Shown: positions 1 through 64,000 of the stretch, piece by piece
Layout: every line of letters starts with the position of its first letter
How positions within the stretch are numbered: the first letter of the stretch is position 1
Sequence record: KT184313.1
DNA length: 64,000 nucleotides
From: Enterobacteria phage KhF1
Strand: one strand, 5' to 3'
Notes under the pieces: model-generated
The model's database searches: none
What the model was told of the DNA's origin: nothing
The model's input: the letters and a program-made list of their open reading frames with translations, nothing else
Program-made: the position numbers and the translations under genes

Positions 1-528
1 ATCTGGATGAATTACATCATAGTTCTTGTCATCTTCATGTTTATCAGATGCTTGAGCTTTGATTTTCTTCATCGGCTGTTTAACAGCTACACGTTTACCA
101 TTTACTTCTTCAATCAGCATTACAGGGAATGACTGTTTAGCTGTCCACACAGCACCATCTTTATAAGCTGCTGCACGACTTACTTTCAAGATGTAGTAAG
201 TGTCTGCTTCAAAAGGTGGTTTACAACCAAACTTCTCTTCGAAGTCGTCTGCATCAACTGCTTCAGTAGTAACTTTATCCCATCCTTCTGGATTTTTCTT
301 AGACTTAGTAAACTCTTTAAACAGTTTGTTACCGTCTTCTGCCAGAATTGATACGCTGTAGTTACAATCTTTTCCTGGGAATTTCTTATCAATAGACTTA
401 CCTTTTCCCGGACGTGGTGAAGTATTCAGGTAATAAAACCAGACATCTTTCAGCAGGTAACGCAGAGTTTGACGTTCAGTACCGTTGTACTTCTCTACCG
501 GAGCTTTCATTTTAACAACTTTAGACAT
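1..528 (-). CDS. hypothetical protein, truncated at window edge (N-terminus MSKVVKMKAPVEKYNG...)
   Basis: Open minus-strand frame from ATG at 526-528 to position 1 with no stop; absent from ORF track because it lacks a stop inside the window. Confidence 0.5.
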   Translation of the reverse strand, partial: MSKVVKMKAPVEKYNGTERQTLRYLLKDVWFYYLNTSPRPGKGKSIDKKFPGKDCNYSVSILAEDGNKLFKEFTKSKKNPEGWDKVTTEAVDADDFEEKFGCKPPFEADTYYILKVSRAAAYKDGAVWTAKQSFPVMLIEEVNGKRVAVKQPMKKIKAQASDKHEDDKNYDVIHPD

Positions 529-601
529 TATTTTAAACCTCTATCTCAATTTATGAAGAGTACCAATTCTAATTTGTTGATACTCTATTGTCAAACATTA
601 A

Positions 602-751
602 TTACTGGAAGTTGTGCTTATCTTTAGAAGCTGCTTTACGTGCAGTTTTTCCAGTTCTTACACGTTTTTCTTCATAGTATTTTGCTGGTTTTCCAACAGT
701 GGCTTTTAAAGAGTCCCCAAAAACTTTTTCAAATGCTTTAGAGTGTTTCAT
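602..751 (-). CDS. small basic protein, 49 aa (MKHSKAFEKVFGDSLKATVGKPAKYYEEKRVRTGKTARKAASKDKHNFQ)
   Basis: Hand-translated minus-strand ORF; ATG overlaps stop of upstream ORF (ATGA coupling); below ORF-track size cutoff. Confidence 0.4.
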   Translation of the reverse strand: MKHSKAFEKVFGDSLKATVGKPAKYYEEKRVRTGKTARKAASKDKHNFQ

Positions 752-1041
752 GATATTCTCCGATATACTTGATATTCAAACACATTTTCTTTCATTATAA
801 ACAGCCAACCAATATTATGTTCAGGTATAGTAATAGTGACTGTGATAATACTGTGATGGAACTTTTCTTCTACCTCAACACCCCCATCACATTTCATGTA
901 GAGCATTCTATAGAACCTATCAATCTTTGTCAAACACTCTTCCTGAAATTTATTTAAACTTTTTTCTTCAAAGAAGGGTGTGAACCCCTCTCTTTTATAA
1001 CTATCACTCAGTTTCAAACGGGCAGTCATCTGCATCCTCAC
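748..1041 (-). CDS. hypothetical protein (true start probably ATG near 1029-1035)
   Basis: ORF track; GAGGA Shine-Dalgarno ahead of internal ATG; overlaps end of primase-helicase gene. Confidence 0.45.
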   Translation of the reverse strand: MRMQMTARLKLSDSYKREGFTPFFEEKSLNKFQEECLTKIDRFYRMLYMKCDGGVEVEEKFHHSIITVTITIPEHNIGWLFIMKENVFEYQVYRRIS

Positions 1042-2989
1042 TTAATACAGGTGGAATCGTTGAGCTTTGACGTTGTTCTTCAGTATAGACTTCACCAGTC
1101 TCACGGTCAAACACTTCATCCTCATAATGAGGCAAAGAGTCATCATAATGGTCTTCAGCTTCACCAATACCAAACTGTTGACGAATATTTTCTGCTGCGC
1201 CATCAATGTCAACACCACATCCAGAAGCTTTAATAAGACGTCCTGTATCTGGATTATACCAAGTATGACCAGCAATACCTGTTGACTTACCATGACGACG
1301 ACACTTAGTTAACTTGATTTTTGTCAAGTTTTTCTTAACTGGGTCTGGGTCAACCTTGTTACGCATTAACAGAATGTTATTCATAGAAATCTGAAAATAC
1401 GCACCAGAACCTTTGATATCCTCTTCAGAGATATCTCCACCTTCAGAGTTAGCTTTCTGACCACCTGCACTCTTACGAACGTGACATACGTTTACCTGCG
1501 CATACTGGTAGCGTTTGCAACGACGCAATAGCTCAGACAAAACTTCTTCTTCATCCGTATCAGAACGTGACAGGGCTAACGTGATAGGGTCAAGAATGAT
1601 AATCTTACAGTCTAAACTGTTAACAAGATAGTCAACAAACTCTAGCAGGTTATCTTGGTCAATTGCCCCTTGATGGTCAACGATATGGATACGACGGCCT
1701 TTAGATAGTTCTGCGTGTGCTCCTTTTAATTCATCCCAATCCCGTTCATCATAAGGAATCTCAGAAATCTGCTTGCTCAGGTGGATTGCACAGAGCATCT
1801 CCATCAACTCTTCATAGGTATCTTCTACAGGAATTACACCGATATTATAATCAGTTTCTTTCCAAGCTGAGTAAATCATCTCACGAGTGTAAGCTGACTT
1901 ACCTACTGAAGATGGTGCTGCAATAGTTGTAATCTCACCTAAACCGTAACCACCATAAGTCAGCCTGTTCAAATCTCCGAAAGATTCTGGGAAAGGAATC
2001 AATGGAATCTGACCACGATTCTTCATTGCCTCAAAACCATCTGCGAAGTTCTTGATACCAGCAGGGCAGTAACGGGGTGCATTGTAGATACGCTGCTTAA
2101 ATCCTTCCAGAACTGTATCTTTTTCTTTATAGAACTTTGTCCACCATTCGTTAAGGTCTTTTACACCTTCTGGATACTGGAATAAACGAACCTTCTCAAT
2201 AGGTAGGATACCAGCAGCCTCTTTAGTGGCTTTAGCACCTGCTTCATCGTTATCAAAGCACAAGTAAATCTCATCAAATGATGTAATGTACTGATAGTTA
2301 TCCTTGATAGACTTGATGTTTGCACCTGATGGAACAGATACGTGACAGTAATTCTTACGACGAGATTTGTCCTTAATCGCAAGAGAAGTCATATAGATTG
2401 CTGTCGCACATTCCATCTCACCTTCCCAGATGAATAGACGGTTACCACCTTCTGGAGCAATCCATGAACCGAACATTGCCAGTTCACCTTTAATGTCTCC
2501 AACACCACCAGAAAAGTCTTTTAACTTACCTCGTAGGTGCTCTTTTGGATGGTCTTCTGGGTAACGGTGACGAACACGATATCCAACATGCTCTAGCTTG
2601 CCATCTTCATTGCGTTTGTAAGTTGGGTAGAAATGCGCGTCAATTTCACCATCACTGTCAATGTCAACCTTGATACCCAAACGCTCAAGAACTTTTGCAG
2701 GAATCTTCCTGTCTTTCAAGTCCATCGCTTCAAGGTTTTCTTTCACATCGTCTAAATCCATTCCACGGAAAGTACGGTTTTTATTGTCTGAACCAGTAGA
2801 ATAAGTGCTCACGATTTGTCCTTTATCAAAATCCCACTCTGGGAAACCTTTGTTACAACTAAAGCAAGTCATTGAATAAGAACCATCGTCATGATGATAG
2901 ATTGAACCAGCATCTGATGAACCACAACGTGGACATGCGCAATGACCAACAAACTGACCAGCCTCTTTCAATTTACGACCTTTAGACAT
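1004..2989 (-). CDS. DNA primase/helicase (T7 gp4-like: zinc-binding domain, Toprim, DnaB-like helicase)
   Basis: N-terminal CPRCGSS...CFSCNKGF zinc ribbon; Toprim motif FDNDEAG; Walker A APSSVGKSAY; start set to ATG at 2989 with GAGGTG SD. Confidence 0.85.
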   Translation of the reverse strand: MSKGRKLKEAGQFVGHCACPRCGSSDAGSIYHHDDGSYSMTCFSCNKGFPEWDFDKGQIVSTYSTGSDNKNRTFRGMDLDDVKENLEAMDLKDRKIPAKVLERLGIKVDIDSDGEIDAHFYPTYKRNEDGKLEHVGYRVRHRYPEDHPKEHLRGKLKDFSGGVGDIKGELAMFGSWIAPEGGNRLFIWEGEMECATAIYMTSLAIKDKSRRKNYCHVSVPSGANIKSIKDNYQYITSFDEIYLCFDNDEAGAKATKEAAGILPIEKVRLFQYPEGVKDLNEWWTKFYKEKDTVLEGFKQRIYNAPRYCPAGIKNFADGFEAMKNRGQIPLIPFPESFGDLNRLTYGGYGLGEITTIAAPSSVGKSAYTREMIYSAWKETDYNIGVIPVEDTYEELMEMLCAIHLSKQISEIPYDERDWDELKGAHAELSKGRRIHIVDHQGAIDQDNLLEFVDYLVNSLDCKIIILDPITLALSRSDTDEEEVLSELLRRCKRYQYAQVNVCHVRKSAGGQKANSEGGDISEEDIKGSGAYFQISMNNILLMRNKVDPDPVKKNLTKIKLTKCRRHGKSTGIAGHTWYNPDTGRLIKASGCGVDIDGAAENIRQQFGIGEAEDHYDDSLPHYEDEVFDRETGEVYTEEQRQSSTIPPVLSEDADDCPFETE

Positions 2990-3182
2990 TAGCACCTCTT
3001 CGTTGTAGTTCTTCCTTCAATCCATTTTCAATCTTGTCCAGTTCATGAATTTCATCTGCAATCTCTTTCCTTCGTGATTCAACTCTCTTAAGACGTTCAA
3101 TCATTACCTCATTGGAAAGAGATGAGAGTTCCACTAAACGGTGGTCAATAACTTTAAAATTGTCTTTTACTCTCATCTTCAT
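2982..3182 (-). CDS. hypothetical small coiled-coil protein
   Basis: ORF track; charged, helical-looking sequence; compact operon spacing. Confidence 0.4.
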   Translation of the reverse strand: MKMRVKDNFKVIDHRLVELSSLSNEVMIERLKRVESRRKEIADEIHELDKIENGLKEELQRRGANV

Positions 3183-3190
3183 TCTCTCTT

Positions 3191-3934
3191 TTAAACTTTA
3201 ATGATGGCTCTTAGCTTGTTCTCAAGGTCTGCAAGAGTACCATTATTATGAATAATGTCACGCTCATATTTTGTAGAAATCCCATTTTCTGAAACATGTG
3301 ATGAAACTTTGTCCACATTGTCTCTTTTTACTTCAATAGTTTGGTGTGCAAATCTACTCAGCCATTCAGCTTCAGAGTCAAATCTTAAATCACTGATTAA
3401 GACAAAACCATATTGGTTTCTAAGTGAGCACATTTCATGGAATCTAACCATTCTTTTTTCAAGGTCTTTAGACCAGAACTTGTCGCCCATTACTTTACGG
3501 ACAACTTCAGTACCCCAAACCTGTTGAATTTGTCTTGATGAGAATTTATACTTTTTACTAAACCCCAGACGTGTTAATAGGGTAGGTTTAGCAACCTTCT
3601 TAAGTTCCATGATTAAGCGTCCTGTCAATTCTGACATAAGTTTAAAGTCCATATGGTAACGTTCATCTCTGAAGGTGAACTCCATAGCTTCCGTAACTTT
3701 AAACATCAGTTCAGAGTATGATAAGTCAAAAACCTGTGGAGTCTCTTTAGTTTCACCGTACAGGTCATTCCAAGTCAAGTCAAATATCTTTGATGCAGAT
3801 AGTTTAAGGTTGTCTGCAAAGGCCATTACAGCAACATTGTAGCCATACTCATCCTCTAAGATGTTCTTCACAATAGAACATGAGGTGTCTTTTCCAGAAC
3901 GTGCCTTTCCAGTAAATGCGATAATATTACTCAT
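3191..3934 (-). CDS. P-loop kinase, putative deoxynucleoside monophosphate kinase
   Basis: N-terminal Walker A AFTGKARSGKDT; strong SD AAGGGAGA before ATG; location in nucleotide-metabolism context. Confidence 0.55.
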   Translation of the reverse strand: MSNIIAFTGKARSGKDTSCSIVKNILEDEYGYNVAVMAFADNLKLSASKIFDLTWNDLYGETKETPQVFDLSYSELMFKVTEAMEFTFRDERYHMDFKLMSELTGRLIMELKKVAKPTLLTRLGFSKKYKFSSRQIQQVWGTEVVRKVMGDKFWSKDLEKRMVRFHEMCSLRNQYGFVLISDLRFDSEAEWLSRFAHQTIEVKRDNVDKVSSHVSENGISTKYERDIIHNNGTLADLENKLRAIIKV

Positions 3935-3995
3935 TTTATCTCCCTTAATTACTAAAAAGCCCCCAACTAAGGAGGCTTGTAAGATTTATAAAGAC

Positions 3996-4796
3996 TTAGT
4001 GCAGTTGCTCAGCAGACTCTTTTTCAGCCATAGCTGAGATTTGCTTCACAAAATCATCACCGAAGTTAATGCGTAGTTTCTCTTCAATGATTGAAGCACC
4101 AATATTCACCAAAACATCATTGATTGCTTGCATACTAACGCCACCAGTCATTTCCTCAATGAACTCAATACTCACACCCATCATCTGTGACAGTTGGATT
4201 AGTGCAACGATATTCATCATCGTAGAGATAGCTGGAATCATCAGTGCAACTTTCACCTGAAGTGGTTCAATGTCAGCTACAGAGTCATTTTCAACAGCTT
4301 CTTCCAAAGACTCTTTAGTTTGCTGGATAATCTCTTTGATTCGTGGGTTTAATTCTTCTACGCCCCAATCAAGTTTTTCATATCGTGAAAGTTTCTCTTC
4401 CATACGCTTCTCAAGAACAGCCATAACAGCACTCGTTGATGAGATAAGCGTATCAATAATGAAATCAGTGTCCTTAGTCAGCAACAGTTCCTTATCTTCG
4501 TCTGACATCCTGATATAGTCATTCTTTTGCATTTCATAAAAAATGAACTCAGCAAGTGCATCAACACCAACCGCAATAGATGCCAGAGCAAGTGTAGTGT
4601 CTGTTAACATCATGTTGACCTGTTCTGCAAAAGCACCGTTATCAGACTTGTCTTCAGGCAAGTTATAGCTTGCAGGCATAAACTGTTCTGTGTAGTTGTT
4701 ACCACGAAGAATCATAGCCATGCTTTCTACGGCATTGATTAAAAATGCTTCGTCAATACCTTTTTCTTCAAGCATCTTTTCTACATCGGTATTCAT
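3996..4796 (-). CDS. hypothetical acidic protein
   Basis: ORF track, 266 aa, Asp/Glu-rich; rho-independent terminator downstream. Confidence 0.5.
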   Translation of the reverse strand: MNTDVEKMLEEKGIDEAFLINAVESMAMILRGNNYTEQFMPASYNLPEDKSDNGAFAEQVNMMLTDTTLALASIAVGVDALAEFIFYEMQKNDYIRMSDEDKELLLTKDTDFIIDTLISSTSAVMAVLEKRMEEKLSRYEKLDWGVEELNPRIKEIIQQTKESLEEAVENDSVADIEPLQVKVALMIPAISTMMNIVALIQLSQMMGVSIEFIEEMTGGVSMQAINDVLVNIGASIIEEKLRINFGDDFVKQISAMAEKESAEQLH

Positions 4797-4797
4797 A

Positions 4798-5220
4798 TTA
4801 TTTCTCTCTCAGTTGGTTAAGTTTCTTTCTAGAACATTTTAAGTTTTCGGATGAAGAAAAGTCAAGTGTCTTTTCAGAACGTGGATAATAGTGTCTATCC
4901 CAAGAAGTTTCAACATCGTTAATCAGTGACGCTAGATTACACAGGTCTGTACCACTTTGCAATCTCTTTTTAAGAGAATCTAGTAAAGCAACTGTGTCTT
5001 TAGCTTTACGTCTCGCTGTAGCAACATCTTTCATATGCTCAAATACAGAGCATTTTAAGTCATCTTCATAGTTTTCAGACAACTCTATTTCATGTTGTAT
5101 ATCAACCATTCTCCTGTGATGGTGAGCATATTCCCGTTGAGCAGCAATGTCAAGTTCTTCCAACTTCTGCAAAGCTCTAACAAAGTCAGCTATGTCTGGG
5201 TGAACAAACATTTTCTGCAT
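4798..5220 (-). CDS. hypothetical protein
   Basis: ORF track, 140 aa; first gene of minus-strand operon diverging from the polymerase gene. Confidence 0.5.
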   Translation of the reverse strand: MQKMFVHPDIADFVRALQKLEELDIAAQREYAHHHRRMVDIQHEIELSENYEDDLKCSVFEHMKDVATARRKAKDTVALLDSLKKRLQSGTDLCNLASLINDVETSWDRHYYPRSEKTLDFSSSENLKCSRKKLNQLREK

Positions 5221-5477
5221 GTAAGCCTCTTTTAAGTAACTATTAAGTTTTAATCTTTTATCTTAACGTATTCTATACGTTATACTTTAAAGCTTTTTAA
5301 AAGCTATTAAATAATCTTTTAAGAATTTTAAAGTATCTGTATAGTTAAACTGTTAAGTAACCTTTTAAGTAAAAACCCACTTCGCAAAGATTAACACCTT
5401 GTCAAGTGCATTGTCAACTTGCTTTTTATAATTTTTTGCAGTAATGTATGAGGTTAATGATTTTAGAGGGAGTAAAA

Positions 5478-8177
5478 ATGGAAAACGTAGATTTTAAAAA
5501 CTTACATTTAGTTGGTGATACAGAAACTGATGGTTTACTCCTTGAGTTCACTAAAGTGCACGTAATGGCCTTTGCAGACTATAAATCTGACGATGAAGAG
5601 CCACCTGTATGGGTCTTTACAGATGAACCTATTCTCGGTCACAAGTACACCAAGTACATCAAGGGTGGCTTACGTGAAGGTATTGAGTTTGCGTTAAAGG
5701 CAAAACGTCTTTGCATCCATAATGGTCTCGGTTATGACTGGTGGGTTTTCAATCACATTGCACCTGATTTATGGAACTTTGATAATCCAAAGTGTAAACC
5801 GTGGAGTAATTTCTTTCAGGATTCTCTTATCCAGTCTCGTGTTCAGTGGATGGATAGACCAACTCCAAAGGGTTATAAAGGTGCTCATGGTTTGGCTGCA
5901 TGGGGTGCTCGTGTTGGTGTTCGTAAACCAGAGATTGAACACTGGGGTGTGTGGAATGCAGAAATCTTCACTCGTGTTGTAGAAGATATCCGTATTAACG
6001 CCAAAACTAAACGGGCACTTGATAACGAGTATCTCAAGCTTAAGAAGTGTGGCATAGACACTTATGAAACTTACATGAGAGCTAAAGAGACATCTTTCTG
6101 GATGAGCCAACAAGCTATCAATGGTTGGAAAGCTGATAAAGAGCTTATGGAGTTTCATGTAAAGGAACTTGACAAGTTGACTAATGAGCTTGCTTCAGAG
6201 GTTGAACCACATCTACCTCCAACTATTAAGACCAAAGGTAAAGTCACTGGAGAAGAGTTTGCAAAAGCTTGGAATGAGTATGTTGAAGCATTTGGTCATG
6301 CAGATGGACTGAAAAGAATTACCAAGTACCCTAAGACGAAGTATCGTCAGCAGGTTCGTAATGGTGAGATGCAGACTTACGCTATCAAACCTTTTGGTAA
6401 ACCAACTACCAAGATTTTCAACATTGAGAAGCGGAACTGCTACACTCCAACTAACACAGTTACTGGAGAAGAGTACAAAGAAGGCTTTGTAGCAATGAAG
6501 GATGCTCGTGCAATTTGCAATGAGTTGAATGCAAAGATTGGTAAGAAATGCAAAGACTGGAAGCCAGTAAAAACAGTCAAAACTGTGAAGTACTATAACA
6601 GCCACGTTGTTAACCACTTTGAACTTGAGTCAAGTCGCTACACAGGATTGATTGATGCACCATATACACCAATTGAGTTTGAAGTTTCTCGTATGACTCA
6701 GGTAGCAGTTGTAAAAGACTACTTGAAATCAGTTGGTTGGATTCCAGATGACTGGAACTACAAGAAAGACTCAGACGGTCGCCCTGTCAAAGTTTGTCGT
6801 TTCAAAGACAATAAAAAGATGATTACAAAACATCCTAAGTGGCAGGAGATGGTAGAACGGTGTGGATTGAGTTATGTCGAGCATGAAGGCGTCCAGTACA
6901 TCGAGCATAACTGGTCTGTGAAGAAGTACACAGATTTGCTTGAACCTTGCTTAATCCGTACTTCACCAAAACTTACGGAATCATCTTATGATACGATTGA
7001 AGGTGAGCTTGGACAGAAGATTGCTAAGTACTATACTTTGATGCACAGACGCAGAACTATTGAGAACTCAAAGGATGATGAAAAAGGTTGGTTGAACCAG
7101 ATTCGTCCTGATGGTCGCCTTAGTGCTGGCGCAATGGTGTTTGGTACTTCAACTGGACGTATGACACAATATGGTATTGTAAACGTACCGTCTGGTGCTG
7201 CTGTCTATGGGGAACCAATGAGGGCAGTGTGGATTTGTGAGGAAGGTACTAACGTTGTCTCTGTAGATATGAACTCAGCCCAGCTAGTTCTTCTTTGTAA
7301 CTTTATGGGTGATAAAGAGTTCACCAAAGCGGTAACGCAAGGTAAAGAAGAGATTGAGTTTATTCGTCAAGAAGATGGACGCTATTACTGCAAACATTTT
7401 GATGAGTACCTCAACCCAGAGATTGATAAGTACCTTCGCTATGACTCTGAGAATGACCTGTACGTTGTCTATTCAGGGACTGATGCACATACACTGAACA
7501 GTATTTACTTTAGCTTGAATGATGAGCAGGACATCTTGACTTGTCGAGCTACTCAGGATGAGAATCTTCTTCATGAGATTAGTAAAGGTCGTAAGAAAGC
7601 TAAGAATGGTATCTATGCACTGCTGTTCGGTGCAGGGGATGAGAAGTTTGCTAAGACGATTAAAGCTGCAACTACTCAGGAAGGTGCACTGACTAAACAA
7701 ACTTACTTTATTCGTTTGCCTAAAATTAAGAAGCTACTAGATGACTTGGAAGCTGACTACAAAGCAACTAAAAAGGCACTTGAAGAGGTGTTTGGTAAGA
7801 CTGCTGCAATCTCTAAAGGGGGTTTTGTAAAGGTTGCTGGAGCTTGGTTGTGGTGTAAATCTCCACACAAACTGTTGAACTACCTTTTGATGGGTTCAGA
7901 GGCCCAGATTCAAAATGAGGCAATTAACCTTGCTTGTCGTCGCATGATTGACGAAGGGTTGATGAAGCTAAATGGGCGTAAACCAGCTATAGGTGCTCGC
8001 TTATTGTGCGCATATCACGATGAGACTAGCTGGGAATGTCCAGAGAGTATGACGGCAGAAGTAAAAGCAGTTACTGATTGGTATTACGGGCAAGCTTCTA
8101 AGAACTTAGGTCTTAAGAAAGAAACACTTGTAACTGGTACAGGTAAGGTTGGAAAGAGTTGGCTTGAGGTTCACTGA
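5478..8177 (+). CDS. DNA polymerase, family A, with 3'-5' exonuclease domain
   Basis: Exo motif VGDTETDGL; Pol A motif B RKKAKNGIYALLFGAG; motif C YHDE; start set to ATG at 5478 after GAGGGAG SD. Confidence 0.9.
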   Translation: MENVDFKNLHLVGDTETDGLLLEFTKVHVMAFADYKSDDEEPPVWVFTDEPILGHKYTKYIKGGLREGIEFALKAKRLCIHNGLGYDWWVFNHIAPDLWNFDNPKCKPWSNFFQDSLIQSRVQWMDRPTPKGYKGAHGLAAWGARVGVRKPEIEHWGVWNAEIFTRVVEDIRINAKTKRALDNEYLKLKKCGIDTYETYMRAKETSFWMSQQAINGWKADKELMEFHVKELDKLTNELASEVEPHLPPTIKTKGKVTGEEFAKAWNEYVEAFGHADGLKRITKYPKTKYRQQVRNGEMQTYAIKPFGKPTTKIFNIEKRNCYTPTNTVTGEEYKEGFVAMKDARAICNELNAKIGKKCKDWKPVKTVKTVKYYNSHVVNHFELESSRYTGLIDAPYTPIEFEVSRMTQVAVVKDYLKSVGWIPDDWNYKKDSDGRPVKVCRFKDNKKMITKHPKWQEMVERCGLSYVEHEGVQYIEHNWSVKKYTDLLEPCLIRTSPKLTESSYDTIEGELGQKIAKYYTLMHRRRTIENSKDDEKGWLNQIRPDGRLSAGAMVFGTSTGRMTQYGIVNVPSGAAVYGEPMRAVWICEEGTNVVSVDMNSAQLVLLCNFMGDKEFTKAVTQGKEEIEFIRQEDGRYYCKHFDEYLNPEIDKYLRYDSENDLYVVYSGTDAHTLNSIYFSLNDEQDILTCRATQDENLLHEISKGRKKAKNGIYALLFGAGDEKFAKTIKAATTQEGALTKQTYFIRLPKIKKLLDDLEADYKATKKALEEVFGKTAAISKGGFVKVAGAWLWCKSPHKLLNYLLMGSEAQIQNEAINLACRRMIDEGLMKLNGRKPAIGARLLCAYHDETSWECPESMTAEVKAVTDWYYGQASKNLGLKKETLVTGTGKVGKSWLEVH

Positions 8178-8238
8178 TTAGTATTGACAAGGTTCTCATG
8201 GAAGAGTACCTTATACTGTATCTTATATAGGAGGGCTT

Positions 8239-8448
8239 ATGAGCCACCGTGGAAGAACTCATGCAGCAATGATGAAAGGTGCTTCAAAGGAGACTATCAA
8301 GAATCGTAAGCAAAAGTTGTTTGAGAGAATGAACAGACTCATTGATAACACTCCCCTGTCTGGTGGTGAGAAAGTTTTCCTTAAAAGTAACCTTAAAAGC
8401 ATTGCACAAGAACTTATAGACATTGAATATTGGAGATATCAAAAATGA
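8239..8448 (+). CDS. hypothetical protein
   Basis: ORF track, 69 aa. Confidence 0.4.
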   Translation: MSHRGRTHAAMMKGASKETIKNRKQKLFERMNRLIDNTPLSGGEKVFLKSNLKSIAQELIDIEYWRYQK

Positions 8449-8663
8449 CACTTGCAGACGTTATTCAGCAACTTCATGATAACTGCTATACTCCAGAGCT
8501 GATTCAGGAGATGTGCATTGTAGTCATGCCTAGTAGGTTCGTAAAAACCTTTAACAGTGACACTTTAAGGTCTGCACACATTCTTATTGTTGAAGGTAAG
8601 ATTGCAAAAGACCGTACTGGAGTACTCAAAGGTGAACGTATTGATATTCTGGAGTTGCTATGA
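8445..8663 (+). CDS. hypothetical protein
   Basis: ORF track; start moved to ATG at 8445 overlapping previous stop. Confidence 0.4.
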   Translation: MTLADVIQQLHDNCYTPELIQEMCIVVMPSRFVKTFNSDTLRSAHILIVEGKIAKDRTGVLKGERIDILELL

Positions 8664-8795
8664 AGAAAATGTACAGTCTCTGGGGGAGGGTTGGTAAAGG
8701 TTTTGACTGGACACTTCTTCGTTCAAACGTTAAACGTAGTGAATTACCAGAACTCATCACTCACTATTTAAAAACATACAGAGAGGTAGATTATC

Positions 8796-9056
8796 GTGAA
8801 CAATAAGGTTAAGAGTTGTGTGAAAGCAATGGTTGCACTTGGAGTAATTTTTCTGGCTGGCTGTAACCCATCTTATGAAAACAAAGATGCCTCTTACAGC
8901 CTCCCTCCAGAGATGCAAGACTGCAAAATCTACAAACTCAATGGGGATGCTATAAGCAGGGATATTGTTGTTGTCAGATGCCCAAACTCTCAAACAACAA
9001 CATCTTATAGATATGGCAAAAATGGTCAATCACACACTACTGTTATTGATGGATGA
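8796..9056 (+). CDS. putative lipoprotein
   Basis: Signal peptide with lipobox-like LAGC (MVALGVIFLAGCNPS). Confidence 0.5.
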   Translation: MNNKVKSCVKAMVALGVIFLAGCNPSYENKDASYSLPPEMQDCKIYKLNGDAISRDIVVVRCPNSQTTTSYRYGKNGQSHTTVIDG

Positions 9057-9063
9057 GACTAAT

Positions 9064-9270
9064 ATGCAAGTTTTAGTACACTATATCTACTGCTACGATG
9101 TTGTTTATTCCACTGCAACCGTGGCCCAACGTAACCCAATCGTACCGCGAGAAGGTGAATTGGTTCGCATTGAGGGTTGGACTTACACTGTGGAAAACAT
9201 CATTCATAAGTTTGATGTTGCTGGTGATGTTCAAGTTATTGACGTAGAGATTGTTGGTAAGAGAAAATGA
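9064..9270 (+). CDS. hypothetical protein
   Basis: ORF track; start moved to first ATG after upstream stop. Confidence 0.4.
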   Translation: MQVLVHYIYCYDVVYSTATVAQRNPIVPREGELVRIEGWTYTVENIIHKFDVAGDVQVIDVEIVGKRK

Positions 9271-9458
9271 ACAAAGAAGATAAGCATAAAAATGCTGTAC
9301 GGACTCCTGATGGAAAGGTTCAATCCTTCATCCTGACAGTTGGTGGAAAGCCGTTTCGTTGCCACTGCGGAGCAAACTGTTTTCATAAACCAGATAAAAA
9401 TGACTTAGAGCTTTACGCATGTAATGCTTGCAATACTTGGTATCACTCAGAGGATTGA
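9267..9458 (+). CDS. small zinc-finger-like protein
   Basis: CHCGANCFHK...CNACNTWYH cysteine/histidine cluster. Confidence 0.4.
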   Translation: MNKEDKHKNAVRTPDGKVQSFILTVGGKPFRCHCGANCFHKPDKNDLELYACNACNTWYHSED

Positions 9459-9460
9459 TT

Positions 9461-9985
9461 ATGATTGACAATAGGCGCAGAAATATAATCATCAAAAACT
9501 TCCGCGAAGTGTCTCAAAATTTAAGGCTAGATGATGTCAGACTTAGGAAATCTTGGTATGACATGAAGGTATTAGAATATTCTAAAAATCAGCCAATTAA
9601 GTTATCTATCTTAGAACATTGGTATACAAACTTTGCAACACCTGAAAATCATAATAAATTATACAAAAACTATGTAGATGTTTGTAAAAAGCTTGGTGTA
9701 GCAATAGTCGACGACAGTATTGGATTGCTTTATGACCTGTACACAAGGTTCTCTGAATATGCTTTTAATGTTCAGTTCAAGAACTACTTAAAGTATGATG
9801 ATGGTTCATTAAAGTTGTACAACTATGGTTATGGAAAACTAGCCTGCAAACAAGATGATGGTTCTTTTATAGACTTCTACACAGGGGTTTTTGTGTACTT
9901 ACCTGAACAGTGTATGTCACTATCTGATTTAGCAGTCTCACAATTTGGTATCTTTATTCCAGTAAAATCACACATGCTAAGGTAA
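9461..9985 (+). CDS. hypothetical protein
   Basis: ORF track; start moved to ATG at 9461. Confidence 0.45.
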   Translation: MIDNRRRNIIIKNFREVSQNLRLDDVRLRKSWYDMKVLEYSKNQPIKLSILEHWYTNFATPENHNKLYKNYVDVCKKLGVAIVDDSIGLLYDLYTRFSEYAFNVQFKNYLKYDDGSLKLYNYGYGKLACKQDDGSFIDFYTGVFVYLPEQCMSLSDLAVSQFGIFIPVKSHMLR

Positions 9986-9990
9986 TTTGA

Positions 9991-11091
9991 ATGACAATTC
10001 TATACAAACAAAATAAAGATGGCTCTTTTAACGTCTGGTCATGTGTCGCTGTAGGTGACAAAGTTGTTACCACGTATGGCAAAGAAAATGGCAAGATGAT
10101 GTTTGAAGAGTATACAGCAGAACCTAAAAACATCGGTAAAAAGAATGAGCGTAACGCTGAACAGCAAGCTCTCTTTGAAGTTGCTGCTAAGTATAAAAAG
10201 CAGGTTGACCGCAAAGGCTATGCTTACACAAAAGAGTCTGCACAGAATACTGAGAAGGTAGGTGTGCAGCTTGCTCATGATGCTGCAAAGGTTAGTCATG
10301 CAAAGTATCTGAAGTTCCCTGCTGATGCTCAACCAAAACTTGATGGTGTCCGTTGTAGAATTTCAAGAGATGCTGATTCAGTCAGTTTCACAGCTTATTC
10401 TCGTGAGAATACTGTTTACAACGTTCCAATAGAACTAATCCCAGATTTGCTTTTGTTGCTTAAATTACATCCGCAAGTTGAAGACTTTGACGGAGAGATT
10501 TATGCTCATGGTTGGGACTTAGAAGATATTGTATCTATGATTAAGAATGCTGACAATCCAGACCGTCACCTTCTTAAATTCTACTGGTATGATATCTGTG
10601 ACAATTCAAAATCTTGGCCTGAGCGTCGTGAAGTTATTGATAACTCACCTATTGTTGAGCTTGGGGATACCTGTAGAGTTGTTCCTGTACAGACTATCCG
10701 TGTAAATTCTTGGGAAGAGTTTGATGAAGCTCATGATAAGTGGGTTGAAGCTAAGTTTGAAGGTGCAATGTACCGTTCAATCTCTGAAGAATCTTTCTAT
10801 GAGTGTGGTCACCGTTCATACTTCTTGATTAAGCACAAGAAGATGCACACTGAAGAGTTTAAAGTGACTGGTGTAAAGACTGATAAGCGTGGTCATGGTA
10901 AGTTCGTTGTAGAGACTCTTCCTAACGTCTTTGTAGATGTTTCATGGAAAACTACACACGAGAAGAAACAGTATCTTGCTGAACATCCTGAAGAGTTTAT
11001 CGGGAAACCTTTAACGGTTCAGTTCCAGAAGATGACTCGTAAGGGGTCTTTACAGTTCCCTGTTGGGCTAGTTATACGAGATTACGAATAA
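9991..11091 (+). CDS. ATP-dependent DNA ligase
   Basis: Motif I KLDGVRCR (KxDG adenylation lysine), DGEIY, EGAMYR; size about 366 aa like T7-type ligases. Confidence 0.8.
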   Translation: MTILYKQNKDGSFNVWSCVAVGDKVVTTYGKENGKMMFEEYTAEPKNIGKKNERNAEQQALFEVAAKYKKQVDRKGYAYTKESAQNTEKVGVQLAHDAAKVSHAKYLKFPADAQPKLDGVRCRISRDADSVSFTAYSRENTVYNVPIELIPDLLLLLKLHPQVEDFDGEIYAHGWDLEDIVSMIKNADNPDRHLLKFYWYDICDNSKSWPERREVIDNSPIVELGDTCRVVPVQTIRVNSWEEFDEAHDKWVEAKFEGAMYRSISEESFYECGHRSYFLIKHKKMHTEEFKVTGVKTDKRGHGKFVVETLPNVFVDVSWKTTHEKKQYLAEHPEEFIGKPLTVQFQKMTRKGSLQFPVGLVIRDYE

Positions 11092-11098
11092 AAAGTTG

Positions 11099-11126
11099 TT
11101 GACATAAAAAATTTGGTGAGTATACT
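11099..11126 (+). promoter_or_regulatory. sigma70-like promoter (TTGACA, 16 nt, TATACT)
   Basis: Near-consensus -35 and -10 hexamers seen directly. Confidence 0.55.
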
Positions 11127-11468
11127 GAGCAGCATAAACCAACGGGTACTCACCAGCATCACTTAAGAGTCTTTTAAAAGGGTTTTTAAGTGATGTTTGG
11201 TAAAGTATGGTTCTGTCCGGTAATGCGATGTATGCTATGGTTTGGTGTGGGTAGTTAGTCTCAGCTACATTAAAATGAGACTTACCTTTTTAAAAGGTCT
11301 TTAAACAGGGTCTTTTAATAAGGTCTGGTCGTGTCCGGTTCGGTAGTGTTGGGCTTGGCTTGGTCTGGTCTGGTAAGGGTGGATGGTAGTAGCCACGTTA
11401 AAAATCTACCAAGTTTCTAAAGAGTCTTCTGTTGAGGGTTCTTTACAAACAACTTAACAATCAACTAA

Positions 11469-12074
<606 letters not shown>

Positions 12075-12076
12075 TT

Positions 12077-12517
12077 ATGAATACGAAAGCATTAGCAGCA
12101 AAGTTTAGTTACGGTGACACTGTATCACATTCTGAGATGGACACCTTCTTAGGTATTGTGAAACCAACTTATCAAGGTGACATTGTTAAGTACGAAGATG
12201 AAATGAAGGCTTATGCGCTTACACGTCTAAACCGACTTGAGAAGTTTATTGAGAAGCTTCTTAAAGAAGAGAAGATTTATCTGGTTGCTTCAATGGGTGT
12301 TGGTTATCGTGTGGTTGAACCTAAGCATCAAGCAACTATTGCAAAACGTAAAATGTCTGGTAAGATTGGTCGTGCTTTAAAGCAAGCCACTCAAGCAATT
12401 GAGAATGTGAACACTATGGCACTTAGTCATCAAGAACGTTCACGGTTGATTGAACAGCAAAACCATTTAGCTGCTATGAAAGCTAACATTAACAAGCAAC
12501 GCAGAAAACCTTTCTAA
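12077..12517 (+). CDS. hypothetical protein
   Basis: ORF track, 146 aa, basic C-terminus. Confidence 0.5.
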   Translation: MNTKALAAKFSYGDTVSHSEMDTFLGIVKPTYQGDIVKYEDEMKAYALTRLNRLEKFIEKLLKEEKIYLVASMGVGYRVVEPKHQATIAKRKMSGKIGRALKQATQAIENVNTMALSHQERSRLIEQQNHLAAMKANINKQRRKPF

Positions 12518-12528
12518 GTTGACTAGGT

Positions 12529-12551
12529 AGCCTCTTCGGAGGCTCCTTTTT
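12529..12551 (+). terminator. rho-independent terminator
   Basis: AGCCTC-TTCG-GAGGCT hairpin followed by CCTTTTT. Confidence 0.7.
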
Positions 12552-12756
12552 AAAAGGTCTTTAAGAGGGTCTTTTAATGAGGTACGGCGCGGTTAGGTAA
12601 GGTCTGGTAGGGTAGGGTGAGGTTTGGTATGGAAGGATGGCAGTAGCCTTATAAAAAATCTGCCAAATAAGCTATAAAATCTGTTGACAAGTCAGGTGTT
12701 ATAGCTTATTTTTATACTCAATGTAATACAAAATTTAATATAACTTTGAGGTCATT

Positions 12757-13140
12757 ATGAAAAAGATTTTATTAGCTGCTGCAATGGTTATGGTAATGAA
12801 TTTACCAGTCAATGCAACAGAACTTCCAAATGTGGACTTATCAGGTGTTCCAGAAGACACTTGCCAGATTGTTAAAGGTGTTGCCCTATCTAAAGGTGAA
12901 CTACTTAAACCAATCTCTGAAGAGTCTTTAACAGAGATGACTGATAAGGTAACTGACTATCAGTATCGTGTTCTTGCAGAGTATTTCCTGCAATCTGCAA
13001 ATATTAAAGAGAAGCACCCTGATGATATTGATGTACAGGCTATGCTCAATCATCGTATCCAGTTTAAAGAAGATTTGATGCAAAAAGCTATGTATGGTGT
13101 TGAGTATTTCTTAGAAAACAGAAGCTGCACAGGTATTTGA
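12757..13140 (+). CDS. putative secreted protein
   Basis: N-terminal signal peptide MKKILLAAAMVMVMNLPVNA. Confidence 0.5.
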   Translation: MKKILLAAAMVMVMNLPVNATELPNVDLSGVPEDTCQIVKGVALSKGELLKPISEESLTEMTDKVTDYQYRVLAEYFLQSANIKEKHPDDIDVQAMLNHRIQFKEDLMQKAMYGVEYFLENRSCTGI

Positions 13141-13141
13141 T

Positions 13142-13354
13142 ATGGCTCTTAAAAAGTTACATCCCAGAAGCGGTTATGGTAAGATAATTGACGATACAGA
13201 CGGCTTTACAGTCTTTACAGTCATCTGTCAGGATGATTCACAGATTGAAAAGGCTCTTGACGATTATCTTAATGATGAACGTGAAAAGGTCAGAGCTACA
13301 AACATAGACTCATTAATTGATACTTCACGTAAACGGAAGAAGAAAGATGAATGA
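13142..13354 (+). CDS. hypothetical protein
   Basis: ORF track, 70 aa. Confidence 0.4.
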   Translation: MALKKLHPRSGYGKIIDDTDGFTVFTVICQDDSQIEKALDDYLNDEREKVRATNIDSLIDTSRKRKKKDE

Positions 13355-13646
13355 GGTTTTTGACCCTTATGCTCCACAAGATGATTGGGAGGCTGATAGA
13401 GAGGCTGAAATGGAGAGTTATATTTGTCCAATGGATGTAGACGAGATGAGGGATTTCGTTGCACATCGTTTTAAGAGAGAGATTAAATCCAGAGGTCTTT
13501 CTCAAGAGCAAGTTGCTAAAATTTGTGGTATCTCTCAAGCTCGTGTATCCAACATAATCCACCTCACTGGGAATGTCTCTCTTGAGTATATGTTGGGTGT
13601 CTGTGAAAAATTTGGTGTTAATTTTAATTTAAGGTTGGCAGATTAA
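13347..13646 (+). CDS. helix-turn-helix DNA-binding protein
   Basis: HTH-like segment SQEQVAKICGISQARVSNIIH; start moved to ATG at 13347 (ATGA overlap). Confidence 0.55.
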   Translation: MNEVFDPYAPQDDWEADREAEMESYICPMDVDEMRDFVAHRFKREIKSRGLSQEQVAKICGISQARVSNIIHLTGNVSLEYMLGVCEKFGVNFNLRLAD

Positions 13647-13647
13647 T

Positions 13648-14007
13648 ATGAAACGTGAAAACATTATCCACTCTGAAAACTTTGCATTAGGCTTTTATGG
13701 TGTACCTACTCACCTTGAAAAGTATTATGGTGTGAAGATTCTCTCCAATCTCATTATGGCTTACAAAGATGGTAAGATTAAGCATACTGAGAAGAAACGT
13801 GTCATGGGCTATATGGCTGTAGGTTCAGCAATCTCAAACATTAAGCTGGAAACAACTAGCAGCCAGATTGTAAAAGACCACTTCATCAAAGAGCTTTACC
13901 ACAACCTTGATGGTGTAGATGTTCAGGCTGTTTGGCTGGATGTTGATGGTCATAACTACACAAGTTTTGTTTTCAAAAATGATGACATTAAGTGCTTGTT
14001 CCCATAA
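13648..14007 (+). CDS. hypothetical protein
   Basis: ORF track. Confidence 0.45.
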   Translation: MKRENIIHSENFALGFYGVPTHLEKYYGVKILSNLIMAYKDGKIKHTEKKRVMGYMAVGSAISNIKLETTSSQIVKDHFIKELYHNLDGVDVQAVWLDVDGHNYTSFVFKNDDIKCLFP

Positions 14008-14020
14008 TAGGTGATTAACT

Positions 14021-14536
14021 ATGATTGATATCTACTTACAAGATGCTCATGCAGATTTCCTTAAAGAAATGCTTAAAAAGTTTATGGCTTCACAGTATGA
14101 GAATGAAGCATCTTTTAAAATAGTTACATGTGGCGACGAAGCTGGTTTTGTTGAGATTGAACATGAAGGTACTGGAAAGACTGTTTGTAAGCTACCTGAT
14201 AGCATGTTCTCTAAAACGTTCTTAACAAAGACTAGTATAAATGTTAAGCTTGTTCCTCAGATTGAAACATACTCTGGTACAGGTTACCCTAAAGGCTTCA
14301 AGTCACTGATGAAACACTTCTTAGATGACTTTGTGAGTAATCTTCTAAGTGAGGTAACAGAAAGCCGTACAATATTAACTGTAGAGAATATAGGGAACAC
14401 TATCAGGGTTACTTCTGACCGATATTCTATGAGCCTCTTCGACTTTGTACCTAAGAACTTTGATGGTATTCTGGATGAAGAAGATGTCTGTGTAGACTTT
14501 ATATTGGTTCTTGAACCAGTTTTTGAGGTTAAATAG
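14021..14536 (+). CDS. hypothetical protein
   Basis: ORF track. Confidence 0.45.
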   Translation: MIDIYLQDAHADFLKEMLKKFMASQYENEASFKIVTCGDEAGFVEIEHEGTGKTVCKLPDSMFSKTFLTKTSINVKLVPQIETYSGTGYPKGFKSLMKHFLDDFVSNLLSEVTESRTILTVENIGNTIRVTSDRYSMSLFDFVPKNFDGILDEEDVCVDFILVLEPVFEVK

Positions 14537-14797
14537 ATGAAAATTGAACACTGCTATGAGTCTGATGGGACACCTATCCGATGTCCACATTGTGGGTGTA
14601 CAGACTTACAAGGTGAAGTTCATGTGATTGTTAATGGTCATATAGCTGAAGAAAGTACTACATGTGTTGGTTGTGGTGAGCATCTATCATTCTGGGCTTA
14701 TGGTTCATACCAACCTACACCACACCTAATATACCATAGCAATAAAGCCGTGAAGAATGTTATCAACTGGTTCATTAAGAAAGGATTTACAAAATGA
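14537..14797 (+). CDS. zinc-ribbon protein
   Basis: CPHCGC...CVGCGEH paired cysteine motifs. Confidence 0.45.
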   Translation: MKIEHCYESDGTPIRCPHCGCTDLQGEVHVIVNGHIAEESTTCVGCGEHLSFWAYGSYQPTPHLIYHSNKAVKNVINWFIKKGFTK

Positions 14798-15339
14798 TTA
14801 AATTAATCTTTGCAAGTGGTGAAAATGGGGAGTTTGGTACTCCAACTGGTATGCCGTGGCCTCGACATAAACAGGACATGCAAGAGTTTAAGAGACTCAC
14901 TAAAAATAACTTAGTAGTCATGGGTAATGAGACTTTTAAGACTCTGGGTAGTAAACCTTTACCAGAACGTGCAAACCTCATCTTAACAAATTCTGTACCA
15001 TACTTAGGTATAGACTTTGGCAAAGATGATGTAATGTATGCTAAAGCCAGTAAAGAGTCATTTGGAGCATTTTTGAAGTATCTTGATAGCTCTATTGATG
15101 AAGATGTCTTTGTAATTGGTGGTGCAGGTGTCCTTGTCAATGCTTTACCGTATGCTGGTGTGGTGTTCCATACAGTCTTCCATAAAGTTACTGAAGAGGC
15201 CACTGTGCATTTACCTTTTGAAAACTTCTTTGAGAAGCTGTATGATAACCGTGTATTTACAAAGGTACAGTCAAAACCATCAGAGGATGGTAAAGCAACC
15301 TTTGAAATTTATGTTCCACAAGTAAAAGGACACTTTTGA
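14794..15339 (+). CDS. frd: dihydrofolate reductase
   Basis: DHFR signatures IFASGENGEFG..MPW and VVMGNETFKTLG; directly upstream of thymidylate synthase. Confidence 0.8.
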   Translation: MIKLIFASGENGEFGTPTGMPWPRHKQDMQEFKRLTKNNLVVMGNETFKTLGSKPLPERANLILTNSVPYLGIDFGKDDVMYAKASKESFGAFLKYLDSSIDEDVFVIGGAGVLVNALPYAGVVFHTVFHKVTEEATVHLPFENFFEKLYDNRVFTKVQSKPSEDGKATFEIYVPQVKGHF

Positions 15340-15340
15340 T

Positions 15341-16240
15341 ATGTCACAAGCAGATTCAAGTTATAAAAATATCCTGAACCATGTTTTATCAGTCGGTGAA
15401 CTGCGTACTACACGAACTGGAGATGTTATCTCTGCATTCGCTCCACCTCAGTTTCGTTTTGATATGAGGACTGGTTTTCCACTATTGACATCTAAACAGG
15501 TGTTTACACGGCAAGTTATTGGGGAAGCTTTATGGTTCCTGAACGGTGAGAATAAGCTTGGTGAACTCCGTTACCGTACTTGGGGTGAAAATGATGGAGA
15601 ACGCTGGACTATCTGGTCTGATGATTTTAAGCGCTGGTTAAGCTCTAATTATTCTTCTGAACAAGATTGGTTAGAAGATGCAGGTGGAAGAATCTATGGG
15701 GTTCAGTGGAGAAACTTTGAAGGTCATAATGGTTGTGTTGTAGACCAGTTAGAAACCCTAGTAACAAAGATGAAAGGTGATATCACAGACCGTTACATGC
15801 TTGTTAATGCTTGGAATGCAGCAGATATTGCAGCAAACTCAATGGCTTTAGCACCTTGTCATGTCCTGTTTCAGATTTATATTACTAATGAAGGTGAAGT
15901 AGATTTGCAATGGTATCAGCGTTCTGTAGACACCTTTTTAGGACTTCCGTTTAACATTGCGTCTTATGGTTTTATTCTGGAAGTTCTTTGCAAGATGACT
16001 GGATATACTCCACGATACTTGATAGGTGTCTTTGGAGATACCCAGATTTATCAGAATCATATGAAGCAGGTTTATGAACTGATGAACAATGAAGAGTTTC
16101 ATGCACCTACTTTTGAGATTGGTATACCACTTAATAATTTAAGTGACTTAAAACATCTTACTGCAAGCGACTTTATTGGTGGCATTAACAACTACCAACA
16201 TGCAGGGAAGATTGAAGCACCTCTGTCAGTAGGCAAGTAA
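15341..16240 (+). CDS. thyA: thymidylate synthase
   Basis: Active-site region LAPCHVLFQIY and overall ThyA-like length. Confidence 0.85.
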   Translation: MSQADSSYKNILNHVLSVGELRTTRTGDVISAFAPPQFRFDMRTGFPLLTSKQVFTRQVIGEALWFLNGENKLGELRYRTWGENDGERWTIWSDDFKRWLSSNYSSEQDWLEDAGGRIYGVQWRNFEGHNGCVVDQLETLVTKMKGDITDRYMLVNAWNAADIAANSMALAPCHVLFQIYITNEGEVDLQWYQRSVDTFLGLPFNIASYGFILEVLCKMTGYTPRYLIGVFGDTQIYQNHMKQVYELMNNEEFHAPTFEIGIPLNNLSDLKHLTASDFIGGINNYQHAGKIEAPLSVGK

Positions 16241-16242
16241 AA

Positions 16243-16278
16243 CAAAAAAGGCTCCCGTAAAAAGGAGCCTTAAATTTT
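16243..16278. terminator. bidirectional rho-independent terminator between convergent genes
   Basis: GGCTCC-cgtaaaaa-GGAGCC hairpin flanked by A-run and T-run. Confidence 0.7.
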
Positions 16279-16648
16279 ATCTTTCAGTATTCTTTGTGTT
16301 CTTTTCAGTAATAGCTTGGAGGGCTGATACTGATTGAGCCAGATTGTTCACACTGTCAGAGAATTTATCAAGAGTTTTGGTAAGTTTTGCGTTTTCACCC
16401 TTAACATTCTCTAACTGAACTTTCTGGTTCTCCATCCCTAGCTGAATCAGTCTCATGTCAGACTGTAAATCACGAATAGCTGAATAGTTACTTTTGGAAT
16501 AATTATCTAGCTGCTGTAACTTTGTTGTGACAGACACTTCTTGTTTACCACTTGAAACCTGCATCGTGGTATACATCCCAATAACACTAAAAATACCAAC
16601 TACAATTGCACCAATATTATTTTTAAAAGCTTCCTCTAGCCACTTCAT
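16277..16648 (-). CDS. membrane-anchored coiled-coil protein (possible i-spanin-like or tail-fibre accessory)
   Basis: N-terminal TM segment IGAIVVGIFSVIGMYTT then long coiled-coil-like region. Confidence 0.4.
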   Translation of the reverse strand: MKWLEEAFKNNIGAIVVGIFSVIGMYTTMQVSSGKQEVSVTTKLQQLDNYSKSNYSAIRDLQSDMRLIQLGMENQKVQLENVKGENAKLTKTLDKFSDSVNNLAQSVSALQAITEKNTKNTER

Positions 16649-16843
16649 TTATTTCTCCCCCTTAAAAGCTTTTTCTAAGTTATCTACGAACTCATCATCA
16701 ATAGGTGTGTCTGTTTTACTCGCAAGGTATCTTGCAAGCTTAAAGAACACTTTCTCAATCATGTATTCACTTAGAAGGGATAAAATGAGTTTCCAGAAGA
16801 AGCTACCTAGATTTTTTAGAAGAATTGCTAGGATTGTAGGCAT
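16649..16843 (-). CDS. small hydrophobic protein (possible holin-like)
   Basis: 64 aa with hydrophobic N-terminal half. Confidence 0.35.
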   Translation of the reverse strand: MPTILAILLKNLGSFFWKLILSLLSEYMIEKVFFKLARYLASKTDTPIDDEFVDNLEKAFKGEK

Positions 16844-16922
16844 TTAATCACCTCATCAGCCAAGATGGTGAGAATACCCATAAAAAATATTAACACCATC
16901 TCAACAATCAGTCAACAAGGGA

Positions 16923-19307
16923 TTAAGCAGTTCTTACCCAAGCCATTAACTTGTAGAACTGGTTAGTAACACTAAATGCTGAACCAGAACCTGTACCACC
17001 AGTGTTACCACTAACTGTATGAGTGTGAGCACCGATACCTACAGAGTGGGTGTGAGCACCAGTGTTACTTGTAGTACCAGACCATGTGTGTGTATGGTTA
17101 CCAGTCGTGTTAGTGTTAGGGAATTTGTTATCAGTTCTGTCAAGCCAGTCAAGAGTTCTTGTCTTATTGTTACCAATAGTGGTATATCCGTACTGAGCAT
17201 CACCACCATTAACCAATAGCAGACCTAAGTGGTGAGCGTGGTTACCAGCAGCACTTGTTGTACCACTTACAGAGTGAGTATGACCACCAGTGCTATTAGT
17301 GTTCTTCGTACCATAATCAAAAGAGGAAGTGGTAGCAGAGAAACTATGGGTGTGTGATGGTAAGTTACCAACAGCTAACGTCACAGAATCTGAACCACCT
17401 GTTGTAGCAACATCTGAACCGTTTGCTGCTGCAATTCTGATAGTTCTACCAACACCATTGTTCAGGTACGTCCAAGTTAGACCAGGAAGTGCTGTATTAG
17501 GGTTAACGTTGCTGTTAAACCACGTTACAATACCTACTGGATAGATTTTATTAAGGTCTGTAGAGTCACTAATTGCTTCTGCAATCTTCTGGTCAGTCTC
17601 TGCTTTAGTGTATGCACCGATATCTGAAGGGGTTGGTTTAAAATCAGTTGTGTAAAGCTGTGCCTCTCCGGCATAGTCACCATTTTTGTCATAGGCATAG
17701 GTAAATGTTGCCAGTCCATTTGAGCCATACACAAAAGAGATTCCTCTTGCATGTGCAGCAGTCTTATTAGAGTGAGCAACATGAATTGCCAATTCTCTCA
17801 GTCCACTAGCAACCTGATTGTTTCTGACAAAACCTGAATATCCAAGATTAAAACCTGAAGGGTTTTCAAGGTTATCTACAGAAACAGTCATTAAGGATTG
17901 GTTTAATAACTGAGTTTTAACAAAATATCTAGCATCTAAGTTAGACCAATCAGAAGGTTGAACTTGACCAGTAATGGTTAGGTTCTTATTAGCCTTAATC
18001 GCTGAAGGCATAAGAGTAATTTGAGTCCCAGAGTAGCTGTTGTTTAATGCCACATCAGTAGAATTTGTGCCACCCACACCTACCCACCACCTAGATACAT
18101 TCTGGGTATCAACACCACGGATATATTGTGGCTGCCCCTGTGTTAAGTTTCTTAATACTACGCCTTCATTATTTGATACAATAGTTTGCACATTCACAAA
18201 TGTGTTAGCAACATTAAGCTTAGGTAGGTTACTCAAAGTTGCTGCCGGAATATATCTAGAGTCAATATTAGTCCAATCCGAAGGTTGAACTTGACCAGTG
18301 ATTCTGAAGTTCTGGTTGACTGAGATATAGCCATTATCAAGTCTGATATTTGAACCGTGTACATAGTTGTGTAGCAGCACAGAGGCTGTGTTATCCCCGT
18401 TCCCTACATACCACCTGTTAGTGTTCTGAGAGTCAACACCCTGAATGAATAGTGAGCTAGTTGTTGCATTTTTCAACCTTAAAGCAGCACTGTCACTGAT
18501 AATAAGTAGGTTTCTGCTAAACGTGTTAGTGCCAGTGAAATTGTTATTCGCAGCTAACTGTGCAAATCTCTGATTAGCAACTGTCTGAGTAAAGTATCTA
18601 GCATCTAAGTTAGAGAAATCTGAAGGTTGAACTTGACCAGTGATTGCTAAAGACTTATTAACAGAGACATTACTTGCAACAGTCAAGGCTGAGTTGTATT
18701 TGTTATTGTACAGCTTTACTTCGTCAGAGCCATTACTACCAATACCAACCCACCATCTAGCCGAACCATCTAGGTTTACACCTTCGATATATTGTGCATT
18801 ATTTGCATTTTGGTTTCTAAGGCGAAGTAAGCTAGCATCACCTTGAATATTTTGAGTTCCAGAGAATGTGTTTGTGATAGCTAGTCTTGCATACCTTGCA
18901 TCATTCTCTTCATTAGTTCTCATCCCAAGTTCATTAGGGCTTGGCTTATTCAGAGTATGATAAACAGTTGCCGACCTTGAAGTGTCTGCAATAGTCAGTT
19001 TAAGGCCATTTGCGTTGATTTTAAAAGTCTTTAAAACATCCCCAATATTAATCTCAGAAGAGCCTGTTGGGTTAAATACTACCTTACCACCATAAAGTAA
19101 CTTAACAATCCCTAAGTCACCCGCCATAGTGCTGCCAGCAATCTGAACAAATCTTTCAAGTTTAAAAGATGCTAAGAAATCTTGATAGGTCATTCGACGG
19201 TCTTCATCGCCAAGCATTTCAGGTCTCTTTTTAACTCTGACATGAAGAAGGTCATCTGAACGGATTGTATCGATTGAGTTTAATTCACTCAACTTGTAAT
19301 CTGCCAT
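16923..19307 (-). CDS. tail fibre protein with internal repeats and C-terminal His-x-His repeats
   Basis: Four copies of ...ITGQVQPSDWSNLDARYF...; C-terminal HTHSVSG/NHTHTWSG/AHTHSVGIGAHTHTVSG repeats. Confidence 0.75.
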   Translation of the reverse strand: MADYKLSELNSIDTIRSDDLLHVRVKKRPEMLGDEDRRMTYQDFLASFKLERFVQIAGSTMAGDLGIVKLLYGGKVVFNPTGSSEINIGDVLKTFKINANGLKLTIADTSRSATVYHTLNKPSPNELGMRTNEENDARYARLAITNTFSGTQNIQGDASLLRLRNQNANNAQYIEGVNLDGSARWWVGIGSNGSDEVKLYNNKYNSALTVASNVSVNKSLAITGQVQPSDFSNLDARYFTQTVANQRFAQLAANNNFTGTNTFSRNLLIISDSAALRLKNATTSSLFIQGVDSQNTNRWYVGNGDNTASVLLHNYVHGSNIRLDNGYISVNQNFRITGQVQPSDWTNIDSRYIPAATLSNLPKLNVANTFVNVQTIVSNNEGVVLRNLTQGQPQYIRGVDTQNVSRWWVGVGGTNSTDVALNNSYSGTQITLMPSAIKANKNLTITGQVQPSDWSNLDARYFVKTQLLNQSLMTVSVDNLENPSGFNLGYSGFVRNNQVASGLRELAIHVAHSNKTAAHARGISFVYGSNGLATFTYAYDKNGDYAGEAQLYTTDFKPTPSDIGAYTKAETDQKIAEAISDSTDLNKIYPVGIVTWFNSNVNPNTALPGLTWTYLNNGVGRTIRIAAANGSDVATTGGSDSVTLAVGNLPSHTHSFSATTSSFDYGTKNTNSTGGHTHSVSGTTSAAGNHAHHLGLLLVNGGDAQYGYTTIGNNKTRTLDWLDRTDNKFPNTNTTGNHTHTWSGTTSNTGAHTHSVGIGAHTHTVSGNTGGTGSGSAFSVTNQFYKLMAWVRTA

Positions 19308-19321
19308 TATAAATTTTCCTC

Positions 19322-19345
19322 TTAAAAGGGGCTATCAAGCCCCTG
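19322..19345 (-). terminator. rho-independent terminator between the two fibre genes
   Basis: GGGGCT-tgat-AGCCCC hairpin followed by TTTT on minus strand. Confidence 0.55.
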
Positions 19346-19353
19346 TAAAGAAA

Positions 19354-20541
19354 TTAAGCTGTTCTCTGCCATACATACAGTACGAAGGATGGCTGCTCAA
19401 TGTTAAAAGCTTGTCCACCACCAACACTGTTAGTGTTCCCGCTATGCGTATGCTCAGAAGAAGAAACTGTTACAGTACCATTGTGTGTATGTGAACCAAT
19501 ACCAACCGTATGGCTGTGAGCACCAATACCAACCGTGTGGTTGTGGTTACCAGTCGTGTTAGTGGTCACACTGAAAGAGTGGGTGTGTGAACCAGCAACT
19601 TCACAGACAGCATCTGCTGAGTACCATGATTGGTCATTCCTTGAAGACCAAACCATTGCAGGTCTTTCCGATAGACCACCACCTGATTCATAGGTCAATC
19701 TGTGGTTATGAGCACCAGCAGAACTTGTTGACCCACTACCAACATGGTTATGGTTACCAGTCGTGTTAGTGGTCTTAGTTCCATAGTCAAAAGAGTTAGT
19801 AGTCTTAGTTCCATAATCAAAAGTTGAAATTGACACCGTTGCATTATGAGTATGACCACCACCACTAAGAGACACAGAGTGTGAGTGTTGTGGCATGTTA
19901 TTAACTGACAAAGTGACAGTTGAAGCACCAAATACAGAGCCTGCTGGTCTTGTATCAGAGTCATAACCAACCAATGCTCTACCTTTTGAAACTAACTCCC
20001 AAGTTCCTCCACAAATTAAATACGTAGAAGGGTTTGCAGAGTTCATGGAAAGATGGATAGTACCTACTGGATAAGAAGCCTGAACAGCCTTGTACAAGTT
20101 ATTTACTGCTCTTGCTGTAGCATACTTATCTGCATCTTCGTTATAAAGGTTAGATGTTGTCCAGTTCTGAACATTACTCAATCCTACCTGTGCCTTAGTT
20201 GTATTATGTGGGTTGCTCTTGTCCTGAATATGCTGTTGAACAAGATTATTAACCTCTTCTGAAGACATAATCTGTAGATTTGCTCTTGCCTGAGCTACAT
20301 TAACAATATCTGATAAGTTATTTGCAGCAACTAACTGAAGAGCATTAATAACGTTATCTAAACCAATTTGTGTTTTAGTCACACCATGAGGGTTATTTCT
20401 TAGGCTTGAGTGTGGAGCAAGTAATTGCTCAAGAGTACATCTCTTATCCTCAATACCCTGCTTAAGATGGAAGATATCACTAAGGTCAATTGGTAAGGCT
20501 GCTTGAGGCAAGGCACTAATTTGAATTTCACCTACCGCCAT
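19354..20541 (-). CDS. tail fibre protein (second, HxH-repeat type)
   Basis: HxH repeats (GSHTHSFS, GNHNHTVGIGAHSHTVGIGSHTHNG); C-terminus ...YVWQRTA resembles ...MAWVRTA of the 794-aa fibre. Confidence 0.7.
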   Translation of the reverse strand: MAVGEIQISALPQAALPIDLSDIFHLKQGIEDKRCTLEQLLAPHSSLRNNPHGVTKTQIGLDNVINALQLVAANNLSDIVNVAQARANLQIMSSEEVNNLVQQHIQDKSNPHNTTKAQVGLSNVQNWTTSNLYNEDADKYATARAVNNLYKAVQASYPVGTIHLSMNSANPSTYLICGGTWELVSKGRALVGYDSDTRPAGSVFGASTVTLSVNNMPQHSHSVSLSGGGHTHNATVSISTFDYGTKTTNSFDYGTKTTNTTGNHNHVGSGSTSSAGAHNHRLTYESGGGLSERPAMVWSSRNDQSWYSADAVCEVAGSHTHSFSVTTNTTGNHNHTVGIGAHSHTVGIGSHTHNGTVTVSSSEHTHSGNTNSVGGGQAFNIEQPSFVLYVWQRTA

Positions 20542-20543
20542 TA

Positions 20544-28565
<8,022 letters not shown>

Positions 28566-28566
<1 letters not shown>

Positions 28567-28805
28567 TACATTTTTCCTGCTCTTCTAAGTTCGTTGTAAG
28601 CAATTTCCTCTTTATACGACCTCTGAATCTCAAGAAATTGTCTCAATGATAATAAATCAGAGAATGTCATAGCAAAGAGTTGGTCAAGTGTTTCTTTACA
28701 CCCTTCCATACCATAAATAGCAAGCACAAATTTCATCTCGTCTGCTTCTTCATAGGTTGCCTCTACAGCAGCATCAGTTAGTGGTGTCTGTAGAGTGTTA
28801 CCCAT
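28566..28805 (-). CDS. tail assembly chaperone (downstream member)
   Basis: Small ORF between chaperone and tape measure. Confidence 0.4.
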
Positions 28806-28807
28806 GT

Positions 28808-29206
28808 TTACTGAGAAGTTAGGCTTTTGAAAATGCTTGCTTCGAAAAAACTTCCGAAGTTTGCCTCCAGCGCAAATGCTAAGTAATCAATAAACTCACC
28901 GTAGTTTGCTTGGAAGTACGTATCAATATTAAGTGGGAAGTCGTCAACAGTTGCCCCTTGAAATAATAAGGTAGCCATCTCTTCAAGGTTAATTTCTTCA
29001 ATTCTGTCAAAACAAGCTTCAACAAGCTCTTTAAATGGAACCATTGGAGCTTCCTTCTTACCCTTGTCAGTCAGACTTGATAGCATCTGTGCAAAGGTTG
29101 GAACAACAATTTTACCCAACTTCATAGACATCTTAATACCATCTCTTGCCCCAAGCAGAACGATATTTACTTTCTTACCATTAATTACTCTAGATTCTGT
29201 TTTCAT
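28808..29206 (-). CDS. tail assembly chaperone
   Basis: Position between tube and tape measure. Confidence 0.45.
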   Translation of the reverse strand: MKTESRVINGKKVNIVLLGARDGIKMSMKLGKIVVPTFAQMLSSLTDKGKKEAPMVPFKELVEACFDRIEEINLEEMATLLFQGATVDDFPLNIDTYFQANYGEFIDYLAFALEANFGSFFEASIFKSLTSQ

Positions 29207-29227
29207 TGTGATTCCTTAATACTTTTA

Positions 29228-29270
29228 AAAGAAACAAAAAAGGGGAAGACCTTTTAAAGTCTCCCCCTTA
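29228..29270 (-). terminator. rho-independent terminator after tail tube gene
   Basis: GGGGAGAC...GTCTTCCCC hairpin followed by TTTTTTGTTTCTTTT on minus strand. Confidence 0.55.
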
Positions 29271-29279
29271 TAGGATTTA

Positions 29280-29726
29280 TTAAACACTTGACGCTGGAAT
29301 TGTAGAAGTGTAGTCTAGCTTCTCACAACCAAAAATCCAAGTTTTAGAGTTCTGGTCACGACCAAGTTCAATCTGTGGTAATTCCTGCAACCAAGCATTA
29401 ATACCAGTTGCCAGAACAGAGCCTGATGGGTCGTAGATTACGAAGTTAGAAGAGATATCTTCTTCAAGTTCCATATTGTCTTGTTTAGCTTGAATTGCAG
29501 AAAGCATCTGGTTAGAGAGAGAAGTCTGCATTAACTCAATCTCAATAGTACCTGTCTTGTCTGCATTTCTTGTCAGAGCAACCTGACCACCTGCACCAAC
29601 AACTGGTGTCACAAGTGGTGATGTTCTCTGTAGACGCAAGAATGAGTCTGGGGCAAAGCCTTCAATGGCAATACCATTCCAGCTACATACAACGTCTTTA
29701 GGGGAATATTGCTGATACATAGCCAT
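29280..29726 (-). CDS. tail tube protein
   Basis: 148 aa directly downstream of sheath gene. Confidence 0.6.
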   Translation of the reverse strand: MAMYQQYSPKDVVCSWNGIAIEGFAPDSFLRLQRTSPLVTPVVGAGGQVALTRNADKTGTIEIELMQTSLSNQMLSAIQAKQDNMELEEDISSNFVIYDPSGSVLATGINAWLQELPQIELGRDQNSKTWIFGCEKLDYTSTIPASSV

Positions 29727-29741
29727 TCCAATTTACCTCTA

Positions 29742-31094
29742 TTATTCGTAAGCCACTGTACCTTTCAAGTCAACAGCCAAGATAGCCCCTGCTAAGATAC
29801 CTGCGAAGGTAACGTCTTTCAGGATACGTGCTTTCTTGTCTGCCAAAGCAACTTGAGAGGCTTTAGGAACATTAACTGTGTAAGATGACAGGAAGTTTCT
29901 GTTGACTGCTCTTTGCAGAGAGGTTTCAATGACTTGACGAATACGGGTAATACCAGTATCATCATAAGTAATCTTACCACCCTTCTGGTTAATTAGCAAG
30001 TCTCTCAGAGAAGTTTTCAGGTCTGATTCTAACCAGTCAACACCACGGACGATATCAATCCATTCCCCACCAGAAGTAATCCCTCTACGAACCACTGGAA
30101 CACCACCATCAAGGTCAATAAAGTTACAGTGACGTACATCTAAAGCAGACTTCTGAATACTTGTCAGAGGTCTCTGATTAGATGGTTGTAGAGAAGCTGC
30201 TACGCCAGTTAGCTGAGCATTACCCCAAGCAATTGAGCCTGCATCATATGGAGCACCATAAGCAATGTATGCCATCTCTGGATAATCTTCTGCTGCTGCG
30301 TGATGCCACAAGCAAACTGTACGAGTGTACATATTCTTAGCAAGCTGTGCTGGAACATCATTTGCACTGGCTAATTCTGTACCTTGTAGGGCTGTTACAT
30401 CGGAGTTAGCCGTAAAGAAGATTTTCTTACGAGCCTGAATCTCAGAAGCCATTGCTAAGACAAACTGTTGCGTTCTGTCTTCTGCTGCAATGAAATACCA
30501 GTCAGTAGAGTAAGCTTCGATAGCTGCCAGAGCAGTTGCTGCTGTATCGGCAGTTGTACTTGCAATATATACAGTCTGTGCTGTGGTTGTTACTTTCACA
30601 AAGTCATTATCACCAGCTTTGGTAATAATCATTGTGGCAGAGCCATTGCTACCAGTTACATTCACAGAAACCTTATCTTTGATTGTTGGGTCAGCTTCAA
30701 TCTGTGTTTTAAACTGTTGCAACACTACCTCAGCAGTGTCTGAATCTTGTGCTGTGTACTGGTATGGTTGAGAAATTCCACCGCCAGCAGCTACAGTAAT
30801 TGAGTAGTCTGTACTTTCGGTAACGGCATCAGGAATTGATACAGTGTACTGCATAGCACGTCTACCAATATAAAGCTGAGTTACTTTAGGAGTCTGACTC
30901 CAAAGTTGTTTAGCAGCCTTATATGCAGCAGAGTTTTCATCGAAATCTTCAGCAACTTCAGTTAAGGAAGTGTAACCACGTACTCTTTCTTCAAAATTAT
31001 CTGTTGAAGCTAAGAATAGTGGCAAACCAAAACCTTCTCTTGTAGTTCCTGCGGTGTTCAATGTAATATCTACATTAACAATTGGATTCCACAT
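29742..31094 (-). CDS. tail sheath protein
   Basis: 450 aa upstream of tube; implies contractile tail. Confidence 0.65.
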   Translation of the reverse strand: MWNPIVNVDITLNTAGTTREGFGLPLFLASTDNFEERVRGYTSLTEVAEDFDENSAAYKAAKQLWSQTPKVTQLYIGRRAMQYTVSIPDAVTESTDYSITVAAGGGISQPYQYTAQDSDTAEVVLQQFKTQIEADPTIKDKVSVNVTGSNGSATMIITKAGDNDFVKVTTTAQTVYIASTTADTAATALAAIEAYSTDWYFIAAEDRTQQFVLAMASEIQARKKIFFTANSDVTALQGTELASANDVPAQLAKNMYTRTVCLWHHAAAEDYPEMAYIAYGAPYDAGSIAWGNAQLTGVAASLQPSNQRPLTSIQKSALDVRHCNFIDLDGGVPVVRRGITSGGEWIDIVRGVDWLESDLKTSLRDLLINQKGGKITYDDTGITRIRQVIETSLQRAVNRNFLSSYTVNVPKASQVALADKKARILKDVTFAGILAGAILAVDLKGTVAYE

Positions 31095-31694
31095 TTATTT
31101 TACCCCTTTGGAGTCTACATCTAGATGGATAGTATATTCTGGTGGCTCTTGTCCTTCTTCATAAACCAACTCACCATCAACAATGACACGCTCAATAATA
31201 CTTCCACGTTCATCCTTCAGGACTGAGTTTTTTACAAGAGTTACAACAAGAGGTGCAGAATTTTCGAAATCTGTATTGAGATAAGTATAGTCATTCGGGA
31301 TAGCTCCAGTGTCCAGTACTGTAGCTCCTGTTTCTTCAAGGATTAAATCTCTGACTGAACTCATCTCTAGTCGTTGTTTAAGCTCAAGCATAATACTGTG
31401 AGCACCTTTACCATTCACCGTAATTAATACAGGAATCTGAAAAGCAATTCTGTAGCAAACTACATCATCCTCAACAAACTTATCAAGAACCCAACCATAA
31501 GGTGTTGCAGCATCTTGACAATATACGGTAATAAATGGCTGGTCAGGTTTTAAACCTTTGTCATTTGAGTTATCAGAAGGGTAAGCTCTAATTACATTTG
31601 GTCTATTATTCTTATCACGAGCTAGTCTGTGACCAATAACATCCACTAAGGTTCTAACTAGACCTTTTTCAAGTTCTGCTGTTTCTAACTGCAT
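31095..31694 (-). CDS. head-tail joining or tail completion protein
   Basis: Synteny between capsid and sheath. Confidence 0.35.
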   Translation of the reverse strand: MQLETAELEKGLVRTLVDVIGHRLARDKNNRPNVIRAYPSDNSNDKGLKPDQPFITVYCQDAATPYGWVLDKFVEDDVVCYRIAFQIPVLITVNGKGAHSIMLELKQRLEMSSVRDLILEETGATVLDTGAIPNDYTYLNTDFENSAPLVVTLVKNSVLKDERGSIIERVIVDGELVYEEGQEPPEYTIHLDVDSKGVK

Positions 31695-32070
31695 TCATTT
31701 TATCCCTTCTAATAATGATATATTCATAATGGGACGTATGGGCTAATTGCTGTGACCAATCCATAGTCATAAATACTTCATACTCATGACCATCAATCAT
31801 AACAATGTCAGACTCATTCCACTCTACATCATCTGAAGTTCTAAGTTTATATGTGGTATACAGGATTCTTGTATCGGTAAGCCTAATACCTTCCGGTAAA
31901 GCAATCTGTGTACCATTCTTTACAGAACCTTTGATATATGGCTGGATATTACCTTTACAGTTAACCTCTACAACATCTTGTGAAGCTACCCAATCACCAT
32001 CATCATTATAATAACCGTCTTCAGAGACTTTACGCTTTACTACAAAGCTGTGTCTGTTTAAGAGTCTCAT
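31669..32070 (-). CDS. head-tail joining protein
   Basis: Synteny. Confidence 0.35.
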   Translation of the reverse strand: MRLLNRHSFVVKRKVSEDGYYNDDGDWVASQDVVEVNCKGNIQPYIKGSVKNGTQIALPEGIRLTDTRILYTTYKLRTSDDVEWNESDIVMIDGHEYEVFMTMDWSQQLAHTSHYEYIIIRRDKMNAVRNSRT

Positions 32071-32549
32071 TTCTTAATACCCTTCTTAGTAGAAATTTTA
32101 TAAGCAAGGTTATCTCTTAAGTCACCTGTCTCAACAAGAGGTGCATTAAAGCCTTTTTTCTTGACTGTGGAAGGTGCGTTAGGAGGGAGGATAGCAGAAT
32201 TACCAAAACCCCTTTTAATTGCCTTTTGAGCATTCTTTGCAAATGCTTCTAAGGTATTTGAAGGGTCTGTGTTGAGACTGCTAAGTTGCTTATATAGATT
32301 CTTCTTAGTCTGCTCTAACAAGGTCTGTTTGTTTAGCATCATAGTGATTTCAAACAACCTACGATATACTTTACCAGAAGCTGAAGGAACCCCAATAACT
32401 TCTTGTAAATACATTAAAGCAGGATAAGAAAAACCAGAGCTATGTTGACCTTGTTCTTGAAAATACCCAACTTGAGCATTAGCCGTTTGCAAGTTCTTCA
32501 TAGCCCCGACTAATTTTGCTCTAGCGGGGTGAATAACCCTTTTAACCAT
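32067..32549 (-). CDS. head-tail joining protein
   Basis: Synteny. Confidence 0.35.
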   Translation of the reverse strand: MVKRVIHPARAKLVGAMKNLQTANAQVGYFQEQGQHSSGFSYPALMYLQEVIGVPSASGKVYRRLFEITMMLNKQTLLEQTKKNLYKQLSSLNTDPSNTLEAFAKNAQKAIKRGFGNSAILPPNAPSTVKKKGFNAPLVETGDLRDNLAYKISTKKGIKK

Positions 32550-32998
32550 TATTCATCTCGCTCGATAATAAATACGCCATTAACACGGTTGCAGTAATCT
32601 CTGCCTTCGTATCTGGCAGCATCACCATATTCTGTGTATTTCTTGACAGAGCAAGGATTATGACGACGCATGTCAATATCACACTGATTAATACCACCTG
32701 CATAGGGTAGTCCTGAAACAGAGCTTTTAACAAGGTCGTCATAAACAGCTTTCAGAGATTTGAATCTGGAAGAGTTACGTAAGTAAACACCACCAACTTT
32801 CTCATCTCCCATCTTGGCTACTTGAAAGAGTAAATATTTAAGAGCTTTGATGGCTGCTTTCTTTTCATCCTTTCCAGATTCTAGGTAGAACCACTCTAGC
32901 ACAGACTGTTCAATAAGAATTTCGTCATTATTGGTGTCTGTGCAGAGGATTCTTACTCTATCAAGAGGGTTATTGGCTGGGTCGCCTGTATAACACAT
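32549..32998 (-). CDS. head completion / connector protein
   Basis: Synteny. Confidence 0.35.
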   Translation of the reverse strand: MCYTGDPANNPLDRVRILCTDTNNDEILIEQSVLEWFYLESGKDEKKAAIKALKYLLFQVAKMGDEKVGGVYLRNSSRFKSLKAVYDDLVKSSVSGLPYAGGINQCDIDMRRHNPCSVKKYTEYGDAARYEGRDYCNRVNGVFIIERDE

Positions 32999-33019
32999 TC
33001 ATAACCCTCCTTAAGAATA

Positions 33020-34126
33020 TTATTCGCCTTTAGCGTCAGCACGAACATCTACCAGCAACTGAGGACGAGTACAGTATGGCAGCATGTAAGAGTGGGCTTC
33101 GAAGTCAATACCTTCGTCACGGTCTTTTTCGTATTCAAATACGTACAGTTCCTGACCAAGTGTATTTGCATAACCCATCTTAGGACATGGGCCATATGCC
33201 ACTTCGAAGATGTTGTTAGCTTCACCCAGCATAGATACGTTAGGGAAAGCATGACCAACACCAACGGTGTCTGCTACGCTGTCAATGCTCACCAGAGTGT
33301 GAACCTTACCACGCTTGTCTTTGAACTTGCCGTTGTACTGGACAAACTTCACACCACCGTAGTAGAAAGTGTTCATGTGAGCCTGAACTCCGTCAGTACC
33401 ACCAGTTCTCAGAGAACCAGTAATCTGTTGCCAAGCCAGTGGAGTCTGCTGTGCAAGATAAGCGTCACGAATCTTAGGATGCTTGGTCAGTTTGCTGAAG
33501 AATACACGGTCAACAACTACGTGAATTTCTTCACCGTTGATTACAGTGCCAGTCTTAGCTTCGTCTTCCATGTGCATACGCAGTTCTTCAATAGAAGCGT
33601 CAATGTCAGCATTAGGGTTGTCAAGGTCGAAGTAAACAGTCTTCTTCTCAACGTCGAACTGCTTGTACAGGTCAGCATACAGAGTACCACGAGCATCAAC
33701 AACTTTACCCTTCAGAGCTTGCATAAACAAGAACTCACGAGTAATATCGAACTTGGTACGAATCTTCATCAGCTTCTTAGCACGTACTACAGCTTCAGTA
33801 GTCAGTTCGTTTGCAGTGCCTGGCTGACGTACACCCTGAATCTCATCAGGAGTAATGCTTTCAACTTCTTTGAAGTACATCATTGGGAAGCTGATTTGAC
33901 GAACACGCTCAGGTGCGCTAGTCTCTGCTTTACGGCTATCACGGTCTACCGCATCAAGCAAGCTAACATCCCAATCAGTCAAGTCCATAAGGAAAGTAGT
34001 TTGGGTGATTGGTGCTGAACGGAACAGACCTAAGTTGGAAATATACCCATAAGTATTTGGGATAGACTGGACTTCACCAGTCAGGTCAGCAAGGAAAAAT
34101 CTGCTTTTTTCAGAATTAGTCAACAT
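33020..34126 (-). CDS. major capsid protein (lambda gpE-like size class)
   Basis: 368 aa, follows decoration and protease genes; strong SD. Confidence 0.75.
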   Translation of the reverse strand: MLTNSEKSRFFLADLTGEVQSIPNTYGYISNLGLFRSAPITQTTFLMDLTDWDVSLLDAVDRDSRKAETSAPERVRQISFPMMYFKEVESITPDEIQGVRQPGTANELTTEAVVRAKKLMKIRTKFDITREFLFMQALKGKVVDARGTLYADLYKQFDVEKKTVYFDLDNPNADIDASIEELRMHMEDEAKTGTVINGEEIHVVVDRVFFSKLTKHPKIRDAYLAQQTPLAWQQITGSLRTGGTDGVQAHMNTFYYGGVKFVQYNGKFKDKRGKVHTLVSIDSVADTVGVGHAFPNVSMLGEANNIFEVAYGPCPKMGYANTLGQELYVFEYEKDRDEGIDFEAHSYMLPYCTRPQLLVDVRADAKGE

Positions 34127-34159
34127 TGTAAAATTCTCCAGAATGTCTTATTATTGTTA

Positions 34160-34537
34160 TTACAGGCCAGTTGGTACGAAATCAATACCTTTAGCAGCCA
34201 GAGCTGTCTTGACTGCATCAGCATCAACACCTGATTCAAGAGTAAGCAGGTCTTTTAGTTCTGCGTCACGGGAAATACCAACCACTTTCAACTGACCGTG
34301 GTAAGACAGTTGCAGGTCTGCATAAAAGTTAACGATACATACAGAATCAGCCTGAGCTTCTTCTCCTGCTGCAACTTTAGTACCATCTGCTTTCAGAACT
34401 TCACCTACACGGTATTCTGTTGAAGCAACTGGGGTGTACTCTTTACGAGAGTGGCCTGTTGGGGTAACCTGTTCCCAAAGAATGATATCATTCAGAGGTT
34501 CTCTTTTACCTAACTTAGTAAAACCTTGATATGCCAT
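34160..34537 (-). CDS. head decoration protein (lambda gpD-like position)
   Basis: 125 aa between protease and capsid genes. Confidence 0.5.
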   Translation of the reverse strand: MAYQGFTKLGKREPLNDIILWEQVTPTGHSRKEYTPVASTEYRVGEVLKADGTKVAAGEEAQADSVCIVNFYADLQLSYHGQLKVVGISRDAELKDLLTLESGVDADAVKTALAAKGIDFVPTGL

Positions 34538-34548
34538 TATTGTGTTCC

Positions 34549-35895
34549 TTATTTGATAAGAGATTTTAGAGCATTCTGGAGAGCCAGTTTGCGTTGTTCA
34601 GCGGTGTCTTCGGAAGCATTCTTAGCTGGTTCTTTTTCTTCTTCAACCAAATCAGCTTCGCCGTCATTACCCATTTCTTCCATAGCATTAGAATGTTCAA
34701 GAACAGCACCAGCAGTTTCTTTCAGCTTGGTAATTTCTGATTCTTTTTCTTCCATTGCAGAAGCATGGGACGCGATAGTTTCATTAAGTTTCTGGTTAGC
34801 ACCTTCCATAGCATTCATAAACAGAACGCTCAGAGGGTTATCAAGACCAGCACCTAAAATAGTCGTTGCAGCTTCTTTTGCATCAAACCCAAAAGCTTCA
34901 GCAGAAGCAGAAATCTTATTAGTCAAATCTGACAAAGCAGCTTCCTGTTCTTTAGCTTTCATTTGAGCAACCTGAAGACGCAAAGCTTCTAGTTCTTGCT
35001 TTTCTTGTTCAGTCATTTCTTCACCTGAATTGTTAACGTTTAAACTTACAGGAGCCTCTTCAGAACCTTGTAAGTAATTTAAGAAATCATCTTGAGACAT
35101 GATTGAGTTAATTAAACCAAGTTCAAGAGCTTCCTGAGCAGAATAAACATTCGCCTCAGTATTCTTTACAGCTTCTTCAGAGAGATTACGAGATTCTGCT
35201 ACAAAACCTGTAAAGGTTGCGTAGGTATCATTAATTCTCTTTTGAAGTCTTTCTTTGCTTTCTTCTGAGAGTGCTTGGAATGGTGAACCCATCCCTTTAA
35301 ATTCACCAGCTTTAATGACGTTAATTGTTACGCCATTCTTTTCAAATGCCTTAGTTAATTCCTGATGAACCATAATTACACCAATAGAACCAACATCTGC
35401 ATCTGGTGATGCAATAATTTCTTCAGCAGAAGATGCAAGAGCGTATGCAGCGGAACAAGCGAACTCATCTACATAAGCAATAATTTTCTTTTGGCCTCTT
35501 GAAGCCATAATGTGACGTGCTAATTCAAAGCAACCTGAAGCTTCACCACCACCAGAATCGATGTGCAGAACAATAGTCTTGATTGACTCATCTGCTAAAG
35601 CTTCGTCAAAGCCTCTACGCAAACCTTCATAAGAGCTTAATCCACCTGTACACATTGCATCAATGAATGTCATACGATGGGTTAAACCACCCATAATAGG
35701 AATAATAGCAATGTCATCTTTTACTTTTAAAAGACTTCTTGCTTCACCTTTGGGTTTATCAAAGTTTACTGCTGCTTGGACATCACCCAGCAATCTGTTA
35801 TTCACATAAGTTGCTGCTGAGTGAGCTAATGATTCAGTGGCTAGTAAAGGTTGGTTGAATAATCTATCAGCAAGTCTGAAGATATTCGAACTCAT
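34549..35895 (-). CDS. prohead protease (S49/ClpP-like) fused to scaffold-like coiled-coil domain
   Basis: S49 peptidase-like N-terminal half (VLHIDSGGGEASG, DEFACSAAYALAS); acidic coiled-coil C-terminal half. Confidence 0.75.
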   Translation of the reverse strand: MSSNIFRLADRLFNQPLLATESLAHSAATYVNNRLLGDVQAAVNFDKPKGEARSLLKVKDDIAIIPIMGGLTHRMTFIDAMCTGGLSSYEGLRRGFDEALADESIKTIVLHIDSGGGEASGCFELARHIMASRGQKKIIAYVDEFACSAAYALASSAEEIIASPDADVGSIGVIMVHQELTKAFEKNGVTINVIKAGEFKGMGSPFQALSEESKERLQKRINDTYATFTGFVAESRNLSEEAVKNTEANVYSAQEALELGLINSIMSQDDFLNYLQGSEEAPVSLNVNNSGEEMTEQEKQELEALRLQVAQMKAKEQEAALSDLTNKISASAEAFGFDAKEAATTILGAGLDNPLSVLFMNAMEGANQKLNETIASHASAMEEKESEITKLKETAGAVLEHSNAMEEMGNDGEADLVEEEKEPAKNASEDTAEQRKLALQNALKSLIK

Positions 35896-35906
35896 TTTTA
35901 CTCACC

Positions 35907-36239
35907 CTATTTGTTTAAATCTACAGAGACTGAAGAGATAACATAGATACCTTCTTCAGCGAAGAATTGAGGTTTGCTAAGAGCACCAGTTGCCACGCAT
36001 TTATCGTTAGCATCCCACAAGCTATAGTGTGAGACCGTTGCAGAAGCTGGGACAGTAATATTAACTGTGTCTTCTGAGGCAATTAAGCCATTATCCGGTT
36101 CAGAAAAATAAATAGCCACTGGCTGAGTAACCTTATTTGCTGTAGGGTCTGCCGTTGGGTCTACATTGTGTAAAATAATAGTCGTTGGGGTTAGCGTGGC
36201 GAGGATTTTATTCTTACCATCAATAGTTAATGTTCCCAT
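35907..36239 (-). CDS. hypothetical protein
   Basis: ORF track, 110 aa. Confidence 0.4.
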   Translation of the reverse strand: MGTLTIDGKNKILATLTPTTIILHNVDPTADPTANKVTQPVAIYFSEPDNGLIASEDTVNITVPASATVSHYSLWDANDKCVATGALSKPQFFAEEGIYVISSVSVDLNK

Positions 36240-36739
36240 TAATTAAACCTTACTTTTTGTTTAAGGACTGTTGAATGGTTACCAGATTCATCTACCACAT
36301 TTACAATCATATCATATACTTTGCCTTTGACAAGTACTTTGTAATCATTTTGTGAAAAAATGTATTCAAGTCTGTTTGTTTCTTTATTAACTGTCATTGG
36401 AGATTGAAATGCAGTGTCGAGGGTAATGAAAGCGGCTTCAATGCTATTAACATTGATACGTTTATTCTCGCAGTTATATAACTTTACACCCAAAAGGCAT
36501 GAACTGTCAAATGGAATTTTAACAATTTCACTACAATTTCCTAAAATAAACGGTTTTCCACTCATTGGTGCATCAAGTAACCTGCAAATAGTGAAAACGT
36601 CAGAGGTTCCACCATCACTTACATAACCTGAAAGGCTGACCCTTGAGCCAGCCTCTACAGATAATTTGTCAGTGATAATAAGAACACCTCTATACGAATG
36701 CACTCGTGTAGCATTTGAAATAGAGATAACTTCAGCCAT
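36239..36739 (-). CDS. hypothetical protein
   Basis: ORF track, 166 aa. Confidence 0.4.
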   Translation of the reverse strand: MAEVISISNATRVHSYRGVLIITDKLSVEAGSRVSLSGYVSDGGTSDVFTICRLLDAPMSGKPFILGNCSEIVKIPFDSSCLLGVKLYNCENKRINVNSIEAAFITLDTAFQSPMTVNKETNRLEYIFSQNDYKVLVKGKVYDMIVNVVDESGNHSTVLKQKVRFN

Positions 36740-38214
36740 TATTTATTTGCCTTATTTGCTGTGCTTGGGTCTTTCGCTGAAGGTGTCTTTGCAGTGCCTT
36801 CCCCAGCGGTCTTATAACCATCTCCTGAACGGCTTTGGCTATTTGGAGAAAGCTTTTCAGATACTGGTTGAGACTCATCAGCAGGAGGAAGACCAATATG
36901 CTCTCTAAGCTTGTTAGATAGCTCTTTGTCAACTTCCAAAGCACCTACTGCAACAGTCTTCTGGATATAAGAACCAATTGCTTCAAGGTCTGGAGTTTCG
37001 ATATCATCATATGTGATTTGTACATGTTCTTCATCATCCCACATATTAAGAGCATAAGTCTGTGCAACTAAATCACGGTTAATTACGTTCTTAATTTGCT
37101 TCAGCAGAATATCTACTGACATTGCTAGTAAGCTTGTCTTAGAATCTGCAAGAGAGAATGAACCATATTTTGACTGACCCATAGCAAGAACATCTGACAT
37201 AAATGCCATCATAATCTGCTTGGAATATCTGTCAATAATAGAACCTGTATCGTATGCTTTAGCACCCTGTCTAGAAACTAATGAGAACTCGAAAATATCC
37301 TCTTTAGTATCTGGGTCGATATATCTAGGCCAGATTAAACCTGCTCTATCATTAGCAATCATATCGTTAACAACAGTTTTGCAGTATTGTACGAAAGCTT
37401 TCTTTTCAGGTTCTGCATTTTCATCCAGATAATCTGGTGGTAAACCAATCTTTGGCATACCTACCAAGTCTCTTGAAACACCAACAGCTTCGTACTCTTC
37501 AATCTGAACTTTATACTTCCACGGTACATAGGCATTAAGTAATGGTGAACGACCTTCTGGGTTTCCATATTCATCATCATACTTAAACAGCATGAATTTA
37601 GCTCGTGGAAGTTTTCTTGTTAGCGGTCTTTCTCCAAGATTAATTGCTCCAGCAATATGTGAAACATTTCTCAGATTCTGTCTGACACCAGTAACTTTTC
37701 TAAAGTCTTCGTCAAAATACCACTTATCAAGTGTTGATTGGTTTCTGATTGGTAATTTAGCCCATCCAATTAGACCATCATCAAATTTTGACTGGTACTT
37801 TCCTTTTTTACCCTGTCGCTTCTTATAAACTTTCTCGTTAACACAGAACCCATAAGTGCAGAATGACATTACAGAATTAATAAAATCTGCCCAATCATGC
37901 TCCATGTCATCCATTAAAGAATTAAAGAAGTCTGCTCTTTCAAGCATTTTAGGGTCTTGCTCTTTTCCCTTTGGAGGTACGAATCTCCAGTTGACTTTTC
38001 TGACAAACATCTTAATAATATTTACAGATGCTGCTACAGCAGGGTCACGCATCATTAATTGGAAAGTTTTAATACTTTCAGGGAACCTTAGTGCCTGACG
38101 AGGTTCTTCATAGATTCTTCCATTCTTAACCTTCAGACCCAAAGAACCTACTTCACCCATTCTAAATGGTGGTAAGCTTTCTTGTGTTTCTGTAATATCT
38201 GCCATTCTTCTCAC
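36739..38214 (-). CDS. portal protein
   Basis: 491 aa directly downstream of large terminase. Confidence 0.7.
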   Translation of the reverse strand: MRRMADITETQESLPPFRMGEVGSLGLKVKNGRIYEEPRQALRFPESIKTFQLMMRDPAVAASVNIIKMFVRKVNWRFVPPKGKEQDPKMLERADFFNSLMDDMEHDWADFINSVMSFCTYGFCVNEKVYKKRQGKKGKYQSKFDDGLIGWAKLPIRNQSTLDKWYFDEDFRKVTGVRQNLRNVSHIAGAINLGERPLTRKLPRAKFMLFKYDDEYGNPEGRSPLLNAYVPWKYKVQIEEYEAVGVSRDLVGMPKIGLPPDYLDENAEPEKKAFVQYCKTVVNDMIANDRAGLIWPRYIDPDTKEDIFEFSLVSRQGAKAYDTGSIIDRYSKQIMMAFMSDVLAMGQSKYGSFSLADSKTSLLAMSVDILLKQIKNVINRDLVAQTYALNMWDDEEHVQITYDDIETPDLEAIGSYIQKTVAVGALEVDKELSNKLREHIGLPPADESQPVSEKLSPNSQSRSGDGYKTAGEGTAKTPSAKDPSTANKANK

Positions 38215-38221
38215 CTAGCTA

Positions 38222-39838
38222 TCAACGTCTAAGCCCCTCATATGGGTTTCCTCTCACTAAGTCTGTGTGAGCACCCATTGATGGTGGCTTGAATAATTTA
38301 ACTTCGTTCAGACTGTTGAAAGCATCACTGGTAGCATCCACTTGGTCATCTTTAGTTTTGCCGTCACCACAAAAGCCTTCAAGTTCTTGAAAATAAGCTT
38401 CGTTCCAACTACCTCTCAAGACTTTTACAAGTCCAGCTTCAGAAGCAGCAGAAAATCCCGCAAAGCGGGTAACTTTATCTTTATTTGTTGGTTTGGCCCT
38501 TGCTCGATAACCTTTCTCGGCAAGTTTCCTGATGAGGGATGTTGCGTAGGATTTACCAGCAGCGCCTGGGTCTTGAGGGATAAAAATACCAGTTCGCTTA
38601 CCGTCACTTTCAGCAGTCAAATTAATTTGTGTTTCGACTCCAGAGGGTCTATCTCTAAATCTTACTACATCAATGATATAATAGCAACCGTCTTTTTTAG
38701 ATTTACCCATCTTAACACCTGCTGTCCAGTCTGGATTAGGGTTAACCTCAGATGGTAAAGTTGCTGCTAAGTCCCATGCTCTAACATCAAACACATCTTC
38801 TGGGAGTGAATCAACAATCTCACACCATTGTCTTTGCCAATAGTTTGAACCTTCTGCACGAGCCTTCCAGTTACCGAAACGAAGTCTTGCAACGTTTACA
38901 GGAGTGTTGTTTTCAAGCTTACCGCGATACTTTGGTTCTAAGAAGTCAAGAATTGGATTATCATCAATTGTACCAGAGATGAAGGTGTATGTTTGAGGAA
39001 TCTCAAGAGGGAACATTTCAAGAATCTTGTCTCTCTCCCAATCAGAAACCATCACACCATCATTCATTACATACCAACGAATACGACCACACTTTTCAGG
39101 GTCTGGGTAACCTTCTTCATCTAAGAATGGTTCTACCCAATCGTAAATAAAGTGGTCTCTATCTGGGTTCATGGAAATCTTCATGTATGAATCACCTTCA
39201 GCACCAGAACGTAGACGGGTTTGTAGGTATGAAATCTGTGAAGCAGAGAAGTGTGTACCTTCGTCAAAGTAAATAGCTGAGTATTCAATCCCCTGATGAC
39301 CTTCAGCGTGCTTTTCAAGTTCTAGGTAGGTAAACTTGATAGTTGCCCCAGAAGGGAATGTGATAGTCATTTTCTGCTCGTGAGGAATCCCACCAAACTT
39401 ACCAAATAGTTTCTTTGCAGCAGGCCATAAACCACCTTGTAACTGTGTTGTATTTCGACGGAAATATACAGCATTATAGTTAGGGTCTTCAATAAATCTT
39501 AAAGAGTCCATTAACAATGCAGCAGTTTTACCAGCACCAGCAGCACCACCATAAAGAACCAAGTCAGCATTAGTATTTAAAAAGACCTCTTGAGAACCCG
39601 GCTGAGGGGCTACATAGTTCTTATCAGTCATCAATTTGAAGATAAGTCTAACTTGGTCTGGTGTGTATCTTAATAAAGTCAGAATTTGAGTTGGAAGGAA
39701 TTTAGAGGGGTCTTTACCGAATGATTTGATAATTTCTTTTACTTCATCAGAAAGCCCCAACTCTCCAGCTAGGACTTTCCTAACATCTTCCACTCGCTTC
39801 TGCTTAACAGCATTTAAGTCCATTAAGCACCTCCGCAA
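38222..39838 (-). CDS. terminase large subunit
   Basis: Walker A VLYGGAAGAGKTAALL; ATPase then nuclease-like C-terminal half. Confidence 0.85.
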   Translation of the reverse strand: MRRCLMDLNAVKQKRVEDVRKVLAGELGLSDEVKEIIKSFGKDPSKFLPTQILTLLRYTPDQVRLIFKLMTDKNYVAPQPGSQEVFLNTNADLVLYGGAAGAGKTAALLMDSLRFIEDPNYNAVYFRRNTTQLQGGLWPAAKKLFGKFGGIPHEQKMTITFPSGATIKFTYLELEKHAEGHQGIEYSAIYFDEGTHFSASQISYLQTRLRSGAEGDSYMKISMNPDRDHFIYDWVEPFLDEEGYPDPEKCGRIRWYVMNDGVMVSDWERDKILEMFPLEIPQTYTFISGTIDDNPILDFLEPKYRGKLENNTPVNVARLRFGNWKARAEGSNYWQRQWCEIVDSLPEDVFDVRAWDLAATLPSEVNPNPDWTAGVKMGKSKKDGCYYIIDVVRFRDRPSGVETQINLTAESDGKRTGIFIPQDPGAAGKSYATSLIRKLAEKGYRARAKPTNKDKVTRFAGFSAASEAGLVKVLRGSWNEAYFQELEGFCGDGKTKDDQVDATSDAFNSLNEVKLFKPPSMGAHTDLVRGNPYEGLRR

Positions 39839-39844
39839 ATAGAA

Positions 39845-40045
39845 TTATTCAGAGTCTGTAGCAGTCTCTTCTTTCTTAACTTCGAACTTTGCATCAACAA
39901 CATCAAGAAGTGCATCCATAGATGCTTCTTTAATATCAATACCTGTTGCTACAGATAATCTGTCTGCAATTGCCATGATAGTGTTCTGCATAAATTCTAG
40001 CTTCTTATTAGCTTCATAAAGTTCTTTATAAACGGTCTCGCTCAT
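39845..40045 (-). CDS. hypothetical small protein upstream of terminase
   Basis: ORF track, 66 aa. Confidence 0.4.
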   Translation of the reverse strand: MSETVYKELYEANKKLEFMQNTIMAIADRLSVATGIDIKEASMDALLDVVDAKFEVKKEETATDSE

Positions 40046-40079
40046 TATGTTTTCTCCAAATAGTTAACCATGTTTCCCC

Positions 40080-40106
40080 TTAAAAAAGACGGTACAGAGA
40101 CCGTCA
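40080..40106 (-). terminator. rho-independent terminator downstream of tRNA cluster
   Basis: GACGGT-ctctgt-ACCGTC hairpin followed by TTTTTT on minus strand. Confidence 0.6.
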
Positions 40107-40267
40107 AGGAGAAACCACAATGTACGTCAGAGACATACTGTATAAGCCTTCTTATAAAGTATAACTCTGTAAAAAAGCCCTGTCTAAAAATACTCTTCGG
40201 TAGCGAAAGGAAGAATACTTATAGCAGGGCATTATTATTATTTTAATTGAGAGAGAGTAAAATAACT

Positions 40268-40343
40268 TGGAGAATCCGAAGGGACTCGAACCCTTATAAA
40301 CCTGTTTTGCAGACAGGCACATAGCCATTTCTGTCACGGATTC
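40268..40343 (-). tRNA. tRNA-Cys (anticodon GCA)
   Basis: Acceptor GAATCCG/CGGATTC, T-arm AAGGG-TTCGAGT-CCCTT, anticodon loop CTGCAAA, CCA encoded. Confidence 0.7.
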
Positions 40344-40347
40344 AAAT

Positions 40348-40440
40348 TGGAGGAAGATACCAGACTTGAACTGGTACACCGATTTCTCAGCTACTGGCAG
40401 TTTAGCAAACTGCTCCCTTACCTTTTAGGGTTAATCTTCC
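40348..40440 (-). tRNA. tRNA-Ser (anticodon GCT), long variable arm
   Basis: T-arm ACCAG-TTCAAGT-CTGGT, anticodon loop TTGCTAA, about 90 nt. Confidence 0.6.
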
Positions 40441-40441
40441 A

Positions 40442-41176
40442 TTATTTCTGTAATGCGTTCTTCATTTCTGGTGTTGCAATAGTGTCAATCACACCAGTTT
40501 TACAAGCATCATCAAACCAGTCTGGTAAGATACCTGCTAAGAACCCATTGATATTCGTTTTAAGGTACTCTGCAATAAGGGCAGCTTCTTCTTCAATCAT
40601 CTGCACAACTTCATCTGCATAAGCTGTAATCTTTGAGATACCTTCATTAATCTTACTGACAGCTTGGTTAGCTAAATCAGAAACAGTATCAAGACCCTTA
40701 TCAATAGCATCTTGTAAGTCACTTAACACACCATTAACACTATCTAGTGTACTGTTCATCATGTCAATAGCTTTTTGACCATACTCTGTAGCAACACCCA
40801 TAATACCACTGAATGGTGTACAACCAACTTGTTCTCCTGCTGCACCCATAACATTGGAGTATCCCTTTGCTACCTGCATACGTGATGAAAACTCATCAAT
40901 AGACTTTTGACCGTAGTCTGTTAGGGTCTTAGTAGTTGCTGTAGTGCTTGTAAGGCTTGTTGTAAAGCTGTTTAGAAGGACTGTTGTAAGTCCAGCAGCA
41001 ACAAGTTTCTCCTTCATTGTAGGGTCTGTTACAGAGCTAATAGAGCTTACAAGTGATGTAGAAGCAGCTACGGTTCCACCGAGAACTGCTGCACCAGTAA
41101 TAAGTGGGTTAGAGAACCCTTTACCGGTTTTTAAGAGATTAAAAATCTCCTTACCTTGTTCTGTCATCTCTTTCAT
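40442..41176 (-). CDS. hypothetical Ala/Thr/Ser-rich protein inside tRNA cluster
   Basis: ORF track; start moved to internal ATG at 41176 because the annotated start would overlap tRNA-Phe. Confidence 0.45.
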   Translation of the reverse strand: MKEMTEQGKEIFNLLKTGKGFSNPLITGAAVLGGTVAASTSLVSSISSVTDPTMKEKLVAAGLTTVLLNSFTTSLTSTTATTKTLTDYGQKSIDEFSSRMQVAKGYSNVMGAAGEQVGCTPFSGIMGVATEYGQKAIDMMNSTLDSVNGVLSDLQDAIDKGLDTVSDLANQAVSKINEGISKITAYADEVVQMIEEEAALIAEYLKTNINGFLAGILPDWFDDACKTGVIDTIATPEMKNALQK

Positions 41177-41192
41177 TAAGCACCTTTGAAAT

Positions 41193-41269
41193 TGGTAGTC
41201 CAGTGGGATTTGAACCCTCTTCTCATGTTTTTCAGACACGCGCTTTAACCATATAAGCTACTTGGACTA
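41193..41269 (-). tRNA. tRNA-Phe (anticodon GAA)
   Basis: Acceptor pairing, GGGTTCAAATCCC T-arm, anticodon loop CTGAAAA. Confidence 0.6.
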
Positions 41270-41274
41270 TAAAT

Positions 41275-41350
41275 TGGGGTGACCTACGGGATTTGAACCC
41301 GTATAGACCATGTTCACAGCATGGGTCATTACCATTTATGATAAGGCCAC
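41275..41350 (-). tRNA. tRNA-His (anticodon GTG)
   Basis: Acceptor GTGGCCT/AGGTCAC, anticodon stem CCATG/CATGG, loop CTGTGAA. Confidence 0.7.
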
Positions 41351-41381
41351 ATTTAAGGACTCTCGTAAGAATCCTTAGAAG

Positions 41382-41457
41382 TGGCAGCGGCATAAGGATT
41401 TGAACCTTAATAGGACAGCTTCAGAGACTGTTGCATTGCCAGTTATGCTATACCGCT
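41382..41457 (-). tRNA. tRNA-Gln (anticodon CTG)
   Basis: Acceptor AGCGGTA/TGCCGCT, T-loop TTCAAAT, anticodon loop CTCTGAA. Confidence 0.6.
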
Positions 41458-41462
41458 AAATT

Positions 41463-41534
41463 TGGTACTCCATATCGGATTCGAACCGATACATAACACA
41501 GATTTTAAGTCTGGCCTCTCTGCCAATTGGAGTA
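41463..41534 (-). tRNA. tRNA, short and atypical, isotype undetermined (anticodon possibly TAA)
   Basis: Acceptor ACTCCAA/TGGAGT, T-arm ATCGG-TTCGAAT-CCGAT; anticodon arm does not parse cleanly. Confidence 0.45.
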
Positions 41535-41543
41535 ATGGAGCAT

Positions 41544-41618
41544 TGGCGGGGGATGTTGGAATTGAACCAACTTCTTCGATTTCAAAGACCGAGGTTTTAA
41601 CCTTGTAAACTAATCCCC
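41544..41618 (-). tRNA. tRNA-Gln (anticodon TTG), tentative
   Basis: T-arm GTTGG-TTCAATT-CCAAC, anticodon loop CTTTGAA; acceptor pairing imperfect. Confidence 0.5.
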
Positions 41619-41627
41619 TTTAAATCT

Positions 41628-42185
41628 TTACTTTCTCAGTGGATGAATAAAGAATGCCAACATAACTCTTTCCCTTGAGAATGCTCTTTCTTCTGGGACA
41701 ACACTTTTTAGTTTCCATCCAATATAAATTCTCCAGTAAAACTGTTTACCAAAGACTTTAATTGATGGGATAAAGGCGAATAATCCCCAAGCATTACTGT
41801 TCCACATTAGGAGATAACCAGTCTGATTATCTTCAGGGTCAGAACTTACGTTGATATTACCTTTCCACTTAGTAACATCTTTTACATCTCTTCCTAATAC
41901 ATGGTAAGAGAAGTTATAAGCTTTGTTTCTCCAGAGCCATCCGACTCTTTGCATGTAGACGCCTAGTTTACCAATCCATCTAATATTAGCCCATCTTTTA
42001 ACGTGACCTTCATCACCATCAATTGGGTTGTCATATGTCTCCATCCATCTGAACCCGAAAGGTAAGTGTCCTTTCTTCTCACTGTAGAATGGAACTACAA
42101 AAGGTGCTAAGATAACTGCTAAGATTGCTGCAAATGGCTCTAACAAAGCTAAGAAAATCCATGAAACATATTTTAAGTATCTCAT
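41628..42185 (-). CDS. integral membrane protein
   Basis: N-terminal hydrophobic helices WIFLALLEPFAAILAVILAPFVVPF; Trp-rich. Confidence 0.5.
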   Translation of the reverse strand: MRYLKYVSWIFLALLEPFAAILAVILAPFVVPFYSEKKGHLPFGFRWMETYDNPIDGDEGHVKRWANIRWIGKLGVYMQRVGWLWRNKAYNFSYHVLGRDVKDVTKWKGNINVSSDPEDNQTGYLLMWNSNAWGLFAFIPSIKVFGKQFYWRIYIGWKLKSVVPEERAFSRERVMLAFFIHPLRK

Positions 42186-42424
42186 TGTCTAACCCTCGTA
42201 AGGAGGTAAGCATTATTATTTGTTTCTGAGCTTTCTGGTAACATTGTCTCAAAATTGACGCTTTTAAGTTGTCTTCCACCAAAGCAATGACCAATAAATC
42301 TTTCTACTTTTATTGGGTCGCATTCCCATCCGACTTTCAAGAAAATGTGGGTATCTATAGTGGGAACCCTTACAAACTCAATACTATTGGGATTTTCATG
42401 TTCAACGACGATTAATGTTTGCAT
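42182..42424 (-). CDS. hypothetical protein
   Basis: ORF track; ATGA overlap with downstream membrane-protein gene. Confidence 0.45.
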   Translation of the reverse strand: MQTLIVVEHENPNSIEFVRVPTIDTHIFLKVGWECDPIKVERFIGHCFGGRQLKSVNFETMLPESSETNNNAYLLTRVRQ

Positions 42425-42441
42425 AAATTCCTCTTGCTTAT

Positions 42442-42517
42442 CTGGCGCAGGATAAGGGATTCGAACCCCTATTAACAGCTTCGTAGACTGTTGCTCTATC
42501 CATTTGAACTAATCCTG
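42442..42517 (-). tRNA. tRNA-Arg (anticodon ACG)
   Basis: Acceptor GCAGGAT/ATCCTGC, T-arm GGGGTTCGAATCCC, anticodon loop CTACGAA. Confidence 0.7.
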
Positions 42518-42522
42518 CAAAA

Positions 42523-42600
42523 TTGGTGTTCCAAGACGGATTCGAACCGTCACTAGTACAAGGTTTGAGCTTGCATCCTCTGCCAATTGGGATACTGGAA
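42523..42600 (-). tRNA. tRNA with anticodon CAA (Leu-type anticodon on a short-variable-arm body)
   Basis: Acceptor GTTCCAG/TTGGAAC, T-arm GACGG-TTCGAAT-CCGTC, anticodon loop CTCAAAC. Confidence 0.5.
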
Positions 42601-42601
42601 C

Positions 42602-42677
42602 ATGGTACTCACTAAAGGACTTGAACCTTTTTCTTCATCTTGTAAGGGTGATGTTTTACCATATAAACTAAGCGAGT
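42602..42677 (-). tRNA. tRNA-Val (anticodon TAC)
   Basis: Acceptor TACTCGC/GTGAGTA, T-loop TTCAAGT, anticodon loop CTTACAA. Confidence 0.55.
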
Positions 42678-42681
42678 ATGA

Positions 42682-42768
42682 AAGAGGTCTGGAGTTGTGC
42701 CGCTAACTCAACTCCGTGGAATTTGTTACGGTCTTCAGTTGACTCAAAGCGGTCTTTCACTTGACCTC
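42682..42768 (-). ncRNA. tRNA-sized structured element, not a canonical tRNA
   Basis: 7-bp terminal pairing AGAGGTC/GACCTCT encloses a 7-bp hairpin GGAGTTG/CAACTCC; no TTCGA T-loop. Confidence 0.35.
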
Positions 42769-42772
42769 TGAA

Positions 42773-42848
42773 TTGGTGCTCCCACAAGGATTCGAACCCT
42801 GATAAGTTGCTTACAAGGCAACCGTAATAGCCAATTATACGATAGGAG
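42773..42848 (-). tRNA. tRNA-Thr (anticodon TGT)
   Basis: Acceptor GCTCCTA/TGGGAGC, anticodon stem GTTGC/GCAAC, loop CTTGTAA. Confidence 0.7.
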
Positions 42849-42855
42849 CATTAAT

Positions 42856-42931
42856 TTGGAGCATCCAGAGGGAATCGAACCCTCAACCTCAGTTTGGAAG
42901 ACTGTAATTTTCCCGTTTAAACTATGGATGC
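42856..42931 (-). tRNA. tRNA-Gly (anticodon TCC)
   Basis: Acceptor GCATCCA/TGGATGC, T-loop TTCGATT, anticodon loop CTTCCAA. Confidence 0.65.
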
Positions 42932-42936
42932 ACTAA

Positions 42937-43012
42937 TTGGTGGAGTCACTGAGAATTGAACTCAGTTCCCAAGTTTGCAAAACTCGAATTTTAACCATAT
43001 AAACTATGACCC
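42937..43012 (-). tRNA. tRNA-Ala (anticodon TGC)
   Basis: Acceptor GGGGTCA/TGACTCC (G3-T70 wobble), anticodon loop TTTGCAA. Confidence 0.65.
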
Positions 43013-43018
43013 CAATGT

Positions 43019-43095
43019 TTGGTACAGGTGGAGGGAATTGAACCCATCGTCTTACTGATTAAGAGTCAGCCGCATAACCATTTTGCTACACCTGC
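43019..43095 (-). tRNA. tRNA-Lys (anticodon CTT)
   Basis: Acceptor GCAGGTG/CACCTGT, anticodon stem GCTGA/TCAGT, loop CTCTTAA. Confidence 0.55.
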
Positions 43096-43101
43096 ATTAA
43101 T

Positions 43102-43180
43102 TTGGTGGGAGACAAGGGATTCGAACCCTCAAACACCAACTTCTAAGGATGGTAGGTTTACCAATTACCGTCAATCTCCC
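43102..43180 (-). tRNA. tRNA with anticodon TAG (Leu-type anticodon on a short-variable-arm body), tentative
   Basis: Acceptor GGGAGAT/GTCTCCC, T-arm GAGGG-TTCGAAT-CCCTT, anticodon loop CTTAGAA. Confidence 0.45.
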
Positions 43181-43438
43181 ATTAAATCTTTTTAGAGAAC
43201 TTCTAAGAACCTAAGCAACAAGGTTCCACAACAAGCTGTAATAACCTTAGAAGCCCTCTAAAAAGACCTAAAAAGGTCTTTGCATAGTCTTGTTTAATCC
43301 GGTGACTAGAACCTTTGGAGAGCTTGATATTATCTCTTCTCCGTGACACCTACTAGGTGCTTTACTGTGCGTGTACGACAATACACGAGGGATACCAAAG
43401 CAACATCCGAATGAAGCTTGGCTTTAAAATCTTATTAG

Positions 43439-43526
43439 GCGGTAAGTAAAGGAGTCGAACCCTCACCGTATCTCTACAGTGGCAACAGTTTTCAAGACTG
43501 TTTGGCTGCCATTAGCCGCTACCTAC
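43439..43526 (-). tRNA. tRNA-Ser (anticodon TGA), long variable arm
   Basis: Acceptor GGTAGGT/ACTTACC, anticodon stem ACAGT/ACTGT, loop CTTGAAA, about 88 nt. Confidence 0.6.
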
Positions 43527-43539
43527 CCCTAATAAGACT

Positions 43540-43622
43540 TTGGCATGGGACGGAGGAGTTGAACCCCTTTGAAACGGTTTTGGAGGCCGTTGCTCATGCC
43601 TTAGAGTCTTAACATCGTCCCA
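43540..43622 (-). tRNA. tRNA, atypical; possibly tRNA-Trp (anticodon CCA) with extended D region
   Basis: Acceptor GTGGGAC/GTCCCAT, T-loop TTCAACT, candidate anticodon loop CTCCAAA; about 8 extra nt in D region. Confidence 0.45.
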
Positions 43623-43774
43623 CACTATAATTCGAAGCTTACCCTATTATCTCAACACTGTAAAGCCCCTTCTCAGATTATTTACATGTTCTGGAAAACA
43701 TGAGATACAGACCACCTCCCTACAGGAAGACCCGCTTAGGTCGTATAAGTAATCTGCTAACTATTTGGCACACC

Positions 43775-43842
43775 CTACAGGATTCGAACCTGTAACTAAC
43801 GATTTAGAAGACCGTTGCTCTATCCAATTGAACTAAGGGTGC
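43775..43842 (-). tRNA. tRNA-Arg (anticodon TCT)
   Basis: Acceptor GCACCCT/AGGGTGT, T-arm ACAGG-TTCGAAT-CCTGT, anticodon loop CTTCTAA. Confidence 0.65.
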
Positions 43843-44088
43843 ATTAATCTTTAAAGACTCTCTTAGAAAGCCCTTAAAGATGCCCACCTTATTAATCATA
43901 CCGTGGGCGAGTACGCCAAATTCTTTGATGAGGGATTGGAAGACCTCACTGGTGTTTAGCCTATCAAGCTACTGCCAGAAAAACATTGTCGTTTGCATTT
44001 ATTTTAAATTTGCAAAATAGACGCTACGCAACGAAAACTAAGGTTACTATAAAGTGGTCACATCTCAATGTCAACAACTTTATTGAAA

Positions 44089-44164
44089 TTGGTACTGGTA
44101 GGTGGAATCGAACCACCGATGTTCCCTTATCAGGGGAGTGTTATAACCTTCTTAACTATACCAG
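44089..44164 (-). tRNA. tRNA-Ile (anticodon GAT)
   Basis: Acceptor GCTGGTA/TACCAGT, T-arm GGTGG-TTCGATT-CCACC, anticodon loop CTGATAA. Confidence 0.7.
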
Positions 44165-44165
44165 C

Positions 44166-44243
44166 TTGGAGGTTCAGATGGGAATCGAACCCACATTCAT
44201 AGGGCTTATGAGACCCTTGCATTACCTTATCTGCGACTGAACC
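44166..44243 (-). tRNA. tRNA-Met (anticodon CAT), copy 1
   Basis: Acceptor GGTTCAG/CTGAACC, anticodon stem AGGGT/GCCCT, loop CTCATAA. Confidence 0.65.
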
Positions 44244-44246
44244 ATT

Positions 44247-44322
44247 TTGGTAGAAGTGGAGGGATTCGAACCCATCGCCTGTCAGATTAAAAGTCTGCCG
44301 CATCACCATTCTGCTACACTTC
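44247..44322 (-). tRNA. tRNA-Lys (anticodon TTT)
   Basis: Acceptor GGAAGTG/CACTTCT, T-loop TTCGAAT, anticodon loop CTTTTAA. Confidence 0.6.
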
Positions 44323-44325
44323 CAT

Positions 44326-44469
44326 TAAATTATCTTTGTAGATAAGCTACCCAGACTTGCTTAAGGTCTGTAGCGATGTGCCTTGTTGGGTTTAAATCTA
44401 GAATTTACCCTTTCACCCTTTGTGGTCGCATACTCACAGGTAAGCTTAATAACTTATCTACAAAGATAA
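44326..44469. repeat. 19-bp perfect inverted repeat pair (AATTATCTTTGTAGATAAG) enclosing about 106 nt
   Basis: Arms at about 44326-44344 and 44451-44469 are exact reverse complements. Confidence 0.6.
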
Positions 44470-44470
44470 T

Positions 44471-44602
44471 TACCAGACCGTTGTTTATCATCTTAAGTGC
44501 TACCATTACACCAACTCGACATCTGCCGAGTGAAGGAATCGAACCTTCGCCTTTTCTTTACCGAGAAATAGATTGTTTAAGTTTTGCTGTAAACGGTCTT
44601 CT
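44471..44602 (-). ncRNA. tRNA-like domain in permuted (Y RNA-like / YrlA-like) arrangement inside a long closing stem
   Basis: On minus strand: T-arm GAAGG-TTCGATT-CCTTC, acceptor-like 7-bp helix ACTCGGC/GTCGAGT capped by a 4-nt loop, D-arm GTGT-AATGGTA-GCAC, CTTAA/TTAAG helix, outer stem AGACCGTT/AACGGTCT. Confidence 0.45.
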
Positions 44603-44615
44603 GTAAATTTGTTGA

Positions 44616-44691
44616 GCCAGACCAAGTTTTAAATTTTTCAAAATTAAATTGGCTTGAAATTTTCATACGTTCTTGCTGTATTTGGTCTTCT
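44616..44691 (-). repeat. spacer hairpin element, family member 2 (CCAGACCAA ... TTGGTCTTCTG)
   Basis: Same conserved arms and TTGCTGTA block as 44471..44602 but AT-rich interior. Confidence 0.5.
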
Positions 44692-44752
44692 GCTCCTTTA
44701 AAGGATACTCGTAAGAACCCTTTAAGGGAGGGGCTAAATAGCCCTCTCAAAA

Positions 44753-44829
44753 TTGGCGGCTACGATGAGACTTGAACTCACATCATCTCCCGTGACAGGG
44801 GAGTATTTTCTCCAGTTAAACTACATAGC
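44753..44829 (-). tRNA. tRNA-Asp (anticodon GTC)
   Basis: Acceptor GGCTATG/CGTAGCC, T-loop TTCAAGT, anticodon stem CTCCC/GGGAG, loop CTGTCAC. Confidence 0.7.
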
Positions 44830-44834
44830 CTTTA

Positions 44835-44922
44835 TTGGTGTGCCGTGTAGGAGTCGAACCTACCGAGTCTCAATGACAAGGGATTTACAGTCCCCACCGC
44901 TACCATCTACGGGATAACGACA
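44835..44922 (-). tRNA. tRNA-Tyr (anticodon GTA), long variable arm
   Basis: Acceptor GTGTCGT/ACGGCAC, T-arm GTAGG-TTCGACT-CCTAC, anticodon loop CTGTAAA. Confidence 0.65.
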
Positions 44923-44930
44923 CATTTAAT

Positions 44931-45007
44931 TTGGCGGTTAGTCAGGGATTCGAACCCTGTGCCATTCGCTTAACAGGCGACCGCACATACCTTATGTGCT
45001 TCCTAAC
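44931..45007 (-). tRNA. tRNA-Asn (anticodon GTT)
   Basis: T-arm CAGGG-TTCGAAT-CCCTG, anticodon loop CTGTTAA. Confidence 0.65.
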
Positions 45008-45020
45008 CATGTTTAGTATT

Positions 45021-45085
45021 ACCAGACCGTATATTTCAATTTTTTCCGCTAAAAATTTAATAAATATTGCTGTAAACGGTCTTCT
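45021..45085 (-). repeat. spacer hairpin element, family member 3 (CCAGACCGT ... AACGGTCTTCTG)
   Basis: Conserved arms and TTGCTGTAAACGGTCTTCTGTAAA block. Confidence 0.5.
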
Positions 45086-45091
45086 GTAAAT

Positions 45092-45167
45092 TTGGAGGCG
45101 GGTGCAGGAGTCGAACCTGCCGATACCATGCTAATGAGACATGTGAGACGCCCTTTCTCTATACCCG
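45092..45167 (-). tRNA. tRNA with anticodon CAT, copy 2 (initiator, elongator Met or Ile2 undetermined)
   Basis: T-arm GCAGG-TTCGACT-CCTGC, anticodon stem CATGT/GCATG, loop CTCATTA. Confidence 0.6.
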
Positions 45168-45179
45168 CAATTCTTAATG

Positions 45180-45251
45180 ACCAGACCAAATATCTTCTTT
45201 GTCCGATTAACTTTCAGATGAGTAGATTAAGTTTGCTGTAATTGGTCTTCT
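45180..45251 (-). repeat. spacer hairpin element, family member 4 (CCAGACCAA ... TTGGTCTTCTG)
   Basis: Conserved arms and TTGCTGTAATTGGTCTTCTG block. Confidence 0.5.
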
Positions 45252-45258
45252 GTCAAAA

Positions 45259-45336
45259 CTGGCGTTCCAGAAGGGATTTGAACCCTCAAATATCCACTTT
45301 GAAAGAGTGGTGACTTTACCATTTTGTCTACTGGAA
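45259..45336 (-). tRNA. tRNA-Glu (anticodon TTC)
   Basis: Acceptor GTTCCAG/CTGGAAC, anticodon stem CCACT/AGTGG, loop CTTTCAA. Confidence 0.7.
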
Positions 45337-45343
45337 CATTAAT

Positions 45344-45423
45344 TTGGTCTCCGTTGAAGGATTTGAACCCTCGACCCCTTGCTCCCAAAGCAAGTGCTGC
45401 TAAACCAAACTGAGCTAAACGGA
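45344..45423 (-). tRNA. tRNA-Pro (anticodon TGG)
   Basis: Acceptor CTCCGTT/AACGGAG, anticodon stem CTTGC/GCAAG, loop TTTGGGA. Confidence 0.7.
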
Positions 45424-45542
45424 GATAAACTTTTCAAACTCTATGTAACCACTTTAACATTATTTTTTAGTGATTGTCAAGAACTTTTTTAAAATATTTT
45501 TCAGTATCTTAGAAAAGCTCTCATTTCGTTTCTATGTAGAAC

Positions 45543-45571
45543 ATATTAAAGGGTATTAAACACATTGTCAA
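45543..45571 (-). promoter_or_regulatory. sigma70-like promoter reading into the tRNA cluster (TTGACA, 17 nt, TAATAT)
   Basis: Reverse complement reads GGTA-TTGACA-atgtgtttaataccctt-TAATAT; sits inside inverted repeat GGGTATT...AATACCC. Confidence 0.6.
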
Positions 45572-45589
45572 TACCCTTTTTAAAACTTT

Positions 45590-47005
45590 TTACCAGATAT
45601 AACGGTCAATCATTACTGCTTTGAGCATTACACTGATTGGGTCAAACTTCTCACCACCAAGCAGAGCTTTTAAAGTGGCTGGAGAGAACCCTGATACCAT
45701 TGCTACACCGTTATCCTTAACAGATACTTCGCAAGTACCATTACGGTTTGCTAAGTACCAGAATACCAGTTGTGGCATCTCATATCCAGCTTTTTTGTAC
45801 TTACTCTGAATTGCTTCAAAGTTTGTACGTCCGTTAGCTCCATCAACCTGATTGAACTCCATATCGGAGAAGATGATAAGCTTACTTGGCATATCTTTCT
45901 GAGTCAAGTTGTTTCTTTTACCTGTTTCAAGAATGCGGTCAAAAGCTGCTTGTAAGTTAGTTGAGCCATATTCAACGTGTCGCATCACCTGACGATGACG
46001 GTTTCGTAAATCACCACTCAATTCGATGAAATGAGGGTTTGTTGAATAAACCATTAACTCGTTCTTAAAGCAACCTGTATTGCGTTCTGCTACATACAAG
46101 GCAAGGGATACACCAATATCAAGGGCAGTGATTGAACCAAGATTCACCCAAGACATTGAGCTTGAAACATCAGTCATACACAGGATGTTTTCACCTTCTG
46201 CCATCCAGTTTGGTAGTGCTTTCCACTGCTCATTAGCAACATCTGCATTACCATACTTGATAGATTTAATCACATCGTATGGATAAACAGCACCAGCATT
46301 AATCTTAGTCTCGCCCTTTGATAAGGACTCAATGTAAGATTTGTAGCGTTCTCCATCTTTACGGTTAAAGAGTTTTTGGTAACGTGCAGCAGCAAGTGAA
46401 GGAATCTTACTGTAGTCGATATTACCAAACTCATTAGCAGAGATTTTTTGTTCAACTGTATCAGATAGTGCAGACAGCAGTGTGCGGTACTCTTTCTCAC
46501 TCAAGTTTGCAAACTTGCAGAAACGTTTTACAAACTGTTTGTGACGTGGTTTTACTCGTGGTAACCACTTAGCTGCTAAACCTGCTGTTGCAGGGTCTAG
46601 TAATGCTGCTTCTAAATGTTTGAAGGCATCTGTCTCGAAACGAGTACCTACAAAGATTTTGAAGTCATCAAAGCGACCAAGCTCTGCAATCTTATCCATA
46701 ATGCGAAGAACCTGCGTAGGTTCTAAAACTTTATCTTCAATCGCTTGAAGTAAAACAGTTCGGAAAGCTTTACGCTCACCCATACCTTCTCGTACATCTC
46801 GCATATGCAGTAAAATACGAACTGCAACATCAACATCCTCATGCAAAGCTTTGTATAACAAGTCTGGTAAGATTTCTACATTGCTACGGCTGGAACCAGC
46901 AGCTTTGTAAAAGTCCACAAGAGCAGACATTGATGAAGTATGGTTTACAGCACCATTTTCAGTTCGACCTGCATGAAGGTGCGCATGTTTAAATAATTCG
47001 CTCAT
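45590..47005 (-). CDS. von Willebrand factor A (MIDAS) domain protein with N-terminal helical domain
   Basis: MIDAS-like DVSSSM (DxSxS) at about residue 275 and downstream IIFSDMEF; N-terminal 270 aa unassigned. Confidence 0.65.
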   Translation of the reverse strand: MSELFKHAHLHAGRTENGAVNHTSSMSALVDFYKAAGSSRSNVEILPDLLYKALHEDVDVAVRILLHMRDVREGMGERKAFRTVLLQAIEDKVLEPTQVLRIMDKIAELGRFDDFKIFVGTRFETDAFKHLEAALLDPATAGLAAKWLPRVKPRHKQFVKRFCKFANLSEKEYRTLLSALSDTVEQKISANEFGNIDYSKIPSLAAARYQKLFNRKDGERYKSYIESLSKGETKINAGAVYPYDVIKSIKYGNADVANEQWKALPNWMAEGENILCMTDVSSSMSWVNLGSITALDIGVSLALYVAERNTGCFKNELMVYSTNPHFIELSGDLRNRHRQVMRHVEYGSTNLQAAFDRILETGKRNNLTQKDMPSKLIIFSDMEFNQVDGANGRTNFEAIQSKYKKAGYEMPQLVFWYLANRNGTCEVSVKDNGVAMVSGFSPATLKALLGGEKFDPISVMLKAVMIDRYIW

Positions 47006-47086
47006 ATTTTACTCTCTTCTCTCATTTGTTGTTTGATGTGACAGACTTTAGAGCAACCTTGTAGAGTCTGTCAACACCTTTTAAAA

Positions 47087-47458
47087 TTATTTTTTAAGAG
47101 TCGCTACAGCAGAGAACGTTGGTTTGTTATCTGTCTGAGGTTGACCACCGTTATCAGGGGTCTTCTTAGTGTCTGCTGCAATTGCTTTCATCTCACCTGC
47201 TGAGTGAGTCATGATAGTTTTACCAACTTCAATCATGCTCTTGATGGTTACGTCATCTGTGTTTAACCCGAACTCTGCAAGCTTAGCAGCATCCCTTGTA
47301 ACAATCGCTTCAAATAACTTTGCAGCAAACTCAGCAGAATTGTCAATGGTCAGTTGAGCTTTTACAAGTGAGCTTTTGTTGCGAGAGCCTTTTGGTCTTC
47401 CAGATGGGTTTCCAGATTGGCCTTTTTTAAACTGGCCTTTGTTTGTTCTGTTTTTCAT
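47087..47458 (-). CDS. small basic protein
   Basis: N-terminus GQFKKGQSGNPSGRPKGSRNKSS; first gene of minus operon that includes the vWA protein. Confidence 0.5.
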   Translation of the reverse strand: MKNRTNKGQFKKGQSGNPSGRPKGSRNKSSLVKAQLTIDNSAEFAAKLFEAIVTRDAAKLAEFGLNTDDVTIKSMIEVGKTIMTHSAGEMKAIAADTKKTPDNGGQPQTDNKPTFSAVATLKK

Positions 47459-48077
47459 TGGTATGCCTCTTATAAGACCTCTTAAAAGGCTTTTAAGATA
47501 AAAGATAGATATCCAGAAAGATATCTGTTTAAATAGCCTTTTTAGAGGAACCTTTTAAGTTATCTTCTAAGTATTTATAAGCCTACACCTTGTCAAGTAC
47601 TTTGTCAACAACTTTTTTAACTTGCAATAGTTCTTGACTTGTTGTATGGATTACTGTACCATCTTACTTAAAGCTGTAGGTCTGCCTTGTTCTACAAAGG
47701 AGACTTAATGAGAAAATCAAATAACCCGAAGAAAGGTAAAAATACCAATCACTGTAAGGAATCAAAAAGGGTAGAGTTACTCTACTATTCATCCTCTGAA
47801 ATTGGTCTGTACCTGTTCTTTCAAAATTACAGAAGACAAGAGGATTATCTATGTGTAGTTCCCAATTAGAAATCGCAGATATTATAGATTTATATAAAAC
47901 TGCAAAGAGTCATGGCTATATAACCTCAATTGGAAAGAATAGTCACTACGATGCTTTGACTGGAATGTATTTCAGGGCAATGGCTCAATCTAGTGAACAA
48001 CACTTAATGGTTTCTTCCAGTGAGTTTACTTCGTTTCTCTATTGCAGCAAAATCATAAATCGCAGGAGAACTGAAAA

Positions 48078-48668
48078 ATGTTAACAGTAAGTTTTAATTA
48101 CAATAGTGATGGCTCTGTATCAATTAATTCACCATATGCAAATGACCTGCTTAAAGAGCTAGTCAATCAGTGTGATAGAGGTCTTCACTATGTTCAAAAT
48201 TCTTTTAAACAGAAGACTATTGCTAATAACTTGATGCGTGTAACAGTGACGCCATCGAATCCAAATTATGACTTTGATAGTGAAAGTCCGTACTCATTAG
48301 TTGCGCTTGGAGAGAGCAGCCAATTCAAACTTGTTTGCCACGACTCAGAAACATTTCTTAAGGTATTTTCCAACCTTATCCATAATAATAAGTACAGCTA
48401 CGTTGATGGTAGTGTAAACTTCTATCCAGCAAACTATACATGTTTGTTGGTTGATAATATGAGAAAAAGTAAGCAAGAACCTACAGAAATTTCATTTGAT
48501 GTGAACTCTAGTCCAGACGCAGAAACAAGTAAGAACTTCGATATGAGTTACGCATTGTCACTCAGTAAGAAATCCGAGTTCATTGATTATGTCAATGGAT
48601 TTGGTTTTAAGTTTGATGAGAGTATGAATCTTAAAAAACTTAAGAACCTACTTAAGACCAAAGCTTAA
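48078..48668 (+). CDS. hypothetical protein
   Basis: ORF track, 196 aa; terminator-like hairpin downstream. Confidence 0.45.
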   Translation: MLTVSFNYNSDGSVSINSPYANDLLKELVNQCDRGLHYVQNSFKQKTIANNLMRVTVTPSNPNYDFDSESPYSLVALGESSQFKLVCHDSETFLKVFSNLIHNNKYSYVDGSVNFYPANYTCLLVDNMRKSKQEPTEISFDVNSSPDAETSKNFDMSYALSLSKKSEFIDYVNGFGFKFDESMNLKKLKNLLKTKA

Positions 48669-48677
48669 GTGTGAATA

Positions 48678-48700
48678 GGGGCTGATGCCCCTTTAACTAT
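48678..48700 (+). terminator. rho-independent terminator (weak)
   Basis: GGGGC-tgat-GCCCC hairpin then TTTAACTATTT. Confidence 0.45.
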
Positions 48701-48715
48701 TTATAAGGATATTTA

Positions 48716-49087
48716 ATGAAAGCTAAGAGTGCAAAAGACTTTTATTGCTTCCTACAATCCTATATCAATTCCGTGCAAAATGGTGAAAGGTACAACCTTA
48801 ATGATGTTATCCCGACACCTTTGACATGGAGACTAAGTAAATGGCCTGAAGAAGATATTACACCAACAATCGAACAACGCACCTACAAACCCGAAATCAA
48901 TATTCCAGACTCTGAGAATCTATTATATCCAATGTTCCATATTGTTGGTCTTGGAAGATTCCTTATGGATATTCAGTATGTAATTGGTAAAGGTTATAAG
49001 GTTAAAGGTATTGTTGTTGGTGATGTATCTCCGCATCACAAAGGTTATTTTAGACTAAACGCACATTTAGAGGCTAAAAAGAAATGA
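48716..49087 (+). CDS. hypothetical protein, paralogous to N-terminal domain of the next gene
   Basis: Shares conserved positions with 49084..49968 product (KAK..DF, RY, WPE.DI, YKP, LLY, FMDLQY.I..GK). Confidence 0.5.
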   Translation: MKAKSAKDFYCFLQSYINSVQNGERYNLNDVIPTPLTWRLSKWPEEDITPTIEQRTYKPEINIPDSENLLYPMFHIVGLGRFLMDIQYVIGKGYKVKGIVVGDVSPHHKGYFRLNAHLEAKKK

Positions 49088-49968
49088 TTAAAGCAAAGAC
49101 TTACCCAGACTTCAAAGAGTTTGTGAAGGGCTTCATTGCAAACGTAAAGGCTGGTAAGAGGTATGATTTTAGAACATATCAAGAGGCTATTTTACCACTT
49201 ACCTATAGCTCGTATTGGCCTGAAGCTGATATTGCAGAAGTTGAGAAGTTTGACTATAAACCAGACTATAAAGTTCCTTTTAGTGATGAACTCCTTTACA
49301 GTGTTGGTGCACAGATGAGAACTGCTGATTTCTTCATGGATTTGCAGTATGCAATCATCAATGGTAAAGATGTTGACACTATTTACTGTGAATGGTTGGC
49401 AAGAGTTAAGCCGTTCTCAATGTTGAATGCTAAGCTGAAGGATGCTATCAAGCCACCAGCAATTACTCAGCAACCAACAGGTCAAACAGTCAATGAGGGT
49501 GGCACACTTACCCTAAGCATTCTAGCAACTAACGCCACTGGATATCAGTGGAAGAAGGATGGTGAGGATATCCCTAGTGCCAATTCTGCAACTTACACAA
49601 AACAGTCAGTAGCACCTTCTGATGCTGGTTCATACACTTGTGTTGTATCTGGAGAGGGTGGAACAAGTGTTACCTCAGATGCAGCAACAGTGACTGTGAA
49701 TGCACTTCCAGTAATCACTCAACAGCCAACCAATCAAGAAATCACTGAAGGTGAAACCTTAACGCTGAATGTTGTGGCAACAGGTGCGACAGGTTACCAG
49801 TGGAAGAAAGGTGAGGAAGACATCCTCGATGCAACTACTGCAACTTACACCAAAGAAGGTGCAACCGCTGCTGATTCAGGAAGCTACACCTGTGTAGTGA
49901 CTGGTGCAGGTGGTTCTGTAACGTCTAATGCTGCAACAGTTACTGTTAACCCAGCAGGGGAGGCATAA
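49084..49968 (+). CDS. protein with N-terminal paralogous domain and two tandem Ig-like domains
   Basis: Two ~85-aa repeats each with GYQWKK...ATYT...GSYTCVV (Ig I-set-like strand pattern). Confidence 0.6.
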   Translation: MIKAKTYPDFKEFVKGFIANVKAGKRYDFRTYQEAILPLTYSSYWPEADIAEVEKFDYKPDYKVPFSDELLYSVGAQMRTADFFMDLQYAIINGKDVDTIYCEWLARVKPFSMLNAKLKDAIKPPAITQQPTGQTVNEGGTLTLSILATNATGYQWKKDGEDIPSANSATYTKQSVAPSDAGSYTCVVSGEGGTSVTSDAATVTVNALPVITQQPTNQEITEGETLTLNVVATGATGYQWKKGEEDILDATTATYTKEGATAADSGSYTCVVTGAGGSVTSNAATVTVNPAGEA

Positions 49969-50432
49969 TGCAACTCTCAAGAAAAGGTTTAGAAGCTATT
50001 AAGTTCTTCGAAGGTCTTGAGTTAGAGGCTTACGAAGACTCTGCCGGAATCCCAACAATCGGGTATGGTACAATTCGTATTGACGGAAAACCTGTTAAGA
50101 TGGGAATGAAAATCACCGCTGAACAAGCTGAACAGTATCTTCTCGCGGATGTTGAGAAGTTTGTTGCAGCAGTGAACAAAGCTATCAAGGTTCCAACTAC
50201 TCAGAATGAGTTCGATGCACTTGTAAGTGAAACATACAACATCGGTATCACAGCTATGCAGGATTCCACATTTATCAAGCGCCACAATGCTGGTAATAAG
50301 GTAGGTTGTGCAGAAGCTATGCAGTGGTGGAACAAGGTTACAGTCAAAGGTAAGAAGGTCACTTCAAACGGTCTTAAAAACAGACGTAGGATGGAAGCTG
50401 ACATTTATCTTGACAGTGTATACCCAAAGTAA
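49968..50432 (+). CDS. endolysin, T4 lysozyme family (GH24)
   Basis: N-terminal FEGLELEAYEDSAGIPTIGYGT catalytic Glu/Asp/Thr signature; about 154 aa. Confidence 0.8.
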   Translation: MQLSRKGLEAIKFFEGLELEAYEDSAGIPTIGYGTIRIDGKPVKMGMKITAEQAEQYLLADVEKFVAAVNKAIKVPTTQNEFDALVSETYNIGITAMQDSTFIKRHNAGNKVGCAEAMQWWNKVTVKGKKVTSNGLKNRRRMEADIYLDSVYPK

Positions 50433-50442
50433 TATCTTCATA

Positions 50443-50470
50443 GGCTCCTTCGGGAGCCTTTTTTATTTTC
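50443..50470 (+). terminator. rho-independent terminator after endolysin
   Basis: GGCTCC-TTCG-GGAGCC hairpin followed by TTTTTTATTTT. Confidence 0.75.
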
Positions 50471-50483
50471 TAAGGAGAAAACT

Positions 50484-50882
50484 ATGAAACTTTGGGCTAG
50501 TGACTTTGGAACTTTTAAGTACACTCGTAATGGCTCGCTTGTACGCATTGTAGGAAACAATGTGGTTTCAAGAGGCGACAAGGTATATACACGGTTTACT
50601 GTAGAACTTGTTGAATTGTCACCTATTGAGTCTGTGAACAATGGCCTGTTCAAGTTTGAGACTTACAATGTCAACGAACATGGACAATTCAACCCTCTTG
50701 GTGAAAGTGGACTTGATATTATTTCAGAGCACCCATTGACAAAAGAGCAACTCGCAAGTTATTATAAAACTGTTCTGGAAAGGCAGTTAGCAACACATGA
50801 ACAAGAAGCTAACTATCATTTACAACATTGCGAAGCTTTAAGAGCAAAAATAGAACAAGCAGAGAGAGGTTTTTATGAATAA
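50484..50882 (+). CDS. hypothetical protein
   Basis: ORF track; AGGAGA SD. Confidence 0.45.
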   Translation: MKLWASDFGTFKYTRNGSLVRIVGNNVVSRGDKVYTRFTVELVELSPIESVNNGLFKFETYNVNEHGQFNPLGESGLDIISEHPLTKEQLASYYKTVLERQLATHEQEANYHLQHCEALRAKIEQAERGFYE

Positions 50883-51264
50883 AGAGATTCAAGTAAAAGT
50901 TGACACCTTTGGCCATGATGGTCGAGAAGATGCTGGACTTGCTGACGCAGTGATTTTTGAGTGTAATGGAAATATTAGTCTTCGCTTTACAGGCTCAGGT
51001 AGCACCCTTCGCAGAATGCGAGATGATGCAGATGGTTGCCCTGTATTTGGTTGGTATGACATGGAGTTTCCTCTTTACGCCATCCATTATCCAGATGGTG
51101 GAGAAGACTGGACAACTCAATCAATCCGCGATGAGCTTAATGGCATTCCAGTTGAGCAAGAAGAGCAAGAGCCTGTTGAACTCACATTCACTTTTATCAA
51201 AGAAGAGAAAGTTGGTGATTTGTCTGTAACTGAAGCAATTCAAGTCTCACAGGTTATTCGTTAA
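50875..51264 (+). CDS. hypothetical protein
   Basis: ORF track; overlapping start. Confidence 0.45.
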   Translation: MNKEIQVKVDTFGHDGREDAGLADAVIFECNGNISLRFTGSGSTLRRMRDDADGCPVFGWYDMEFPLYAIHYPDGGEDWTTQSIRDELNGIPVEQEEQEPVELTFTFIKEEKVGDLSVTEAIQVSQVIR

Positions 51265-51557
51265 TGAGTAAAGTACAGGTTGTTTTCCCTATTTGTGACT
51301 TCTCACTAGAGCGTGAACTTGACCTGTACGAAGAAATTACTGACGAAATTATCTGGTCTGTTGTAGAAGAGGCTATCAAGAAGCTGTATGGTGGCCTCTT
51401 AAATCCATCAAGTAAGAAGTTAAGCACTAAGCAAGTAGCTGACCCATATGTTTCATACGATGCCTACAACAAGCCTTTTGAAAATACCTGCTTTGACCTT
51501 ATGGTAGGTAATAACAAAGTCAACTATTTCTTCGTCAGAGAGTTTAACGATGAGTAA
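51264..51557 (+). CDS. hypothetical protein
   Basis: ORF track. Confidence 0.45.
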   Translation: MSKVQVVFPICDFSLERELDLYEEITDEIIWSVVEEAIKKLYGGLLNPSSKKLSTKQVADPYVSYDAYNKPFENTCFDLMVGNNKVNYFFVREFNDE

Positions 51558-51894
51558 GCTCCATGTCACAGTTTACAAAAACTTCTCAGATATCAAAGAG
51601 TCTTTAACAAATAAGCTTGACTTACAACGTAAAAGACTCTTTTTAATGTATGACATAGACAACTACAACCATCCTAAAGAGTTTAACTACAAAGATGGTA
51701 CAAAGGTTGTTGAGTTTGAAGATTCTGTGACGGTGTATGTCAAGCATGACTTACCAGCAAAGTATATAGGGATGTTAGAGTACTACATATTCAAACACAC
51801 TGGTATGCGTGGTGAGTCTGTCAAGATATCTTCTATAGAAGTTTTTGAGAAACCTAACACACAACTTAAAAAGTATTTAATGAGGAAACTGTAA
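51550..51894 (+). CDS. hypothetical protein
   Basis: ORF track. Confidence 0.45.
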   Translation: MSKLHVTVYKNFSDIKESLTNKLDLQRKRLFLMYDIDNYNHPKEFNYKDGTKVVEFEDSVTVYVKHDLPAKYIGMLEYYIFKHTGMRGESVKISSIEVFEKPNTQLKKYLMRKL

Positions 51895-52484
51895 TGTCCG
51901 AAGAGCAACAGAATATTACCCCACAAGTAACACTAGTCCAACATTTTGGGAACATTGAAGGTTGTGTTGCACTTTTTCAACCAAATATCAATTCTCCTGC
52001 AAAAGTCTGTAAGTTGACTATGAATGTCAACAATATCAGTGTTTGCCTTGTTGACGAAGTACAATACTTCAAATTCAATGACAGAGAAGTTGATGCTGCA
52101 CTATTGAAGTATCGAGCAAGCCTCGAAAAAGATATTGACCACAAAGAACTTGTAACACTGTTTGGTGACCTTCACAAGCTTCTTGAAAAGGTTATTAAGC
52201 GTACATACTACATGAACAATGGTTCAATCATCACAACTTTGATTTCTCCATGTATCTCAGAGCCAATTCTGACTGATGAAGGTGGATACTACGTAGTGGC
52301 ATCAGCAGATTCTGATTGGTGGATGAAAAATACAGCACTTAAGACAGTTATTGAGGCTATTCGTGAGCATATCCCTTCATTCAGCCCGTGGAAAGGTAAA
52401 GGTGATGACTTTATCGCACTATTGAGTGAAGAAAGTAGCAAACGCAGTGCATTAATGCCTAAGAAGTACTCTTGCCGAGTATAA
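51894..52484 (+). CDS. hypothetical protein
   Basis: ORF track. Confidence 0.45.
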   Translation: MSEEQQNITPQVTLVQHFGNIEGCVALFQPNINSPAKVCKLTMNVNNISVCLVDEVQYFKFNDREVDAALLKYRASLEKDIDHKELVTLFGDLHKLLEKVIKRTYYMNNGSIITTLISPCISEPILTDEGGYYVVASADSDWWMKNTALKTVIEAIREHIPSFSPWKGKGDDFIALLSEESSKRSALMPKKYSCRV

Positions 52485-52556
52485 AATATTGACTATAATG
52501 GGAGCTATCGAGAGGTAGTTCCCTTTTTAGCTTCTTAAGAAGATGCGTGGTGAAAA

Positions 52557-52775
52557 ATGAAAAAACTAACTACAGTTGAAGATTACTACAAACTGTCCCT
52601 ATTAGAACAATATCGTAGGAGTCAGAATATCAGAAAATGCTATGGTAAACACGCTGAAGGTGACTTTTACCGTTGCTACGATGCAGATTTAAAAGGTGTA
52701 ACACCTAGAGGGAAAGTCCTGCAAAGACTTGTTGACCTTGAGTGGAATAAACGATTGAGAGGGATTGGAAAATGA
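52557..52775 (+). CDS. hypothetical protein
   Basis: ORF track. Confidence 0.4.
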   Translation: MKKLTTVEDYYKLSLLEQYRRSQNIRKCYGKHAEGDFYRCYDADLKGVTPRGKVLQRLVDLEWNKRLRGIGK

Positions 52776-53275
52776 TTTATGAAGAAAGATACAAAATAGA
52801 CTATCAAGATACTCGTCATCACACCTCTTTGAGAGTAACCAAACCAAATGGGGATACTGGTATCATAGCGCATTTTGGTGGTGATTATTGGTATGGTACA
52901 GGTTGCTTTGAAGGCTACACTCAAGAATACTTGAAAGCTTTCTACAGAGACTTTACAAATGACTACAACAGGGTTGTTGAAGAGAAGAATAAGTGCATTA
53001 AGCATGAATACCATGCCAGAGGTTGTCTGAATATTGCTATGATACTGGTTTTCTTCTTAGCAACATTACTAGCTGTATCAGCAATCAGCTACATAGCTCA
53101 AGACTTGACCATTACACAGATTACTGCAAAGTTGCATGATGTCTGGTACTTGTATGCTGTTCCTTTAGCTGGTATCATAATCTCACTACTAAGATTCAGA
53201 GTTCATAAGAAACGGCTTAAGGACTCTGAGGTTAAACTTGAAGAGGTAAGTAAAGAATGCAACCTACAATTATAG
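52772..53275 (+). CDS. membrane protein
   Basis: Two C-terminal hydrophobic helices (IAMILVFFLATLLAVSAI, YLYAVPLAGIIISLL). Confidence 0.45.
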   Translation: MIYEERYKIDYQDTRHHTSLRVTKPNGDTGIIAHFGGDYWYGTGCFEGYTQEYLKAFYRDFTNDYNRVVEEKNKCIKHEYHARGCLNIAMILVFFLATLLAVSAISYIAQDLTITQITAKLHDVWYLYAVPLAGIIISLLRFRVHKKRLKDSEVKLEEVSKECNLQL

Positions 53276-53351
53276 CTGTATGTGTTCGTTTTGCAATCGC
53301 TGAAATGATTAACAAGGCAATCTTAAAAGATGCCTATGGAGAGACTAAGTA

Positions 53352-53576
53352 ATGATTAAGACACCTGTACCAATTTTTGGATTTCCTTCTATAGAAGAGT
53401 TCAAAGTTTATCTTGACAAAAACTTCTACAACGAGCAGCCTGTTACTTTGCTGAAGAGTGACTTATCAGAGCTTCTTGATATGGTTATCAAGGCAACTTC
53501 TGAGAAGGAACCTGAGCAGAAAGCTGAGAAGAAGACTAGTAAGAAATCTGATAAGAAGACTGAAAAGTCTGAGTAG
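53352..53576 (+). CDS. hypothetical protein with lysine-rich C-terminus
   Basis: ORF track. Confidence 0.4.
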   Translation: MIKTPVPIFGFPSIEEFKVYLDKNFYNEQPVTLLKSDLSELLDMVIKATSEKEPEQKAEKKTSKKSDKKTEKSE

Positions 53577-53629
53577 TAACTTGAGGGGTTACTTGATAGC
53601 CCCTTTGTAGAAACTTAGAAGGTAGCGAA

Positions 53630-54052
53630 ATGAAAGAGCTTATTGGTAAAAGATTGACAGTTTACTGCTCTAAAACAAAGAAACCACTCACTTCTGTGAA
53701 GGTTTTTGATGTTGACACCACTGGTGTAGAGTACCCAATCCAATGCACAATAATTACTCCATTCAATGCAGATGATATGGATTTTAAAGAGTGTGAAGTG
53801 ATATCTTTTAATGCTGATGGGTATTGGAGAGGTAAGTTAAACAAGCAATCAAAAGATTTTGATATGCAAATCCTTATCAATGAAGGCTATATCTGTGTAA
53901 AAGATATCCTCGTAGAAGCCTATGAAGAAGGTATAATTGATATTGTGCATGATGTTGAAAAAGCTTTAAAGCTTGTTATGCCGCATTTAGAATCTGGAAA
54001 GCTGACTTTAGAGATGCTTAATAGGGTTATTCGGAGAGCTTATGAAAATTAA
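53630..54052 (+). CDS. hypothetical protein
   Basis: ORF track; GGTAGCGAA SD. Confidence 0.45.
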   Translation: MKELIGKRLTVYCSKTKKPLTSVKVFDVDTTGVEYPIQCTIITPFNADDMDFKECEVISFNADGYWRGKLNKQSKDFDMQILINEGYICVKDILVEAYEEGIIDIVHDVEKALKLVMPHLESGKLTLEMLNRVIRRAYEN

Positions 54053-54506
54053 AGAAGTAGTGCAAAGAGCAATGCTTGACAATTCTACTAAAGATGAGAT
54101 GTACACAGAAATTTGTGATAAGTTGAACTGCTCAAGACATGCTGCTAAGGTTCTTGTACATTGTTTTATTTGGGAATGCTCAGAAGCCTATATGAAACAC
54201 GTAGCTTTTGAGAGTTCTCATTTACTCGGTGATGCAAAAATAGGTGTAGCACTAAAAGAGCCTGAGATGAAAACAGTACCTAAAGTTGGTAATGTGTATA
54301 AACTAAAAAATTTTATTACAGGCGAGATTGTTGCAGAAGGTGAAGTGCAACAGGTTTATCATGATGGTAAATATCTGTTTAAGATATTCGAGTATGATAG
54401 TCGTTACAGACACTTATGTGGTATTACATTTTTAGTTTCAGAGGATGACCTCATCAAGAACAATAGTAATAAATTCGCAGTACCAGAATATCAAGTTTTA
54501 CGATAA
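54042..54506 (+). CDS. hypothetical protein
   Basis: ORF track. Confidence 0.45.
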   Translation: MKIKEVVQRAMLDNSTKDEMYTEICDKLNCSRHAAKVLVHCFIWECSEAYMKHVAFESSHLLGDAKIGVALKEPEMKTVPKVGNVYKLKNFITGEIVAEGEVQQVYHDGKYLFKIFEYDSRYRHLCGITFLVSEDDLIKNNSNKFAVPEYQVLR

Positions 54507-54519
54507 TGGTGTGATAGAT

Positions 54520-55068
54520 ATGGAAAAAGATAACTTAAAAGAAGTTGAAGGTAACTACTTAGTACTTGACTGGAAGGATGTTCGGGAAGCACTCTCCGAA
54601 GAAAATCTTGACTGGTTCGAACAAATTATCTTTGCAGTACGGCATAACAGAGAAGTTGAAAATGGTAAAGAGCCACTTGAAGGAATCTTTGTAGAAAGGT
54701 CTTATCCGTTCTATGAAGACACTTTGCAGAAAGTTAAGATGTACTTTAAACAGAAGAACCGTAAAGTGGTCACTATGGTATCTCTTGGTGGACAGAGTAT
54801 GTCTGTGATGGAAGATATCAACCCTAAGAGACCGAGTAAAGGTGTTTGTATAAAAATCACAGGTCATGAAGAGTACATCTCAGTGGATGATTTTAGTATG
54901 TTCTGTAATGGTTCTGCTGTCTTTAATGGGTTTCACTATGATATCCGAGTGTATCCAATCAAGGGAGATGCTGTTATGATGCAGATGTTCGATAACAATA
55001 ATGGATTTACTCATTTTTATCAGACAACCAAGTCATCATTAAAAACAGTTCTGGAAACACTGATTTAA
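54520..55068 (+). CDS. hypothetical protein
   Basis: ORF track; start moved to ATG at 54520 after upstream stop. Confidence 0.45.
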   Translation: MEKDNLKEVEGNYLVLDWKDVREALSEENLDWFEQIIFAVRHNREVENGKEPLEGIFVERSYPFYEDTLQKVKMYFKQKNRKVVTMVSLGGQSMSVMEDINPKRPSKGVCIKITGHEEYISVDDFSMFCNGSAVFNGFHYDIRVYPIKGDAVMMQMFDNNNGFTHFYQTTKSSLKTVLETLI

Positions 55069-55087
55069 AATATCTTAAGAGCCTCCT

Positions 55088-55116
55088 TAATTGGGGGCTT
55101 TTTATTGAGTAAAATT
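55088..55116 (+). terminator. rho-independent terminator closing the plus-strand operon
   Basis: GAGCCTCC...GGGGGCT hairpin followed by TTTTTATT. Confidence 0.6.
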
Positions 55117-55119
55117 TAC

Positions 55120-56600
55120 GAAATTTATATTTTTTATAAAATTTTATCGGTTGTCCCAACCCCTGGGTCACCATTATATGTGAACAAAATATCTACCCTT
55201 CTTAACAACCTTCTTAAGCTTACTCTCTATATATAGTTATATAGTACTATATAGTATCTTAGTATCTATCTAGTGGTCTTAATAGCCCTCTGTATAACCC
55301 TTCTAACTAGCCTTCTAACAAGCCTTCTTAACAACCTATACAATCACCTTAACCATCTCTCTATACGCTCTTAGAAGCCTCTATACACCTCTTAATCTCT
55401 AGGTAAGCTATGTGACTCTCTATAGGTGTTCACTAGGTATTACTAAGCCTCTATATAGACTGTTTTAACAAACTTAACAGGAATATCTTTACAGACCTTA
55501 TCTCACAAGGTCTAACACGGTACTAACAAGGTATCTTATAAGCCTGTTATTACCTGTATTTTTAAAAGGCTGTATAGGTAATTATTCAGAATCTTAAAAT
55601 TTTTATAAAATAGGACTATCAAGTCATTTTTTAGGGTCTTTGAAGGAACTGAAAAATATCTGTAGAAGATGTATATCTGCTTGGTAGCCCTTAACAACTC
55701 CCTTACAAGTACTTTGCAAAATTTTAAAATATCATTAACAATTCCTTAACAACTCTCTCAAGTTCTTAACATCTCTTCAGAGGTCTTAACAGATTCTTAA
55801 CAGAACTAACAAGGTTGTAACAAGTTCTTAACAGTTGATACATAGGCTTTACAGAATCTTAACAGATGACTAACAAGAGCTAACAAGTTAATTTTTAAGA
55901 GTTATTTTGTTAAGATAATTAACAAGTCTCTAATAAGTGTTTAATCTTTTTAACAAGCTATTAACATGGTCACTACTCTTTTCTTATCGTTCCCTTTCCT
56001 TTCTTAGTGATTCTTTAAACATACCTCTTAAAAGCTCTCTATAGCCCCTTGTAAGCTCTTTTAAGCCTCTTCCTAGTAATTACACCCCAACTGTACAGAT
56101 ACCTCTTTATAAGGCTTTACAGGGGCTTTAAAGGCTATGTCAAAGACTCTTACAAGGTTTTTACGTGGTCTTAACAGAGATTTAACAAGGGGCTAACAAG
56201 TTGCTAACAAGTGCCTTAAAAGCATAACTATGTAGGGATTGTTAAGAAATTGTTAAGAGAATGTTAAGGGGGCTAGCATTTACGTAACTTTTAAGCAACT
56301 TCAAAGTAACTTTATAGCCCCTATAACATACTTTTAAGACACTAACAAGCCCTTTTTAGATATTCACAAGAATACTAATGAGATGATAAAGCTTACACCC
56401 TTATAAGATTCTTTTAAGTCTCTGGGAAGCTTTATAAAGGGCTTTTAAGGGTGAGGTAATGCAATCCCTTAAGTTAGGTTGATAAGGCTGTTATAGAGCT
56501 TTATAGAGCGTTTAAATGGGCCATCCCCTTTCTGGGGTTATTGGCTTTTATTTAAGTTGATTTGATAAGAGGTTATAGAGTAGACTATAGAGTTATTGTT
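55120..56600. repeat. 1.5 kb non-coding tract dense in degenerate short repeats (CTTAACAA, CTAACAAG, TATAGAG and relatives)
   Basis: No ORF over 60 aa; dozens of TTAACA-containing 8-10-mers seen directly. Confidence 0.7.
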
Positions 56601-56727
56601 TTTAAGGTCTGATAAGATTCTGGAAAGGAAAGGAAAAGGATTGTATAGAGGCTATTACATAGACGTAAAAAGCCCCATTTTAAGGGGCTGTTCAGGTATC
56701 TGGGGCTATTTAGCCCCGTTGCGTCGA

Positions 56728-56976
56728 TTAGTTATAATCTTGTTTGTTGTAGTACAGGGAGACGATTTTTTCTCCCCAATAGTGATAAGTATAACCATCC
56801 TTGAGAACTTCTTGTTTTGTTTCCTCCCAGAACTCATCCGAAGGATTATAATCTTTGATGGTCTGACTGATAAGACATTTCACCATTTCAAAGGCGTTAT
56901 CAGTGCCTGCAATGTCAAATTTAACATCCAGAGAGGAAAAACCGAACTCGTTAACAGTAGCGCGGATAGTTGCCAT
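56728..56976 (-). CDS. small early-type hypothetical protein
   Basis: Preceded by conserved type A leader (hairpin + GGAG SD). Confidence 0.55.
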   Translation of the reverse strand: MATIRATVNEFGFSSLDVKFDIAGTDNAFEMVKCLISQTIKDYNPSDEFWEETKQEVLKDGYTYHYWGEKIVSLYYNKQDYN

Positions 56977-57042
56977 TTTTGAATCTCCTAGTTTAAGGGT
57001 TTTATTTAGTGGGGAGGTTATCGCCTCCCGTTGATTAGTAAT
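56977..57042 (-). promoter_or_regulatory. conserved intergenic leader, type A (GGGGAGG hairpin + SD)
   Basis: catttttgaatctcctagtttaagg...tttagtggggaggttatcgcctcccgttgat; contains stop of upstream gene. Confidence 0.6.
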
Positions 57043-57306
57043 TTACTGCATATTGGCGTATGTTGCAAGCCTTTTTTCGTTGTATTTTGTAAGAATCTCA
57101 CAAGATACAACATCATACTTTGTAACAGCGTTGCCTTTATCGAGGTCAAAAAAGCCAAACGCTTTACCATCTTTGAATCCGACAACTTCGTAAGATTCTT
57201 TGATGATTTCACCATTGAACAAATCACTTTCGATACGGTGAAATAATGCTACATCTTCTTTGTCGGTTGCAATTTGTAAAAGTGTGGTTAATTCTACGTT
57301 TTCCAT
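57043..57306 (-). CDS. small early-type hypothetical protein
   Basis: Preceded by type A leader. Confidence 0.55.
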   Translation of the reverse strand: MENVELTTLLQIATDKEDVALFHRIESDLFNGEIIKESYEVVGFKDGKAFGFFDLDKGNAVTKYDVVSCEILTKYNEKRLATYANMQ

Positions 57307-57372
57307 CTTGATAACTCCAGTTTAGGATTTTATTTAGTGGGAAAGGTCATTCCCTCCCCGTTGATTGACAAT
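57307..57372 (-). promoter_or_regulatory. conserved intergenic leader, type A
   Basis: ccagtttaggattttatttagtgggaaaggtcattccctccccgttgattgacaatttacag. Confidence 0.6.
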
Positions 57373-57903
57373 TTACAGACTTTTGATTGTCTCGTCAATA
57401 TCTTTTTCAATATCTTTTAAAGTTTTTTCTAAGTTCTTGATATTGAACGTTAAACCTTCACCAAGAGTCTTAGAGTAACCACTAGGACGTAAATTATACA
57501 GTTTAATTTCTTCCACTTTAAAGAGGCTAGCTAACTCACCGTTTACATCATAAGCCATTGAAACAGTATTTGCAGGTGCATTGTAAAACTTGTTTAGTGA
57601 CTTGATAGAACGTTCATAAGCCATTTTATAACCGTTTAAAAGGCTTTTAACGTGGTTGTGAACGTTTTTACACTCATCTAGATAAATCTCTAAGAATAAC
57701 GGTAATAATTCCGCTACAGCTTGCATAAAGTGAGAGACTACAACGGTTGAGACATTACGACGATGAACGTAATAAGCCCCGTTTTCTGATTTGGTGATTG
57801 TTGCGAAATGTACCCCATTACAACGAAATTCGTATGTATCTTTTACAGGCTTAGACATTACAGCATTTGAACGAATGAAGTTGATAGCTTGAAATTTGTT
57901 CAT
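57373..57903 (-). CDS. small early-type hypothetical protein
   Basis: Preceded by type A leader. Confidence 0.55.
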   Translation of the reverse strand: MNKFQAINFIRSNAVMSKPVKDTYEFRCNGVHFATITKSENGAYYVHRRNVSTVVVSHFMQAVAELLPLFLEIYLDECKNVHNHVKSLLNGYKMAYERSIKSLNKFYNAPANTVSMAYDVNGELASLFKVEEIKLYNLRPSGYSKTLGEGLTFNIKNLEKTLKDIEKDIDETIKSL

Positions 57904-57975
57904 TTTAGAATCTCCAGTTTAGGACTTTATTTAGTGGGGAGGTCATCCCTCCCGTTGATTAGTAATTTACTTGTT
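57904..57975 (-). promoter_or_regulatory. conserved intergenic leader, type A
   Basis: ccagtttaggactttatttagtggggaggtcatccctcccgttgattagtaatttac; tandem TTGACA -35-like boxes further upstream at about 58060-58095. Confidence 0.55.
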
Positions 57976-58121
57976 TTGATAGCTGATTGCAAGCAATTTT
58001 TTAAGCTTATCTATAAAGAATCTTTTAAGTTAATCCCTTTTAGATAAACCCCCTCGAACAAAGTTACCAATGTCAAGGGGTATTGTCAACACTTTTTTAA
58101 AAGTTTTTTGTAAGTCATTGA

Positions 58122-58463
58122 TTAACTGATGAATATTTTTTCAGGTTTTACATAGCTGATACGCTGACTTTTTAGCAGGTCATCCCAGATTAACGCGGCG
58201 ATATGGGCATAACCGGATTCACGTAAAAGCTTCATTGTTTTACTTCTCGTTTCAAAACGGCTTGCGTAGTACTCACTATTTAAAACCGTTTTATTCCCTT
58301 CGTTATCTGTATGGATGATTTGCATCACTTGAAAGGGGCTGACATCCTCGCCTTTGTTCCACTGCTCAAAGTATTTTAGGCACTGCATAGGTGACATCTT
58401 ATCACTTACTTGAGTTGACCAAGATGAATCTTCTTTATCGGTAATTACAGTTACATAAGCCAT
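58122..58463 (-). CDS. small early-type hypothetical protein
   Basis: Preceded by type A leader. Confidence 0.55.
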   Translation of the reverse strand: MAYVTVITDKEDSSWSTQVSDKMSPMQCLKYFEQWNKGEDVSPFQVMQIIHTDNEGNKTVLNSEYYASRFETRSKTMKLLRESGYAHIAALIWDDLLKSQRISYVKPEKIFIS

Positions 58464-58554
58464 TTTAGAATCTCCTAGTTTAAGGACTTTATTTAGTGGG
58501 GAAGGTCATTCCCTCCCCGTTGATTGACAATTTACAGACTTTTATCAGGCTTGT
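58464..58554 (-). promoter_or_regulatory. conserved intergenic leader, type A
   Basis: cctagtttaaggactttatttagtggggaaggtcattccctccccgttgattgacaatttacagac. Confidence 0.6.
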
Positions 58555-58788
58555 CTAGTCTTTTTCAATGATAATTTCATATTGACCATCGACACTGTCA
58601 AAATAGACGCCGTCTTCATCTTCTGTCTTAAAGTAGCATTGAATATCATCACTGGCGGGATAGTCTTGTCTTGCTATCTGGCAAACTTGAATAGCATTTT
58701 CTTTACTCCCTGTAAACTCCTCAAGCCCTTTAAAATCACATGAATGACCATTACAAATAGAAAGGATAAGATAAACGGTTGTAAGCAT
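58555..58788 (-). CDS. small protein with N-terminal signal-peptide-like segment
   Basis: MLTTVYLILSICNG hydrophobic N-terminus; preceded by variant hairpin AGCCCCT-gtga-GGGGCT. Confidence 0.5.
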   Translation of the reverse strand: MLTTVYLILSICNGHSCDFKGLEEFTGSKENAIQVCQIARQDYPASDDIQCYFKTEDEDGVYFDSVDGQYEIIIEKD

Positions 58789-58854
58789 GATTTAAGCCTC
58801 CTAAAAGCCCCTGTGAGGGGCTAATCAGTGTTTATAAGGTGATTGCATAGGTTT

Positions 58855-59397
58855 TTAGAAAAAACCCTTTAAATCCTCTTCTGCGATGTTTTCTGTCAGT
58901 GTATCCATGATGTCACAAAAAACCTGAATACTGTCCGATTGTTGAACACTTTTAGCAAGTAGTTCTAATGTCTCATCAAGATAGTTCATATTTGGGTTAT
59001 CCAGTGAAGGAAGACAAAAAGGCGAATACATAGCGTTAAACTCTGTTGTATAGACCTTTTTAATCCAATTTATATCAAAATACTCTGTAAAACTTGCTAC
59101 ACTCGACATATTATCACAAGAATAATCGTCGTTTAGTTCAGCCTCTGGAATATCAAGTTCTAGGATAACAATATTTTGTGTCTTCATCTGGAAAGCTGCG
59201 GTGATAGTGGCATTGCCTAAAGCTTGCTGGATACCTTCAGAGATTATTTCTTCCTCATCGTCGCCATAGATTTTATTTTCTGGATACACGTAAAAATTGC
59301 CGTCCATATCCGAACAATTCCATGCGCCTGATGGTTTATCACCGTTATTAATCAGGTTGAGGAAATTTTCTTGAGTAGTTCCGTGATAGCATTTCAT
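58855..59397 (-). CDS. early-type hypothetical acidic protein
   Basis: Preceded by type B leader. Confidence 0.55.
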   Translation of the reverse strand: MKCYHGTTQENFLNLINNGDKPSGAWNCSDMDGNFYVYPENKIYGDDEEEIISEGIQQALGNATITAAFQMKTQNIVILELDIPEAELNDDYSCDNMSSVASFTEYFDINWIKKVYTTEFNAMYSPFCLPSLDNPNMNYLDETLELLAKSVQQSDSIQVFCDIMDTLTENIAEEDLKGFF

Positions 59398-59484
59398 TTT
59401 TGAATCTCCTAGTTTAAGGATTTAGTGGTAAAGCTCTTTATCTGGGGCTTACTTTATCGAACTATAAGCCCCTTGTAAAGTACT
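59398..59484 (-). promoter_or_regulatory. conserved intergenic leader, type B (GGGGCTTA...TAAGCCCC hairpin, TAAAGTACTTTA palindrome, SD)
   Basis: tttagtggtaaagctctttatctggggcttactttatcgaactataagccccttgtaaagtactttattt. Confidence 0.6.
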
Positions 59485-59733
59485 TTATTTAACTTTCTTT
59501 GAGAAAATTAGTTTAACTGCAACCGTAGGAACCTCGTCAGCGATTGTAACCAGCATCACTTTTTGAGTGACCAACTTATAACCGTTCTTTGCAGCGTATG
59601 CGGTAAAACGGTTGACATTGTAACTATAAGTTTTTGGTGTGTTATCTGGCATGTGGTAAATGAAAGGTTTACCCAAATTTTCTTCTTGTGTCAATAATCT
59701 ACAGGTATCGGGAATGTTAAAGTAGTTCATCAT
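59485..59733 (-). CDS. small early-type hypothetical protein
   Basis: Preceded by type B leader. Confidence 0.55.
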   Translation of the reverse strand: MMNYFNIPDTCRLLTQEENLGKPFIYHMPDNTPKTYSYNVNRFTAYAAKNGYKLVTQKVMLVTIADEVPTVAVKLIFSKKVK

Positions 59734-59819
59734 TTTTAGAATCTCCAGTTTAGGATTTAGTGGTAAAGCTCTTTATCTGAGGCTTAAGTTATCAACTTTT
59801 AAGCCCCTTGTAAAGTACT
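59734..59819 (-). promoter_or_regulatory. conserved intergenic leader, type B
   Basis: tttaggatttagtggtaaagctctttatctgaggcttaagttatcaacttttaagccccttgtaaagtactttatttg. Confidence 0.6.
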
Positions 59820-60023
59820 TTATTTGTTATTTTTGACAACTTTTAAAACTGCAAGATAGCCTAAGCAATAAGAATCACCGAAGAGAGTCCTACCCATGAA
59901 AGAATCCTCTTTGATATCCTTTGCAGTGACAGTTTTTTCTACGCCGTGGGAAAGGACTATATCACCAACTTTGATATCTTTGATGTGTGTAGTTTCAATG
60001 GTTAAACCATTAATAATAGCCAT
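59820..60023 (-). CDS. small early-type hypothetical protein
   Basis: Preceded by type A leader. Confidence 0.5.
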   Translation of the reverse strand: MAIINGLTIETTHIKDIKVGDIVLSHGVEKTVTAKDIKEDSFMGRTLFGDSYCLGYLAVLKVVKNNK

Positions 60024-60124
60024 TTTGGAATCTCCAGTTTAGGACTTTATTTAGTGGGGAAGGTCATTCCCTCCCCGTTGATGTGTAATTTAATCTATCT
60101 AAAAACCAGTGTCAACAAAATTTT
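60024..60124 (-). promoter_or_regulatory. conserved intergenic leader, type A, with full promoter (TTGACA, 17 nt, TAAATT)
   Basis: Reverse complement reads TGTTGACA-ctggtttttagatagat-TAAATT-acacatcaacGGGGAGGGAATGACCTTCCCC...GGAGATTCCAAAATG. Confidence 0.65.
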
Positions 60125-60529
60125 TTAGAGTTCTGCATAAATTGCATCACAGATATCGCGGAAGTCATGATTAGTCAAATTACGCTGCAACCAAGTGGCG
60201 AAAAAGTCAGCGATTGCAAAGTTAGCATCATACTCGACAGATAGCCACACTTTAACAGCAAATCGGAACATTTTCAAATCTAACTCTTTATTCATTACCT
60301 TAGATTTGCCTAACATGTCGGACATTTCATATTGCGCACCGTCTAGTGTGATACCTGCTGCAACGTCAGCCAATGAATTTTTTACGTTTCCAACGTCTAA
60401 AATAACGCTTTGAATCTTTCCGATAATGTTGTGCAATGTCTCATCAGGCGCTGATGATGTCATAATGTTGATTCGATTAACGGTCAAACGTGCTTTTAAG
60501 GTTGATAATTCACGGTTATTAATAGCCAT
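60125..60529 (-). CDS. early-type hypothetical protein
   Basis: Start set to ATG at 60529 (MAINNRE...); track start is a non-ATG codon inside the leader. Confidence 0.5.
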   Translation of the reverse strand: MAINNRELSTLKARLTVNRINIMTSSAPDETLHNIIGKIQSVILDVGNVKNSLADVAAGITLDGAQYEMSDMLGKSKVMNKELDLKMFRFAVKVWLSVEYDANFAIADFFATWLQRNLTNHDFRDICDAIYAEL

Positions 60530-60615
60530 TTTTAAGTTCTCCAATTTAGGATTGAGTGGTAAAGCTCTTTATCTGGGGCTTAAGATATCAACTCCCAAGC
60601 CCCATGTAAAGTACT
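60530..60615 (-). promoter_or_regulatory. conserved intergenic leader, type B
   Basis: ttaggattgagtggtaaagctctttatctggggcttaagatatcaactcccaagccccatgtaaagtactttaca. Confidence 0.6.
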
Positions 60616-60888
60616 TTACATTAAATGCAGTTTTTTGCCTTTTACTATAATGTAACTCGATGCGCTATTGCTTTGCACATCCTGATAAATTCTGCGCAAA
60701 CGTCCTTCGTAGTGTACTTTCCAACTGGTTGGAATCTTTTTACCGTATCCCGTAGCAGTTTTTTGGAGTCCTGCTACTTGCCAATCTAAGATATGAGTTT
60801 CAGCCTGTAAATCCTCAAAGTGCATGACACCATCTACATAGTGACGTAGTGTGACATTTAAAGTACGACCGTTGTTAGTAGTATACAT
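60616..60888 (-). CDS. small early-type hypothetical protein
   Basis: Preceded by type A leader. Confidence 0.55.
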   Translation of the reverse strand: MYTTNNGRTLNVTLRHYVDGVMHFEDLQAETHILDWQVAGLQKTATGYGKKIPTSWKVHYEGRLRRIYQDVQSNSASSYIIVKGKKLHLM

Positions 60889-60977
60889 TTTGGAATCTCC
60901 AGTTTAGGACTTTATTTAGTGGGGAAGGTCATTCCCCCCCCCGTTGATGTGTAATTTAATCTATCTAAAAACCAGTG
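60889..60977 (-). promoter_or_regulatory. conserved intergenic leader, type A, with TTGACA/TAAATT promoter
   Basis: Near-identical to element at 60024..60124 (hairpin arm has an extra C run). Confidence 0.65.
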
Positions 60978-61310
60978 TCAACAGTTTTGTTTTCGTTTGC
61001 TCAATTCTTGAACAATTACAGCGTAGTAGTCTTTTAAGTCACTGACATTTAAAGCATTTATCAGAGAATTATAATCATCAACTAACTGAAAATCATCTTT
61101 GAAGATGTCACTTATCTGATAGGTTTTCGCTTTGTATCTGAAGCTCATCTCTAGCCGCTTTATTTGCTCATCACTGAGACGCCCTAGAAAGCTCTCTACA
61201 AGGTTATTGCTGACCTGCTGTGTGATTGCCTTATTTGCTAGATTATAGGCTTTATATGCCTTATATAGCGCGAAAATGGCAATGATTGCAGTGATACCAG
61301 TCATTAACAT
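60978..61310 (-). CDS. small membrane protein
   Basis: N-terminal TM helix MLMTGITAIIAIFALY. Confidence 0.5.
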   Translation of the reverse strand: MLMTGITAIIAIFALYKAYKAYNLANKAITQQVSNNLVESFLGRLSDEQIKRLEMSFRYKAKTYQISDIFKDDFQLVDDYNSLINALNVSDLKDYYAVIVQELSKRKQNC

Positions 61311-61600
61311 GGTGTTTCCTCTTTACGTGATACTTTGCCATTTACAGTTATCTCATAGGATTCTAATAAATCGCTTTTAGACTTTACAGGACTTTTAAAA
61401 GTATCATCATAAATATTAACTTGCAATACAGGTTTTTTATATTCCCTGCAACTATTCCATAAGCAAATCACTACACGACGGCCTTTTATTTTGCCGTGTA
61501 ACCATTCCATAACATCATGACTATTTCTTGATGTCTCGATAAAATCAATTTTGTTGAGTAACTTGCTTAGATTTTCACGAACTTTATTCGATAATTTCAT
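61304..61600 (-). CDS. small early-type hypothetical protein
   Basis: Preceded by type B leader; overlaps downstream gene start. Confidence 0.5.
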   Translation of the reverse strand: MKLSNKVRENLSKLLNKIDFIETSRNSHDVMEWLHGKIKGRRVVICLWNSCREYKKPVLQVNIYDDTFKSPVKSKSDLLESYEITVNGKVSRKEETPC

Positions 61601-61690
61601 TTTAGAATCTCCAGTTTAGGGGTTAATTTGATAAAGCTCTTTATCTGGGGCTATCATATCAGCTTGTTAGCCCCGTGTAAAGAGGTCTAT
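61601..61690 (-). promoter_or_regulatory. conserved intergenic leader, type B variant
   Basis: tttaggggttaatttgataaagctctttatctggggctatcatatcagcttgttagccccgtgtaaag. Confidence 0.55.
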
Positions 61691-62203
61691 TTAGTTCTTA
61701 AAGATATTCATCACTGAGTCTTTTAATGATTCCAAACGTTCTAATACTTCAGATTCTGCGTCTGAGTTGTTCACTTCTTCTTTCAGTCTGTCATCTAAAT
61801 CATCGCCGTCACTATAGCACCAATCGAAAGCGTAACCAATATAAAAACTGTCTAAAATTGTTTGACCATTTGCATCGACAACTTTCGCGGCAAGGTTGTA
61901 TTCTGAAGCCTCTAAATCTCTTTCTAATTCTTTCTGTAAGCTTGTGTAAGCCTCTTTTGATGGATTTTCCCGGCCTTGTTTTGCATAGTCACTTGAAAGC
62001 TGTTTAAGGCTGTAATGTAAAGGGATTGCATATTTAAATTCATTACGCTGACAGTTAGGATTTTTAACAGTCACGCCGCCTTGATGGTCATCTGTAAACT
62101 TCCAATTATCAAGATTATGGCTTGCTTCGTAGCAATTAACAGCTTCGTAAATGATGGAAAATTTTTCTTTTACAACTTCAAAGGTAGCGTCTACAGTTTT
62201 CAT
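61691..62203 (-). CDS. early-type hypothetical acidic protein
   Basis: Preceded by type B leader. Confidence 0.55.
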   Translation of the reverse strand: MKTVDATFEVVKEKFSIIYEAVNCYEASHNLDNWKFTDDHQGGVTVKNPNCQRNEFKYAIPLHYSLKQLSSDYAKQGRENPSKEAYTSLQKELERDLEASEYNLAAKVVDANGQTILDSFYIGYAFDWCYSDGDDLDDRLKEEVNNSDAESEVLERLESLKDSVMNIFKN

Positions 62204-62290
62204 TTTTGAATCTCCTAGTTTAAGGATTTAGTGGTAAAGCTCTTTATCTGGGGCTTACTTTATCGAACTATAAGCCCCTTGTAAAGTACT
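62204..62290 (-). promoter_or_regulatory. conserved intergenic leader, type B
   Basis: Same sequence family as 59398..59484. Confidence 0.6.
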
Positions 62291-62584
62291 TTATTTGTTA
62301 ATTTTCAGCTTTGCATAACTTCTCATTGTACGAATGGGGGATGTTAATGCTACGCGTCTAATGTATGCCTTTTTCGTGTATACAGTTGTCTTCCCGATAG
62401 TGTTTACACATGTAAAAAGGTTTATCGGTGAATTTTTTAACTTCAACTGTTTATCAACCTTCACGCCCCACCTTACAGCAGATTGTTTTCCGTTGTCAAC
62501 CACTTTCCCGCATAACTTTTTAGCCATGATACGAGCGTCATCACGAGTCTTTGCGGTAATTACAACGTTTTTGATAATAGCCAT
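62291..62584 (-). CDS. small early-type hypothetical basic protein
   Basis: Start set to ATG at 62584 (MAIIKNV...). Confidence 0.5.
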   Translation of the reverse strand: MAIIKNVVITAKTRDDARIMAKKLCGKVVDNGKQSAVRWGVKVDKQLKLKNSPINLFTCVNTIGKTTVYTKKAYIRRVALTSPIRTMRSYAKLKINK

Positions 62585-62670
62585 TTTTAAGTTCTCCAAT
62601 TTAGGATTTAGTGGTAAAGCTCTTTATCTGGGGCTTACTTTATCGAACTATAAGCCCCTTGTAAAGTACT
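62585..62670 (-). promoter_or_regulatory. conserved intergenic leader, type B
   Basis: Near-identical to 62204..62290. Confidence 0.6.
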
Positions 62671-63054
62671 TTATTTGTTAATTTTGAAGATAGTTACATA
62701 ACCATCGCTGCCGATTATTTGAGATACTCCAGCTTTTTCCACTGAATAGCCCATATTTTCAAGATGATAAACAGCATCATCATAACCATATGCGCCACCC
62801 TGATAACGTCTCTTATCGCATCTTATCAGGTTTTTACCACGTCCTGCAAGTGCATTCAGTACAGCTTTTTCACTTGATAGTGTACCATCTAACATGGTTG
62901 CCGTGTAATGGTTGATTTTATTCCCGTTAATATCATACTTAAAATTGAATGCGTGAACAACAATCAATTTGCCGTTAAATTTTTCATCAAGTGACTTCTC
63001 CAGTGCGTTGCGGAAGTTGTCTTTGTTGATGAATTTCGGTGCACGATAAGCCAT
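62671..63054 (-). CDS. early-type hypothetical protein
   Basis: Preceded by type B leader. Confidence 0.55.
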   Translation of the reverse strand: MAYRAPKFINKDNFRNALEKSLDEKFNGKLIVVHAFNFKYDINGNKINHYTATMLDGTLSSEKAVLNALAGRGKNLIRCDKRRYQGGAYGYDDAVYHLENMGYSVEKAGVSQIIGSDGYVTIFKINK

Positions 63055-63142
63055 TTTTAAATCTCCTAGTTTAAGGGTTAATTTAGTAAAGCTCTTTATC
63101 TGGGGCTTAAGATATCAGCTTTTAAGCCCCCTGTAAAGTACT
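63055..63142 (-). promoter_or_regulatory. conserved intergenic leader, type B
   Basis: tttaagggttaatttagtaaagctctttatctggggcttaagatatcagcttttaagccccctgtaaagtactttatttg. Confidence 0.6.
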
Positions 63143-63364
63143 TTATTTGTCGTAGTAGTAAATCGCTGTCTGCCTTGTAAATTTCTTAGTGTTTCTTGTA
63201 AGGTAGCAATTAGAATTAATAGCCGTTTCTACATAGTTGCAATAGTCGGCTTCTGATATTCTGGACCATACGCCACAAATTTGCATGTAAAAACGTTTTA
63301 CCTTTGTGTTAACGTTAGTTGTAACCATCAATTCACGACTGTAAAGCATTATTTCGCGCTCCAT
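63143..63364 (-). CDS. small early-type hypothetical protein
   Basis: ORF track; overlaps upstream gene end. Confidence 0.45.
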   Translation of the reverse strand: MEREIMLYSRELMVTTNVNTKVKRFYMQICGVWSRISEADYCNYVETAINSNCYLTRNTKKFTRQTAIYYYDK

Positions 63365-63537
63365 TTCTCAAAGAGTTCAGCAGGGAAACGTTCGCTATAC
63401 CCTTTTAAGGAAAAAGTATTATCTTTGTGGATAGCTTCCACCTGATAAACCTTATAAGAGCGTATAGTTAGCATTTTGTAAGAGTATTCGTGCTTAATGT
63501 TAACCTCATCGCCAACTTTAATTTTTCTTGATGCCAT
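63349..63537 (-). CDS. small early-type hypothetical protein
   Basis: Preceded by type A leader. Confidence 0.5.
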   Translation of the reverse strand: MASRKIKVGDEVNIKHEYSYKMLTIRSYKVYQVEAIHKDNTFSLKGYSERFPAELFEKWSAK

Positions 63538-63605
63538 TTTTGAATCTCCAGTTTAGGATTTTATTTAGTGGGGAAGGTCATTCCCTCCCCGTTGATGTAA
63601 ATATT
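63538..63605 (-). promoter_or_regulatory. conserved intergenic leader, type A (first of the array)
   Basis: ccagtttaggattttatttagtggggaaggtcattccctccccgttgatgtaaatattag. Confidence 0.6.
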
Positions 63606-63750
63606 AGATAACCACGTTCAAAGAGTCAATAAAAATTTTAAAAATATTTTTGGCAAAACTGTAATGAAACGGATGCGCACGACTACCACAAAACAGAACG
63701 CAAATCAAGAATTATTTTTCAATCCGCTACAAATTTTTCTATTGACTTTT

Positions 63751-63786
63751 GGGGAGAGGGGGAGTAAGAGGGGGAGAGGGGTTGGG
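63751..63786. repeat. G-rich tract GGGGAGAGGGGGAGTAAGAGGGGGAGAGGGGTTGGG
   Basis: Four G-runs of at least 4 within 36 nt on plus strand. Confidence 0.6.
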
Positions 63787-63805
63787 CTGGCTGTCTATAA
63801 AAACC

Positions 63806-63983
63806 TACCTGCACAATTCTAAAATGATTTTTCTTGCCCGACCTGAGCGGGGTCTGCACGTTTTGAAAATGAAAAAGCTCTTTGGAGATTACCTGCACAG
63901 TTTGAAAATGAATTTTCTCTTTGGAGTTCAAAATTCTCTCTACAGATTTCTCTACAGAGATATACCTGCACAATTCTGAAATG
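63806..63983. repeat. three copies of 21-bp iteron ACCTGCACA(A/G)TT(C/T)T(A/G)AAATGA plus a degenerate fourth
   Basis: Copies at 63806-63826, 63891-63911, 63963-63983; degenerate copy at about 63853-63873. Confidence 0.65.
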
Positions 63984-64000
63984 AAAAAGCCCTCCTTACC

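What the first reader, a model, noticed from the sequence alone, without database searches (positions are those of the whole stretch)
44326..44469. 19-bp perfect inverted repeat enclosing about 106 nt inside the tRNA cluster
AATTATCTTTGTAGATAAG at about 44326-44344 has its exact reverse complement at about 44451-44469. A 19-bp perfect stem is unlikely by chance. It could be a long-stem small RNA, a protein-binding palindrome, or a miniature inverted-repeat insertion.
Basis: seen in the sequence. Interest (0 to 1): 0.5.

Follow-up and report, generated by a model that had tools for sequence, protein, structure and literature searches.

The report
Closing helix of phage structured RNA
The inverted repeat is real and forms the 24-base-pair closing stem of a conserved, previously undescribed ~145-nt structured RNA that Felix O1-like phages make as part of their tRNA operon, just before tRNA-Lys and next to a tRNA-mimicking RNA and a Ro60-like protein gene.

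Summary
The repeat exists, 2 nt from the stated coordinates: perfect 19-mers at 44328-44346 and 44453-44471, extending with G·U pairs to a 24-bp helix (44328-44351 / 44448-44471). The window is a Felixounavirus (99.9% to phage ECML-1).

It is an RNA structure on the tRNA-sense (minus) strand. Six Ounavirinae-like lineages each keep a 21-24-bp helix enclosing 94-116 nt, 0-5 nt upstream of tRNA-Lys(UUU). The arm sequences are only 5-14/20 identical between lineages. Seventeen of 20 helix pairs show compensatory changes, and G·U outnumbers A·C 32 to 2.

The interior holds a 5-6-bp hairpin with a near-invariant 9-nt loop, stacked on the 3' arm. That loop pairs with a segment just after the 5' arm, forming a pseudoknot. 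No Rfam family matches.

MITE, DNA palindrome and coding readings are rejected.

Best reading: this is the terminal helix of a stable non-coding RNA excised from the tRNA precursor. RNase III cleavage of the helix and RNase P cleavage at tRNA-Lys are inferred, not shown.

The neighbourhood suggests a Y-RNA/Ro60-type system: a circularly permuted tRNA-like (YrlA-like) module directly upstream, and a Ro60-fold DUF2828 gene at the operon head. Partnership of this RNA with that protein is untested, and its function is unknown.

The parts
44448..44471 (-). 5' arm (in RNA sense) of the 24-bp closing helix, AAUUAUCUUUGUAGAUAAGUUAUU.
   Evidence: covariation
44328..44351 (-). 3' arm (in RNA sense) of the closing helix, GGUAGCUUAUCUACAAAGAUAAUU. 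It ends 4 nt before tRNA-Lys.
44352..44370 (-). Hairpin CAGAC-CUUAAGCAA-GUCUG directly abutting the 3' arm, in the position a T arm has in a tRNA. The stem covaries in 4 of 5 pairs, and the 9-nt loop C(U/C)U(A/U)(A/U)GCAA is nearly invariant in six lineages.
44441..44445 (-). Segment GCUUA, 2 nt after the 5' arm. It pairs with loop bases UAAGC (44359-44363) to form a pseudoknot. The U-A pair becomes A-U in lineages B and F. The pairing is 7 bp in lineages C and D and is not evident in lineage E.
   Evidence: pair 26-38: UA 6, AU 5
44373..44429 (-). Variable interior. Tentative helix GCGA (44426-44429) / UCGC (44373-44376), read by eye from the sequences. It is GAGU/ACUC in lineage B and GCGG/CCGC in lineage D. 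It encloses a central hairpin (44388-44410) with the conserved UCUAGA.
   Evidence: sequence comparison; MFE; not formally tested
44324..44327 (-). 4-nt linker (UAAU) between the helix and G1 of tRNA-Lys(UUU). It is part of the recurrent leader AAAGAU(A/U)UUAAU.
44248..44323 (-). tRNA-Lys(UUU), always the gene immediately 3' of the element (0-5 nt) in all six lineages.
44470..44606 (-). Adjacent upstream domain: a circularly permuted tRNA-like module. In order it has an anticodon-arm-like hairpin, a T arm (44532-44548), a 7-bp acceptor hairpin (44514-44531) and a D arm (44497-44511). It is closed by the bulged helix UUAC-AGA-AGACCGU / ACGGUCU-G-GUAA. Its last bases overlap the first bases of the long helix.
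45590..47005 (-). 471-aa ORF (DUF2828 + DUF7788) at the head of the tRNA operon, with a Ro60/TROVE + vWA fold.

Best explanation
The inverted repeat is the terminal (closing) helix of a ~145-nt structured non-coding RNA gene embedded in the phage tRNA operon and transcribed on the minus strand.

Shown: the helix pairs the RNA's 5' and 3' ends. It is kept at 21-24 bp in six diverged phage lineages through compensatory substitutions. It always ends 0-5 nt before tRNA-Lys(UUU). It encloses a conserved core in which a hairpin stacked on the 3' arm presents a near-invariant 9-nt loop that base-pairs with the segment following the 5' arm.

Inferred: the AU-rich helix of about two turns is an RNase III substrate. 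Cutting both arms excises the core RNA with a shortened stem, separates the upstream tRNA-like RNA from downstream tRNAs, and frees the otherwise fully paired leader of tRNA-Lys for RNase P. This is how rRNAs and B. subtilis scRNA are excised from stems formed by their flanks. The excised RNA would be a stable, compact RNA whose coaxial stem/hairpin and loop-to-5'-segment pairing imitate the acceptor/T-arm stack and elbow of a tRNA.

Speculative: it belongs, with the adjacent YrlA-like tRNA mimic and four GGUCUGG bulged helices, to an RNP system built around the phage's Ro60-like protein.
For: - Existence and non-randomness.
- RNA fold: z = -5.8.
- Clades A versus B: 5 stem positions are compensatory, plus a paired 1-nt deletion.
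- Six lineages keep a 21-24-bp helix with a 94-116-nt interior, all abutting tRNA-Lys(UUU).
- Hand-anchored composite alignment: 95.6% of cells paired against 30-41% when partners are slid. Seventeen of 20 closing-helix pairs and 4 of 5 hairpin pairs change on both sides, and 0/500 shuffles reach the observed covariation score.
- 5' arms are only 5-14/20 identical between lineages, and G·U 32 versus A·C 2 shows the tRNA-sense strand is the selected one.
- The pseudoknot pair covaries UA/AU.
- No conserved ORF: the 76-aa ORF of the window is broken in Sf13.
- Other long helices sit in the same position before tRNA-Leu(UAG) (27 bp) and tRNA-Arg(UCU) (16 pairs in the MFE fold), sharing the leader AAAGAUUUAAU.
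- In lineage D the helix reaches position -1 of tRNA-Lys, so the leader must be opened before RNase P can act (inference).
- Precedent: Bs-RNase III cuts both strands of a stem to process the scRNA precursor (PMC1935012 abstract).
- Context: the Ro60-fold ORF, 30-33% identical to mycobacteriophage 'Ro-like RNA binding protein'. Permuted tRNA-like modules recur next to DUF2828 genes, and two of them hit Rfam YrlA.
Against: - No expression, end-mapping or cleavage data exist; RNase III and RNase P steps are inference.
- The composite alignment was anchored on the proposed structure, which inflates pairing counts. The slid controls and the independent per-lineage MFE folds mitigate this.
- The six lineages are few evolutionary events.
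- The pseudoknot rests on one covarying pair and is not evident in lineage E. One Felixounavirus variant (L013) weakens it.
- A natural phage (L012, 98% identical Ro60-like protein) lacks the element together with tRNA-Lys, so it is dispensable at least under some conditions.
- The element's stem carries no recognisable Ro60-binding motif.
- Lineage D keeps the element but lacks the permuted tRNA-like module, so a functional link to the Ro60-like system is unproven.
Confidence: 0.62

Rival explanations
1. It is a Y RNA proper. The long 5'/3' stem is the docking site of the phage Ro60-like (DUF2828) protein, and the pseudoknotted core is the effector-binding module. This would be analogous to D. 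radiodurans Yrn1 or the long-hairpin YrlB/Yrn2 RNAs.
For: - The Ro60-fold ORF lies 1.1 kb upstream on the same strand.
- All characterised Y RNAs have a long stem formed by the 5' and 3' ends, and species carry at least 2 Y RNAs (PMC4201824 and bioRxiv 10.1101/312249).
- Aeh1-like phages with the same protein family carry 19-21-bp long-stem tRNA-like RNAs with a ~81-nt segment before the T arm and a ~97-nt interior.
- The GCCGAAG motif (GNCGAAG) sits in an internal loop in the Sf13/KPS64 version.
Against: - The stem is a perfect helix without the bulged Ro60 site.
- The CGAA-type motif is absent from the window type (CCACAAAG) and changed to CGAU in most type-B phages.
- The invariant GGUCUGG bulged helices, better candidates for a Ro60-like site, lie outside the element.
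- Rfam YrlA does not hit it.
- CM R1 finds no homologue in 65 other DUF2828 loci.
Confidence: 0.2
2. It is only a processing or insulating hairpin of the polycistronic tRNA precursor (an RNase III site or folding insulator). The enclosed ~96 nt has no function of its own.
For: - Similar long helices precede tRNA-Leu(UAG) and tRNA-Arg(UCU).
- The helix length of about two turns is conserved while its sequence is free.
- In Pectobacterium phages the same outer sequence, AAUUAUCUUUGG/CCAAAGAUAAUU, forms a leader-trailer stem around tRNA-Asn.
- The element is dispensable in L012.
Against: The interior is not free to vary. The hairpin abutting the 3' arm has a near-invariant 9-nt loop with a covarying stem in six lineages. 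Its loop is complementary to the 5' interior segment, with a compensatory change. Interior length is held at 94-116 nt. A mere processing hairpin would not need this.
Confidence: 0.13
3. It is a decayed tRNA gene (pseudo-tRNA) still framed by a leader-trailer stem.
For: - The hairpin sits where a T arm would, stacked on the 3' strand.
- The 3' arm reads CUUAUCU-A-CAA-AGAUAAUU, like acceptor strand + discriminator + degenerate CCA + trailer, when compared with the Pectobacterium tRNA-Asn flank.
- The cluster contains other tRNA-derived pieces.
Against: - There is no tRNA or tRNA-like hit by ARAGORN or Rfam, even at E <= 10.
- There is no T-loop or D-arm consensus.
- The interior is 96 nt.
- Helices and the loop sequence are under purifying and compensatory selection across six lineages, which a pseudogene would not show.
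Confidence: 0.04
4. It is a DNA-level feature: a miniature inverted-repeat transposable element, or a palindromic protein-binding or cruciform site.
For: A perfect 19-bp inverted repeat with internal TTATCT-N4-AGATAA sub-palindromes.
Against: - There is one copy per genome.
- It has a fixed position next to tRNA-Lys in several genera.
- No intact empty site exists; L012 is a recombinational deletion.
- Arms are 5-14/20 identical between lineages, G·U 32 versus A·C 2, and the sub-palindrome is absent from types B-F.
Confidence: 0.01

Closest known systems
Bacterial and phage Y RNAs (YrlA RF02553, D. radiodurans Yrn1/Yrn2, Thermus phage phiLo Yrl1/2) with Ro60/Rsr
   Same: A long stem formed by the 5' and 3' ends with a structured interior. 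It is encoded within ~1 kb of, and on the same strand as, a Ro60-fold protein. It sits next to a permuted tRNA mimic of YrlA architecture. Its size is of the same order (144 nt versus 80-130 nt).
   Different: There is no Ro60-binding bulged helix or GNCGAA motif in the stem, and no T or D arms. Rfam YrlA does not match. The partner protein belongs to the DUF2828 branch (13-17% identical to solved Ro60s). Binding is untested.
T4 stable RNAs rnaC (species 1) and rnaD (species 2) of the T4 tRNA cluster
   Same: Small structured RNAs of unknown function, co-transcribed with phage tRNAs and released by tRNA-processing enzymes. rnaC also folds with long hairpins.
   Different: No sequence or structural homology is detectable. 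rnaC carries a canonical T arm and this element does not. T4 rnaC/rnaD lie at the end of the cluster, not before tRNA-Lys.
RNase III excision stems flanking stable RNAs (16S/23S rRNA; B. subtilis scRNA precursor, PMC1935012)
   Same: Sequences flanking a stable RNA pair into a helix of 20 bp or more that brings both ends together. The length is kept and the sequence is free.
   Different: Cleavage has not been shown here. The embedded RNA is only ~100 nt, and the helix abuts a tRNA on one side and a tRNA-like module on the other.
Long-stem tRNA-like RNAs in Aeromonas phage Aeh1-like genomes (L056, L064, L078)
   Same: A 19-21-bp terminal helix with a ~97-nt interior. A hairpin is stacked on the 3' strand. 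They are located a few kb downstream of a DUF2828 gene, next to tRNAs.
   Different: Those RNAs keep canonical D and T arms. The Felix O1-type element replaces the D-loop/T-loop contact by Watson-Crick pairing of a 9-nt loop with a 5' segment. No sequence similarity was found.

Membership tests
Y RNA (Ro60-associated ncRNA) | Encoded close to (within ~4 kb) and on the same strand as a Ro60 orthologue | tested here: met
   ORF 45590-47005 (-) has the Ro60 TROVE+vWA fold: the top 11 Foldseek PDB hits are all Ro60, E ~1e-7, TM 0.4-0.65. It is 30-33% identical to mycobacteriophage 'Ro-like RNA binding protein'. The element lies 1.1 kb downstream on the same strand.
Y RNA (Ro60-associated ncRNA) | Long stem formed by pairing of the 5' and 3' ends | tested here: met
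   A 24-bp helix, with 21-24 bp in six lineages.
Y RNA (Ro60-associated ncRNA) | Ro60-binding sequence in the stem (GGUCCGA-type bulged helix, or GNCGAAN0-1G in YrlA) | tested here: not met
   The stem is uninterrupted and lacks both motifs in the window. GCCGAAG occurs only in the interior of Sf13/KPS64, and is GCCGAUG in the other type-B phages.
Y RNA (Ro60-associated ncRNA) | Physical association with Ro60 | not testable with these tools
   Needs RIP or EMSA.
YrlA (Rfam RF02553) | T arm, closed acceptor stem-loop and D arm; match to the covariance model | tested here: not met
   No YrlA or tRNA hit on 44324-44475, even at E <= 10. The neighbouring module (44470-44606) has the architecture but also gives no RF02553 hit. 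RF02553 does hit analogous modules in L023 (38 bits) and L031 (36 bits).
tRNA / tRNA-like stable RNA (e.g. T4 rnaC) | Canonical T loop (UUCRANY) and D arm; detection by ARAGORN or Rfam tRNA | tested here: not met
   The alignment with T4 rnaC/rnaD shows no homology. Only the position of the hairpin (stacked on the 3' strand) is tRNA-like.
RNase III processing stem | About two turns (20 bp or more) of regular dsRNA formed by flanks of a stable RNA | tested here: met
   21-24 bp with 0-2 interruptions in all lineages.
RNase III processing stem | Cleavage by RNase III; absence of antideterminant base pairs | not testable with these tools
   Needs in vitro cleavage, or a comparison of rnc and wild-type hosts. 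Antideterminant positions were not analysed.
MITE / mobile inverted-repeat element | Multiple dispersed copies, target-site duplication, presence/absence at intact sites | tested here: not met
   Single copy. The only absence (L012) is a deletion fusing two T arms that also removes tRNA-Lys.
Palindromic protein-binding DNA site | Conservation of the arm sequence itself; symmetry on both strands | tested here: not met
   Arms are 5-14/20 identical between lineages while pairing is kept, with G·U 32 versus A·C 2.
Any described RNA family (Rfam 15) | Covariance-model match | tested here: not met
   No match at E <= 1 in 7 kb nor at E <= 10 in 351 nt.

The most novel reading that the evidence does not exclude
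Felix O1-like phages carry a complete, undescribed Ro60/Y-RNA-type ribonucleoprotein system inside their tRNA operon. Its parts would be a DUF2828 Ro60-like protein, four GGUCUGG bulged-helix docking sites, a permuted tRNA-Thr-derived YrlA-like mimic, and this long-stem pseudoknotted RNA. The long-stem RNA would be a new class of tRNA-elbow mimic that recruits or blocks a host tRNA-binding or RNA-degrading factor during infection.
Probability: 0.2. Interest if true: 0.8.

Novelty: new variant of a known kind. Interest (0 to 1): 0.6.

Why it matters
Felix O1-type phages are classical typing and biocontrol phages, yet this stretch of their tRNA cluster is unannotated or carries a spurious 'hypothetical protein'.

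The work defines a conserved RNA family that is not in Rfam. It places that RNA beside a YrlA-like tRNA mimic and a Ro60-fold protein homologous to the mycobacteriophage Ro-like proteins.

That makes a long-standing question directly testable in E. coli and Salmonella: what phage-encoded Ro60 homologues and the odd stable RNAs in phage tRNA clusters are for. The tools would be simple genetics (rnc hosts, phage deletions, and a natural deletion variant that already exists).

It also shows that the spacers of phage tRNA operons are structured, selected RNAs rather than filler.

Tried and rejected
- **Rfam scans.** Neither the 7-kb scan nor the lax 351-nt scan matched the element.
- **Other copies.** A search for further copies of the 19-mer and of the TTATCT-N4-AGATAA sub-palindrome found only the two arms.
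- **Covariance model R1.** Built from types A and B, it finds nothing in 65 non-Ounavirinae DUF2828 loci. It does not recover the Pectobacterium homologue beyond 8-9 bits even with filters off. Its best hit there was instead a leader-trailer stem around tRNA-Asn.
- **T4 rnaC/rnaD.** No homology.
- **Mimicry of the tRNA-Lys anticodon arm by the conserved hairpin.** The stems do not track each other across lineages.
- **Coding potential.** The 76-aa plus-strand ORF contains the 'EGIEPSPF' antisense-T-arm signature and is broken in Sf13.
- **Sigma-70 promoter or intrinsic terminator reading of the arms or of the repeated ACAGAAGACC motif.** No consistent hexamers or U-tracts.
- **Two-piece tmRNA reading.** ARAGORN joins the permuted module to the ANDNVFLAVA tag over 750 nt in L018. 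I judged this unlikely because three tRNAs and a strong promoter intervene, and there is no G3·U70.
- **Literature.** Searches for DUF2828, Felix O1 tmRNA or ncRNA found nothing specific. Supplements of PMC4201824 are not held, and two review look-ups failed.

Full report
**1. Observation**

The window is a Felixounavirus: 1 kb around the site is 99.9% identical to Escherichia phage ECML-1 and 97-99% to wV8, VpaE1 and others. AATTATCTTTGTAGATAAG lies at 44328-44346 and its exact reverse complement at 44453-44471.

Only these two copies exist in 64 kb at up to 3 mismatches, against 0.05 expected. The site lies in the minus-strand tRNA operon of 26 tRNAs, between tRNA-Asp (44754-44830) and tRNA-Lys(UUU) (44248-44323).

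**2. It is an RNA helix on the tRNA-sense strand**

Folded as the minus-strand transcript, the repeat extends with three G·U pairs to 24 bp (44328-44351 / 44448-44471). The MFE is -48.3 kcal/mol, z = -5.8.

The element is present at 94% identity or better in 189 phage records. Mooglevirus phages (Sf13, KPS64), phage fKMPT1 and IMG/VR relatives carry a diverged version. In it, stem positions changed on both sides (U-A to C-G twice, G-C to C-G, and others), and one nucleotide was deleted from each arm.

Following the upstream protein to more distant relatives gave further lineages:
- Pectobacterium phages Wc4-1, Arno18 and Arno162.
- A metagenomic phage, L089.
- Yersinia phage P778 (L090).
- L091.

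In all six lineages a helix of 21-24 bp with 0-2 interruptions encloses 94-116 nt and ends 0-5 nt before tRNA-Lys(UUU).

The arms are only 5-14/20 identical between lineages. On a composite alignment that I anchored by hand on the arms and the conserved hairpin:
- 95.6% of cells pair, against 30-41% when the partners are slid by 1-3 columns.
- 17 of 20 closing-helix pairs change on both sides.
- None of 500 shuffles reaches the observed covariation score.

The hand anchoring biases pairing upwards. The independent MFE folds of each lineage give the same helices. G·U cells number 32 against 2 A·C cells, so selection acts on the tRNA-sense RNA, not on DNA symmetry.

**3. The interior is also constrained**

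Directly abutting the 3' arm is a 5-6-bp hairpin. Its stem covaries in 4 of 5 pairs and its 9-nt loop is C(U/C)U(A/U)(A/U)GCAA in every lineage. In the window it is at 44352-44370.

Loop bases U(A/U)AGC are complementary to GCU(U/A)A, which lies 1-3 nt after the 5' arm (window 44441-44445). The middle pair is U-A in lineages A, C and D, and A-U in B and F. The pairing extends to 7 bp in C and D. It is not evident in E, and is weakened in one Felixounavirus variant.

By eye, a further 4-bp helix also covaries: GCGA/UCGC in A, GAGU/ACUC in B and GCGG/CCGC in D (sequences). I did not test this formally.

The topology is a long terminal helix coaxial with a hairpin whose loop contacts the strand leaving the helix. 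That is the topology of the acceptor/T-arm stack and elbow of a tRNA. However, there is no T-loop or D-arm consensus, and neither ARAGORN nor Rfam sees a tRNA, YrlA or any other family.

**4. Rejected readings**

- *MITE.* There is one copy per genome and a fixed position across genera. The only close relative lacking it (L012, IMGVR_UViG_2706796742) has a ~300-nt deletion. That deletion fuses the T arm of the upstream tRNA-like module to the T arm of tRNA-Lys, removing tRNA-Lys as well.
- *DNA palindrome.* The arms are not conserved in sequence, the sub-palindrome is confined to the window type, and G·U pairs are asymmetric.
- *Coding.* GenBank records often place a 'hypothetical protein' here. 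The 76-aa ORF is antisense to tRNA-like sequence and is broken in Sf13.
- *T4 rnaC/rnaD homologue.* No similarity.

**5. Neighbourhood**

(a) *Permuted tRNA-like module.* Immediately 5' (44470-44606, minus strand) lies a circularly permuted tRNA-like module. In order, it has:
- an anticodon-arm-like hairpin,
- T arm GAAGG-UUCGAUU-CCUUC,
- 3' acceptor strand ACUCGGC,
- the loop A-GAU,
- 5' acceptor strand GUCGAGU,
- D arm GUGU-AAUGGUA-GCAC.

The acceptor hairpin is fully compensated in three versions (ACUCGGC/GUCGAGU, ACACGUU/GGCGUGU, ACCCUUC/GAAGGGU). The last of these encodes G-CCA after the 3' strand.

Mooglevirus keeps a perfect Thr(GGU) anticodon loop. Most Felixounaviruses have C33, and the window has a 6-nt loop. 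tRNAscan-SE annotates a 129-nt 'tRNA-Thr' over it in phage ASO1B.

This is the architecture described for YrlA Y RNAs: a T arm, a closed acceptor stem-loop, a D arm and a closing 5'/3' stem. M. smegmatis YrlA, with its 7-bp stem, is cut by RNase P and gains CCA (PMC4201824 and bioRxiv 10.1101/312249).

(b) *Ro60-like gene.* The operon is headed by a 471-aa ORF (45590-47005, minus strand) with DUF2828 + DUF7788. Its AlphaFold model (pLDDT 86.5) matches Ro60 structures over full length as the top 11 PDB hits. It is 30-33% identical (E 1e-58 to 1e-75) to mycobacteriophage proteins annotated 'Ro-like RNA binding protein'.

(c) *Recurrence of the module next to this gene family.* A strict pattern search of 80 loci carrying this protein found permuted tRNA-like modules on the gene strand in four further unrelated lineages: L023 and L031 (100-200 nt upstream of the gene), and L049 and L082. 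Two of the four encode CCA. Rfam YrlA hits those of L023 (38 bits, E 7.5e-5) and L031 (36 bits), below its gathering score.

(d) *Bulged helices.* The module's closing helix is N4-AGA-AGACC-NN / NN-GGUCU-G-N4'. It occurs four times in the window operon, with covarying outer and inner pairs. GGUCUGG resembles the GGUCCGA Ro60 contact motif quoted in PMC4201824. This is a lead, not a test.

(e) *Separability.* Lineage D (L089) keeps the long-stem element but lacks the permuted module, so the two are separable.

(f) *Other long-stem RNAs.* Aeh1-like phages with the same protein have 19-21-bp long-stem RNAs with true D and T arms.

**6. Mechanism**

*Shown.* There is a selected terminal helix, a selected core, a fixed position before tRNA-Lys, and tight packing between two other folded domains. 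The upstream closing helix overlaps the first two bases of the long helix. In lineage D the helix reaches position -1 of tRNA-Lys.

*Inferred.* An AU-rich helix of about two turns in an enterobacterial host is an RNase III substrate. Cleavage would excise the core RNA and free the tRNA-Lys leader for RNase P, as for rRNAs and the B. subtilis scRNA precursor.

Analogous long helices precede tRNA-Leu(UAG) (27 bp; it also scores as a plant miRNA precursor in Rfam) and tRNA-Arg(UCU). All end in the leader AAAGAU(U/A)UAAU.

The function of the excised RNA is unknown. A role in a Ro60-like/Y-RNA system is plausible from context but lacks a binding motif in this RNA. I give about 0.2 to the strong version.

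**7. Novelty and score**

The kind of thing is known: stable structured RNAs in phage tRNA clusters, and long-stem Ro60-linked RNAs. This family, its pseudoknotted tRNA-like topology and its fixed association with tRNA-Lys are not described in Rfam or in the literature I could search. Interest is 0.6: a solid new RNA family with an attractive, testable context, but no functional evidence.

Noticed in passing
window 44470-44606 (minus strand): Circularly permuted tRNA-like module (anticodon-like hairpin, T arm, 7-bp closed acceptor hairpin, D arm) closed by a bulged helix, which is the YrlA-type architecture. The acceptor stem is fully compensated in three versions, and L017/L018 encode G-CCA. 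It is apparently derived from a tRNA-Thr(GGU), and is annotated as a 129-nt tRNA-Thr in phage ASO1B.
   Followed up: partly
window 45590-47005 (minus strand): 471-aa DUF2828+DUF7788 protein at the head of the tRNA operon has a Ro60 (TROVE+vWA) fold. It is homologous to mycobacteriophage 'Ro-like RNA binding proteins'. The family is in 709 phage records and often sits next to tRNA clusters. A DUF5681 gene precedes it in L089-L091.
   Followed up: partly
window 43961-43996 (minus strand), promoter 44046-44074: tmRNA-like tag template GCAAACGAC... = ANDNVFLAVA followed by two stop codons, behind a near-consensus sigma-70 promoter. The peptide is conserved, with synonymous changes, in Felixounavirus, Mooglevirus and L089. 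Rfam tmRNA and permuted-tmRNA models give weak hits (16 and 30 bits), and ARAGORN calls a permuted tmRNA in L018. No tRNA-like domain of its own was identified.
   Followed up: partly
window minus strand, 5' strands starting at 45255, 45089, 44695, 44606: Four copies of a bulged helix, N4-AGA-AGACC-NN ... NN-GGUCU-G-N4', with covarying flanking pairs. GGUCUGG resembles the GGUCCGA Ro60-contact motif of Y RNAs. Three copies enclose only 45-56 nt of AU-rich sequence, and one encloses the tRNA-like module.
   Followed up: partly
window 43181-43275 and 43843-43885 (minus strand): Further long hairpins directly upstream of tRNA-Leu(UAG) and of tRNA-Arg(UCU). The first has a ~27-bp stem and scores as MIR473 in Rfam. 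The second has 16 pairs in the MFE fold. Both end in the same leader, AAAGAUUUAAU, as the finding.
   Followed up: partly
L012 8300-8760 (IMGVR_UViG_2706796742_000001): Natural deletion variant. Recombination between the T arm of the tRNA-like module and the T arm of tRNA-Lys removes the acceptor hairpin, the D arm, the long-stem element and most of tRNA-Lys(UUU).
   Followed up: yes
L064 10010-10180, L056 9844-10014, L078 9611-9780: Aeromonas phage Aeh1-like genomes carry two consecutive tRNA-like RNAs with extended terminal helices (14 bp and 19-21 bp), about 2.5 kb downstream of their DUF2828 gene. KVP40-like tRNA-His is likewise framed by a 21-22-bp extended acceptor helix (L021, L022).
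   Followed up: partly
L087 1132-1232, L088 1137-1237, L004 1086-1186 (minus strand): In Pectobacterium phages, tRNA-Asn is framed by a leader-trailer stem AAUUAUCUUUGG / CCAAAGAUAAUU. Its sequence equals the outer 11 bp of the window's inverted repeat.
   Followed up: no
window 43547-43621 (minus strand): Weak Rfam tRNA-Sec-like hit (23 bits) in the spacer between tRNA-Arg(UCU) and tRNA-Ser(UGA), plus a direct repeat of tRNA-like sequence (D4). This is possibly another tRNA-derived remnant.
   Followed up: no
window 44376-44606 (+): A 76-aa ORF antisense to the element and to the tRNA-like module is annotated as 'hypothetical protein' in several GenBank Felixounavirus records. It is almost certainly spurious.
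   Followed up: yes

What the first reader, a model, noticed from the sequence alone, without database searches (positions are those of the whole stretch)
44471..47005. Candidate Y RNA-like (YrlA-like) tRNA mimic paired with a vWA/MIDAS protein: possible phage Ro60-like module
Seen in sequence: at 44471..44602 (minus strand) canonical tRNA T-arm (GAAGG-TTCGATT-CCTTC) and D-arm (GTGT-AATGGTA-GCAC) are present in reversed order. The acceptor-like 7-bp helix (ACTCGGC/GTCGAGT) is closed by a 4-nt loop instead of being the RNA termini, a CTTAA/TTAAG helix sits where the anticodon stem would be, and it continues into an outer stem from the flanking arms (AGACCGTT/AACGGTCT). Established knowledge: this is the layout described for bacterial YrlA RNAs, which partner with Ro60/Rsr proteins built from a TROVE domain plus a vWA/MIDAS domain. 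A 471-aa protein with a C-terminal MIDAS motif (DVSSSM) is encoded about 1 kb away on the same strand (45590..47005). Inference: a phage Ro60-like ribonucleoprotein module embedded in the tRNA cluster.
Basis: partly seen in the sequence, partly recalled or inferred. Interest (0 to 1): 0.8.

Follow-up and report, generated by a model that had tools for sequence, protein, structure and literature searches.

The report
Phage Ro60-like protein with Y-like RNAs
A Felix O1-type coliphage encodes a ring-shaped Ro60-like protein and, hidden between its tRNA genes, four unannotated small RNAs that share one conserved handle, one of them a circularly permuted tRNA mimic; this gives an E. coli phage system in which to study Ro60/Y-RNA particles.

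Summary
On the minus strand at 44471-44603, a T-arm, a closed 7-bp acceptor-like hairpin and a D-arm lie in permuted order inside a long-range stem. ARAGORN and the Rfam tRNA model do not call it.

The window holds three further short RNAs (45179-45252, 45020-45086, 44615-44692). They share the same handle: a covarying stem followed by UUACAGCAA, with CUG after the 3' strand.

The handle recurs on the gene strand beside DUF2828 genes in 48 of 65 unrelated viral contigs, and within 150 nt of the gene in 31. Several of those copies carry tRNA-like domains. Two relatives hit Rfam YrlA below its threshold. The window RNA does not.

Prior art: a 2024 preprint on Bas63, whose protein is 98% identical, noted the Ro60-like fold, showed that the protein counters the Ppl defence, and guessed that some annotated tRNAs were Y RNAs.

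The RNAs themselves appear to be undescribed. I file the module as a new variant of the Ro60/YrlA kind. Binding is inferred, not shown.

The parts
45590..47005 (-). Gene for a 471-aa Ro60-fold protein: N-terminal helical-repeat ring (Pfam DUF2828) plus a C-terminal vWA domain with an intact MIDAS (Pfam DUF7788). It is the ortholog of Bas63 gp130.
44471..44603 (-). Long Y-like RNA (Yl-4): the shared handle plus a circularly permuted tRNA-like domain.
   Evidence: R1 145.7 bits and R2 110.5 bits. Covariation. Not called as a tRNA.
44592..44599 (-). 5' strand of the closing stem (AGACCGTT). It pairs with 44475-44482 (AACGGTCT), which is followed by GG.
   Evidence: The stem covaries across lineages: 6 of 7 pairs have compensatory changes.
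44584..44592 (-). Conserved single-stranded motif TTACAGCAA, directly 3' of the stem's 5' strand. Proposed protein-binding site.
   Evidence: U13, C15, G17, C18 and A19 are invariant in 69-70 of 71 distinct rows. It aligns to the GGCGAAUG motif of the Rfam YrlA consensus in a relative.
44532..44548 (-). T-arm GAAGG-TTCGATT-CCTTC.
   Evidence: Rfam tRNA partial hit on model positions 43-63. 4 of 5 pairs have compensatory changes across relatives.
44514..44531 (-). Acceptor-like 7-bp hairpin ACTCGGC-AGAT-GTCGAGT.
   Evidence: All 7 pairs show compensatory changes: ACACG/CGTGT in SUSP1 and ACCCTTC/GAAGGGT in Moogle.
44497..44511 (-). D-arm GTGT-AATGGTA-GCAC, preceded by U8-G9.
   Evidence: ARAGORN calls a tRNA when the halves are re-permuted around an artificial anticodon loop.
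44615..44692 (-). Short Y-like RNA (Yl-3): handle only, AGACCAA...TACAGCAAG...TTGGTCTGG.
   Evidence: R2 31.4 bits, E=0.0011. Sequence. Also present in Bas63.
45020..45086 (-). Short Y-like RNA (Yl-2), filling the gap between tRNA-Met and tRNA-Asn.
   Evidence: R1 46.5 bits and R2 43.2 bits. Fold. tRNA coordinates.
45179..45252 (-). Short Y-like RNA (Yl-1), filling the gap between tRNA-Glu and tRNA-Met.
   Evidence: R1 37.4 bits and R2 41.2 bits. Fold. tRNA coordinates.
44327..44470 (-). A further conserved structured RNA between Yl-4 and tRNA-Lys: a closing helix of about 23 bp and an inner hairpin with UUAAGCAA in its loop. Whether it belongs to the module is uncertain.
   Evidence: RNAalifold on 4 Ounavirinae sequences: 4 compensatory pairs in the closing helix.
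45543..45579 (-). Hairpin directly after the gene stop that contains a sigma-70-like promoter (TTGACA-17-TAATAT). A second promoter-like site lies at 45451-45480. These are the likely starts of the tRNA/Y-like RNA transcript.
   Evidence: Consensus scan only. The number of promoter-like sites does not exceed shuffles. A similar hairpin with TTGACA follows the gene in L087.

Best explanation
The locus is a phage Ro60/Y-RNA-type ribonucleoprotein module.

**Shown.**
- The 471-aa protein has the Ro60 fold.
- The four RNAs share a covarying stem and an invariant motif.
- The handle is genetically linked to this gene family in many unrelated phages.
- The long form has tRNA-like D, T and acceptor elements in YrlA order.

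**Taken from the literature.** The 98%-identical Bas63 gp130 counters the Ppl defence system, and it does so even when expressed alone in T7 infections.

**Inferred mechanism.**
1. The protein is a divergent Ro60: a helical-repeat ring plus a vWA/MIDAS domain.
2. Four small RNAs are encoded downstream on the same strand, interleaved with tRNA genes. They are probably cut out of the tRNA precursor by the enzymes that process the flanking tRNAs (RNase P at the 3' neighbour, 3'-end processing of the 5' neighbour).
3. Each RNA carries the same handle: a terminal stem (5'-AG-N5...N5-CUG-3') followed on the 5' strand by single-stranded UUACAGCAA.
4. I propose that this handle is the protein's binding site, in the way the terminal stem and CGAA loop of Y RNAs bind Ro60.
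5. Three RNAs are handle-only.
6. The fourth displays a permuted tRNA mimic that would recruit or decoy a tRNA-binding factor. Candidates are a nuclease, a repair enzyme or a modification enzyme.
For: **Protein.**
- AlphaFold2 model with pLDDT 90.5 and pTM 0.89.
- The ten best Foldseek hits are all Ro60, with TM 0.49-0.66.
- The MIDAS residues are invariant.
- 13 of 50 homologs weakly match Pfam vWA_Ro60.

**RNA.**
- Layout read directly from the sequence.
- 98.9% of pair cells are paired, and 19 of 23 pairs have compensatory changes. 0 of 500 shuffles reach the observed values. Slid controls give 33-45%.
- An independent exact-complement scan finds different stem sequences in each lineage.
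- Motif invariance.

**Linkage.**
- 111 of 112 R2 hits lie on the gene strand.
- Motif-verified hits occur in 48 of 65 non-Ounavirinae loci. The nearest copy is within 150 nt of the gene in 31 and within 600 nt in 46.
- Loci with no tRNA genes at all, such as L024, L025 and L030, still carry the RNA.
- L087 is a 148-kb phage whose protein is 48% identical. It repeats the same plan: gene, then 5 tandem Y-like units, inside a 26-tRNA cluster.
- In the 64-kb window, the only hits with E<=1 are the four next to the gene.

**Relation to YrlA.**
- Rfam RF02553 full-length hits of 42.1 bits (E=6.7e-8) and 38.2 bits (E=8e-5) on relatives.
- The YrlA consensus 'acggCgaAUGC' aligns to 'ACAGCAAAUAC'.

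**Function.** PMC11482910, with Bas63 orthology and the same four RNAs confirmed here.
Against: - No binding, expression or RNA-end data exist.
- There is no Pfam TROVE match at sequence level, and profile search of PDB sequences finds nothing.
- The window RNA gives no Rfam YrlA hit at E<=10, and its relatives stay below the gathering score of 69.
- The canonical GNCGAAN0-1G motif is absent from the 5' strand.
- Bas63 gp130 alone, from a plasmid or inserted in T7, restores growth on Ppl. That phenotype therefore does not need the phage RNAs.
- 17 of 65 loci have no detected RNA. Some of these have divergent candidates.
- The covariation counts come from alignments fitted to the model.
- R2 E-values are unreliable where tRNAs lie in tandem: it gives a false hit of 31.4 bits in T4.
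Confidence: 0.75

Rival explanations
1. The handle elements are cis-acting parts of the mRNA or precursor, not trans-acting Y RNAs. They could be a 3'-UTR operator through which the protein autoregulates, or stabilising and processing punctuation for the transcript.
For: In most metagenomic loci, the short form starts 22-60 nt after the stop codon, on the same strand. In the window, the elements fill inter-tRNA gaps exactly.
Against: - In the window, a promoter-like hairpin and two tRNAs separate the gene from the first element.
- L087 has a promoter-like site between the gene and the array.
- Some loci carry the RNAs upstream of the gene, for example L024, L027 and L080.
- There are up to 6 copies per locus, and some carry elaborate tRNA-like cargo, which is hard to explain as an operator.
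- Known Y RNAs are also co-transcribed with rsr (PMC4201824). Adjacency therefore does not tell the two ideas apart.
Confidence: 0.1
2. The elements are processing or insulator signals of phage tRNA operons, for example RNase III/E sites, with no functional link to the Ro60-like protein.
For: They are interleaved with tRNAs in the window and in L087. All 105 tRNAs near DUF2828 genes lie on the same strand as the gene.
Against: - 45 of 65 loci have no tRNA within 6 kb, yet most still carry the RNA next to the gene.
- The T4 tRNA cluster has none.
- The rest of the window's own tRNA cluster (40268-44323) has none.
Confidence: 0.07
3. It is a functional circularly permuted tRNA gene. The transcript would be circularised or re-cut to give a normal tRNA, as in the red alga Cyanidioschyzon merolae.
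For: - The 3' half lies before the 5' half.
- ARAGORN accepts the re-permuted halves.
- About 8 of 20 relatives encode NCCA right after the acceptor 3' strand.
Against: - There is no anticodon loop. The place where one would be is the handle, which is shared with short RNAs that have no tRNA parts.
- The anticodon-like helix is not conserved.
- No bulge-helix-bulge splice site was seen, and no splicing endonuclease is known in these hosts (from general knowledge).
Confidence: 0.03
4. It is a decayed tRNA, or a chance junction of two tRNA remnants: the T-arm of one and the D-arm of the next.
For: - It lies inside a tRNA cluster.
- Tandem tRNAs do fool the model.
- One GenBank record annotates a 131-nt 'tRNA-Thr(GGT)' across it.
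Against: - The two acceptor strands pair with each other and covary across lineages.
- The closing stem and motif are conserved.
- 210 of the 252 matching records are at least 95% identical.
- There is no matching 5' or 3' half nearby.
- No close similarity to any of the 26 resident tRNAs was found.
Confidence: 0.02

Closest known systems
Bacterial/phage YrlA RNAs with Ro60 (Rsr): Chen et al. 2014, PMC4201824; Rfam RF02553
   Same: - The RNA closes with a terminal 5'/3' stem and has a conserved motif on the 5' strand next to it.
- It has an optional V hairpin, then T-arm, acceptor-like stem-loop and D-arm in that order.
- It is encoded beside a ring-plus-vWA protein, and several RNAs occur per locus (compare YrlA and YrlB).
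- Relatives hit RF02553 over its full length.
   Different: - The protein is DUF2828/DUF7788, with no TROVE sequence match.
- The motif is (U)UACAGCAA, not GNCGAAN0-1G.
- The window RNA does not score on RF02553, and its relatives stay below the gathering score.
- The RNAs are embedded in a tRNA operon, not an rtcBA-type RNA-repair operon.
- In relatives, the handle is also attached to canonical-order tRNA bodies.
Thermus phage phiLo Ro60 with Yrl1/Yrl2 (PMC12135203; PDB 9KOP, 9L5Y)
   Different: - phiLo Ro60 is a recognised TROVE protein.
- Its RNAs carry the CGAA motif, and no tRNA-like domain is reported for them.
- No tRNA cluster is described there.
Bas63 gp130 (PhageMaP preprint, PMC11482910)
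   Same: It is the same protein, 98% identical. The preprint already noted its structural similarity to Ro60 and its position upstream of the tRNAs, and showed by experiment that it counters the Ppl defence.
   Different: - The preprint only guessed that some annotated tRNA genes might be Y RNAs.
- The candidates found here are not annotated as tRNAs.
- One lies under a spurious opposite-strand CDS, bas63_0137.
- The preprint describes no RNA motif, covariation or wider distribution.
Permuted tRNA genes and two-piece tmRNA
   Same: The 3' tRNA half is encoded before the 5' half.
   Different: There is no anticodon loop and no tag reading frame. The ends form a protein-handle stem, not a splice site. 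ARAGORN calls no tmRNA in the window.
T4 stable RNAs C and D (rnaC, rnaD) in the T4 tRNA cluster
   Same: They are small stable RNAs encoded inside a phage tRNA cluster.
   Different: They have no handle motif and give no R2 hit. The only significant R2 hit (E<0.01) in that region is a false positive on tandem tRNAs.

Membership tests
Ro60 / Rsr (TROVE + vWA) proteins | Ring of helical (HEAT-like) repeats followed by a C-terminal vWA domain. | tested here: met
Ro60 / Rsr (TROVE + vWA) proteins | Sequence match to Pfam TROVE (PF05731). | tested here: not met
   No TROVE hit at E<=1 for the protein, nor at E<=10 for any of 50 homologs. The profile finds no Ro60 among PDB sequences.
Ro60 / Rsr (TROVE + vWA) proteins | vWA domain with a MIDAS motif (DxSxS...T...D). 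| tested here: met
   D279, S281, S283, T349 and D381 are invariant in 50 sequences.
Ro60 / Rsr (TROVE + vWA) proteins | Sequence match to the Ro60-type vWA domain (Pfam vWA_Ro60, PF25045). | tested here: inconclusive
   13 of 50 homologs match weakly (best E=1.7e-4). The window protein itself does not match.
Ro60 / Rsr (TROVE + vWA) proteins | Binds Y RNA on the outer surface and misfolded RNA 3' ends in the central hole. | not testable with these tools
   Needs immunoprecipitation, EMSA or a structure.
YrlA RNA (Rfam RF02553; Chen et al. 2014) | tRNA-like domain in the order T-arm, acceptor-like stem-loop, D-arm, enclosed by a 5'/3' stem. | tested here: met
   U8, A14, G18-G19 and the T-loop UUCGAUU are read directly from the sequence.
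YrlA RNA (Rfam RF02553; Chen et al. 2014) | Conserved Ro60-binding motif GNCGAAN0-1G on the 5' strand. | tested here: not met
   The 5' strand carries UUACAGCAA instead. A GGCGAAG string does exist, but it is part of the T-stem junction, not the handle. The Rfam alignment of a relative places ACAGCAAAUAC on acggCgaAUGC, so this may be a G-to-A variant.
YrlA RNA (Rfam RF02553; Chen et al. 2014) | Scores at or above the Rfam gathering threshold (69 bits). | tested here: not met
   The window RNA gives no hit at E<=10. Relatives score 42.1, 38.2, 26.2 and 18.1 bits.
YrlA RNA (Rfam RF02553; Chen et al. 2014) | Encoded next to a Ro60 ortholog. | tested here: met
   It lies 987 nt downstream on the same strand. 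Relatives lie within 150 nt of the gene in 31 of 65 loci. The protein is a Ro60 by fold only.
YrlA RNA (Rfam RF02553; Chen et al. 2014) | Carries tRNA modifications (TruB, DusA) or is cut by RNase P. | not testable with these tools
   The only indirect hint is an NCCA encoded after the acceptor 3' strand in about 8 of 20 relatives. The window copy does not have it.
Ordinary tRNA gene or pseudogene | Canonical order with an anticodon arm, and recognised by tRNA finders. | tested here: not met
   Not called by ARAGORN or by Rfam at gathering threshold. The Rfam tRNA model gives only 14.9 bits on a partial match. There is no anticodon loop.
Permuted tRNA gene (matures to a tRNA) | Joining the transcript ends restores an anticodon arm. 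| tested here: not met
   The joined ends form the handle, which is shared with RNAs that have no tRNA parts. The anticodon-like helix is not conserved.

The most novel reading that the evidence does not exclude
The handle (stem plus UUACAGCAA) may be a modular adaptor. Through it, a divergent Ro60 ring would display different tRNA-shaped cargos. The evidence is anatomy only.

**Cargo arrangements seen here.**
- No cargo.
- A permuted tRNA mimic (this window).
- A whole tRNA-Lys(UUU)-like body enclosed by the handle (L073).
- Otherwise canonical tRNAs, CCA end included, whose anticodon loop is replaced by the handle (L046).

**Proposed function.** Widespread phages would use this particle as a decoy or repair platform against host defences that act on tRNAs or nucleic acids. 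That would link the Ppl counter-defence phenotype of Bas63 gp130 to RNA.
Probability: 0.25. Interest if true: 0.85.

Novelty: new variant of a known kind. Interest (0 to 1): 0.68.

Why it matters
Ro60/Y-RNA particles are conserved from bacteria to humans, and Ro60 is a major autoantigen. What the tRNA-like domain of bacterial Y RNAs does is still unknown.

- **A tractable system.** This locus puts a Ro60-type particle, with four candidate RNAs, into Felix O1-type coliphages. Those phages can be engineered, and a knockout of the protein already has a phenotype: loss of resistance to the Ppl defence.
- **A wider family.** The result links two Pfam domains of unknown function (DUF2828, DUF7788) to Ro60. 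Thousands of homologs carry them: 2528 hits and at least 595 viral loci.
- **A new RNA motif.** It defines a motif that is absent from Rfam 15.
- **Annotation fixes.** It explains 'empty' gaps and spurious small ORFs in the tRNA clusters of hundreds of sequenced phages.

Tried and rejected
- **Single-sequence AlphaFold.** The model had pLDDT 42 and was unusable. I replaced it with a run on a 50-sequence alignment.
- **Sequence searches against PDB.** Neither phmmer nor a profile found Ro60. NCBIfam had nothing.
- **MAFFT on distant RNAs.** The 3' halves were misaligned (A3). I built the model from close relatives and iterated with Infernal instead.
- **MFE z-score.** The fold's z-score of -1.58 is not significant. 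The case rests on covariation.
- **DUF5681 neighbour (47087-47458).** I tested it as a possible third component. It accompanies the gene only in Ounavirinae.
- **T4 rnaC and rnaD.** Neither has the handle. R2 gave a false positive of 31.4 bits on the tandem tRNA-Leu/tRNA-Gly pair. I therefore excluded hits lying on tandem tRNAs and required the motif.
- **Strict-scan false positives.** The hits in L053 (tandem tRNA-Met/Ile) and on the opposite strand of L071 are chance.
- **Origin of the tRNA-like domain.** It shows no close similarity to any of the 26 resident tRNAs.
- **Loci without a detected RNA.** The KVP40-like loci L022/L023 and the T4-like L089 gave no convincing RNA.
- **Papers not held.** The supplement of Chen et al. 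2014 and the 2020 Wolin review were unavailable.
- **No positive control.** I did not run a canonical TROVE-associated YrlA against my model.

Full report
**What the window is.** The region is 96-98% identical to Felixounavirus genomes (wV8, REP6, LMP34 and many others), and 273 phage records match it. The finding lies at the start of the phage's tRNA cluster. ARAGORN finds 26 tRNAs at 40268-45424, all on the minus strand.

**The observation.**
- On the minus strand, 44603-44471 reads CAGA-AGACCGTT-TACAGCAA-AA-CTTAA-ACAATC-[TTTCT-CGGTAA-AGAAA]-AGGC-[GAAGG-TTCGATT-CCTTC]-[ACTCGGC-AGAT-GTCGAGT]-TG-[GTGT-AATGGTA-GCAC]-TTAAG-ATGATAAAC-AACGGTCT-GGTA.
The fold energy alone is not remarkable (z=-1.58).
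- U8, A14, G18-G19 and the T-loop UUCGAUU sit where a tRNA has them.
- ARAGORN and Rfam at gathering threshold skip the element. With permissive settings, the Rfam tRNA model sees only the T-arm.
- When I re-join the two halves around an artificial anticodon loop, ARAGORN calls a tRNA. The domain is not close to any of the 26 resident tRNAs.
- A strict pattern scan finds this layout once in the window, both strands.

**Conservation and covariation.**
- The element is present in 252 Ounavirinae records, always unannotated or mis-annotated, between tRNA-Asp and tRNA-Lys.
- The acceptor-like hairpin changes by compensation. It is ACTCGGC/GTCGAGT here, ACACG/CGTGT in SUSP1 and Sf13, and ACCCTTC/GAAGGGT with a GCCAAACA loop in Moogle.
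- The CTTAA/TTAAG helix is not maintained in those phages.

**The protein.**
- The 471-aa ORF matches Pfam DUF2828 and DUF7788 and PHROG 850, which is labelled 'RNA-binding protein'.
- Sequence methods do not connect it to TROVE. 13 of 50 homologs weakly match Pfam vWA_Ro60.
- The MIDAS residues are invariant.
- With a 50-sequence alignment, AlphaFold2 gives pLDDT 90.5.
- The ten best Foldseek hits are all Ro60/TROVE chains aligned over their full length. A gap of four orders of magnitude separates them from the next hits.
- The protein is therefore a Ro60 by fold. I do not file it as a TROVE-family member by sequence.

I built a covariance model from four Ounavirinae copies (R1) and a second one from 30 hits (R2).
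- In the window, the models find four elements and nothing else at E<=1: 45179-45252, 45020-45086, 44615-44692 and 44471-44603.
- The first two fill the tRNA-Glu/Met and tRNA-Met/Asn gaps almost exactly.
- All four start CAGAAGACC and end GGTCTGG. They share a stem followed by UUACAGCAA. Only the last carries the tRNA-like domain.

**The same handle next to the same gene in unrelated phages.** I fetched 80 viral contigs encoding homologs. 65 of them lie outside Ounavirinae, with 39-47% protein identity.
- R2 gives 112 hits at E<=1, and 111 are on the gene strand.
- After requiring the invariant motif, 48 of 65 loci have at least one copy. The nearest copy is within 150 nt of the gene in 31 loci and within 600 nt in 46.
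- Over 71 distinct rows the consensus is A-G-N5-U-U-A-C-A-G-C-A-A...N5-C-U-G. The G:C pair, U13, C15, G17, C18, A19 and the 3' G are essentially invariant.
- The five variable stem pairs covary freely.
- Over all four helices, 98.9% of cells pair and 19 of 23 pairs have double changes. No shuffle out of 500 reaches these values, and sliding the partners drops pairing to 33-45%.
- The alignment was fitted to the model, which inflates these numbers. However, an exact-complement scan that used no model found the same stems.
- Long forms with T-arm, acceptor hairpin and D-arm occur in L024, L027, L037, L044, L046, L052, L073, L080, L085 and L087.
- L087, a 148-kb phage, repeats the window's plan: the gene, then five tandem units (two of them tRNA-like), all inside a 26-tRNA cluster.
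- 45 of 65 loci have no tRNA within 6 kb, yet most keep the RNA. The RNA therefore goes with the gene, not with tRNAs.

**Relation to YrlA.**
- Rfam 15 holds YrlA (RF02553).
- It matches L087 9716-9831 over its full length (42.1 bits, E=6.7e-8) and L024 5770-5880 (38.2 bits). Both are below the gathering score of 69.
- The window RNA gives no hit.
- In the Rfam alignment, the YrlA 5' consensus acggCgaAUGC, which contains the GNCGAAN0-1G Ro-binding motif of Chen et al., lies on ACAGCAAAUAC.
- The design is thus the same as YrlA: terminal stem, 5'-strand motif, V hairpin, T-arm, acceptor-like hairpin, D-arm.
- The motif is a variant, and it travels with a divergent protein family. This is what co-evolution of a binding pair would look like. 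That last step is inference.

**Prior art and function.**
- Phage Ro60 with Y RNAs is known for mycobacteriophages, CcrColossus, Bacillus phage G (PMC4201824) and Thermus phage phiLo (PMC12135203).
- None of the five papers in the held library that mention DUF2828 concerns RNA or phages.
- The PhageMaP preprint (PMC11482910) reports that Bas63 gp130 resembles Ro60 structurally and lies upstream of the tRNAs. It reports that the protein counters the Ppl defence and that it does so alone when moved to T7 or to a plasmid. Its authors suggested that some annotated tRNAs might be Y RNAs.
- I confirmed that gp130 is 98% identical to the window protein.
- Bas63 has the same four RNAs, and none is an annotated tRNA. 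The long one lies under the opposite-strand 'hypothetical protein' bas63_0137.
- The protein half of the finding is therefore already in a preprint. The RNAs, their handle and their distribution are new as far as this library shows.
- Because gp130 works alone against Ppl, that phenotype does not need the RNAs. Their role may be to regulate the protein or to serve a second function, and it remains open.

**Likely mechanism.**
- *Shown:* the Ro60 fold (predicted model), a conserved structured RNA family, and genetic linkage between the two.
- *Inferred:* the RNAs are transcribed with the tRNAs from promoter-like sites just after the gene (consensus matches only). They are freed by processing of the flanking tRNAs. 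The protein binds the handle. The tRNA-like domain engages a tRNA-binding factor.
- In about 8 of 20 long forms from other phages, Moogle included, the acceptor loop begins with NCCA. This suggests RNase P cleavage and exposure of a CCA end, as reported for M. smegmatis YrlA. The window copy, with loop AGAT, lacks it.

**Verdict.** The module is a new variant of the Ro60/YrlA kind: a divergent protein family, a variant motif, and several RNAs embedded in a tRNA operon. Interest is moderately high. It is lowered by the preprint and by the lack of any binding or expression data. It is raised by the breadth of the family and by the tractable E. coli phage system.

Noticed in passing
window 44327-44470 (minus strand): Another conserved structured RNA lies between the tRNA-like element and tRNA-Lys. 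It has a closing helix of about 23 bp (AATTATCTTTGTAGATAAG.../...CTTATCTACAAAGATAATT) with 4 compensatory pairs across Ounavirinae. Inside is a covarying hairpin (CAGAC/GTCTG here, CAAACC/GGTTTG in the others) whose loop reads UUAAGCAA / UUUAGCAA, reminiscent of the handle motif. In Bas63, the spurious CDS bas63_0138 lies over it.
   Followed up: partly
L046 7895-8015 and 8025-8137: These are two full-length Rfam tRNA matches (56.9 and 40.9 bits) with perfect 7-bp acceptor stems and encoded CCA. In each, the anticodon loop is replaced by a 52-55-nt insert. The insert is the handle closed as a local hairpin (CAAACT-GAN-AAGTTTG) plus TATTCAGCA. This is the circular permutation of the window's design. 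ARAGORN does not call them.
   Followed up: partly
L073 8325-8431: Here the handle (AGGTTCC...TTTCAGCAAAAC...GGAACCTG) encloses a canonical-order tRNA body. The body has a 3-bp acceptor stem, D-arm, an anticodon arm with loop CUUUUAA (Lys UUU) and a T-arm. This is a third way of joining handle and tRNA.
   Followed up: partly
Long forms in L018/L004 (Moogle), L024, L046, L073, L085: The loop that closes the acceptor-like stem begins with a discriminator base plus CCA (GCCA, ACCA, CCCA) in about 8 of 20 long forms. Chance would give about 1 in 64. The window copy lacks it.
   Followed up: partly
window 45548-45579 (minus strand); L087 9455-9505: In both phages, a hairpin directly after the Ro60-like gene's stop codon carries a TTGACA -35 box in its loop and 3' arm, followed by a -10-like box. 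It resembles the promoter-early stem-loops of T4-type phages; that comparison is from my own recollection.
   Followed up: no
GenBank records OQ174505 (REP6), NC_012749 (wV8), MZ501086 (Bas63): The RNA region is mis-annotated in three ways:
- a 131-nt 'tRNA-Thr (GGT)' in REP6;
- the opposite-strand hypothetical protein gp48 in wV8;
- the opposite-strand hypothetical proteins bas63_0137 and bas63_0138 in Bas63.

The window shows a matching 76-aa ORF at 44376-44606 (+).
   Followed up: yes
window 43181-43437, 43528-43765, 43843-44089: Three more tRNA-free gaps of about 240-260 nt lie inside the tRNA cluster. In SUSP1 and Moogle, the stretch after tRNA-Ile gives sub-threshold Rfam hits to tmRNA_permuted (about 30 bits, against a gathering score of 47). 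R2 finds no handle there.
   Followed up: no
GU169904.1 'Staphylococcus phage SA1' 58730-58930: A record labelled as a Staphylococcus phage carries this Felix O1-type region at 98.5% identity. This looks like a mixed or mis-assembled record.
   Followed up: no
L087 2055-4955: Genes for a phosphoribosyltransferase/PRPP-synthetase-like protein and a NAPRTase (NAD salvage) lie upstream of the Ro60-like gene and the tRNA cluster in an unrelated 148-kb phage. ARAGORN also calls CUA-anticodon (amber-reading) tRNAs in L087 and L073.
   Followed up: no
window 47087-47458 (minus strand): A 123-aa DUF5681 protein (PHROG 4114) is encoded directly upstream of the Ro60-like gene on the same strand. It accompanies the gene only in Ounavirinae.
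   Followed up: yes

What the first reader, a model, noticed from the sequence alone, without database searches (positions are those of the whole stretch)
44471..45251. Four-member family of spacer hairpin elements between tRNA genes, one carrying the tRNA-like module
Four intergenic elements (44471..44602, 44616..44691, 45021..45085, 45180..45251) share arms CCAGACC(G/A)... and ...TTGCTGTA(A/T)(A/T)(C/T)GGTCTTCTG that can pair with each other. Three have short AT-rich interiors; the first encloses the tRNA-like domain. They could be processing sites, promoters or terminators of tRNA sub-operons, or a small mobile/insertional element family.
Basis: seen in the sequence. Interest (0 to 1): 0.5.

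Follow-up and report, generated by a model that had tools for sequence, protein, structure and literature searches.

The report
Phage Y-like RNAs beside Ro60-like gene
The four hairpin spacers in this Felix-O1-type phage's tRNA cluster are most likely small non-coding "Y-like" RNAs, one of them a tRNA mimic, that partner the Ro60-like RNA-binding protein encoded just upstream; the same RNA module sits next to that protein family in very different phages.

Summary
Four same-strand elements on the minus (tRNA-sense) strand share the arms 5'-CAGAAGACC(G/A)nnUACAGCAA ... (C/U)GGUCUGG-3'. The motif occurs exactly four times in 64 kb, against 0.1 expected.

Each element folds as a 4-bp outer helix, an AGA/G internal loop, a 7-8-bp inner helix, then a single-stranded ACAGCAA box. 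Element A encloses V hairpin, T arm, acceptor-like stem-loop and D arm. That is the order found in bacterial YrlA Y RNAs.

The same module (closing helix, NN-CAGCAA box, 3' strand followed by G) lies beside DUF2828 genes, on their strand, in phages of Klebsiella, Aeromonas, Cronobacter, Campylobacter, Listeria, Enterococcus and Mycobacterium. The helices there have unrelated sequences that still pair.

Promoter, terminator, mobile-element and pseudogene readings are poorly supported.

Best reading: Y RNA-like ligands of a divergent Ro60-like protein, released from the tRNA precursor. Binding and expression are inferred, not shown. This is a new variant of a known kind. A 2024 preprint only guessed that "some tRNA genes" might be Y RNAs.

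The parts
45177..45256 (-). Element D, a short Y-like RNA (80 nt). Outer helix UGAC/GUCA, AGA/G internal loop, inner helix AGACCAA/UUGGUCU, box UACAGCAA at 45232-45239, variable hairpin interior. It starts 3 nt after tRNA-Glu and ends 7 nt before tRNA-Met.
   Evidence: (R1 34.5 bits)
45018..45090 (-). Element C, a short Y-like RNA (73 nt). Outer helix UUAC/GUAA, AGA/G loop, inner helix AGACCGU/ACGGUCU, box UACAGCAA at 45066-45073. It starts 2 nt after tRNA-Met and ends 9 nt before tRNA-Asn.
   Evidence: (R1 45.9 bits, E 1e-7)
44613..44696 (-). Element B, a short Y-like RNA (84 nt). Outer helix GAGC/GCUC, AGA/G loop, inner helix AGACCAA/UUGGUCU, box UACAGCAA at 44672-44679. It lies 57 nt after tRNA-Asp and 5 nt before element A. 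It is absent from several close relatives.
44469..44607 (-). Element A, a YrlA-like RNA (139 nt). In window coordinates: outer helix 44603-44606 with 44470-44473; AGA loop 44600-44602; inner helix 44592-44599 with 44475-44482; box UACAGCAA 44584-44591; V hairpin 44553-44568; T arm GAAGG-UUCGAUU-CCUUC 44532-44548; acceptor-like stem-loop ACUCGGC-AGAU-GUCGAGU 44514-44531; D arm GUGU-AAUGGUA-GCAC 44497-44511. There is no anticodon arm; the closing stem takes its place.
45590..47005 (-). Gene for a 471-aa Ro60-fold protein (Pfam DUF2828 + DUF7788, PHROG 850 'RNA-binding protein', MIDAS motif DxSxS). It is the ortholog of Bas63 gp130 and the proposed protein partner of the four RNAs.
45451..45571 (-). 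Two strong sigma-70-like promoters between the Ro60-like gene and tRNA-Pro: TTGACA-17-TAATAT at 45571-45543 and TTGACA-18-TAAAGT with TG at 45480-45451. They would drive the tRNA/Y-like RNA precursor.
44754..45424 (-). tRNA genes interleaved with the elements (Pro, Glu, Met, Asn, Tyr, Asp). Their 5' and 3' processing would release elements D and C. tRNA-Lys at 44248-44323 follows after a further 145-nt spacer.

Best explanation
The four elements are genes for small non-coding RNAs of the Y RNA kind. They are the cognate RNA ligands of the divergent Ro60-like protein (DUF2828/DUF7788, Bas63 gp130 ortholog) encoded 334 nt upstream on the same strand.

Shown:
- The elements lie in tRNA orientation, downstream of two strong promoters, with no terminator-like site in between.
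- Each folds so that its 5' and 3' ends pair: a 4-bp outer helix, an AGA/G internal loop, and a 7-8-bp inner helix, followed on the 5' side by the single-stranded box UACAGCAA.
- Element A carries a tRNA-shaped body (V hairpin, T arm, closed acceptor-like stem, D arm). The closing stem occupies the place of the anticodon stem, which is the YrlA architecture.
- The neighbouring protein has the Ro60 ring plus vWA fold.
- The helix-plus-CAGCAA-box module accompanies this protein family, on its strand, across phages of at least four bacterial phyla.

Inferred:
- The RNAs are transcribed as part of the tRNA precursor. They are freed when RNase P and the 3'-end nucleases trim the flanking tRNAs, which lie 2-9 nt away for C and D.
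- The paired ends protect the released RNAs.
- The bulged closing helix plus the ACAGCAA box is the docking site for the Ro60-like ring, by analogy with the conserved bulged helix of Y RNAs.
- The variable interiors are effector or gate modules. The tRNA mimic of A would recruit a tRNA-recognising host factor, or an exoribonuclease such as PNPase. The short RNAs B-D would regulate access to the protein's cavity.
For: Arm statistics
- The arm motif occurs 4 times against 0.12 expected.
- A descriptor taken from other phages (NACAGCAA box, helix of at least 7 bp in fixed register, 3' G) finds exactly these four sites in 128 kb of searched sequence. The null expectation is 0.09.

Folding
- The MFE folds of all four give the same closing architecture, and A folds as a cloverleaf-like junction.
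- Outer helices differ among the copies yet all pair: UUAC/GUAA, UGAC/GUCA, GAGC/GCUC.

Protein
- The AlphaFold model has pLDDT 90.
- The top 11 Foldseek PDB hits are all Ro60 (E 4e-8 to 1e-6).
- The ortholog Bas63 gp130 has been reported as Ro60-like (PMC11482910).

Comparative evidence
- TACAGCAA occurs 134 times on the gene-sense strand against 10 antisense in 87 DUF2828 loci.
- 57% of unique boxes have the helix, against 6.8% after shuffling.
- 46 of 73 non-Ounavirinae loci carry at least one sense-strand module within 1.5 kb. There are 72 sense modules against 4 antisense, and shuffles give 1-7.
- Examples were read directly in Klebsiella FBKp34, Aeromonas LAh_6, Cronobacter S13, Campylobacter F374, Mycobacterium Lolly9, Listeria LMSP-25 and Enterococcus VRE9_2.

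Covariance model
- A model built only from Ounavirinae element A finds full-length sense-strand matches in distant loci: L076 56 bits, L024 54, FBKp34 51, Lolly9 31. Ordinary tRNAs score below 21 bits and only partially.
- On the resulting alignment, 94.1% of cells pair against 66.7% after shuffling. 32 of 38 pairs change on both sides (0 of 500 shuffles reach this). Slid controls give about 40%.

Rfam
- Rfam YrlA matches the tRNA-like modules of FBKp34, L024 and Lolly9 at 38-40 bits, with E about 1e-5.

Strand of selection
- One-sided helix changes in relatives keep pairing only through G-U on this strand: AGGCCAA, AGACUGU and AGACCGA.
Against: - There are no expression, end-mapping or binding data. 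Processing and binding are inferences.
- Rfam YrlA gives no match to element A itself, even at E up to 10. The YrlA 5' motif GNCGAAN0-1G is absent from the 5' arms.
- Pfam TROVE does not match the protein, and sequence searches of the PDB find nothing.
- gp130 alone, expressed from a plasmid or inserted in T7, counters the ppl defence. The RNAs are therefore not needed for the one known phenotype.
- Copy number varies from 1 to 4 among close relatives, so individual copies are dispensable.
- The covariation alignment was fitted to the model, and descriptor hits were selected partly by complementarity.
- The 'anticodon-position' stem and the V hairpin are weaker (76% and 83% paired).
Confidence: 0.75

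Rival explanations
1. The elements are punctuation or processing hairpins of the tRNA operon. They would be recognition sites for host RNases that separate tRNA sub-clusters, and would have nothing to do with the Ro60-like protein.
For: They sit 2-9 nt from tRNA ends. Other spacers of the cluster also carry long closing stems. DUF2828 genes often lie among tRNA genes.
Against: The same module occurs next to DUF2828 genes where no tRNA is annotated within about 3 kb of the gene (Aeromonas LAh_6, Vibrio ValKK3). The 4+7-bp helices are too short for RNase III. The conserved single-stranded box and the tRNA-mimic interior are not explained. The other tRNA spacers in the window lack the box.
Confidence: 0.1
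2. A small mobile or recombinogenic repeat family (MITE-like) that shuffles tRNA cassettes.
For: Copies share 20-nt identical arms. Copy number and the tRNA content between copies vary among relatives.
Against: All copies, in all phages, lie on one strand relative to the DUF2828 gene (72 against 4). The inverted repeats are only 7-8 bp and covary between lineages while the box stays fixed. G-U-compatible one-sided changes point to selection on the RNA. No transposase gene or target-site duplication was seen.
Confidence: 0.05
3. Cis-acting operators only. The module would be a binding site through which the Ro60-like protein regulates expression, for example by autorepression, rather than a free RNA.
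For: In several lineages a module abuts the Shine-Dalgarno sequence of the DUF2828 gene, or its helix includes the AUG (L004/L022, L005, L024, L028, L058, L081, L085).
Against: In this window the four copies lie 0.3-1.1 kb downstream of the gene, between tRNAs, and precede no ORF. This reading still requires the same protein-RNA contact, so it complements the main explanation rather than replacing it.
Confidence: 0.07
4. Decayed remnants of tRNA genes (for example, a deletion across a tandem tRNA pair) plus chance hairpins.
For: The interior of element A reads as the 3' half followed by the 5' half of a tRNA. Tandem tRNAs can mimic YrlA models, a caveat raised in PMC4201824. In Cronobacter phage S13 a tandem pair of insert-bearing tRNAs scores 31.7 bits.
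Against: The T, D and acceptor-like helices are 100% paired across phyla, with compensatory changes. The domain is always framed by the helix-plus-box module, and it is conserved in more than 230 genomes.
Confidence: 0.03

Closest known systems
YrlA (Y RNA-like A; Rfam RF02553; Chen et al. 2014, PMC4201824)
   Same: The ends pair into a stem with a conserved motif on the 5' side. The interior has a V arm, T arm, closed acceptor-like stem and D arm in the same order, with no anticodon arm. It is encoded within a few kb of a Ro60-type gene, on the same strand. Relatives of element A in other phages score 38-40 bits with the Rfam model.
   Different: - The conserved motif is (U)ACAGCAA, placed directly after the 5' strand of the helix, not GNCGAAN0-1G.
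- The partner protein is DUF2828/DUF7788, not a Pfam TROVE protein.
- Element A itself gives no Rfam match.
- The genes are embedded in a tRNA operon.
- The acceptor-like loop is only 4 nt.
YrlB, metazoan Y RNAs, Deinococcus Yrn1, and Thermus phage phiLo Yrl1/Yrl2 (PMC12135203)
   Same: Elements B, C and D are short stem / internal-loop / stem RNAs with paired ends and a variable effector loop. Several paralogs lie beside the Ro60 gene.
   Different: The recognition sequence differs: there is no GGUCCGA or CGAA motif. They are not independent transcription units with their own terminators. Binding has not been tested.
Stable small RNAs of the phage T4 tRNA cluster (species 1 and 2 / RNAs C and D); recalled from memory, not checked here
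   Same: Non-tRNA structured RNAs that are co-transcribed and co-processed with phage tRNAs.
   Different: T4 has no DUF2828 gene next to them. No sequence or box similarity was tested.
Circularly permuted tRNA genes (red alga Cyanidioschyzon merolae); recalled from memory
   Same: The 3' half (T arm and 3' acceptor strand) precedes the 5' half (5' acceptor strand and D arm).
   Different: Here there is no anticodon arm and no evidence of circularisation. The junction is a closed loop, and the ends form a protein-binding stem.

Membership tests
Y RNA (Ro60-associated ncRNA) | The 5' and 3' ends pair into a stem interrupted by a bulge or internal loop | tested here: met
   RNAfold gives a 4-bp outer helix, an AGA/G loop and a 7-8-bp inner helix in all four elements. 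The closing helices are 94-95% paired, with changes on both sides, across phages.
Y RNA (Ro60-associated ncRNA) | A conserved sequence at the stem that serves as the Ro60 contact | tested here: inconclusive
   A conserved box exists: ACAGCAA is invariant in 21 diverse modules. It differs from GGUCCGA and GNCGAAN0-1G. Whether it contacts the protein is unknown.
Y RNA (Ro60-associated ncRNA) | Physically bound by a Ro60 protein | not testable with these tools
   Needs RIP, EMSA or a solved structure.
Y RNA (Ro60-associated ncRNA) | In bacteria and phages, encoded near the Ro60 gene on the same strand | tested here: met
   The elements lie 334-1121 nt downstream of the Ro60-fold gene, on the same strand. 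The fold was assigned. The same linkage holds in 46 of 73 distant loci.
YrlA (Rfam RF02553) | Reaches the Rfam gathering score (69 bits) | tested here: not met
   Element A gives no YrlA match at E up to 10. Modules in FBKp34, L024 and Lolly9 reach 38-40 bits.
YrlA (Rfam RF02553) | GNCGAAN0-1G motif near the 5' end | tested here: not met
   The motif is absent from the 5' arms of A-D. The only occurrence, GGCGAAGG, lies at the T stem of element A.
YrlA (Rfam RF02553) | A tRNA-like domain: conserved T and D arms with a closed acceptor-like stem between them and a V arm upstream | tested here: met
   The T, acceptor-like and D helices are 100% paired across 11-12 sequences, with compensatory changes.
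YrlA (Rfam RF02553) | The partner is a TROVE-domain Ro60 ortholog | tested here: inconclusive
tRNA | A complete cloverleaf with an anticodon arm, detected by tRNA finders | tested here: not met
   ARAGORN calls nothing in the elements. Rfam tRNA aligns only to the T arm of element A (14.9 bits).
Sigma-70 promoter / intrinsic terminator | Consensus hexamers, or a GC-rich hairpin followed by a U tract, on the transcribed strand | tested here: not met
   One 9/12 promoter-like site overlaps the arm of element C, at chance frequency. No minus-strand terminator lies in any element.
MITE-like mobile repeat | Terminal inverted repeats with target-site duplication, scattered in either orientation | tested here: not met
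   All copies are on one strand and beside one gene family. No copies occur elsewhere in the window.

The most novel reading that the evidence does not exclude
The helix-plus-CAGCAA-box module defines a previously undescribed, very widespread RNA family. It would be the universal partner of the DUF2828 branch of Ro60-like proteins in phages of Proteobacteria, Campylobacterota, Firmicutes and Actinobacteria.

The module appears in three settings:
- as free short Y-like RNAs;
- as the frame of permuted tRNA mimics;
- grafted into otherwise normal tRNAs (Klebsiella phage FBKp34, Cronobacter phage S13), and in the 5' leader of the protein's own mRNA.

This implies an RNP that couples a Ro60-type ring to tRNA-shaped RNAs during infection, with autoregulation of the protein.
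Probability: 0.55. Interest if true: 0.8.

Novelty: new variant of a known kind. Interest (0 to 1): 0.66.

Why it matters
Ro60 and its Y RNAs are a conserved but poorly understood RNA-surveillance system. DUF2828 proteins are present in at least 709 of 50,697 deposited phage genomes. In the Felix-O1-type phage Bas63, the ortholog counters the ppl defence system, yet no RNA partner had been identified. The authors of that work only suggested that some annotated tRNAs might be Y RNAs.

Three things follow from pinpointing the real candidates: unannotated inter-tRNA spacers, often mis-annotated as opposite-strand ORFs, with a simple conserved signature.
- The partnership becomes directly testable by EMSA, RIP, box and helix mutants, and deletion in Bas63.
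- Hundreds of genomes gain an annotation rule.
- tRNA mimicry by Y RNAs is extended to a second, sequence-unrelated branch of Ro60-like proteins.

Tried and rejected
- Rfam scans of the region gave only tRNAs and sub-threshold noise for the elements themselves.
- Sequence and profile searches of the PDB and NCBIfam gave nothing for the protein. Only fold comparison revealed Ro60.
- The consensus scan did not support promoter or terminator readings.
- A MAFFT alignment of 21 short modules from distant phages misplaced the non-conserved 3' strands. No covariance model of the short module was built from it, and a scripted descriptor with shuffle controls was used instead.
- A MAFFT alignment of tRNA-like modules across phyla was unreliable. 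It was replaced by a model-guided alignment.
- The CM built from element A did not recover element B. B rests on the motif and descriptor searches.
- A literature search for DUF2828 returned only unrelated plant papers.
- The Burroughs & Aravind 2016 RNA-repair survey, which may discuss this protein family, is not held in the library, so prior mention there cannot be excluded.
- The resemblance of the Felix-type 3' arm GGUCUG to the metazoan GGUCCGA was considered. It was dismissed because other lineages have unrelated helix sequences and the motif lies on the opposite strand of the stem.

Full report
**What the window is**

The region is the tRNA cluster of a Felix-O1-type phage (Felixounavirus). 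The 3-kb stretch around the finding is 95-97% identical to many Escherichia and Salmonella phages of that genus. ARAGORN finds 26 tRNA genes, all on the minus strand, between 40268 and 45424. The minus strand is therefore the RNA sense used below.

**Observation**

On the minus strand the four elements read 5'-CAGAAGACC(G/A)nnUACAGCAA ... (C/U)GGUCUGG-3'.
- The 20-nt 5' arm pattern, with up to 3 mismatches allowed, occurs exactly four times in the window. All four are at the reported places, within one base. The expectation from shuffles is 0.12.
- The 3' arm octamer is also enriched.

**Anatomy**

RNAfold gives the same closing architecture for all four elements:
- a 4-bp outer helix (A and C UUAC/GUAA, D UGAC/GUCA, B GAGC/GCUC);
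- an asymmetric internal loop (5' AGA, 3' G);
- a 7-8-bp inner helix, AGACC(G/A)n/n(C/U)GGUCU;
- directly after the 5' strand of that helix, the single-stranded box UACAGCAA.

Both helices differ between copies while staying paired. B, C and D have AT-rich interiors with a small hairpin.

The interior of element A folds into a four-way junction. It holds a V hairpin, a T arm (GAAGG-UUCGAUU-CCUUC), a 7-bp acceptor-like stem closed by a 4-nt loop (ACUCGGC-AGAU-GUCGAGU), and a D arm (GUGU-AAUGGUA-GCAC, preceded by U8-like U). The closing stem stands where the anticodon stem of a tRNA would be. ARAGORN calls no tRNA here, and Rfam tRNA aligns only to the T arm.

**The neighbouring gene**

The ORF at 47005..45590 on the minus strand ends 334 nt before element D.
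- It matches Pfam DUF2828 and DUF7788 and PHROG 850 'RNA-binding protein'.
- It carries an invariant DxSxS MIDAS motif.
- Sequence searches of the PDB find nothing.
- An AlphaFold model built on 40 homologs has mean pLDDT 90.
- The eleven best Foldseek matches of that model in the PDB are all Ro60 proteins.
- The ortholog in phage Bas63 is bas63_0130.

A 2024 preprint reports that Bas63 gp130 is structurally Ro60-like and counters the ppl defence system. [quoted passage not shown] It does not identify any RNA. In that genome, elements A and B lie under opposite-strand hypothetical ORFs.

**Link to Y RNAs**

Chen et al. 2014 (PMC4201824) define bacterial YrlA as follows:
- an RNA whose 5' region carries a short conserved motif thought to contact Ro60;
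- an interior of V arm, T arm, acceptor-like stem-loop and D arm, in that order;
- a gene within 4 kb of the Ro60 gene, on the same strand.

Element A has exactly this order and this linkage. B, C and D correspond to the short Y RNAs (YrlB; Thermus phage Yrl1/2, PMC12135203).

The differences are real. The YrlA motif GNCGAAN0-1G is not in the arms. The Rfam YrlA model does not match element A. The protein is not a Pfam TROVE protein.

**Comparative evidence**

This is the core of the argument. DUF2828 homologs occur in 709 phage records, including mycobacteriophage proteins annotated 'Ro-like RNA binding protein'.

I fetched 91 loci around such genes. In phages whose protein is only 29-51% identical to this one, the same module lies immediately upstream or downstream of the gene, on its strand. 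The module is a closing helix of arbitrary sequence, then (N)NCAGCAA directly after its 5' strand, with the 3' strand followed by G. It was read directly in:
- Klebsiella phage FBKp34, with four modules, one of them tRNA-like;
- Aeromonas LAh_6, with five;
- Cronobacter S13;
- Campylobacter F374, Mycobacterium Lolly9, Listeria LMSP-25 and Enterococcus VRE9_2;
- many uncultivated viral contigs.

The supporting statistics do not depend on choosing the helices:
- TACAGCAA occurs 134 times on the gene-sense strand and 10 times antisense.
- 57% of unique sense boxes have a helix of at least 7 bp in the required register, against 6.8% after shuffling.
- With the box relaxed to NNCAGCAA, 46 of 73 non-Ounavirinae loci carry at least one sense module within 1.5 kb of the gene. 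That is 72 modules, against 4 antisense and 1-7 in shuffles.
- Most remaining loci show UUCAGCAA or UGCAGCAA variants preceded by AAG/AGG.
- Applied back to the window, the descriptor derived from the other phages returns exactly the four elements and nothing else. The null expectation is 0.09.

**tRNA-like modules elsewhere**

A covariance model built only from nine Ounavirinae copies of element A finds full-length, sense-strand matches next to DUF2828 genes in distant loci: L076 at 56 bits, L024 at 54 and 38, FBKp34 at 51, and Lolly9 at 31. Genuine tRNAs give only partial matches below 21 bits.

On the model-guided alignment of 20 matches:
- 94.1% of cells pair, against 66.7% in shuffles;
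- 32 of 38 pairs show changes on both sides, which 0 of 500 shuffles reach;
- the covariation score is 0.346, against 0.03-0.06 when the partners are slid;
- the T, acceptor-like and D helices are 100% paired.

The caveat is that this alignment is fitted to the model.

There is independent support. Within Ounavirinae alone the acceptor-like stem takes three unrelated sequences, all fully paired. The Rfam YrlA model also matches the FBKp34, L024 and Lolly9 modules at 38-40 bits, E about 1e-5.

One-sided substitutions in the helices of relatives (AGGCCAA, AGACUGU, AGACCGA opposite UUGGUCU/ACGGUCU) preserve pairing only as G-U on this strand. That points to selection on the RNA rather than on DNA inverted repeats.

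**Mechanism proposed**

*Shown.* Two strong promoter-like sites lie between the gene and tRNA-Pro (45571-45543 and 45480-45451). There is no minus-strand terminator-like site through the elements. Elements D and C begin 2-3 nt after a tRNA 3' end and finish 7-9 nt before the next tRNA 5' end.

*Inferred.*
- The RNAs are made as part of the tRNA precursor and are released by RNase P and 3'-end trimming of their neighbours.
- Their paired ends stabilise them.
- The bulged closing helix plus the ACAGCAA box docks onto the Ro60-like ring.
- The interiors act as effector or gate modules. For A the interior is a tRNA mimic that could recruit tRNA-recognising enzymes or an exoribonuclease, as Y RNA tethers PNPase to Rsr.

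A hint of direct protein recognition comes from other lineages, where a module ends right at the Shine-Dalgarno sequence of the DUF2828 gene. In KVP40-like Vibrio phages its 3' strand contains the AUG. This looks like autoregulation.

**Evidence against, and limits**

- Nothing here shows expression or binding.
- gp130 alone protects T7 from ppl, so the RNAs are not needed for that phenotype. They may regulate the protein or serve another function.
- Copy number varies from one to four among close relatives.
- The 'anticodon-position' stem and the V hairpin are less well supported (76% and 83% paired).
- I could not read the 2016 survey of RNA-repair systems by Burroughs and Aravind, so an earlier mention of this protein family as Ro-like, or of its RNAs, cannot be excluded.
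- Searches of the held library for DUF2828, Ro-like, Bas63 and Y RNA found no description of these RNAs.

**Rivals**

| Reading | Weight | Main objection |
|---|---|---|
| Processing punctuation of the tRNA operon | 0.10 | The module also occurs next to DUF2828 genes with no tRNA annotated nearby |
| MITE-like repeat | 0.05 | Strict strand and gene linkage |
| Purely cis-acting operators | 0.07 | The four copies here precede no ORF |
| tRNA debris | 0.03 | Helices conserved with compensatory changes across phyla |

**Verdict**

The elements are a phage family of Y-like RNAs, one YrlA-like tRNA mimic and three short ones. They have a recognition signature (helix plus ACAGCAA box) distinct from known Y RNAs, and they pair with a divergent Ro60-fold protein family that is widespread in phages. 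This is a new variant of a known kind. Confidence is about 0.75 that these are the protein's cognate RNAs.

Noticed in passing
window 44324-44470 (-): A 147-nt spacer between element A and tRNA-Lys is closed by a 22-23-bp near-perfect stem (MFE -47 kcal/mol, z -6.45) and has three internal hairpins. In Shigella phage Sf14 (L001, about 6613-6755) the closing stem has a different sequence but still pairs. It may be another structured RNA, or an RNase III substrate.
   Followed up: partly
window 43540-43628 (-): A cloverleaf-like RNA that ARAGORN does not call (Rfam tRNA-Sec 23 bits). It has a 10-bp acceptor-type stem and a 9-nt loop, CCUCCAAAA. The phage has no called tRNA-Trp, so this could be an aberrant tRNA-like gene. 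Relatives annotate 'tRNA-OTHER' or 'tRNA-Pseudo' somewhere in the 3-kb stretch.
   Followed up: partly
window 43843-43890 (-), 43182-43271, 43426-43541: Other spacers of the cluster are also strongly structured. There is a perfect 16-bp hairpin just 5' of tRNA-Arg(tct) (z -5.0), a 26-nt inverted repeat after tRNA-Leu(tag), and 14-nt complementary arms bracketing tRNA-Ser(tga). None carries the ACAGCAA box.
   Followed up: partly
window 44046-44074 (-) and 43964-44148 (-): An 11/12 sigma-70-like promoter lies inside the tRNA cluster, just after tRNA-Ile. A weak match to permuted tmRNA covers the same area (29.6 bits, gathering score 47).
   Followed up: no
L003 6003-6116 (Klebsiella phage FBKp34); L006 4896-5016 and 5026-5138 (Cronobacter phage S13): Ordinary-topology tRNAs (Asp-GUC; a Gly-UCC-like one) carry an extra hairpin followed by U(A/U)CAGCA, about 38 nt in the FBKp34 tRNA-Asp, between the D arm and the anticodon arm. 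This is the same helix-plus-box module with its outer end capped by a triloop. These tRNAs lie just downstream of the DUF2828 gene.
   Followed up: partly
L004 2965-3005 and L022 3966-4005 (KVP40-like Vibrio phages); L005 2907-2958, L024 3891-3939, L028 3950-3985, L058 3889-3947, L081 3902-3943, L085 3850-3941: A module sits in the 5' leader of the DUF2828 gene itself. In the Vibrio phages the 3' strand of the helix contains the start codon and the loop contains the Shine-Dalgarno sequence. In the others the module ends immediately before GAAAGGA. This suggests translational autoregulation.
   Followed up: partly
L006 5146-5294, L024 3369-3515 and 3743-3887, L018 6453-6584: In several lineages the loop closing the acceptor-like stem begins with a discriminator base plus CCA, as if it were a tRNA 3' end joined by a short linker to a tRNA 5' end. 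RNase P cleavage there would yield a nicked, two-piece tRNA mimic. The window's element A has AGAU instead.
   Followed up: no
L088-L091, L003, L006 (annotation tables): DUF2828 genes lie among tRNA genes in Campylobacter, Mycobacterium, Listeria, Enterococcus, Klebsiella and Cronobacter phages. The Listeria phage also has a 'tRNA-splicing ligase' (RtcB-type) gene 1.3 kb downstream.
   Followed up: no
L087 2944-3218 (Bas63 bas63_0137, bas63_0138) and window ORFs 44376-44606 (+), 44577-44750 (-): Public records annotate short hypothetical proteins on the opposite strand across elements A and B. These ORFs overlap the RNA elements, and some of the window's own short ORFs in this stretch also overlap tRNA genes. 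They are probably spurious.
   Followed up: no
window 44469-45256 versus L002, L007-L021, L087: The number of elements varies from 1 to 4 among closely related phages. B is the one most often missing. The 20-nt identical arms of A and C could mediate deletions or duplications of the tRNAs lying between them.
   Followed up: partly

Follow-up and report, generated by a model that had tools for sequence, protein, structure and literature searches.

The stretch of DNA analysed here (the window) covers 64,000 nucleotides of Enterobacteria phage KhF1 (KT184313.1), a Felixounavirus whose genome is 99.9% identical to that of phage KhF2. Two plus-strand open reading frames lie in tandem at positions 48716..49087 (123 aa) and 49084..49968 (294 aa), both as given in the initial annotation, and are followed on the same strand by the endolysin gene (49968..50432), a GH24 phage lysozyme by its match to Pfam PF00959 (Phage_lysozyme, E=4.5e-41). 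The endolysin start overlaps the stop codon of the 294-aa frame (TAATG), so that the latter does stand directly upstream of the lysozyme as had been claimed. On the 5' side a 196-aa gene directly precedes a plus-strand G+C hairpin (GGGGCTGATGCCCC, then a T-rich tract; 48678..48691) and the 123-aa gene, and on the 3' side a strong intrinsic terminator-like hairpin with a T-run (50442..50459, plus strand), found in a terminator scan and annotated as a terminator in KhF2, closes the transcription unit formed by the two tandem genes and the endolysin. A PDB search with the 196-aa protein returned no relative, and its assignment as T4 Inh-like was rejected, the faint precomputed Pfam match being on a distant homologue and hmmscan of 7 family members being negative.

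The gene for the major capsid protein (MCP, 368 aa; 33020..34126, minus strand; E=7e-248 to 9ncf_A and E=1e-233 to 9c2d_A) is located approximately 15 kb from the tandem pair and on the opposite strand, with a cluster of 26 tRNAs as well as a divergent promoter region in between, which bears out the earlier view that the 294-aa gene is outside the structural module. The order of this gene and the endolysin is kept in Erwinia, Hafnia and metagenomic relatives. Their adjacency is an ancestral synteny common to the Ounavirinae, and the endolysin is a syntenic neighbour without evidence of a functional link to the gene that precedes it.

The 294-aa product aligns from residue 1 to 290 with two chains in solved capsid structures, 9ncf_S (Hex-Dec of phage Bas63; E=1e-247) and 9c2d_S (gp20 of phage Sf14; E=1e-167). 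Its residues 1-120 (49084..49443, plus strand), which pair one to one with the residues modelled in both chains, form the capsid-binding domain (CapBD), and are followed by Ig-like repeats of the I-set/Ig_3 type at residues 124-207 (49453..49704, plus strand) and 208-291 (49705..49956, plus strand). The proposal of two tandem Ig-like repeats was confirmed: the units are 67% identical to one another (E=2e-36), and an HMM search matched Pfam Ig_3 (80.5 bits), Ig_2 and I-set above gathering scores in two stretches each, while Big_2, also suggested, was not among the Pfam matches of the protein. TRF detected no tandem repeats in the DNA that encodes the Ig units; the repetition is visible at the protein level only. 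Close homology to solved structures, together with published proteomics, shows on homology grounds that the 294-aa gene encodes the hexamer-centre capsid decoration protein of the Ounavirinae (Hex-Dec, Sf14 gp20, Felix O1 gp36).

Cryo-EM of the homologues shows a monomeric CapBD docked at the acidic centre of those hexamers, 60 in the T=9 capsid, that are pentamer-adjacent, with the I-set Ig-like domains pointing outward as a flexible fibre and with no density at the other hexamers, i.e. those that are not pentamer-adjacent, in either study (PMC12609058, PMC11821841). In the solved homologues the CapBD residues Arg79 and Arg107 make salt bridges to MCP Asp221 (PMC11821841). Alignments show that R79 and R107 are both present in the KhF1 protein, and D221 is present in the KhF1 MCP, itself near-identical to those solved. 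In Felix O1, gp36 was recovered from CsCl-purified virions by mass spectrometry (14 peptides, 44% coverage; PMC3185647). From the Bas63 and Sf14 cryo-EM and the Felix O1 virion mass spectrometry we infer that the 294-aa protein also occupies the centre of pentamer-adjacent hexamers in KhF1 itself, where it presumably serves in Hoc-like adhesion or environment sensing.

Three roles had been put forward for this protein, and only that of a capsid decoration whose gene lies apart from the head genes held, given the homologues seen at hexamer centres and gp36 in Felix O1 virions. No support emerged for a non-structural adhesin or a lysis-associated factor: the protein is a virion component, it is devoid of a hydrophobic segment, and its place beside the endolysin is a matter of ancestral synteny. 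We likewise rejected either tandem product as a part of the lysis cassette (holin, spanin or antiholin), as both are without a transmembrane segment (maximum Kyte-Doolittle(19) of 1.14 for the 123-aa protein and 1.04 for Hex-Dec). In Erwinia phage Coenus the putative holin is encoded downstream by a gene of its own. Also rejected was the label ‘tail protein’ (GenBank, PHROG 3995), since homologous chains sit in the capsid reconstructions 9NCF and 9C2D; the Bas63 paper states outright that this label is wrong (PMC12609058). The identity of the 294-aa protein and its position outside the structural module are already published and pose no puzzle, and the only part of the locus unexplained in the literature is the nature of its 123-aa neighbour, of which our literature search found no mention.

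The initial annotation had also considered the 123-aa product to be homologous to the N-terminus of the 294-aa protein, and pairwise BLASTP places this similarity far beyond chance (38% identity over 101 aa, E=1e-16). Each of the two proteins matches the PHROG family of the other (the 123-aa protein belongs to phrog_4463, where its function is listed as unknown), and the paralog also matches residues 3-117 of 9ncf_S directly (E=6e-12). An AF2 model of the paralog reached a pLDDT of 78 with an alignment of 20 diverse sequences, against 58 with 9 sequences; by Foldseek the former matched solely 9c2d_S (TM 0.78) and 9ncf_S (TM 0.76) in the PDB, and exclusively Ounavirinae proteins in BFVD. Searches of Pfam, NCBIfam, PDB and BFVD gave no similarity to any other family. 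The paralog lacks the Ig-like domains altogether: the protein stops at residue 123 without any match in Pfam, and its orthologues are all 122-124 aa long. These data show the 123-aa gene to be a free-standing tandem duplicate of the CapBD alone, with the fold predicted to be kept. The residual novelty of the locus is this conserved and apparently undescribed CapBD-only copy, whose equivalents are Felix O1 gp37, Sf14 gp21, bas63_0125 and SUSP1 agp126.

The residues that contact the capsid have not been kept intact in the duplicate. At the position of Arg79 every paralog examined has a Gly (within a VGLG motif), and at that of Arg107 there is His in the KhF1 paralog, Gln in most others, and Arg in the divergent P0055 alone; the loop that contains the Arg107 equivalent (DVSPQHKGY) and K109 are conserved among paralogs. 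The paralog is basic, with a pI of 9.1 versus 5.5 for the Hex-Dec CapBD and 4.6 for full-length Hex-Dec; the hexamer centre is Asp-lined. The conserved loop and K109, this charge, the strict linkage to Hex-Dec described below, and a distant relative with a CapBD protein devoid of any Ig domain at the orthologous locus lend weak support to a paralog that is still capsid-directed. On the other hand, the loss of the Arg79 contact in all paralogs may mean that hexamer-centre binding is absent altogether.

Among 252 in-group records the CapBD of Hex-Dec was found in all 252 and the paralog in approximately 232, in no case without Hex-Dec. A gap-free homologue with 45% identity occupies the same place in the gene order of a divergent metagenomic phage. 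The dN/dS of the paralog is 0.07-0.19 at a dS of about 1 (0.07-0.12 for the endolysin), both halves of the protein are constrained, and pN/pS is 0.5 or lower throughout, with no signal of positive selection. Across at least four lineages, codon-level comparison shows the paralog to be under purifying selection and, by this measure, functional. Its rate of evolution is nevertheless roughly double that of the Hex-Dec CapBD, and two alleles (85% identical) exist within the genus where the Hex-Dec CapBD is unchanged; as read from these comparisons, such divergence would be unexpected for a binder of a highly conserved partner.

We also asked how old the duplication is. An NJ tree puts the paralog on a long branch, whose placement is not decisive for dating. 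Its identity to in-clade Hex-Dec is 34-37%, versus 19-30% to that of the outgroups, and Erwinia and Hafnia phages have no paralog; owing to this pattern, an origin inside the enterobacterial clade is favoured over the alternative of an older origin with subsequent loss.

The paralog is dispensable, because a natural lineage has deleted it and because CRISPRi-ART scored it in SUSP1 at -0.91, ‘Not Fit’, in an assay that has acknowledged false negatives and that returned the same ‘Not Fit’ for the endolysin. In Z31, REP9, CECAV_041 and fKMPT1 one common deletion has inactivated the gene, and Hex-Dec is intact in three of these four. Dispensability and loss in one lineage might be taken to mean that the 123-aa frame is merely a decaying remnant of the duplication without function, a view that we regard as effectively refuted. 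It is at odds with the low dN/dS at such high dS, with a length held at 122-124 aa and free of indels down to 45% identity, and with the conservation of the start codon and Shine-Dalgarno sequence; moreover, copies that are truly dead, those of Z31 and its relatives, look different, with a deletion, a lost ATG and frameshifts.

Expression signals around the gene suggest co-expression with Hex-Dec. The hairpin at 48678..48691 ends 24 nt 5' of the paralog start codon and recurs, as GGGGC-N4-GCCCC with a variable loop, in Sf14, Moogle, EC6, SUSP1 and EP1. It was given as a rho-independent terminator by Whichard 2010 (PMC3185647) and went uncalled in our strict terminator scan; we class it as a weak terminator or attenuator that separates the 196-aa gene from the paralog. 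No sigma-70 promoter was found in the 24 nt between hairpin and start codon, and promoter-like sites occur farther 5', at 47602-47662. At the junction of the two tandem genes (49070..49087, plus strand), the stop codon of the paralog and the start codon of Hex-Dec share the sequence ATGA, and the GAGG Shine-Dalgarno sequence of Hex-Dec lies within the 3' end of the paralog. Both elements are kept in 6/6 lineages compared, an arrangement that suggests translational coupling of the two genes. RT-PCR in Felix O1 put ORFs 36 and 37 both in the late class, with the proviso that the timing is semi-quantitative and that the co-transcribed endolysin falls into a different class (PMC3185647).

The same junction could in principle produce a fusion of the two proteins through programmed -1 frameshifting at T_AAA_AAG (49075-49081). 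The geometry works here, since from the frame of the paralog a -1 slip would lead into that of Hex-Dec, past the upstream TAA, and AAA_AAG is a shift-prone sequence in E. coli (the dnaX frameshift site). We find this scarcely credible, however, and reject it as a conserved mechanism: the heptamer is not kept in other genera, being replaced by GCTAAGAAATGA in Sf14 and Moogle and by GCTAATAAAAATGATTAA in SUSP1 and EP1, the solved chains begin at Hex-Dec residue 1, and Felix O1 gp36 is given at its unfused predicted mass of 31.6 kDa (PMC3185647).

The paralog is missing from the list of 17 Felix O1 virion proteins, compiled at a coverage cut-off of 25% or greater, which includes proteins of 9.7-13.7 kDa (PMC3185647), and, by inference, it is also absent among the 22 virion proteins of VpaE1. 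Sf14 and Bas63 both encode the paralog, yet their maps contain nothing beyond Hex-Dec at hexamer centres (PMC11821841, PMC12609058). Published data thus argue against the paralog as a stable virion component, with the reservations that the proteomes are old or filtered and that icosahedral averaging could blur, or CsCl strip off, a small protein bound to the 20 three-fold hexamers. A rival reading is that of an overlooked minor decoration, a plug devoid of Ig domains that would sit on hexamers free of Hex-Dec, either the 20 at the facet centres (true three-fold) or portal-proximal ones. Such a plug would have the right fold, exactly one hexamer class is left empty by Hex-Dec, the altered contact residues could suit the shifted Asp221 geometry of those hexamers (PMC11821841), and an Ig-less CapBD protein does stand at the Hex-Dec locus of a distant relative. 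Nonetheless we think it improbable, given that the remaining hexamers lacked density in both cryo-EM studies, each on a paralog-encoding phage, and that the Felix O1 proteome missed the paralog and detected smaller proteins.

Taken as a whole, our reading of the locus, Hex-Dec paired with a CapBD-only duplicate that selection maintains, seems to us probable. As to what the duplicate does, we lean tentatively, and with somewhat less than even confidence, towards a protein that is absent from the virion or only transiently bound to the head and that modulates the loading of Hex-Dec. In such a scheme a conserved basic loop would still direct the paralog to the acidic centre of the hexamer, and its binding would be weak, or limited to one capsid state (assembling or unexpanded shells, or Hex-Dec-free hexamers), so that it would set when and where Hex-Dec loads instead of decorating the mature particle. 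A more specific version, in which the paralog transiently fills hexamer centres (of procapsids, or of the 20 facet-centre hexamers) and would thereby help to determine which 60 of the 80 sites are occupied and when Hex-Dec is loaded, seems to us improbable as it stands; the cryo-EM papers ascribe the occupancy pattern to hexamer conformation alone (PMC12609058, PMC11821841). Were this version true, an altered copy number or distribution of Hex-Dec would be expected in phages that naturally lack the paralog (REP9, fKMPT1) or in deletion mutants.

The evidence of linkage can also be read as pointing to Hex-Dec itself as the partner, with the paralog acting as a dedicated partner or chaperone that would bind the acidic Hex-Dec, or its CapBD, in the cytoplasm and mask the capsid-binding face until mature capsids exist. 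The ATGA overlap suggests a coupling that would yield the two proteins in roughly stoichiometric amounts, their charges are opposite, the two pseudo-symmetric lobes of the CapBD could allow homotypic pairing (PMC12609058), and the paralog never occurs without Hex-Dec and is absent from virion lists. We nevertheless hold this to be unlikely. Hex-Dec is kept intact both in the paralog-deleted phages and in the paralog-free outgroups, and so requires no chaperone, and as far as can be read from the alignments the paralog diverges as the Hex-Dec CapBD stays identical.

Somewhat less likely still is recruitment of the paralog away from the capsid, for example to bind a host factor or to serve as a decoy for host systems able to sense head proteins. 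The lost Arg79 contact and switched net charge would accord with such a role, as would a gene that is non-essential on laboratory strains and whose faster evolution and two divergent alleles in one genus suggest an arms race or mosaic exchange. Against it are a pN/pS that nowhere indicates positive selection, the failure to find any other family in the four databases searched, and the strict linkage to Hex-Dec. Modulation of Hex-Dec loading remains the reading that we prefer.

Although overall an incremental point that introduces no new kind of system, these findings have practical consequences. The annotation of Hex-Dec should be corrected, as it is unannotated in the KhF2 GenBank record and a ‘tail protein’ in most others, and Felix O1-like phages serve in the diagnostics, biocontrol and therapy of Salmonella and E. 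coli. Proteins anchored at the hexamer centre, Hoc and pb10 among them, are in use as display platforms; a natural and conserved copy of the anchor, free-standing and produced together with Hex-Dec, might regulate how engineered fusions load or compete with them. The pair would also be a simple system for studying how decoration proteins choose among quasi-equivalent hexamers.

Several known systems allow the KhF1 locus to be placed. Felix O1 gp36 and gp37 are direct orthologues of the two KhF1 frames, the paralog being 99% identical; Whichard et al. 2010 called gp36 a ‘major tail protein’, left gp37 hypothetical and did not note the paralogy, neither ‘paralog’ nor ‘duplicat’ occurring in their text (PMC3185647). 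The Hex-Dec of Bas63 (Escherichia phage JohannRWettstein; PDB 9NCF chain S, Sci Adv 2025, PMC12609058) has a CapBD near-identical to that of KhF1 over residues 1-123 and the same I-set Ig repeats, four in number as opposed to two in KhF1, both within the range of 1-4 already described (PMC12609058). Its gene neighbourhood is also that of KhF1 (196-aa gene, 123-aa paralog, Hex-Dec, endolysin), and the Bas63 paper, which reports the Hex-Dec gene as lying >10 kb from the structural module and as mislabelled ‘tail protein’, does not mention the upstream paralog bas63_0125 (PMC12609058). In Shigella phage Sf14 (genus Mooglevirus), the orthologous gp20 (PDB 9C2D/9C3A chain S, Commun Biol 2025, PMC11821841) has three Ig domains versus two in KhF1 and a CapBD 86-88% identical to that of KhF1, with R79, R107 and MCP Asp221 conserved; the paralog gp21, 77% identical to its KhF1 counterpart, goes unmentioned in the Sf14 paper (PMC11821841).

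Beyond the Ounavirinae, pb10 of T5 (PDB 5LXK, 8ZVI) binds the hexamer centre and has the same N-to-C order of a capsid-binding domain followed by an Ig-like domain. The similarity that we detected is confined to the Ig domain (E=2e-12, query 128-207), with no CapBD homology found, and pb10 is reported to occupy all 120 hexamers. Hoc of T4 resembles Hex-Dec as a non-essential monomer at the hexamer centre that carries a string of Ig domains on a small capsid-binding domain, and no anchor-only paralog of Hoc is known. PHROG families of ‘Hoc-like head decoration’ match the 294-aa protein at residues 120-292 only (3.4e-28). Hoc carries its capsid-binding domain at the C-terminus, after N-terminal Ig domains, the reverse of the order in Hex-Dec. 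By the account of the Bas63 paper, this domain has a distinct topology and minimal sequence similarity to that of Hex-Dec (PMC12609058). Hex-Dec thus works like Hoc but is not the orthologue of T4 Hoc.

Over bases 48000-50500 the window (G+C ~39%) matches Enterobacteria phage KhF2 at 99.9% and some 250 further Felix O1-like phages at 80-97%, which by sequence places it as a Felixounavirus genome of the Ounavirinae. Two plus-strand ORFs lie exactly where the initial annotation had put them, the first (48716..49087) encoding a 123-aa protein, hereafter the paralog, and the second (49084..49968) the 294-aa Hex-Dec, whose start overlaps the end of the paralog gene by ATGA. The proposed paralogy was borne out by BLASTP of the two products (38% identity over 101 residues, E=1e-16), as were two tandem Ig-like repeats in Hex-Dec (residues 124-207 versus 208-291, 67% identical, E=2e-36). 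In the Pfam HMM check Ig_3, Ig_2 and I-set scored above gathering thresholds, and Big_2, which had also been put forward, was not matched. The Hex-Dec gene sits, as described, directly before the endolysin (49968..50432, plus strand; a GH24 phage lysozyme) and outside the structural module, the major capsid protein (MCP) gene (33020..34126) being 15 kb away on the opposite, minus strand. Every factual element of the initial annotation was thus confirmed.

A minus-strand cluster of 26 tRNA genes (40268-45424) separates the structural genes from the divergent promoter region. Adjoining it is a gene for a 471-aa protein (45590-47005, minus strand; DUF2828 'RNA-binding protein' in the Sf14 annotation), and beside this one for a 123-aa DUF5681 protein (47087-47458, minus strand), whose SUSP1 orthologue agp130 is among just 19 'Fit' genes in a CRISPRi-ART screen. 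Directly upstream of the Hex-Dec locus a 196-aa phrog_4034 protein is encoded (48078-48668, plus strand), which precedes the locus, with or without a paralog, in all Ounavirinae lineages examined and has no relative in Pfam or PDB; 'Phage_Inh_N', a faint label on a distant homologue, did not reproduce.

A PDB sequence search with Hex-Dec returned (i) 9ncf_S ('Immunoglobulin-like domain protein', E=1e-247) from cryo-EM of Bas63, a Felixounavirus (PMC12609058), and (ii) 9c2d_S/9c3a ('Tail protein', E=1e-167) from cryo-EM of Shigella phage Sf14, a Mooglevirus (PMC11821841). A capsid-binding domain (CapBD) of ~118-120 residues at the N-terminus is seated as a monomer in the middle of those (quasi-three-fold) hexamers of the T=9 capsid that adjoin pentamers; facet-centre hexamers lack density in both maps, and the Ig domains are flexible and not resolved in either study (PMC12609058, PMC11821841). 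In Sf14, capsid protein Asp221 is salt-bridged to both Arg79 and Arg107 (PMC11821841). Both arginines are present in the window Hex-Dec, and the window MCP, near-identical to the solved capsid proteins, carries D221. The 294-aa protein has every testable hallmark of the Hex-Dec/gp20 family and is, judged from its sequence, a member of it; its mechanism, with the CapBD as a plug in the Asp-lined centre of the hexamer and the Ig fibre directed outward, is established by homology. A Hoc-like function was proposed by the authors of both papers (PMC12609058, PMC11821841), and the corresponding adhesion role of Hex-Dec is their inference.

Of the three roles offered in the initial annotation, that of a decoration protein encoded away from the head genes holds, near-identical homologues having been solved on capsids. 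No support was found for a non-structural adhesin, the homologues being capsid-bound and the Felix O1 orthologue gp36 having been detected in CsCl-purified virions (14 peptides, 44% coverage; PMC3185647), nor for a lysis factor, as neither the paralog nor Hex-Dec has a hydrophobic segment and the adjacency of Hex-Dec to the endolysin, common to Erwinia, Hafnia and metagenomic relatives, is ancestral synteny. The puzzle of an Ig protein encoded apart from the head module and beside the lysin is therefore already explained in the literature.

Hex-Dec ranges in length from 210 aa in EC6 through 294 in the window and 372 in Sf14 to 460 in Bas63. The display module on the CapBD is interchangeable: phages of E. 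coli, Salmonella and Shigella carry one to four I-set Ig copies, those of Erwinia carry Big_2 (protein clusters P0057, P0058, P0060 and P0061; the L004, L018 set of loci), and in one metagenomic relative the sole CapBD protein, encoded at the locus of Hex-Dec, has a Lys/Ser-rich tail and lacks any Ig domain. The Ig-coding repeats seem to be truncated often. Hex-Dec of Z31 (locus L003, 2806-3570) is split by a frameshift right after the CapBD into 405-nt and 168-nt ORFs, and a separate protein cluster (P0053, 209 aa) has a frameshift inside Ig repeat 1. The ORF is unannotated in the 99.9% identical KhF2 record (KT184314, 8594-9475), labelled 'tail protein' in most others and 'HK97 major tail subunit' in Felix O1.

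The paralog (Felix O1 gp37, Sf14 gp21, bas63_0125, SUSP1 agp126) has by sequence solely two Hex-Dec chains as PDB relatives (E=6e-12 and 2e-11, residues 3-117), and each of the two products also matches the other's PHROG family. With an AF2 model built from a 20-sequence alignment (pLDDT 78, pTM 0.77), Foldseek found solely 9c2d_S (TM 0.78) and 9ncf_S (TM 0.76) in the PDB and Ounavirinae proteins alone in BFVD. By sequence and predicted fold the paralog is therefore a CapBD standing free of any other domain. When 1.84 billion representative proteins were searched exhaustively with a profile, just 13 clusters scored at E<=0.001, and the CapBD family is therefore small and lineage-restricted. 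Position 79 is Gly in every paralog examined (VGLG motif), and position 107 is His in the window, Gln in most paralogs and Arg in a divergent metagenomic copy alone. The β-hairpin loop that bears R107 in Hex-Dec is one residue longer in the paralog and nearly invariant (DVSPQHKGY), and Lys109 is invariant in both families in our close-relative alignment. The paralog has a pI of 9.1 and a C-terminal KKK, as against a pI of 5.5 for the Hex-Dec CapBD and 4.6 for full Hex-Dec. Having the family fold, lacking the Ig domain and Arg79, and missing from virions according to the literature, it is filed here as an anchor-only variant and not as a decoration protein.

A full-length paralog occurs in ~232 of 252 in-group phage records and the Hex-Dec CapBD in all 252, so among these the paralog is never found without Hex-Dec. 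In Erwinia phage Coenus, Hafnia phage SarahDanielle and Salmonella phage PMBT37, all outgroup Ounavirinae, the gene order is shared, with one Hex-Dec gene and the paralog lacking. The full order (195 aa, 122 aa, 298 aa, lysozyme) recurs in a divergent metagenomic phage of 87 kb, with a paralog 45% identical at zero gaps and a Hex-Dec 54% identical. Paralog identity is 34-37% to in-clade Hex-Dec CapBDs versus 19-30% to those of the outgroup; its placement in a distance tree is not decisive. Most simply, the anchor would have been duplicated in tandem within the enterobacterial clade, and the paralog would then have diverged faster.

Between Felixounavirus, Mooglevirus and Suspvirus orthologues, dN/dS (Nei-Gojobori) is 0.07-0.19 for the paralog, 0.03-0.09 for the Hex-Dec CapBD and 0.07-0.12 for the endolysin. 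These low values, with constraint on both halves of the paralog (more strongly on the C-terminal one), mark the gene as functional, and a dead gene is very improbable. Four phages (Z31, REP9, vB_CECAV_041 and fKMPT1) share the same ~220-bp deletion, which removes the start codon and leaves a 190-nt remnant (in Z31, at locus L003); Hex-Dec is intact in three of them. That some phages keep Hex-Dec without the paralog speaks against a Hex-Dec partner or chaperone, a role that the gene overlap and opposite charges would favour and that we consider unlikely but worth bearing in mind. Within Felixounavirus there are two paralog alleles, ~85% identical, with bimodal identities in the 252 records (EC6, L008, and Bas63, L015, versus window 48716-49087). 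The Hex-Dec CapBD is 100% identical between the window and EC6. The higher synonymous divergence of the paralog (0.46 versus 0.13-0.38 in flanking genes) suggests mosaic exchange of this small gene.

Every lineage compared retains the GAGG Shine-Dalgarno and the ATGA overlap, which suggests translational coupling of the paralog and Hex-Dec. Felixounavirus, Mooglevirus and Suspvirus share the hairpin GGGGCTGATGCCCC (48678-48691; GGGGC-N4-GCCCC), which lies 24 nt before the paralog start codon and keeps its stem across these genera, with a loop of CTGA, CGAA or CTAA. These 24 nt leave no room for a sigma-70 promoter, and both genes must therefore be reached by read-through or from an unrecognised late promoter; a strong terminator follows the endolysin. 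RT-PCR in Felix O1, a crude method, assigned ORFs 36 and 37 alike to the late class (PMC3185647). At the end of the paralog gene, a -1 slip at T_AAA_AAG (49075-49081) would enter the Hex-Dec frame past the upstream TAA and yield a double-anchor fusion. This motif is not conserved in the other genera compared and is therefore probably a by-product of the Lys-rich C-terminus; production of the two proteins as a frameshift fusion is scarcely credible.

Published evidence argues against the paralog being in the virion. It is missing from the Felix O1 virion protein list, a list with entries of 9.7-13.7 kDa (PMC3185647), and, as far as the text of the VpaE1 paper indicates, is not among the 22 virion proteins of that phage. 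Sf14 and Bas63 both encode it, and Hex-Dec is all that their maps show in the hexamer centres; the gene goes unmentioned in both papers (PMC11821841, PMC12609058). That it is a minor decoration, missed so far, of the 20 facet-centre hexamers is contradicted by these two maps and one proteome, and we hold it improbable. Both genes were 'Not Fit' when SUSP1 was screened transcriptome-wide by CRISPRi-ART (the paralog, agp126, at -0.91, p=0.74; Hex-Dec, agp125, at -0.39, p=0.72), in a screen with false negatives (the endolysin is likewise 'Not Fit'); the paralog is not needed, at least in the laboratory. A role unrelated to the capsid strikes us as distinctly unlikely. Although speculative, we tentatively prefer a capsid-directed, non-virion modulator of Hex-Dec loading, to which we give somewhat less than even weight: a late, co-produced basic anchor domain would engage the acidic hexamer centre weakly, or solely in some capsid state, and would thereby modulate loading.

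The principal protein here, Hex-Dec, was known before. Its tandem anchor-only paralog seems undescribed, the searchable literature having yielded no account of it, and we regard it as an incremental, testable curiosity. Hex-Dec itself works in the manner of T4 Hoc and is organised in that of T5 pb10, the similarity to both being confined to the Ig domains.
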